Below are positions 1-20,000 of a stretch of 20,000 bases of DNA, piece by piece. A model generated the notes under the pieces. It searched no databases and had not been told where the DNA came from. It saw only the letters and a list, made by a program, of their open reading frames with translations. Position numbers and translations under genes: made by a program. The stretch lies in IMG/VR virus record IMGVR_UViG_3300005512_000015; one strand, 5' to 3'. This DNA comes from an uncultured virus (IMG/VR IMGVR_UViG_3300005512_000015). Its lineage: Duplodnaviria; Heunggongvirae; Uroviricota; Caudoviricetes. Position 1 is the stretch's first letter. Each line of letters starts with the position of its first letter.

Positions 1-442
1 TTAAATCAATATATGGAGTATCACCATATTTAACTTTAGATATCTCAGAACTAGCATCTAACAATTTACTAATAAATTTAACAGTAACTTCATCACCAGC
101 TTTTAGTAATCTATCTTTTGGTTTATCAGTTTGATAATAAAGAAAACAATCTAGTTGTCCCATTTCAATAGATTCTTTAAATTGTTGAATTTTTTGTCTA
201 TTTTTAATATTAAAATATTTTGTTGAAATTTCTTTAACATCAACCTTTTTTCCATCAATTATAAAGTCATGTCTCCAATTTAATGGCGCCTGTATATTTT
301 CTCCAGACTTATGAATTGTATACCATTCTAATAATAATGAATCGCAATTTTTTCTTGAATCATATGTGCCTTTAGCATACTCATTATCAGCATACTTAAC
401 AAAACACTCTGGAACAGTTATGGTTAATTCAGAATAAGCCAT
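1..442 (-). CDS. PD-(D/E)xK-fold nuclease, possibly DenB/endonuclease IV-like; 3' end runs off the window
   Basis: Not in the ORF track. Manual translation from ATG at 442 (TAATG overlap with the upstream stop) is open to position 1: MAYSELTITVPECF...LLLEWY...WRHDFIIDGKKVDVKEISTKYFNI..., giving an E...D...DVK catalytic pattern. Confidence 0.6.
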   Translation of the reverse strand, partial: MAYSELTITVPECFVKYADNEYAKGTYDSRKNCDSLLLEWYTIHKSGENIQAPLNWRHDFIIDGKKVDVKEISTKYFNIKNRQKIQQFKESIEMGQLDCFLYYQTDKPKDRLLKAGDEVTVKFISKLLDASSEISKVKYGDTPYIDL

Positions 443-657
443 TATATGCCTAAACCTTCAGACATTAATTGCATATTAAACATAATTTTTTGCAAATCGA
501 TATCCTTATTAGTTTTTTGAATTTGAAGTCTTAGTCTATTGTATTTTGGATCTTTAGTAGCTTGCATCCAATCTAATAGATATTCTTTTTGAGAGTCAAG
601 AGAACCTTGACCCATAACAGTAAGTCTGATTTCATTAGTAAATTTATTGTATTTCAT
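442..657 (-). CDS. hypothetical protein (71 aa)
   Basis: ORF with AAGGCGG RBS directly downstream of a consensus promoter; coupled to the nuclease gene. Confidence 0.7.
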   Translation of the reverse strand: MKYNKFTNEIRLTVMGQGSLDSQKEYLLDWMQATKDPKYNRLRLQIQKTNKDIDLQKIMFNMQLMSEGLGI

Positions 658-687
658 GATTTCCGCCTTTTGTTTATTTCATGATCT

Positions 688-717
688 ATTATATCAAATG
701 TTCTATGAAATGTAAAC
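688..717 (-). promoter_or_regulatory. early-type sigma70 promoter GTTTACA-N17-TATAAT
   Basis: Minus strand GTTTACAtttcatagaacatttgaTATAAT; a closely similar element lies at 14856-14885. Confidence 0.8.
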
Positions 718-751
718 GGAAATCACTAATTATTTTAGGGAATTTTTAAAT

Positions 752-2002
752 TTACCAATCTTCATCTTGTGGATGTGATTGTGTATCGCAACGTTGTTTA
801 GTATTATCTTGCTTAACGAATGGTGTTGTACTGATAGGTAATTCACCTTCAACGTAAGCTTTAATATTTTTACCAATAAATGTCGCTGTTTTTACTGGAA
901 CATTTTGACTAATGTTGCTCCATAGTTTTTCATCTACTAGATCAAAATCATGTGGATGTCCCATCAACCATAACAGTTCACGAATATTATAACCACGTTC
1001 ATACTTTGGTTGTAACATACGATGTGCAGCTTTATTAACTACAGCATTCATATATTGACCTTGATGAGTGATAAACGTTGAACTATCCCAGAAGTTTTGT
1101 CCAGCATCTGTCTTAGCTTTACAATGTAAACATAATTTCTTAGCTTTTTCATTACCCTTTTTATCGAAATAATCAGCAGCAATATCAAAACCAATTTTTT
1201 GCGTTAATTGTAATGATGTCCAAGTGGATTTCTTATCTTCTGGATCGATTTTCTTAACTGCTTCTAACATCGTATTTACACCTAAGTGATCAAGTGCAAA
1301 GTGGTAATAATCATCTAATGAATCTTCAGCAACTGGAGTTTGTTGATTAGCTGATTCAGGAATCATATCTAAATAATCAGATAGTAATGGAAAATCTTTA
1401 TCTTCATAGTTAAACAACCCAGGATTACCATCACGATAAAACATAATAAATGTACGTTGACGTGATTGAGGAATTCCATGACGAATTGTATTTGTTTTAA
1501 CTAGTTGTGTTGTGTAATTATATTCTTCAGCAATTTCACGAATCCTATTGATAGTTGCTTCACCTGATTTAGTATAAGCAGCTGGAGCATTTTCATAAGC
1601 AACAACTTTAGCTTCAGTTTTCATACCAAGACGAGATAAAGCATACATATTCTGGTTTTGATCGTTATCTGCACAACCTCTTTTCTTAGATCCACATGTA
1701 CTTGAATTCATTTGAGATAATCCAGCACAAACAGCTACGTGCATTAATACATCTAGATTAGTACAAAGTTTATTGAAAAGCTTTTCATCATCTTCACCAA
1801 TAAATGTCTCGTAATCATCTTTCATATTGATTACCGGAATACCAAGTGATCTAGTGTTATTCATGTAGTTGATGTAATGCGAATCATTATCAAATCCAGC
1901 AGTAATAATAGCTACTGGAGGTGTTTCAAATGCTGCTTCAAAACCAATTGACATTCCACCGATGAGAGGCTGTGCAACTGCCCATTTAATATTACCACTC
2001 AT
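752..2002 (-). CDS. divergent DNA cytosine-C5 methyltransferase homolog (416 aa)
   Basis: Motifs in C5-MTase order: I QPLIGG, IV AVCAGLS, VI YENAP, VIII GIPQSRQR, IX RELLWLMGHP, X SQNVP. Start placed at ATG 2002 (MSGNIKW) with GAGG RBS, overlapping the upstream stop. Confidence 0.85.
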   Translation of the reverse strand: MSGNIKWAVAQPLIGGMSIGFEAAFETPPVAIITAGFDNDSHYINYMNNTRSLGIPVINMKDDYETFIGEDDEKLFNKLCTNLDVLMHVAVCAGLSQMNSSTCGSKKRGCADNDQNQNMYALSRLGMKTEAKVVAYENAPAAYTKSGEATINRIREIAEEYNYTTQLVKTNTIRHGIPQSRQRTFIMFYRDGNPGLFNYEDKDFPLLSDYLDMIPESANQQTPVAEDSLDDYYHFALDHLGVNTMLEAVKKIDPEDKKSTWTSLQLTQKIGFDIAADYFDKKGNEKAKKLCLHCKAKTDAGQNFWDSSTFITHQGQYMNAVVNKAAHRMLQPKYERGYNIRELLWLMGHPHDFDLVDEKLWSNISQNVPVKTATFIGKNIKAYVEGELPISTTPFVKQDNTKQRCDTQSHPQDEDW

Positions 2003-3341
2003 CCAATCCAACCTCTTCGTCTTTAATTTCAAATATTTCACGTTTCTTTTTAACGTAATATGAATATTCATTACGTGTACAATCTTTAACATTAAATGAA
2101 AGCGCATTATCAGGGAATGTATTCATTAAAATTAAGAAGTTCTCGTAACCAAATTCACCATGCGTTTTCTTTAGTAGTTCTTCAAATGAAAGTTTGTTTT
2201 CTTCTTTACCAACTTCTAAAATTTCTTTAATGAAATTAGGAACAACAATATCAGCCGATACTTCACGATAAATGAACTCTTTACCATTTTTTACATATTC
2301 TTCAAATAGTTCTTTGTTATTAGCAATTTCAACCATTTGATCATATACATCTGATAAATCTTTTTCAGCACTAAATAATGCAATTTTGTCATTATCGATA
2401 TAACGTTTACCAGTACTGTCTACATTGTTTTCACCATAATGTTTATCAAAAATTGGAATAGCACCATTAATGAAGATTTCCATTTGTGAATATTCCATAC
2501 GATCACCATAGTTTTGAGGCTCTTTTGGTAGCGCAAAACCAGAATAACCAAACATTGTTTTAGCTAGTAATTCTTGACCAACTTCATATGGGTATGGACC
2601 AAACACTGTACAAGTTTCCATGTCTTCTTCAAGGTTATCAAACTTAGGTTGATATACACAATTTGGATGATCGATAATATCGCCTTTAGCTCCAATTGAA
2701 CGCTCAATACCAATTAAACGACCCTTGAATTCATTGTTAGGAATATCTAAGAAATTTAGTACTCTATTAGGACCCTTCATTGATGTCCAACGACCAGCAT
2801 ATAGAACCATTTTTTCTTTTTCTTCAAATGGCACAGCTTTGTAATTGATATTCATTGGCATAGCAAAACGTCTAATACGATCTTGCTTATGATCTAATAT
2901 AGACTTAACGGCTGTAGAATAATCAGTAATTGTACTAAAGTTATAAGTTTGATCACATTGATTAGCAATAGCAACGTGCATTGGAATACGTTCATAGTTT
3001 GCTTTTTTGATTTCGTGCATCATAGCAACAGTGATAGGTTTATTAACCTTCATAATCATATCAAAAAAGAATGACTTAGTTGTACTTGGTTTATTACCAC
3101 TTCCTGGGTATGAGTTATAGATAACAATATCATAGTTGTCGTTTAGCTTTTGAGCCGTTTCTTCTATTTCTTCTGGTAAAAAGTCGATGTACTCTCCAAC
3201 GTGTCCACCACCTCGACCGAAAGTCTTTTCTTTAAGATTATAGATGTCTAAATCTTCTTTGTAAAAATCCTGAAAAACTGCAGCGTATTTTTCAACGCCG
3301 CAACCATCTAAACCTTTACCAAATACGATTGCTATTTTCAT
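1992..3341 (-). CDS. a-gt: DNA alpha-glucosyltransferase-like glycosyltransferase (T4 AGT family, GT-B)
   Basis: Colinear with recalled T4 AGT motifs: GLDGCGVEK (T4 GLEGCGVTK), NSYP, GRWTSMKG (GRTTTWKG), GIERS (GLERS), EYSQME (EYTHLE), GAIPIF (GTIPVF). Confidence 0.85.
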   Translation of the reverse strand: MKIAIVFGKGLDGCGVEKYAAVFQDFYKEDLDIYNLKEKTFGRGGGHVGEYIDFLPEEIEETAQKLNDNYDIVIYNSYPGSGNKPSTTKSFFFDMIMKVNKPITVAMMHEIKKANYERIPMHVAIANQCDQTYNFSTITDYSTAVKSILDHKQDRIRRFAMPMNINYKAVPFEEKEKMVLYAGRWTSMKGPNRVLNFLDIPNNEFKGRLIGIERSIGAKGDIIDHPNCVYQPKFDNLEEDMETCTVFGPYPYEVGQELLAKTMFGYSGFALPKEPQNYGDRMEYSQMEIFINGAIPIFDKHYGENNVDSTGKRYIDNDKIALFSAEKDLSDVYDQMVEIANNKELFEEYVKNGKEFIYREVSADIVVPNFIKEILEVGKEENKLSFEELLKKTHGEFGYENFLILMNTFPDNALSFNVKDCTRNEYSYYVKKKREIFEIKDEEVGLDEW

Positions 3342-3343
3342 TT

Positions 3344-4726
3344 CTATCCTTCTAGTATATTTGTTATTTCATGATTAATTATATCATTTTCGTTATTAAT
3401 AAACTGATCAATTTTGAATAACTCTCTTAGTTCTGCCAATATTTCATTTCTTTTTTCTGGGTTAGAATTAAAAAATTCAATACGTTCATCGATCTCAGCA
3501 GAGTTATGTACAACTAAATGTTTTTGTATTCTTTTTGGTATTTGTAAAAAGCTTGGATCATATTGCTCATCCAACAATGGAAGAATATTTTCCGAAACAT
3601 AAAATACTGGTTTAAAGTTCAATGAATCATAATGTGATACACACCTAAACACGATACCATATTTGTATTTAGCTATTTGCTTATACAATTCTAAAGGTGG
3701 AATACCTTCTTTAAAGTTTTGATGGCTTGTAACCTCATCAACAATCTCGCTTCTATTTTTTGATAGATAGTCTTCGTGTTTCTTAGTTTTCTTAGTGAAA
3801 TTGTTTCTAACTAATGGAACAAAATAAGTACTTTTATTAGCTTTAACATCTTTTAAGAATGTTGGCCAAACTGTACTTCTAAATCCTGTGTCATGGAATA
3901 ATGTACCGGCGAAAAATAAGTTATGTGTTTTCTGAACTTCTTCCTCAATACCCCAATCATCTAATGAATTGTTGTTAAATTTCTTATCATATAATAAATG
4001 TTGAAATTGTGCAATTGGAAACTTTAAAAAATCTCTTGTACCACGTTTATCGGCTTCAAAATAATAAGCCTTTAATGGAATATTGTTTTGCTTATAATAG
4101 AATGATGGAAATGCTGGATCAATAATAAATGAAATTACACTACCTTTTAACTTGTTATTGTCATTTAAATACTTAATAAAATAGTTCATAAAATGAGCAG
4201 TTTTAGTACTAAAAGCAATAGGTGAAACTAATCTGTCCCATTCATCTACTAGATATTTGTCAGTAATTTCAATGTCATGTAATGTCTTTTCGTCAGTACC
4301 GACATAATCAAAGTATTCGTGTTTTAGTTCATTAAGTTCTTTATTAAGCGAAGTATTACAATACGCGGTCAATGGTAAGCGATATCCAAAATCTGTACCT
4401 AAAATGATATTATCAATATCGGGCAATCCATTGAATGATGCTTCCAATGATTTATGTATTTCAACTTTATTTATGTCTCTATAATTTTCAGCGTCTGATT
4501 TTCTAAGTAGTTTATCCCAACCACTTTTAAATTCATAATAATTATCAGTTAAACCGCAACTTGTACCAATAGTGATTATATTATATTGATCTTTAATTTT
4601 TTCTTTGATGTACCGAGCGGTACCATACGTATTTGTGTATTCGTCTTGTTTTCCTTTGTCCACAAACAACAAAGTTTTTTTACAAGGGTCAATTTGGAGC
4701 TGCCCTTGTAATTCGAAAATTTCCAT
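3344..4726 (-). CDS. beta-glucosyltransferase-like (T4 BGT fold) DNA glycosyltransferase, divergent
   Basis: C-terminal half is colinear with recalled T4 BGT: FPIAQF (FPIEQY), KTHNLFFAGT (KTLDVIYGGS), LLDEQYD (LIDEEFD), VHNSAEIDERI (VNNRAELIDRV); lies between a-gt and sugar-activation genes. Confidence 0.65.
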   Translation of the reverse strand: MEIFELQGQLQIDPCKKTLLFVDKGKQDEYTNTYGTARYIKEKIKDQYNIITIGTSCGLTDNYYEFKSGWDKLLRKSDAENYRDINKVEIHKSLEASFNGLPDIDNIILGTDFGYRLPLTAYCNTSLNKELNELKHEYFDYVGTDEKTLHDIEITDKYLVDEWDRLVSPIAFSTKTAHFMNYFIKYLNDNNKLKGSVISFIIDPAFPSFYYKQNNIPLKAYYFEADKRGTRDFLKFPIAQFQHLLYDKKFNNNSLDDWGIEEEVQKTHNLFFAGTLFHDTGFRSTVWPTFLKDVKANKSTYFVPLVRNNFTKKTKKHEDYLSKNRSEIVDEVTSHQNFKEGIPPLELYKQIAKYKYGIVFRCVSHYDSLNFKPVFYVSENILPLLDEQYDPSFLQIPKRIQKHLVVHNSAEIDERIEFFNSNPEKRNEILAELRELFKIDQFINNENDIINHEITNILEG

Positions 4727-4728
4727 GT

Positions 4729-6252
4729 CTATCCTTTATATATTTTGTAAATATTTTTAAAGATATCATAGTAAACCTCCTGATTATTTTTGTTGTGTGA
4801 ATGTAATGGAATCATGCTCAAAAACAAACTTGCACAAATCAAAAGGATATACTTGATCTCTTCTTCTTTGTAATATTTATTTGTTTTATTTTTGAATAAT
4901 TCTTTTATATTAGTTTTACCATTATTGTATAATTTGTAAGTATCACCATCTTTAACATAAAGCTCTGAGTCTACAAAATCATAATCAAATAGAATACTGT
5001 GGAAAACTTTAGCCATTTCATAATAATGGTCTCCAAATAATTCACCTCTTGGGTCAATCATTTTAATTTTATCTGCTTGGAAATCATAAAGTAGATTACT
5101 GAAACAAAAATCACCGTGCATTAATGATGGTCTATTGAATTTACCAATTTCATTTTCTAATTCTTTTATGAATTCATTAACTAGTTTGTTCTCAACTGGG
5201 ATTTCTATATCTTTAATACGATCTTTAGTTTTACCAACGATAGATTTCATAAAGTTATTTGGTTGACCATAAGATTCCATTTTATGTAATGTATCAAACA
5301 TTGATTCAAAAATAGAATCCCAAGTTTCTTCTGATGAATCCAAGAATAGATAAATTTCACGTAATGAAGGTGCTAAAACCTTTTCCATTTTATACCAAGT
5401 TCTTGAACTGTAAAGATCTTTACCAAAGATTCTTGGAGTATCTACTGCAATATCGTCAGGTAGATTAGTAAACCAATTGTATTCTTTAATAAGTTTTTCA
5501 CGTTCTAACTCAGAACTCTTAGTAATAAATGGACCATCAACAGCAATATCATTAAATGATCTACTAATCTTAACAGATCTATTTTGTAGATATTCATCTA
5601 GTGTTCCAAAGTCAACTAGATTTAAATTAGTTGTGAACATAGAATCAACTTTTGAAATATCTTCTAGTACTGTACTAATTTGGAATTCACCAGCAATACG
5701 ATTACTATCTGAAGATAATTGATCAGTCAAAAATGCATACAATAATTCTGAATCTTTGATGTGATAAACACCTGAAACAGCTAAGTTAGTATCTGGTCTT
5801 TCTTGAGGTTTATCAAAGAATGTTAACGATCCTTTAGAATCATCTTCAACCATACACCATCTTGAATAGTCAGGTACTTCTTGAACTGAAATAAAGTTAA
5901 CATCAAAATCACATGTAGCAATTTGATCTTCAACAACCAAGTCACCAAGCAATATAAGAACACTATCTTTATCGCCTTCGAACAAACCACTATGAATTGC
6001 TCCAGACAAACCATTTTGTTGTTCTTGTCTAGTGATAGTTACTTTCTTGTTATAGAAACTAAGAATTTCTTTTACTGTTTCTTCTTGGTGATTTAACACA
6101 ACTCTAATATCGTTACAGCCGTGTTGTTCTAACCACTCAATTTGGTGGATTAGAATAGGTTTTTCTTTGTATGGTAAAATGGTTTTAGAGTATTGTTTTC
6201 CTAACTCTTTAAACCTAGTGCCTTTACCTGCGGCAGGAATAATTCCAATCAT
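4729..6252 (-). CDS. sugar-phosphate nucleotidyltransferase fused to APH/choline-kinase-fold phosphotransferase
   Basis: N-terminal IIPAAGKGTRF...K, LLGD, DFGT; C-terminal HGDFCFSN and MIDPRG kinase motifs. Confidence 0.85.
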   Translation of the reverse strand: MIGIIPAAGKGTRFKELGKQYSKTILPYKEKPILIHQIEWLEQHGCNDIRVVLNHQEETVKEILSFYNKKVTITRQEQQNGLSGAIHSGLFEGDKDSVLILLGDLVVEDQIATCDFDVNFISVQEVPDYSRWCMVEDDSKGSLTFFDKPQERPDTNLAVSGVYHIKDSELLYAFLTDQLSSDSNRIAGEFQISTVLEDISKVDSMFTTNLNLVDFGTLDEYLQNRSVKISRSFNDIAVDGPFITKSSELEREKLIKEYNWFTNLPDDIAVDTPRIFGKDLYSSRTWYKMEKVLAPSLREIYLFLDSSEETWDSIFESMFDTLHKMESYGQPNNFMKSIVGKTKDRIKDIEIPVENKLVNEFIKELENEIGKFNRPSLMHGDFCFSNLLYDFQADKIKMIDPRGELFGDHYYEMAKVFHSILFDYDFVDSELYVKDGDTYKLYNNGKTNIKELFKNKTNKYYKEEEIKYILLICASLFLSMIPLHSHNKNNQEVYYDIFKNIYKIYKG

Positions 6253-6609
6253 TTAATATCCTTCTAACATGTGAAGCTCGTCTGGCCTCATTGCTTTATC
6301 ATCTATATAGATTATACCATAAGGTTTATTAAAACTTAGCTCATTATACTTAACACCGTGTTTTTCTAACCATGCTTTAATGCGTGGACGATACATAGCA
6401 ATTGCATCTTCACGAATAGGAGCAGAAAAATGACCACGAGCTGTAAAAATACTAATTTCGTAACCCTTATCGAATAACTCGTTTAACTTATTTATGAGTG
6501 GAAGATTAGGAACTCCTCCTTCAATGTCAGAAGTGTCTGGACCAAAATGTTGGCAAAGTGTATCATCAAAATCTACAACAAAACGTTTGTTTAATTTTTC
6601 TTTAGTCAT
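6253..6609 (-). CDS. capless HAD phosphatase (capsule-biosynthesis EcbF/BcbF type)
   Basis: DFDDT (motif I), FTARG (II), KP (III), YIDDK (IV); start placed at ATG 6609 with AGGA RBS. Confidence 0.85.
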   Translation of the reverse strand: MTKEKLNKRFVVDFDDTLCQHFGPDTSDIEGGVPNLPLINKLNELFDKGYEISIFTARGHFSAPIREDAIAMYRPRIKAWLEKHGVKYNELSFNKPYGIIYIDDKAMRPDELHMLEGY

Positions 6610-7144
6610 TGTTAGTCCTATGTAATGAGCCAAATGATAAACTGATTTTCACTGGCATATTTTTTAAATCTTTAAATAGCGTTTTATCGCACTCTTCATA
6701 ACTAGGCGCTTCTTTCATCTTAGATAAATGAACAATAAGTTGATGAGGTAACGTACAAATAAATTCTAAGTCAGCTGGTAAAGCACCATCAAAGTCTGAA
6801 CTTCTAAAGTGAACAATTACGTGAATGTAATCTCTAACTAAAAGTTGAATCATCGAAATACAATCAGCACTGACGGCAACTAGTCTGCGAGTATCTGTTA
6901 TATCTACGGGACTGTAGTATTTGATCTCTTGTAGACGTGTAAACAATTGATGTTCAAGGTATTTATGAAAGTGTAATTCAAACTTTTTACGAGTAGTTAA
7001 AACTGGTGTTTCATTATCTTTAAAAAAGTCTTCACCTTGTTTAAAGCAATCAAATTGATTGTCAAAATATAGATCGTAATTGAACGCGACAAGTTCTTTA
7101 TCACCATCAAGACTTTCAATTACGAATTCACGTAACCCTTGCAT
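6602..7144 (-). CDS. minimal thymidylate-synthase-fold protein (180 aa)
   Basis: DTRR, CISMIQLLVR (catalytic Cys), FRSSD...LPAD, GSLH in TS motif order. Confidence 0.7.
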   Translation of the reverse strand: MQGLREFVIESLDGDKELVAFNYDLYFDNQFDCFKQGEDFFKDNETPVLTTRKKFELHFHKYLEHQLFTRLQEIKYYSPVDITDTRRLVAVSADCISMIQLLVRDYIHVIVHFRSSDFDGALPADLEFICTLPHQLIVHLSKMKEAPSYEECDKTLFKDLKNMPVKISLSFGSLHRTNND

Positions 7145-7815
7145 TATACTTCCAACGCTTCTAATTGATCAAAGTGACGTTCATAAACATGGATATTTGA
7201 AACTGTCCAAATAAGTTTACCAACTTTAACATTTAAGTCTTTGGCTAGTTGAGCTTGTACATGTTTAGCCCATGCGTAATCATTGTTGTAACCGAATACT
7301 GAATCATTTGAACGCATGATATAATGTGAATGTAATTCACCATCACGAATAAAGAATGAGTTTGCGAATGTACACATAAAATCATTCATACCATCTTTGT
7401 TAAAATCAGTATGCATAGATGGACGATTGTAAATCATAGTTGCTCTACGAGAATCAGGGTTAGCAGACAATTCATCAAAAACATTTTCATATTGATTGCC
7501 ATTTTCTTCAGTATAGATACACCAACCATAGTTTGAATTGATTTCACCATCTTTGGATGAAATAGCTTCCCAGATGGCTGGAGTTTTACCAGGGATATCA
7601 GCAACTTTTAGTGAAGCGCTTTTATACCATTCCAATTCACGCTCAATATATTCATAAGCAGGTGTACGAACAATGTAATCTTCATCAGCTTCAAAAGTAG
7701 CACCAATGATTTCAATTGTTTTAGCACCAGTACGATCAACAGTGAATTCGGCATTGTTGTATGCTTCTTTGAACATTTTACGAATGTCGTTAACTTTAAG
7801 TGTAGTATTAATCAT
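7144..7815 (-). CDS. gp42: dCMP hydroxymethylase (T4 gp42 family)
   Basis: Near-identical blocks to recalled T4 gp42: KTIEIIGA, RELEWYKS, GEINSNYGW, NPDSRR, RPSM, DFMCT, MRSND..FG..NDYAW (Asp = dCMP specificity), HVY.RHF; start at ATG 7815 with AAGGAAAG RBS. Confidence 0.92.
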   Translation of the reverse strand: MINTTLKVNDIRKMFKEAYNNAEFTVDRTGAKTIEIIGATFEADEDYIVRTPAYEYIERELEWYKSASLKVADIPGKTPAIWEAISSKDGEINSNYGWCIYTEENGNQYENVFDELSANPDSRRATMIYNRPSMHTDFNKDGMNDFMCTFANSFFIRDGELHSHYIMRSNDSVFGYNNDYAWAKHVQAQLAKDLNVKVGKLIWTVSNIHVYERHFDQLEALEV

Positions 7816-8131
7816 TGTCTTTCCTTTTGTATCGATTATCCATTTCAGGATTAGTAGTTTCAAGTGTTTGCATTTTTAGAATCAATAGTTGTGTTAGTGC
7901 ATGATCAATGTGTGGCAAACCAGATTCAGGATCAAAGTCTTCACCTGACCAAAATGAATTTAAGTGCCGTTGTAGTGAAGAATAAGTACGTCCATAAGTA
8001 GTATTATTTACGTCATCGCGCCAATTGTTTTCACCATATTTTGCTGCACCAAAGCCAAGTACTTGTGCCATAGACATTAGTACTTCAGGTGGAATAAGAT
8101 GTAGTGGTGCTTTACCTTGATCAAATTTCAT
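7808..8131 (-). CDS. DUF5664-like dNTP diphosphohydrolase
   Basis: KFDQGK...LIP...VLGFGAAKYGENNW...RHL...GEDFDPESGLPHIDHA signature. Confidence 0.8.
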   Translation of the reverse strand: MKFDQGKAPLHLIPPEVLMSMAQVLGFGAAKYGENNWRDDVNNTTYGRTYSSLQRHLNSFWSGEDFDPESGLPHIDHALTQLLILKMQTLETTNPEMDNRYKRKDND

Positions 8132-8159
8132 ATCTATCCTTTTCTTTAATTATGTGTAT

Positions 8160-8181
8160 ATTATAACAAATGTTTGATTAA
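8160..8181 (-). promoter_or_regulatory. promoter TTAA-N12-TATAAT heading the modification operon
   Basis: Minus strand TTAAtcaaacatttgtTATAAT, with extended -10 TG. Confidence 0.75.
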
Positions 8182-8184
8182 ATT

Positions 8185-8409
8185 TTAATAAAACCATTTG
8201 TGAAAGTATAATCTCCAGATATAACCTCTAAAAATACTAATTATTGTGAAATACAACGCAATAATTATATTTTCAAATAATCCAATCTCTATATCATATA
8301 ACCAAAAAATTATAGGTTGTGCTATAAAGATGCTTAATAATAGGCCACTTCCTACATTCGCTAGTGATTCATACATGGCAAGTTTGTGGAGTTTCTTTCT
8401 TTGTACCAT
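8185..8409 (-). CDS. small two-TM membrane protein (DUF7220-like)
   Basis: ESLANVGSG...FTIISIFRGYIWR pattern; two hydrophobic helices. Confidence 0.65.
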   Translation of the reverse strand: MVQRKKLHKLAMYESLANVGSGLLLSIFIAQPIIFWLYDIEIGLFENIIIALYFTIISIFRGYIWRLYFHKWFY

Positions 8410-8418
8410 TAAGATCCT

Positions 8419-8673
8419 TTATTTGCGAATTTTATTTGTTTTAGCGATGTGTTCTATTTGTTGGTTTTCACGAACGAGTTGTTCGTAGCGGCGAATGCCG
8501 AATTGTTCTAGTCGATCTTGTTGGTAATCATCTAGCTTAAATTCTTGCATAAGAGGAATAGCTCGTTCGATTGCTACAGTGAGTTGTTTGATTGATTTAG
8601 AATCTTTAATTGAATTGTAAATGAAGTCATAGCCAGCTTTTGCTTGTTCAGAGTTATCTTGAAAACGTGCCAT
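8419..8673 (-). CDS. hypothetical protein (84 aa)
   Basis: ORF with GAGGAAAG RBS downstream of a promoter. Confidence 0.75.
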   Translation of the reverse strand: MARFQDNSEQAKAGYDFIYNSIKDSKSIKQLTVAIERAIPLMQEFKLDDYQQDRLEQFGIRRYEQLVRENQQIEHIAKTNKIRK

Positions 8674-8693
8674 TTTGTCTTTCCTCAGTGATT

Positions 8694-8726
8694 AAAAAAG
8701 GCAAGCTGTTTTATCAGCTTACCTTT
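8694..8726 (-). terminator. intrinsic terminator
   Basis: Minus strand AAAGGTAAGCTG-ATAAAA-CAGCTTGCC followed by T6, downstream of the 363-aa gene. Confidence 0.75.
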
Positions 8727-8728
8727 AT

Positions 8729-8750
8729 ATTATACCAAGTTATTCGTTAA
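8729..8750 (-). promoter_or_regulatory. promoter TTAA-N12-TATAAT
   Basis: TTAAcgaataacttggTATAAT. Confidence 0.7.
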
Positions 8751-8761
8751 AATAACACTGT

Positions 8762-9853
8762 TTATTTTAATTCTTTTCCGTTTATTTTAACAACGAATTT
8801 TCCATCATGAACGTGAACTTTTAATTCTTGTCCGTTCATTTCTTTGCTAAAGATTACATCTTCTTCGCCTTCATCCATTTTATATCTTCCAGCCATTACC
8901 GAGTGAAAGTCTTTAGCTTTAACATTTAGTTCAGTTAATTTGTTTTGCATCCATTCTGGAAAGTCGTTACCTTGTTGTAAATATTCCATAATTTCTTTTG
9001 AAACATATCTAACGAATCTAGCTTGATCCATTGCCATACTTTCTTCATCTGGAGAAGCTGGTTGCATATCTTCAATATTTTCATTAAGACCAGCTTTAAC
9101 TTTTCTTGAACAACCAATTGCTTTAAGAACTTTTTGCGCTCCACGAACATCTGATTTATCAACCATAACGATGTTACCTTCGATTGAAGCATTAATATCA
9201 GCATCAGCTAAAGATTGTAATACAAAATCAGCATCTTGAGATTCAGAAAGTTCAACAGATTCTTTAATACTTTCAGAACCAAATAACGTATCTAAATTAG
9301 AATTAACTTTTTCTAGATCTTTAACGATCTTGGCAAATTTAGATTCTGAGTAACCTTTAAGCTTATCGACTTTTCTGGTAGATATCATCATACTGATAGG
9401 GCCAGTCTTACTTTTAATTTTAGTACATAAATAAGTTATGTCCTGAACCGACTTTCCTGCTGATTGTTCTAAAATAATAGCTTCTTCAAGTTCGTCTTCA
9501 TCTTCATCTTCAAGAGATAATTCTTCAGGAGCGTATTTTTTAGTTGTACCATCTTCTAATTCAACAGTGTAATACTTACCTTCTTCAGGCTCGTCAATTT
9601 TTACGATTTTACCTTCAGAGCCAGATGCTTTACAAATTACTTCATCACCAATTTCGAAATGACTTTCGTCAACTCTAGCATTTTTAAAGTCACCTAAAAC
9701 TTTTAATGCATCAAGGCTTGGAAAATTAATTTCTAAAGCTTTGATAATTTTATTATTATGCTCTTTGTCTTTTTTCATTTTGATAATAAGTTTTTCAGCA
9801 GCGGCTAAAAGCTTCTTATCCATTGTACCTTCTACAAGATCTCTAAATTTCAT
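8762..9853 (-). CDS. acidic late protein, probable head-internal protein
   Basis: T4-late promoter upstream; N-terminal MKFRDLVE and repeated (L/I/V)xE sites (LEE, IKE, LSE, LNE) resembling T4 gp21 cleavage sites; SH3-like segment FEIGDEV...YTVEL. Confidence 0.55.
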   Translation of the reverse strand: MKFRDLVEGTMDKKLLAAAEKLIIKMKKDKEHNNKIIKALEINFPSLDALKVLGDFKNARVDESHFEIGDEVICKASGSEGKIVKIDEPEEGKYYTVELEDGTTKKYAPEELSLEDEDEDELEEAIILEQSAGKSVQDITYLCTKIKSKTGPISMMISTRKVDKLKGYSESKFAKIVKDLEKVNSNLDTLFGSESIKESVELSESQDADFVLQSLADADINASIEGNIVMVDKSDVRGAQKVLKAIGCSRKVKAGLNENIEDMQPASPDEESMAMDQARFVRYVSKEIMEYLQQGNDFPEWMQNKLTELNVKAKDFHSVMAGRYKMDEGEEDVIFSKEMNGQELKVHVHDGKFVVKINGKELK

Positions 9854-9880
9854 AGCTATTTCCTATTGTTGTTTTAGAAT

Positions 9881-9888
9881 TATTTATA
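9881..9888 (-). promoter_or_regulatory. T4-type late promoter TATAAATA
   Basis: Exact consensus, overlapping the clpP stop, 27 bp upstream of ATG 9853. Confidence 0.75.
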
Positions 9889-10459
9889 TTTTTTCATCAA
9901 TTAACCCTAATTTAACAGCTTCATCTGGGTCCATATAGTAATCTCTTTTTGTTTTTGACTTAATATCTTCTAATGTAGATTTACCTTTAGTGAAATTAGC
10001 AATATCAACCATTAGTTTGTCATCTAGATATTTTGATTCGTGGTAATCAATTTCCATATCATGAATAGTTCCTCTTGTTCCAGAACTAACTGAATGAATC
10101 ATAATTCTACAGTTTTTAGTAGCTTTTCTTGTTCCAGTACCAGCCGCCAATAAATATGCACCCATTGAAGCACACATACCAGTTCCAATTGTATTAACTT
10201 TACAAGGTAATGTATCAATAACATCTTTTATAGCATAACCATCATAAACAGAACCACCCGGTGAATTGATATAAAACTCGATATCTTTATCTGGATCATC
10301 CGCGGCTAACCACATTAATTGCATAATTGCGATGTTTGCTGTGTCTTCATTTACTTCAGTTCCAAAATAAACTATTCTATCAGCCAATAATCTTGAGAAT
10401 ATATCCATTGGTTTCTCAGATCTTCCTGTTTTTTCAATTACATAGGGTACATGTATCAT
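9884..10459 (-). CDS. clpP: ATP-dependent Clp protease proteolytic subunit
   Basis: VPYVIE, DIFSRLL.DRI, YINSPGGSV, CASMG (Ser), IMIH (His), RDYYM (Asp), GLID. Confidence 0.93.
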   Translation of the reverse strand: MIHVPYVIEKTGRSEKPMDIFSRLLADRIVYFGTEVNEDTANIAIMQLMWLAADDPDKDIEFYINSPGGSVYDGYAIKDVIDTLPCKVNTIGTGMCASMGAYLLAAGTGTRKATKNCRIMIHSVSSGTRGTIHDMEIDYHESKYLDDKLMVDIANFTKGKSTLEDIKSKTKRDYYMDPDEAVKLGLIDEKI

Positions 10460-10471
10460 AATATTCCTTTA

Positions 10472-11314
10472 TTAAATTTTAATTGCATACCAATTGATAA
10501 ATTTTTCATTACCATTGTTTTTTGCTTTTGTTTTTGATGCACTAGATTGATATAATTTAGCACCATTATTTCTATAACTTCTTATTAATGACATTTCTGG
10601 CAATTTATTCTCATTGCATATTTTTTGAAAATTACCATGACATTCAAACATCAATTCGTCATTACTATTAAAGATGTGTATTATTTCAGCTGAAGGATTG
10701 TCCTTACCGGTCAATAATCCCTTTCTACCTGTTGACACATTATTTTTATGTTCTTCTGATAATTTTCTTCCTTTTAGTGAATTTGATATATTTTCGCATT
10801 GTTCTTTCGTTCGTTTCTTTCCTGTATTTGAATTTGCTGCTTTTTCTATTGCAAACTTAGAACGCTTTTTATTTTTTGTATTAGATATCATTCCTGTCAT
10901 AGAATCAGATATTTTTTTACGAGTTTCTTCAGAATGCGTTAAATTTCCATTTTTTATTTTTGTTTCTATTCCAAGTTTTATGGATTCTTTTTTAGGAGAA
11001 ATACCTGATCTATCAAATCCAGTACTGGATTGTTTAACTTTATTATAAAAAGATTCATTAATTCCAACATTAAATTTATTATGTAGCTTAATTTCTAATA
11101 CAGCAGCTTTTTTTCTAGAGTTATATATTCTTACAACTTTATATTTGTACTTTTGTGGATTTATTTTTTGATCTTTTATAAATTCTTTATCAGTGCTTGA
11201 ACTAAAATATTTAATTCCTAGGTCTAATTTAGGACTAATTATACAAGATCTTACGCCATAATAATGTTTATTTTCAACAGTATTAAATATTCTATATACG
11301 TAATGGTATTTCAT
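10472..11314 (-). mobile_element. free-standing GIY-YIG (Seg-like) homing endonuclease with NUMOD3 repeats
   Basis: YVYRI...YYGVR, YFSSS, E, FYN catalytic domain; HSEETRKKISDSMTG, RTKEQCENISNSLKG and LSEEHKNNVS repeats. Confidence 0.85.
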
Positions 11315-11335
11315 AGATAACTCCTTTTATAAAAT

Positions 11336-11343
11336 TATTTATA
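11336..11343 (-). promoter_or_regulatory. T4-type late promoter TATAAATA
   Basis: Exact consensus just upstream of the AGGAG RBS (11321-11325) of the endonuclease. Confidence 0.7.
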
Positions 11344-11382
11344 AGTCTTTTTGATAATTCAATTACGTGTGGCATAAACATA

Positions 11383-11529
11383 TTAATAATCCTTCTTTTT
11401 GTGTTTTTCTTTTCTTGAATATTTCGTTCTATCTGGTTCAACCTTTGTTTTAAGATCAATTTCGTTTTTAAAAGCAGCAATAATCATAGGATTACGAGCT
11501 TTTGCTGGTTTTACTTTTTTCTTTTTCAT
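11383..11529 (-). CDS. 48-aa basic peptide, ArfA-like
   Basis: Not in the ORF track. MKKKKVKPAKARNPMIIAAFKNEIDLKTKVEPDRTKYSRKEKHKKKDY; AGGAG RBS and own promoter at 11555-11576. Confidence 0.65.
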   Translation of the reverse strand: MKKKKVKPAKARNPMIIAAFKNEIDLKTKVEPDRTKYSRKEKHKKKDY

Positions 11530-11554
11530 CTCGACTCCTATAAACTATACTATT

Positions 11555-11576
11555 ATTATATACAATTTTTAGTTAA
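11555..11576 (-). promoter_or_regulatory. promoter TTAA-N12-TATAAT
   Basis: TTAActaaaaattgtaTATAAT. Confidence 0.7.
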
Positions 11577-11604
11577 AAAAATAGGAAGACAATATGCCTT
11601 CCCA
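11575..11604 (-). terminator. intrinsic terminator after the spanin genes
   Basis: Minus strand GGGAAGGCA-TAT-TGTCTTCCT then ATTTTTTT. Confidence 0.7.
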
Positions 11605-11645
11605 AAATTATATCTTAACAATTTATTATTATGGTTTTATTTATA

Positions 11646-12029
11646 TTAGTCTTTTGACTTTTCATCAGATTCGTAATATTCTTTATAAGCGGCAATAATA
11701 GCTTTTTGTTGCAGTATATATTGTCTAAGCTTAGCTAAATTAGAAGATAGATCTTGGTAATCTTCATCAGTCAAACCGTATAACACTAGATCAAATTTAC
11801 CTTTTTCCATTTTTGCAAATACTTCTTCGTAATTTTCTGGTGTGATAATAAACCATTCAATTTTATTTGGTGTTACTGGTTTTGGCTCTTTAAGAGCTAA
11901 AGGTTGTCTTTCAACAGCTTTTGCTTGTATCTCTATTGTATTAATTTCAGGTCCACTAAAGGGATTCAGAGAACACCCAGAAATTAATAAACTACTTAGC
12001 GATAGAATCAATAAGTTCTTGACATTCAC
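11646..12029 (-). CDS. o-spanin (outer-membrane lipoprotein)
   Basis: GTG start with AGGAG RBS, signal peptide with lipobox LISGC, Pro-rich segment then helix; overlaps the 3' end of the upstream TM/coiled-coil gene. Confidence 0.75.
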   Translation of the reverse strand: MNVKNLLILSLSSLLISGCSLNPFSGPEINTIEIQAKAVERQPLALKEPKPVTPNKIEWFIITPENYEEVFAKMEKGKFDLVLYGLTDEDYQDLSSNLAKLRQYILQQKAIIAAYKEYYESDEKSKD

Positions 12030-12450
12030 TATTCTTTTCTCCTTCTTTAATTGGTGATCCAGTTGCTATTTCAAAACAACGATTAACTTTGCTCGTGGCG
12101 CCATTAATAATTTTATTAATTAGCTTAGGCTTGGCTCTTGTGATAGCACCAAAGTCTCTCGACTGTCCTTTAGCATTGACTTCAAATTTATTATTTAGAT
12201 TATCAACATCCTTTTGAAGCTTCGCATTTGCTTCATCTAATTGGTCGTTTAGTTCAAGAACTTTAACCATATCAGCTTTTTGTTGAGCAATTAATTCTTG
12301 CTGGATGCTAATTGATTCTTCTAATTTCTTAGAATTTTCTTCTGAAATAGCTAATGCCGCTTTAAGATTCATTCCGTAGTATAAACCTCCAGCGACCATA
12401 ACAACTACTATAAGAATAGCAACATATTTGATAGCGCTGAAGATTCCCAT
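11992..12450 (-). CDS. i-spanin
   Basis: Single N-terminal TM, long coiled coil, two C-terminal Cys; paired with the lipoprotein gene. Confidence 0.75.
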   Translation of the reverse strand: MGIFSAIKYVAILIVVVMVAGGLYYGMNLKAALAISEENSKKLEESISIQQELIAQQKADMVKVLELNDQLDEANAKLQKDVDNLNNKFEVNAKGQSRDFGAITRAKPKLINKIINGATSKVNRCFEIATGSPIKEGEKNSECQELIDSIAK

Positions 12451-12686
12451 TACTTATCCTCTTCGGTATTCTCAACTTCAGTAAACTTTTCAGTTTCTTT
12501 TTGAAGTTCTTCCATTAATTTGACTTTAGCTAGTTCAGTGATAGATTTTTGTAAACCAATTTTAGCTAATTCGCCATCAACTTTTTTGATATCATTAATA
12601 ATATTAACACCTTTTTCAGTAATTGATTCGGCATCATATACCTTGTCACCGATTGTTAACGTTTTCAATTCTGTATTTTCTGCCAT
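12450..12686 (-). CDS. hypothetical protein (DUF6447-like)
   Basis: TLTIGDKVYDAESITE followed by a coiled coil; TAATG coupling to the i-spanin. Confidence 0.55.
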   Translation of the reverse strand: MAENTELKTLTIGDKVYDAESITEKGVNIINDIKKVDGELAKIGLQKSITELAKVKLMEELQKETEKFTEVENTEEDK

Positions 12687-12688
12687 TT

Positions 12689-12985
12689 TTATTTTCCTTC
12701 CAATAGACTAATTAATTGTGATTTTGTTTGAGCGCCTGTTGCAGTATTAACAACTTCGCCACCTTCAAATACCATAAATGTTGGTACTGATCTAATATTA
12801 TATTTAACTGCTGATTCCTGATCTTCATCAGTATTAACATCAAATACGTTGTAACCTTCTTTTACCATTTCCTCCAATGTTGGAGCAACTGATTTGCAGG
12901 GTGCGCACCACGGAGCACCAAATTTTACCAGCAATTTACCTGGTTGGGTAAGCACTGTTTCATTAAAAGTTTGTAGTTCTGCCAT
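12689..12985 (-). CDS. trxA: thioredoxin
   Basis: FGAPWCAPCK active site, YNIRSVPT cis-Pro motif. Confidence 0.92.
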   Translation of the reverse strand: MAELQTFNETVLTQPGKLLVKFGAPWCAPCKSVAPTLEEMVKEGYNVFDVNTDEDQESAVKYNIRSVPTFMVFEGGEVVNTATGAQTKSQLISLLEGK

Positions 12986-13011
12986 TTCTCTTTCCTTTTT
13001 TGATTTAGGTT

Positions 13012-13033
13012 ATTATATCAAGTGTTTATTTAA
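13012..13033 (-). promoter_or_regulatory. promoter TTAA-N12-TATAAT
   Basis: TTAAataaacacttgaTATAAT. Confidence 0.7.
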
Positions 13034-13046
13034 TTTATAAGTAAAA

Positions 13047-14147
13047 TTACTCTTTATCTGAAGCTCGCACAATTCTTTTAAATAATTTCTTATCATTAAG
13101 AGCGGTATCAACCGCTGCGAGCTTTTTGTACAAGTCAGGTTCATCTTTACGATAACCTTTTAGGAACGCTACACAAATCTCAACATCAAGACTATATAGA
13201 TATGCTAAGAAAACAACAATTTCTTCTTTAGGCATGTATTTTTTAGCTAATTGATGAGCTAGTTCAGACTTATGTATAGTTTCTGATTTTTCCATAAGAG
13301 ATTTAATCTTATCTCCAACTTCTTCAAGTGAATCATTTTCAAAGTTGTCATAAAATACTTTTTCAATGTCTTCCATTTTAATAACATTATCATAGTTTTT
13401 AATGAACTGATAAAACTGAGAACCAATTTCACTTCCAACTTTACCTTTCATAATTTGAAAGACAATTTCTTCTGGAATACTATCAATATTATCCATGAAG
13501 TCACCAAGCTTAGCCCAAGAACGAGGTGTTGCGCCAATACCGCCATCTTGTGGAGTCCAGTGTAAACGATCAGGAAACTCAGTCAAGTAATCAAGTACCA
13601 TAGTATTTACATTGTTTGAACGACCCCAAGTTAGGAATGCTTTCAAATCTGGTTCAACATTAATATGTAAGAAACGGTCAAGCAATGCTGGATCCAATTC
13701 ATCAACTTGGTAATCATCAGCAGGGTTAATGGCTGCTACAACCATTGTACGTTGATCTTCAACAATTGGAAGAATATGCTCGTGAATTTGACGTTCTAAT
13801 ACTAATTGCAACGCAGATTGTCGAACATCGATAGGTGCACGGTTCAATTCATCTAAGAATAAAATAGTTGGAATCCTAGCAGCAGCTTTCTTTTCCATAC
13901 GTTGTAACCAAATTGGCTTAGACCAAGTTGTGATAGTATTACCATCAATTTCTATAGTGTGAGGGATACCAATCAAATCACCAACTTCTTGATGAGAAAG
14001 AAATAGTTCTTCAATATGATAGCCGTTCTCTTTAGCAAATTGTTTAACAATCGCAGACTTACCGATACCATGAGGACCTTCCATGATAACAGTATCGTCA
14101 GCCTTTGCGGCAGCTTTAATAACCATCTTAGCAAATTGAATATCCAT
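13047..14147 (-). CDS. MoxR-type AAA+ ATPase
   Basis: Walker A GPHGIGKS, DLIGIP, Walker B LFLDELNRA, AAINP, LDPALLDRF, TPRSW. Confidence 0.9.
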   Translation of the reverse strand: MDIQFAKMVIKAAAKADDTVIMEGPHGIGKSAIVKQFAKENGYHIEELFLSHQEVGDLIGIPHTIEIDGNTITTWSKPIWLQRMEKKAAARIPTILFLDELNRAPIDVRQSALQLVLERQIHEHILPIVEDQRTMVVAAINPADDYQVDELDPALLDRFLHINVEPDLKAFLTWGRSNNVNTMVLDYLTEFPDRLHWTPQDGGIGATPRSWAKLGDFMDNIDSIPEEIVFQIMKGKVGSEIGSQFYQFIKNYDNVIKMEDIEKVFYDNFENDSLEEVGDKIKSLMEKSETIHKSELAHQLAKKYMPKEEIVVFLAYLYSLDVEICVAFLKGYRKDEPDLYKKLAAVDTALNDKKLFKRIVRASDKE

Positions 14148-14169
14148 CGTCTTTCCTTTAATTTCGTAT

Positions 14170-14191
14170 ATTATAACAAAGAAACATTTAA
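14170..14191 (-). promoter_or_regulatory. promoter TTAA-N12-TATAAT
   Basis: TTAAatgtttctttgtTATAAT. Confidence 0.7.
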
Positions 14192-14195
14192 CTTT

Positions 14196-14528
14196 TTAGT
14201 TTCTTCTCATTTTTGCTATTTCTTCGGCTTGCTTAGTTCCTCGCATGACTGGGACAGCGTTGCTCTTATGCATTGTGGCAATTCCGCAAATAAGGTCTCC
14301 GGTGTACCACATTGGTTCTTTCTTTCCTGTAATCGCTGGGTTCGACGTCGTGATGCTTGGATAACTCTTCGTTTCGCGGACATAAACTTCCTTAGGTTTG
14401 TACTCTTTAAATTCTTTACGTGATTTACGTTTGGCAGGTACACCAAATAGTTTTTCTCTTTCTTTATGCTTTTTTTCTTCAGCGTGAGCGGCCATTCTAG
14501 CCGCCTTTGCTCTTTTGGTGGTACTCAT
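14196..14528 (-). CDS. conserved basic hypothetical protein of T4-like phages
   Basis: YTG...GIATMHKSNAVPV motif, recalled from T4-like phage hypotheticals. Confidence 0.65.
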   Translation of the reverse strand: MSTTKRAKAARMAAHAEEKKHKEREKLFGVPAKRKSRKEFKEYKPKEVYVRETKSYPSITTSNPAITGKKEPMWYTGDLICGIATMHKSNAVPVMRGTKQAEEIAKMRRN

Positions 14529-14532
14529 TTGC

Positions 14533-14823
14533 TTAACCTTTTTTCAAAAGTGTTGGAGATATTGACCATTCAACTCCATCAGTAGCTACAACTTTGATAG
14601 TCTTTTTATTAACTTTTGTGATTGTACCAGTTTGTTTACCATAACCACGTTTGTTAGAATTCCAAGTAACCTTTTCACCAACGTTGAATTGTTGAGCAAT
14701 TCCAGACTGATAAGTTCTTTGGGCATGATTAAACATTTTAACAATCATATTGAAATCCGCATTATCAGCTTTTGCCAATAGTTTGTTTAGTGTGTTCATT
14801 TCGTTAAGAGTAAGATTAGCCAT
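14533..14823 (-). CDS. hypothetical protein with SH3/KOW-like beta domain
   Basis: FNVGEKVTW...GTITKVNKKTIKV...W; AAGGAAG RBS; first gene after an early promoter. Confidence 0.7.
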   Translation of the reverse strand: MANLTLNEMNTLNKLLAKADNADFNMIVKMFNHAQRTYQSGIAQQFNVGEKVTWNSNKRGYGKQTGTITKVNKKTIKVVATDGVEWSISPTLLKKG

Positions 14824-14855
14824 GTTTTTCTTCCTTTGCTTGATTTGTTAGAACT

Positions 14856-14885
14856 ATTATATCAAGTTTTCTGAGAAATGTAAAC
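14856..14885 (-). promoter_or_regulatory. early-type sigma70 promoter GTTTACA-N17-TATAAT
   Basis: GTTTACAtttctcagaaaacttgaTATAAT with a T-rich upstream tract. Confidence 0.8.
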
Positions 14886-14920
14886 GGTTTTTATTTAAAA
14901 AAATGAAAGAATTTTGAAAT

Positions 14921-15145
14921 TTATTTTGAATTCTTCAATTCTTCCATTTGTTTTATGAGTTGAGATTGTTGTGAACGTAGGTGTGCAAGGTCTTGCTTTG
15001 TTCTGGAAAGTTCGTCAATAACTTCATTCATAACACCATGAGAGTTTAAAAGAACAGATTCTAAGTAATCGATCTCTTCTTCGTACTCGCAAATTGATTT
15101 GTTTATTTGAACAAGATATGCGTGAATGTCTTTAATAACTTCCAT
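14921..15145 (-). CDS. hypothetical coiled-coil protein (74 aa)
   Basis: ORF directly downstream of the tRNA cluster; heptad pattern. Confidence 0.6.
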   Translation of the reverse strand: MEVIKDIHAYLVQINKSICEYEEEIDYLESVLLNSHGVMNEVIDELSRTKQDLAHLRSQQSQLIKQMEELKNSK

Positions 15146-15162
15146 AGTTTCTCTCTTATTTG

Positions 15163-15239
15163 TGGTGGGCCCTCACGGACTTGAACCGTGGACCTATCGA
15201 TTATGAGTCGAGTGCTCTAACCAGCTGAGCTAAGGGCCC
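15163..15239 (-). tRNA. tRNA-Ile2 (anticodon CAT, lysidine type)
   Basis: Cloverleaf GGGCCCT...CTCATAA...GGTTCAAGTCC...AGGGCCC-A-CCA; paired G1-C72 and C4-G69/C5-G68 favour Ile2 over Met. Confidence 0.85.
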
Positions 15240-15243
15240 AAAT

Positions 15244-15340
15244 TGGGTTGCCGTTGTTCAGTATTATCGAGTCATACATAACATATAAATTACTAACTCG
15301 AACAGAAGCGAAACTAATTCCGCCGGTCGCTACGCAACCC
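15244..15340 (-). ncRNA. unidentified structured RNA within the tRNA cluster
   Basis: Terminal stem GGGTTGC/GCAACCC with internal hairpins; no canonical cloverleaf. Confidence 0.5.
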
Positions 15341-15382
15341 TTTTAGGCAAATAGTGATTTACACTTTGCGTAAACCTTTAAA

Positions 15383-15459
<77 letters not shown>

Positions 15460-15471
15460 ATAAACTTTTAA

Positions 15472-15548
15472 TGGTACTCCTAACAGGACTCGAACCTGTA
15501 ACCTCCGGTATCGCAAACCGATGCTCTATCCAGTTGAGCTATAGAAGT
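15472..15548 (-). tRNA. tRNA-Arg (GCG)
   Basis: ACTTCTA/TAGGAGT acceptor, D-loop A20, TCGGT-TTGCGAT-ACCGG anticodon arm, GGTTCGAGTCC, CCA. Confidence 0.9.
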
Positions 15549-15592
15549 AATTACCAAATTAAAATAATACTTTTTCAAATATCATTTTAGTT

Positions 15593-15677
15593 TGGTGCGG
15601 GTACCGAGACTCGAACTCGGAAACCTTTCGGTGAGGAATTTTAAGTCCCTTGTGTTTACCAATTTCACCATACCCGC
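15593..15677 (-). tRNA. tRNA-Leu (TAA)
   Basis: GCGGGTA/TACCCGC acceptor, AGGGA-CTTAAAA-TTCCT, long variable arm, CCA. Confidence 0.95.
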
Positions 15678-15714
15678 TAAGCAATTTTGCTTTTTCAAAC
15701 GTTTTTCTTTATGT

Positions 15715-15882
15715 AGTAATTATATCAAGTACTACCTTAACTTTTTATTAAATTTTCAAGTTTTTTAATTTTTTTTGAAAATAATTATATGTTGTTAAAG
15801 AACGTACCAGATCATCAATGCTACCATTTCCGATTTGATAGAGTAATTATATCCAGTACTACCTTAACTTTTTATTAAATTT
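15715..15882 (-). repeat. 41-bp direct repeat (15715-15755 and 15842-15882), each copy containing a TTAA-N12-TATAAT promoter for the tRNA operon
   Basis: agtaattatatc[a/c]agtactaccttaactttttattaaattt twice, one mismatch, 127-bp period. Confidence 0.85.
15792..15803 (-). promoter_or_regulatory. boxA-like antitermination element
   Basis: GTTCTTTAACAA versus rrn boxA GCTCTTTAACA(A), in the tRNA operon leader. Confidence 0.55.
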
Positions 15883-15885
15883 AGA

Positions 15886-16089
15886 TTATTTTTTGAGTTT
15901 TTTTACAACTTCCGCATATGATATGTCTATATTTGGAGAGTTTGGAATATTGCAAGCTCCACAACGTCCACCTATATTCATAATCTTTTTAAGTTGATCT
16001 TCAGATAGTGCTGGATATGTCTGCATAAAATCAGACACATCCTTAACACATATCATATTACATTGGCATACGACGTCTGAATCATTCAT
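15886..16089 (-). CDS. Bfd-like [2Fe-2S]-binding protein
   Basis: VVCQCN...GGRCGAC (CxC...CxxC). Confidence 0.75.
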   Translation of the reverse strand: MNDSDVVCQCNMICVKDVSDFMQTYPALSEDQLKKIMNIGGRCGACNIPNSPNIDISYAEVVKKLKK

Positions 16090-16943
16090 TAGTCGTCTAA
16101 CAATTGTCCAAGTGTAGCTGGACCAGCAATACCATCTGCACCCAATCCATTAGCTGCTTGCCATTCTTTTAAAGCTTTTTCAGTTCCAGCTCCAAAGATA
16201 CCATCTGCAGTTAATCCTAGAGCGGCTTGCATCATTTTAACACCTTCGCCGCGTGAACCTTTACGTAGTAATCCAATGTCTTCAATATCAAGTGTTTCAC
16301 CTTCTTCTTTATCATGCTCTGGAACATCTACGCCCATAGCTTCTAAACACATTTCCCAATGATGAATACGATCTTCAAGACCAATATAACCACCATTAAT
16401 ACGTTTAGTCATTGTTTTGATATCGCCATTATCAGCATACTTGTTTAAGCCATTTTTATTCCAATACCAGATAGCTGACATTAGCGCAACTTCTTTATCT
16501 TCTGAAACTTGATCTGGATTATCAACAGCGTCTACGCCCATATCTTCTGAAAATGCAGTGTAGTTCGCTTTACCAGTTAATTGAATTGGGCCACGACCGC
16601 GATATCGCCAACCATCACCTGAATCAGTATCACCATTGTCCATACGATTAGCATAAACTACATTAGCAATTTTTTCTGGTTGACGATGATATTCTTCAGC
16701 ATCTCTTCCTGCTCTTACAAAATATTTTCCAAATACTGCATCTAGGGCTTTTGCTGAATAGTTTAAGTTTTCACTGAATACTCTCCAACCGCCTGACTCG
16801 TGACCACATTGTGCAATGAACGCAGCAATACGTTCTGGTGTATCAATATCATATTTTGGAAATACTTCATTCATTGCTTCAACCCAACCTTCTGGATCTT
16901 TACAATTTGGAAATAGTTCTCCAAACTTTTCTGCTGTTAACAT
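16089..16943 (-). CDS. endolysin: GH19 catalytic domain plus C-terminal peptidoglycan-binding domain
   Basis: FIAQCGHES, ENLNYS, YRGRGPIQLTG, INGG..GLEDR; C-terminal LRKGSRGEGVK..Q..L...ADGIFG..T...DGIAGPAT. Confidence 0.92.
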   Translation of the reverse strand: MLTAEKFGELFPNCKDPEGWVEAMNEVFPKYDIDTPERIAAFIAQCGHESGGWRVFSENLNYSAKALDAVFGKYFVRAGRDAEEYHRQPEKIANVVYANRMDNGDTDSGDGWRYRGRGPIQLTGKANYTAFSEDMGVDAVDNPDQVSEDKEVALMSAIWYWNKNGLNKYADNGDIKTMTKRINGGYIGLEDRIHHWEMCLEAMGVDVPEHDKEEGETLDIEDIGLLRKGSRGEGVKMMQAALGLTADGIFGAGTEKALKEWQAANGLGADGIAGPATLGQLLDD

Positions 16944-16970
16944 ATTTGTTCTCCTTTTTATTTTTATTTA

Positions 16971-17333
16971 TTAGATTAGTCGTTCTGCATAATAGTTTTT
17001 TACAGCTTCTATGAGTTCATCGTTTGTAAAAGTTTCACCATTTACTTCGAATACGTTTTGCATAAGATTAGCATATTGTGTGTTTGGCTCAACTACGTGA
17101 ATCATTGCTCGAAAGTTTTTTGTATATGTTTCAATTCTATGATCTTGAACAATATTCAATAAATCATCTTCAAATATAGCATTGGCTAGATCCTGTGCTA
17201 ACTTATATTTAATACCACTTTCTATATGAACAAGTTCGTCTTCTGATATATGAAGAGGAACACTATGTTCTACATGGACTTGTTTAATACGATTTGTTAC
17301 GGGTTTAACGCTCCAACCACTATTATTTGTCAT
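16971..17333 (-). CDS. hypothetical protein (120 aa)
   Basis: GAGGAG RBS, overlaps the upstream stop. Confidence 0.75.
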   Translation of the reverse strand: MTNNSGWSVKPVTNRIKQVHVEHSVPLHISEDELVHIESGIKYKLAQDLANAIFEDDLLNIVQDHRIETYTKNFRAMIHVVEPNTQYANLMQNVFEVNGETFTNDELIEAVKNYYAERLI

Positions 17334-17566
17334 AAGAGCTCCTCAGGGTACTTATCTTTTAGCCAATCAAAATCTTCATTCAATTTATCTAGTTGTTCGT
17401 CAATATATTTAAGTTTTTTCTCGGCATCGTTCTTTTGTTTTATTAGATTTGTGCTTTCCATTAAATAAAAATGCAGGTACGCTTCGTCTGCTGTATCATG
17501 ATAAGCAGATAATTTTTCAATAAGGCCTGTGCTTGGAGAATAATGGAATCCCATTATATGAACCAC
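17330..17566 (-). CDS. hypothetical protein (78 aa)
   Basis: Tiled between neighbours; the start may be the internal Met (MGFHY). Confidence 0.65.
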   Translation of the reverse strand: MVHIMGFHYSPSTGLIEKLSAYHDTADEAYLHFYLMESTNLIKQKNDAEKKLKYIDEQLDKLNEDFDWLKDKYPEELL

Positions 17567-17883
17567 TCTGCATTGTCAAATCTAAATTTTTCACATTTTT
17601 CTATGATTACTGGATTTAGTTGTGTACGAATGTCATTAATCATTTTACGTTTTTCAACGTGCATTTTTTGAATTTCATCAGTGATTGAATTGTATCTATC
17701 AATAATATCTTTATCTAGAATAGGCATAATGCATTCTTTAATCTCTTCTAGTAGATCATTAGGAATTGGATAATACACATGTTGATCAGGGCTCTCAGGT
17801 AAAATAGTATCAATATGATCGTCTTTTAGACAGTTGATATCTAATTCATTTTTGCTATCATTAAAGAATATTTTAAATCGCAT
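17554..17883 (-). CDS. hypothetical protein (109 aa)
   Basis: AGGAG RBS, abuts the upstream stop. Confidence 0.75.
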   Translation of the reverse strand: MRFKIFFNDSKNELDINCLKDDHIDTILPESPDQHVYYPIPNDLLEEIKECIMPILDKDIIDRYNSITDEIQKMHVEKRKMINDIRTQLNPVIIEKCEKFRFDNAEWFI

Positions 17884-18243
17884 TTACCATCTCCTATAGT
17901 GATGAAAATTTAAACCAAGTGCATCATTAATTAAAGCATAATCTGGTTTTTCGTCAATGATTGAATACATTGCGCGAATGCATTTATTTCGATTTTTGGT
18001 TTTTCTAAATCTGTTTCTGATTAATTTAGCTTTGAGTTCTTCGTATGTTTGTTCTTCAATTGTTGGAATATGATTCCACTCGTAGAAGTCTTCTTCAATC
18101 TCGAGAACATCAGCGAGTACCCAAACTTGTTTTTTGGATAATTCGCCTTTTTCCTGAAATTGTTTATGGACAGACTTGATAAAGTCATTTGATTGTAATG
18201 ATTTTGGAATAATAAAGTTAGCAATCTTCATAAACAACCCCAT
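17884..18243 (-). CDS. hypothetical protein (119 aa)
   Basis: First gene after promoter 18259-18280; contains FIKSV..Q....GELS.KQ. Confidence 0.7.
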   Translation of the reverse strand: MGLFMKIANFIIPKSLQSNDFIKSVHKQFQEKGELSKKQVWVLADVLEIEEDFYEWNHIPTIEEQTYEELKAKLIRNRFRKTKNRNKCIRAMYSIIDEKPDYALINDALGLNFHHYRRW

Positions 18244-18258
18244 AATTAATATAGAGTT

Positions 18259-18280
18259 ATTATATAAAAAAATTGCTTAA
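18259..18280 (-). promoter_or_regulatory. promoter TTAA-N12-TATAAT
   Basis: TTAAgcaatttttttaTATAAT. Confidence 0.65.
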
Positions 18281-18283
18281 CTT

Positions 18284-19075
18284 TTACGCAAAAAGAGATT
18301 TTTCTAAATCAATTTCAACATTAATTGATTTTAAATTATTGATAAAGTCTTTTGGAATAGGACTATCTATATAATTTTTAAGGTAAACGCTGTCAAAATT
18401 AAAATATTTTTTATAGACATTGACACGATGTGTTAGAAGACAATCACCTGTTTGCAAAAAGTATCTTATACAATACGGAGAAACAACTAAGAAAATAGTA
18501 TTGTCCTTTTCATCTTGTTTGTCAATCATGATGTGATTTATTTCGTGGATTTCTGTTAATGTGTATTGCATTACTTCAACTAAAAGATCTACAATTTTAG
18601 TGAATACAGATATGAATGTTCCATTTAATTGTTTAAGGTCGTTCATTAAATATTCAAATGCTTTTTCGTGGATTTCTAACCAGATCTTTCCAAAGTCTTT
18701 GTTAAAGTATTCTGCTTTTTCATTGATAATTTGTTTATATGCAGTTTGTGTTTTATTTGCTAAAGAGATAATAATGTCCATGTCGTGCTCTTCCATAATA
18801 TTACTATGGTGGTCAGCGCCAAGCTCAATGCATAAATTTTCAACTTCATATAGCCATCTCGACCACATATCATACTTAAGCAAAAGTATTTCGCGTCTAT
18901 CAGAAGCAAAGAAAAAATTACCATTCACTAATTGATTTAACTGGAATGATTGAACATTTTTCCATTTTTCTAATGCTTTAGACGAATGTATTCTAAATTC
19001 TACACTATTCGGATAAAACTCATATGATTCTAAGAATGTTTTTAAGCGATGCGTGCTCAGTCCTGCGGATGACAT
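18284..19075 (-). CDS. hypothetical protein (263 aa)
   Basis: Long ORF abutting the upstream stop, GGGAG RBS; no recognised motif. Confidence 0.75.
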   Translation of the reverse strand: MSSAGLSTHRLKTFLESYEFYPNSVEFRIHSSKALEKWKNVQSFQLNQLVNGNFFFASDRREILLLKYDMWSRWLYEVENLCIELGADHHSNIMEEHDMDIIISLANKTQTAYKQIINEKAEYFNKDFGKIWLEIHEKAFEYLMNDLKQLNGTFISVFTKIVDLLVEVMQYTLTEIHEINHIMIDKQDEKDNTIFLVVSPYCIRYFLQTGDCLLTHRVNVYKKYFNFDSVYLKNYIDSPIPKDFINNLKSINVEIDLEKSLFA

Positions 19076-19477
19076 TTATTTTAGCTCCCTATTGCCAAAA
19101 GCACTCCCATGATTATACATCATGTGGCCTTGAAATTGATTTAACATTGTTTTAATTTGTTCAATGTCACGCTTTAACTGTGCGTGGTCAGTCTGCTCAA
19201 CCTTCAAATAATCTTCGACTTCATTCAACTTTTTTTCAATTTCTTTCAATTTATTAGACACATCTTCTACATTCAATTGATCTTTATCGCTAATCTCTTT
19301 TACTAATTCTTTTATTTCTTCCGTCGTTGGTTGTTTTTGAACACGTAATAGCATGGGCATTAGTACTTTTTTATATGACAAGCCTAGTACACTAATAACA
19401 ATTAAAATTAATGCAGTGTCAGTTATAGTACCTGCTTCTGCAAGACTACTGAGTATTGCTAACAGACTAGCTTCCAT
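19076..19477 (-). CDS. single-TM coiled-coil membrane protein, late-expressed
   Basis: Hydrophobic ALILIVISVLGL then coiled coil; GAGG RBS; late promoter upstream. Confidence 0.7.
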   Translation of the reverse strand: MEASLLAILSSLAEAGTITDTALILIVISVLGLSYKKVLMPMLLRVQKQPTTEEIKELVKEISDKDQLNVEDVSNKLKEIEKKLNEVEDYLKVEQTDHAQLKRDIEQIKTMLNQFQGHMMYNHGSAFGNRELK

Positions 19478-19507
19478 ATAAACCTCTAAATAAAGTGATA
19501 TTTGTAT

Positions 19508-19515
19508 TATTTATA
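19508..19515 (-). promoter_or_regulatory. T4-type late promoter TATAAATA
   Basis: Exact consensus 30 bp upstream of ATG 19477. Confidence 0.7.
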
Positions 19516-19573
19516 TTAGAAAATTTTAATATGGATTGGTTTTACGAATATTAATACTAAATCATAAAAATTT

Positions 19574-20000
19574 TTAATCCTTTAATTTAAAGGCTTGCAT
19601 CTTTCCATCATTCATTTCACTCATAATTTGACCATTCTTTTCCACTAACCAAATTACTTTTTTATTTAATGCCTTAAAATAATCAATGTCATCATCCCAT
19701 AATCCACCATCAGTTAGTACAACAACTGCTTGATAATCTAGCTTATGTTTCTTTGCCATATCAAGTGCTGGATGTAGATTAGTACCACCATTACCTTTAC
19801 GATCAAAGAGTTTAGTCTTCTTAGATAGTTTTTCTGGTTCATAAGCTTGAGCATCGATTTGAATTAGATCAACTTCAGTTTTAGTGATATCACAAATATG
19901 TTGAACTTCACCAAGAGTTGATAAAACAGCTTGATCATTCATTGAACCAGAAACGTCGGCAACAACTAAAAGATTGAACTTACGATCCTTTGTTTTACCA
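19574..20000 (-). CDS. VWA-domain protein (DUF2201-like), 5' part outside the window
   Basis: Frame is open to the window edge: GKTKDRKFNLLVVADVSGSMND...GNGGT...VLTDG, a complete MIDAS. The track's Met at 19942 is internal. Confidence 0.85.
   Translation of the reverse strand, partial: GKTKDRKFNLLVVADVSGSMNDQAVLSTLGEVQHICDITKTEVDLIQIDAQAYEPEKLSKKTKLFDRKGNGGTNLHPALDMAKKHKLDYQAVVVLTDGGLWDDDIDYFKALNKKVIWLVEKNGQIMSEMNDGKMQAFKLKD

Follow-up and report, generated by a model that had tools for sequence, protein, structure and literature searches.

Classical cytosine C5-methyltransferases (C5-MTases) such as M.HhaI, M.HaeIII and Dcm (PF00145) have a two-domain fold, with the catalytic Cys after strand 4, Glu-Asn in motif VI, Q-x-R-x-R in motif VIII, and motifs IX and X with an Asn, and their genomic partner is a restriction enzyme. 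We analyzed a C5-MTase-fold gene in a 20,000-nucleotide stretch of DNA (the window) from an uncultured virus (IMG/VR IMGVR_UViG_3300005512_000015). The protein, here called the MTase, and its subfamily share these features of the classical enzymes. In contrast to them, the subfamily has x-P-L-I-G-G, a motif II Glu that is not conserved in place, Ala or Ser after the Cys, and ENA-P, and its genomic partner is a dCMP hydroxymethylase.

Some phages have clusters of genes for a C5-MTase, TET (5mYOX) and glycosyltransferases, in which the methyltransferase makes 5-methylcytosine (5mC) and TET then oxidizes it (Burke et al. 2021, PMC8256090). Common to these clusters and to the MTase subfamily is a gene of the C5-MTase fold near genes for glycosyltransferases of 5-hydroxymethylcytosine (5hmC) DNA, which are TAGT-type in some relatives. 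Unlike those clusters, the subfamily had no TET in the ORFs and genomes that we searched (see below), and its 5hmC would come from a gp42-type enzyme acting on nucleotides. The T4 system of gp42, gp56 and glucosyltransferase shares with the window operon a gp42-type enzyme and an AGT-like transferase, and the arabosyl-5-hydroxycytosine clusters of RB69 and DLP3 share with it an HAD phosphatase and a nucleotidyltransferase-kinase fusion of the kind used there for sugar activation (PMC13326640). Unlike the window operon, T-even and RB69-type clusters are without the MTase, and the thymidylate synthase (TS) homolog in the window keeps Asp169 and so is not of the 5-hydroxy type.

CmoX, from Synechococcus phage S-B43, is a DNA cytosine C5-carboxymethyltransferase (PMC12783734; PDB 8yf3). 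Like the window MTase, it is a C5-MTase homolog encoded by a phage, and its cofactor pocket has been repurposed; it was sixth in our Foldseek ranking. Engineered M.HhaI Q82A/Y254S/N304A, as described in PMC3526304, likewise has a small residue after the catalytic Cys, opening space. It was made in the laboratory for synthetic analogs of SAM, whereas the MTase subfamily has this change naturally and throughout, and retains the Asn at the position of Asn304.

Results

The MTase has the fold and the catalytic residues of C5-MTases

The open reading frame of the MTase spans 752..2107 (-) and is real. The initial annotation had placed the start at 2002, and we found support for this: homologs begin MSG or MTG, and the ATG at 2002 is preceded by GAGG and overlaps the stop of the upstream gene (1992-1994) by 11 nt. 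The protein matched PF00145 with 60.3 bits (2.8e-16; cut-off 22), the AF2 model had a pLDDT of 94, and the top Foldseek matches of the model in the PDB were C5-MTases only, among them HaeIII (E 5.8e-14, TM by target 0.67), HhaI, DNMT1 and CmoX. The motifs in the window protein are QPLIGG (residues 11-16), AVC92AGLS, E137-N-A-P, P-Q179-S-R181-Q-R183 and Q366-N-V-P-V, and the signature of the subfamily is xPLIGG / [PVI]C[AS]GLS / ENAP / HGIPQxRxRTF / QNVPV. The recognition domain is mostly helical and conserved family-wide. The target-recognition region could be aligned across the whole family, with conserved W305 (210 members), D306 (215) and R336 (243), which fits one shared, probably broad, specificity.

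The residue set for covalent catalysis (Cys92, Glu137, Arg181 and Arg183) is intact. We counted conservation in an alignment of 252 members, with identity to the window protein down to 26%. Cys92 was invariant (246/246 aligned members), the base-activating residues were invariant or nearly so (E137 in 252, N138 in 251, R181 in 252, R183 in 252 and Q179 in 250 members), and the motif X Asn, Asn367 in the window protein, was retained in 233 of 249. The intact Cys, ENxP and QxRxR noted in the initial annotation are thus confirmed. That annotation had also considered a catalytically dead protein. Although the cofactor motifs are degenerate, as might be expected of a DNA-binding relic, these distant members have kept the nucleophile and all base-activating residues with few or no exceptions, and we regard a dead relic as scarcely credible.

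The assignment of Cys92 as the catalytic Cys fits the AF2 model, in which a strand at residues 85-88 is followed by VAVC. In hhalign and MAFFT alignments with E. coli Dcm, DVLMHVAVCAGLS pairs with DVLLAGFPCQPFS, and Cys92 falls on the catalytic Cys of Dcm. A pairwise HMMER register against M.HhaI put Cys92 on HhaI Cys76 and the variable Q97 at the catalytic position, and was rejected because of the secondary structure of the model, the Dcm alignments and the invariance of Cys92. Judging from sequence and model, we conclude that 752..2002 (-) encodes a C5-cytosine-MTase-fold protein that looks catalytically competent.

Longer, fused relatives were not found by a word-index search. An exhaustive search gave a few; of six scanned with Pfam, five had PF00145 alone, and there was one zf-CXXC. 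We rejected fused forms as a clue to function.

The cofactor side appears to have been rebuilt across the family

By alignment, the cofactor side of the MTase is non-canonical and rebuilt family-wide: the Phe of motif I and the Gln of motif IV are replaced, and so, it appears, is the Glu of motif II. In motif I, hhalign pairs Q-P-L-I-G-G with F-A-G-I-G-G of Dcm. QPLIGG in place of the canonical F-x-G-x-G-G had been noted for this protein alone, and it proved to be typical of the family (Q144/I50/V30, P199, L235, and GG in 236/237), which is without the Phe and the first Gly. The motif II Glu of Dcm falls on G36 in the hhalign alignment, a variable position in the family, and a conserved N39-D/E40 is 3-4 residues further on (N39 then D/E40 in 222 members). 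Position 37 is aromatic (F in 164), and D, N or E directly follows strand 3 in 210/237 members. In CmoX, the motif III Asp and an aromatic residue that follows the Glu of motif II have roles in cofactor binding (PMC12783734). The GG, the aromatic residue at 37, the acid after strand 3 and N39-D/E40 match these roles, and we take them as signs that an adenosyl cofactor is still bound.

The residues on either side of Cys92 also differ from the canonical P-C-Q. The initial annotation had drawn attention to VC in place of PC in motif IV; the Val is there, but it is nothing special, as the family has P in 85, V in 73 and I in 52 members at this position. More telling is the residue after the Cys, where the canonical Gln is Ala93 in the window protein and A (149) or S (89) in the family. 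In motif VI, canonical ENV is ENA-P, with Ala139 replacing Val. In the account of M.HhaI given in PMC3526304, Q82 lines the pocket around C5 and the transferred group, and Q82A cut methylation about 16-fold and favored larger transferred groups.

In CmoX, the contacts made by Phe, Glu and Asp are retained, and in place of HhaI Asn304 there is an Arg that binds the carboxyl group, whereas the MTase subfamily keeps the Asn (233/249, above). We rejected a CmoX-like carboxymethyl transfer because this key Arg is absent. Pfam and PHROG searches of the window ORFs found no CmoA-like gene or other methyltransferase-type family.

With the canonical SAM contacts of motif I and, apparently, motif II gone family-wide, the enzyme might use a donor other than the methyl group of SAM on leftover cytosine, for example hydroxymethylating it with formaldehyde or methylene-tetrahydrofolate, with the glycosyltransferase then finishing the modification. 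C5-MTases reportedly add aldehydes to cytosine in vitro, in work from 2009 by Liutkeviciute et al. A hydroxymethyl product would match the pathway, and so would explain both the exclusive link to hydroxymethylase-type TS homologs and the adjacency of glycosyltransferases described below. However, we saw no sign that folate is bound; a still-bound ligand of the adenosyl-methionine type is suggested by the motif X Asn together with the motif III-like acid, and the CmoX Arg that marks use of carboxy-SAM is absent. We think such a donor decidedly improbable.

The MTase is the last gene of a hydroxymethylase and glycosyltransferase operon

Between 8131 and 752 (-) lie eight genes on one strand, separated by overlaps or gaps of 0-2 nt; they include a sugar-nucleotide module, and the MTase is the last (Table 1). 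It is translationally coupled, its start overlapping the stop of the AGT-like gene.

Table 1. Features of the operon and its downstream end, in order of position in the window.
Feature	Coordinates	Strand	Basis or remark
Promoter-like site, TTTACA, 17 nt spacer, TG-TATAAT	688..716	(-)	11/12 matches, TG present; just past the MTase stop
C5-cytosine-MTase-fold protein, 416 aa	752..2002	(-)	PF00145, AF2 model, Foldseek, family conservation
T4 alpha-glucosyltransferase-like DNA glycosyltransferase, 449 aa	1992..3341	(-)	phrog_2888 4.1e-67; PF11440 AGT
Second, GT-B-like glycosyltransferase candidate, 460 aa	3344..4726	(-)	ESM Atlas neighbors
Nucleotidyltransferase + APH-like kinase fusion, 507 aa (sugar-1-kinase plus NDP-sugar pyrophosphorylase type)	4729..6252	(-)	PF00483 8.9e-16, PF12804, PF01636
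Small HAD-like phosphatase, 126 aa	6253..6633	(-)	phrog_1238 1.3e-22, phrog_415
Truncated thymidylate-synthase-like protein, 180 aa, keeps Cys, RSSD, PAD	6602..7144	(-)	ESM Atlas
gp42-type dCMP hydroxymethylase	7144..7815	(-)	T4 PDB 1b49 match; Asp residues at ThyA positions
All-alpha NTP pyrophosphohydrolase domain protein, 107 aa	7808..8131	(-)	PF18909 3.1e-28, phrog_801; first gene of the operon

The pairing of the MTase with a gp42-type hydroxymethylase, claimed in the initial annotation, was borne out by this tight packing and by a match of the hydroxymethylase to the T4 enzyme (PDB 1b49) at E 1.9e-73. The ORF extends to 7863, and homology to T4 gp42 begins at Met17. The protein has Asp where E. 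coli ThyA has L143, D169 and N177. TS homologs that are dCMP-specific and form the hydroxymethyl group are recognized by Asp at ThyA positions 177 and 143 with Asp kept at 169 (PMC13326640), and the window enzyme has all three. We rejected an RB69-type 5-hydroxy-dCMP synthase, as identity was about 54% to T4-group gp42 and about 24% to the Mosigvirus enzymes, and Asp169 is kept. The TS homolog of phage mobillu, unlike the window enzyme, has the D169N signature.

We found no similarity of the first gene product to T4-type gp56, and for this reason it is only a candidate dCTP-clearing enzyme. The truncated TS-like protein resembled TS-family clusters in the ESM Atlas (features 0.94, structure TM 0.67-0.71), and hhalign matched it weakly to the gp42 alignment (E 0.17), with C95 on the catalytic Cys and FRSSD on MRSND. 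The HAD-like phosphatase is the counterpart of DLP3 gp81 and RB69 gp51, and the fusion protein has the same architecture as the RB69 and DLP3 proteins credited with making UDP-arabinose (PMC13326640 Table 1). The AGT-like protein scored 26.2 bits against PF11440 (cut-off 25). Pfam and PHROG searches with the second glycosyltransferase candidate gave no match; its ESM Atlas neighbors by features and structure were GT1/GT4-type glycosyltransferases (TM 0.51-0.60), and we treat this as a lead only. The promoter-like site is only suggestive of the end of the operon, and in the scan overall such sites were no commoner than in shuffles.

The MTase subfamily is linked to hydroxymethylase-type TS homologs

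The subfamily is large and has so far been found mainly in viral contigs: we found relatives in 437 clusters (E<=1e-30) and on 494 viral-contig stretches, and in only 8 records of cultured phages. The pairing is thus no oddity of one phage; it is conserved across hundreds of viral contigs. Of the 26 MTase loci with 8 kb or more of upstream sequence, 24 contained a TS homolog, as did 40 of the 47 with 5 kb or more (loci not dereplicated); it was usually 3.4-6 kb upstream of the MTase and on the same strand. All 43 scorable TS homologs had Asp at 169 and 177, and 41/42 had Asp at 143. The gene directly upstream of the MTase was nearly always a DNA glycosyltransferase, from several unrelated families (c1 GT-B-like in 55 loci, then AGT, TAGT, GT4 and beta-GT-like). 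The same set of modules is present in Pseudoalteromonas phage XG4, cyanophage S-TIM54 and Bacillus phage G, with MTase identities of 22-34%.

In the reverse test, the MTase was present in only 20 of the 33 gp42-type loci that had 8 kb or more of downstream sequence, indicating an accessory rather than a core component. None of 18 Mosigvirus-type (5-hydroxy-type) loci had it, a weak control because these loci form one narrow enterobacterial clade. No conserved partner able to supply a nucleophile or a special cofactor recurred across MTase clades. Based on these gene neighborhoods, we conclude that the subfamily regularly accompanies, as an accessory, T4-type cassettes predicted to make 5-hydroxymethyl-dCMP and then glycosylate the DNA. 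A literature search found no paper on a C5-MTase linked to a TS homolog. The MetaGPA supplement lists DNA_methylase in 6 selected versus 846 unselected contigs, not enriched, for the whole Pfam family and not for the MTase subfamily (PMC8670742).

TET was not found, and several loci have dCTPase genes nearby

The MTase could be an ordinary C5-MTase feeding a dioxygenase of the TET type from another part of the genome, a partner that the initial annotation had allowed for. Phage clusters of this composition exist (PMC8256090), and the glycosyltransferase beside the MTase in two loci (L111 and L129) is the Pfam 'TET-associated glycosyltransferase'. However, a Pfam scan of the 33 window ORFs found no TET/2OG-oxygenase family, in agreement with that annotation, and Tet_JBP (PF12851) was absent from all five related whole genomes (0/5), two of which are rated complete. 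Furthermore, a gp42-type enzyme already provides the hydroxymethyl group. We consider a TET partner highly improbable.

We found no gp56-type dCTPase in the 20-kb window, which has the PF18909 pyrophosphatase beside gp42 instead. In other loci (L005, L006/L088, L009 (XG4), L027, L111, L117 and L158), gp56-type dCTPase genes adjoin the MTase. A search of the five related genomes with RB14 gp56 matched three, one weakly; homologs were found in XG4 and G003, none was detected in G002 or S-TIM54, and PF08761 was over cut-off in 1/5. A PF18909 search of the five genomes was uninformative, being silent in controls too. The dCTPase genes and the window pyrophosphatase suggest that these cassettes serve to replace all cytosine and that little bare cytosine may remain.

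Discussion

We favor, with a probability of about 0.4, the interpretation that the MTase acts as a safety net behind the replication fork's product, modifying those cytosines in new DNA that the nucleotide-pool route has missed. After replication, the MTase would flip a cytosine ring out of the phage DNA, Cys92 would attack C6, and a one-carbon group would be placed on C5. The likeliest substrate would be the minority of cytosines that escaped replacement in the nucleotide pool, so that no bare cytosine would be left open to cutting by the T4-like phage's own or the host's nucleases. The donor, though uncertain, would most likely be SAM, bound in the rebuilt pocket and giving 5mC.

Some of our observations do not fit a safety net well. 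The cassettes appear to be built for full cytosine replacement, and the cofactor/C5 pocket is altered family-wide. Also, a plain methylase serving as a safety net would need no exclusive tie to hydroxymethylase-type TS homologs (43/43), and this counts against it.

The strict linkage to hydroxymethylase-type TS homologs is one of several findings that point to an MTase acting on 5hmC itself, possibly at unglycosylated sites, which would give a glycosyl-hmC genome a second modification that is sequence-specific. Cys92 would add to C6, and formaldehyde would be lost to give cytosine or, with SAM, 5mC at chosen sites; alternatively, dehydration would give an exocyclic methylene, trapped by a bound nucleophile. 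Consistent with this are the DNA glycosyltransferase that nearly always adjoins the MTase, whatever its family, the adjoining dCTPase genes, and the smaller residues near C5 and the transferred group (Gln to Ala/Ser, ENV to ENA). There is a precedent in vitro: in the findings reported for M.MpeI, methyl transfer to 5hmC DNA was low and Cys-dependent, which the authors took to mean that formaldehyde is lost and the base is then remethylated, and other MTases are reported there to dehydroxymethylate without SAM (PMC11347137). However, these precedents are slow side reactions, no partner supplying a nucleophile or cofactor recurs across clades, the glycosyltransferases compete for the same hydroxyl, and the MTase retains both its adenosyl-binding features and the Asn of motif X. 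We know of no natural enzyme that acts on 5hmC in such a way, and on balance we think this activity unlikely, although it is the strongest alternative to a safety net. The broader proposal, that the MTase subfamily is the first natural example of a C5-MTase-fold enzyme with 5hmC in DNA as its substrate or product, with Cys92 exchanging, removing or installing the hydroxymethyl group at defined sites, is one that we put forward only tentatively.

If gp42 and the dCTPase genes leave phage DNA without free cytosine, host DNA still has it, and the core C5-MTase chemistry is intact. The MTase might thus methylate RNA or the DNA of the host during takeover of the cell, with the gene in the operon because DNA-modification genes travel together. 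However, the position in the operon, with the glycosyltransferase on one side and, in several loci, the dCTPase on the other, is kept in XG4, in the clade of the window and, more loosely, in phage G. Such conservation in distant phages is difficult to account for unless a substrate is shared, and nothing in the sequence points to RNA. We consider a host target improbable.

A cytosine-C5 enzyme inside an operon that pre-empts C5 is a biochemical contradiction, and this contradiction is met again in hundreds of contigs of aquatic phages as well as in three cultured lineages (Pseudoalteromonas phage XG4, the cyanophage S-TIM5 group and Bacillus phage G). If the MTase is a safety net, it would be an unrecognized quality-control step in total base replacement. 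If it acts on 5hmC, this would be new natural chemistry, so far met only as a laboratory side activity of methyltransferases, and action at defined sites would add a second layer of modification to otherwise uniformly glycosyl-hmC genomes. The MTase could also provide a tool enzyme for site-specific handling of 5hmC. Either interpretation bears on how phages escape restriction and modification-dependent defenses.

The MTase gene and its operon

The window's C5-cytosine-methyltransferase-fold protein (MTase) is encoded by the last of eight abutting or overlapping genes (8131 to 752), in a 20-kb sequence of GC 26-38% that has every gene on the minus strand. The initial annotation placed the gene correctly. 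It lies inside an ORF at 752..2107 (-). Its ATG at 2002 is preceded by GAGG and agrees with the start point of homologs, and the gene shares 11 nt with the one upstream, whose stop codon is at 1992-1994. The product matched PF00145 with 60.3 bits (cut-off 22). A structure predicted from a 40-sequence alignment (pLDDT 94, pTM 0.92) has the C5-MTase fold, and its best PDB matches were all C5-cytosine methyltransferases (DIM2, MET1, M.HaeIII, CmoX 8yf3, DNMT1, and M.HhaI). In BFVD, gp301 of Bacillus phage G was far ahead as the top match (TM 0.74). There is a strong promoter-like site after the MTase stop, in a promoter scan that as a whole did not exceed shuffled sequences.

The 180-aa protein encoded directly after the TS homolog (the gp42-type enzyme) resembles a truncated thymidylate-synthase fold that retains Cys, RSSD, and PAD motifs; a weak hhalign match pairs its Cys and RSSD with gp42 motifs. 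Homologs occupy the same position in L003, L004, and L007. It may be another enzyme acting on pyrimidine C5, or a paralog with a regulatory role. The sugar-activation genes resemble RB69 and DLP3 genes assigned to UDP-arabinose synthesis in Table 1 of PMC13326640. Three other genes, for a protease, an ATPase, and a VWA-like protein, are unrelated to the MTase finding.

Features of the window and of related viral loci
Feature	Sequence	Coordinates	Strand	Remarks
Operon gene 1	window			PF18909 pyrophosphohydrolase
Operon gene 2	window	7144..7815	(-)	TS homolog
Operon gene 3	window	6602-7144	(-)	180-aa protein; thymidylate-synthase-fold neighbours in ESM Atlas, TM 0.67-0.71
Operon gene 4	window			HAD-like phosphatase
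Operon gene 5	window			nucleotidyltransferase-kinase fusion
Operon gene 6	window			GT-B-like protein
Operon gene 7	window			T4 alpha-glucosyltransferase-like protein (phrog_2888, 4.1e-67)
Operon gene 8	window	752..2002	(-)	MTase-like gene, 416 aa
ClpP-family protease	window	9884-10459	(-)	PF00574, 9e-51
MoxR-type AAA ATPase	window	13047-14147	(-)
DUF2201 VWA-like protein	window	19574-19942	(-)
'ThyA' of cyanophage S-TIM54	L010	6099-6941
Tandem MTase-subfamily paralogs	L027	5951-7150; 7152-8321		after gp42 and AGT
Protein with 5-hmdU DNA kinase helical domain	L153	12807-13880		PF18723
Protein with 5-hmdU DNA kinase helical domain	L124	15199-16290		PF18723

The TS homolog belongs, by its residues, to the hydroxymethyl type. 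It matched T4 dCMP hydroxymethylase (1.9e-73) and is about 54% identical to T4-group gp42 and about 24% to Mosigvirus enzymes. A 2026 paper (PMC13326640) reports that the RB69 and DLP3 TS homologs produce 5-hydroxy-dCMP, that N177D points to dCMP as the substrate, that L143D/E goes with hydroxymethyl, and not methyl, as the product, and that D169N marks the 5-hydroxy enzymes. The window's enzyme has Asp at 143, 169, and 177, and we therefore assign it to the hydroxymethyl type. The enzyme of phage mobillu has the expected E143, N169, and D177, and Leu143 and Asn177 are seen in the canonical ThyA of a related phage with a complete genome. The S-TIM54 'ThyA', the sole TS homolog there, has Cys at 143 (neither Asp/Glu nor Leu) and Asp at ThyA-177, the latter indicating dCMP specificity.

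The pairing of MTase and TS homolog is widespread

A word-index search with the MTase found 151 homologs, nearly all nameless, and an exhaustive profile search of 50%-identity representatives gave 4538 proteins at E<=1e-3, of which 927 reached 1e-10 and 437 reached 1e-30. In IMG/VR, relatives are encoded on 494 stretches, from which we fetched 79 loci. The forward comparison used 82 loci, not dereplicated: the 79 minus L002 (the window's own fragment), plus Pseudoalteromonas phage XG4, S-TIM54, phage G, and the window; L001, the same fragment as L002, was also excluded. A TS homolog was present in 24 of the 26 loci with at least 8 kb upstream (exceptions L042 and L050) and in 40/47 with at least 5 kb, neither set dereplicated, usually 3.4-6 kb upstream of the MTase on the same strand. 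Asp169 and Asp177 occurred in all TS homologs having residues at those columns (43/43), and Asp143 in 41/42, with S-TIM54 the exception.

The neighborhood is also shared. Immediately upstream of the MTase is a glycosyltransferase gene whose family varies, without relationship, between loci: a GT-B-like cluster in 55 loci (the XG4 member matches Glyco_trans_1_2), AGT in the window, L027, L090, and L122, TAGT in L111 and L129, GT4 in L100 and L094, and a weak beta-GT-like match in L153. Downstream are T4-type replication genes (exonuclease, gp45, gp44/62, and RegA). Distant carriers retain the module set. XG4 (MTase identity 34%) has TS, HAD, nucleotidyltransferase-kinase, two GT genes, and MTase, followed by a gp56 homolog. 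In phage G (24%), a kinase, a HAD protein, a nucleotidyltransferase, and an AGT are encoded no more than 8 kb from gp301, and a gp42-type TS homolog is 13 kb away. S-TIM54 (27%) has its dCMP-type TS homolog 2 kb off on the opposite strand.

The reverse association was weaker. We took the 80 loci whose gp42-type enzymes are closest to that of the window. Of these, 33 extend at least 8 kb downstream, and 20 of the 33 carry the MTase; with a minimum of 6.5 kb the count is 26/42, and the loci lacking it were the more distant ones. Based on these counts, we conclude that the MTase is a frequent accessory rather than a core component. It is missing from cultured T-even and RB69-type phages: relatives occur in only 8 phage records and in 0/18 Mosigvirus-type loci.

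Several loci had additional features. Both tandem paralogs in L027 carry PC[AS]GLS, ENAP, and QxRxR motifs. The TS homologs of L008 (genome G003) and L021 (G008) contain three in-frame TAG and five in-frame TGA codons, respectively, and their MTase ORFs are likewise split or shortened under table 11; together these suggest possible stop-codon recoding. The PF18723 proteins in L153 and L124, both gp42-type plus MTase clusters, hint at phosphorylation of 5hmC on DNA, a further hypermodification route. No fusion of an MTase family member was informative. Subfamily member P0194 (598 aa) ends in a CXXC zinc finger (PF02008, 6.6e-07), a domain that reads unmethylated CpG in eukaryotic proteins.

Catalytic residues are conserved and the cofactor side is altered

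The initial annotation had read the motifs QPLIGG, AVC92AGLS, ENAP, PQSRQR, and QNVPV correctly. It had taken VC in place of PC as an oddity; the VC is there, but the position before Cys is P85/V73/I52 in the family, so this is ordinary variation. In an alignment of the window protein and 251 database proteins of 300-520 aa, E137, R181, and R183 were each present in all 252, N138 and A139 in 251, Q179 in 250, H175 in 249, and the motif X Asn in 233; Cys92 was present in all 246 aligned members. The catalytic residues are invariant at identities down to 26%, making it hardly credible that the MTase is a dead protein. Local HMMER alignments to M.HhaI start at the family's 'vCaGLS', with its Cys opposite HhaI Cys76. 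We rejected this register, which would put a non-conserved residue where the nucleophile belongs, because strand 85-88 of the model leads into V-A-V-C92, because alignments to E. coli Dcm by both hhalign and MAFFT pair DVLMHVAVCAGLS with DVLLAGFPCQPFS, and because Cys92 is invariant whereas position 97 is variable.

Judging from the residues replaced and kept, and from roles described for CmoX and M.HhaI, the MTase seems to have an enlarged pocket around C5 and the donor group and a SAM site that is only partly canonical. Motif I is [Q144/I50/V30]-P199-L235-I-G-G throughout the family, in contrast to F-A-G-I-G-G in Dcm. The Dcm motif II Glu pairs with the variable G36, and a conserved N39-D/E40 comes after. 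Ala (149) or Ser (89) follows the catalytic Cys, where canonical enzymes have Gln, and the canonical ENV is ENA. Retained features are the GG, an aromatic at 37, and D/N/E straight after strand 3 (210/237 sequences). We took the roles of cofactor-side positions from the description of the CmoX structure (PMC12783734), in which the adenine is bound by Asp69 and stacked by Phe25 and Phe48, the ribose is bound by Glu47, and Arg350 stands in place of HhaI Asn304. In M.HhaI, the space around the transferred group is crowded by Gln82, Tyr254, and Asn304; the Q82A change lowers methylation about 16-fold and raises larger-group transfer 4-fold (PMC3526304). A CmoX-like activity was rejected: the motif X Asn is retained and the operon lacks CmoA. 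That the MTase uses a non-SAM donor and hydroxymethylates leftover cytosine is quite improbable.

What the MTase may do

The operon cassettes look, from their gene content, built for complete replacement of cytosine, and a plain C-methylase is thus hard to justify, though some unreplaced cytosine may persist. Genes for gp56-type dCTPases adjoin the MTase or its cluster in L005, L006/L088, L009 (XG4), L027, L111, L117, and L158, and one is present in L127, a locus without the MTase. An RB14 gp56 query matched homologs in G003 (2.2e-44) and XG4 (1.4e-36), weakly matched phage G, and had no match in G002 or S-TIM54. No gp56 homolog was found within the window's 20 kb, where a different pyrophosphatase adjoins gp42.

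We tentatively propose, with a probability of about 0.4, that the MTase is a post-replicative safety net. Its substrate would be cytosines that slipped past pool-level replacement, which it would modify at C5 in a Cys92-dependent reaction, probably methylation, with SAM held in the rebuilt site. In the recognition domain, some residues are conserved and the alignment extends over the whole family, which fits a single, probably broad, specificity. A host nucleic acid is an improbable target.

The main rival, that the MTase acts on 5hmC itself, is possible but doubtful. It is favored by the exclusive association with hydroxymethyl-type TS homologs, by the enlarged pocket and the neighboring dCTPases, and by a precedent in vitro: M.MpeI transfers methyl groups to 5hmC DNA at a low level and in a Cys-dependent way, which the authors read as formaldehyde loss followed by remethylation (PMC11347137). 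A remote TET partner is very improbable: TET was absent from the 33 window ORFs, as the initial annotation had stated, and from all five related genomes searched (0/5).

In searches of accessible full-text literature, no paper was found to describe a C5-MT-fold gene in association with a hydroxymethylase of the TS type, and term look-ups in main-text sections of the phage TET, glycosyltransferase (preprint), MetaGPA, pelagimyophage, and 5-hydroxycytosine papers were likewise negative. In the MetaGPA supplement, the whole DNA_methylase family was not enriched among cytosine-modified contigs (6 vs 846). The original observation, an oddly built C5-MTase beside an enzyme that blocks C5, is confirmed and much broadened, and the interpretation offered with it framed the question fairly. 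The MTase is a known kind of enzyme, here in a new variant, and its genomic context makes the canonical reaction doubtful.
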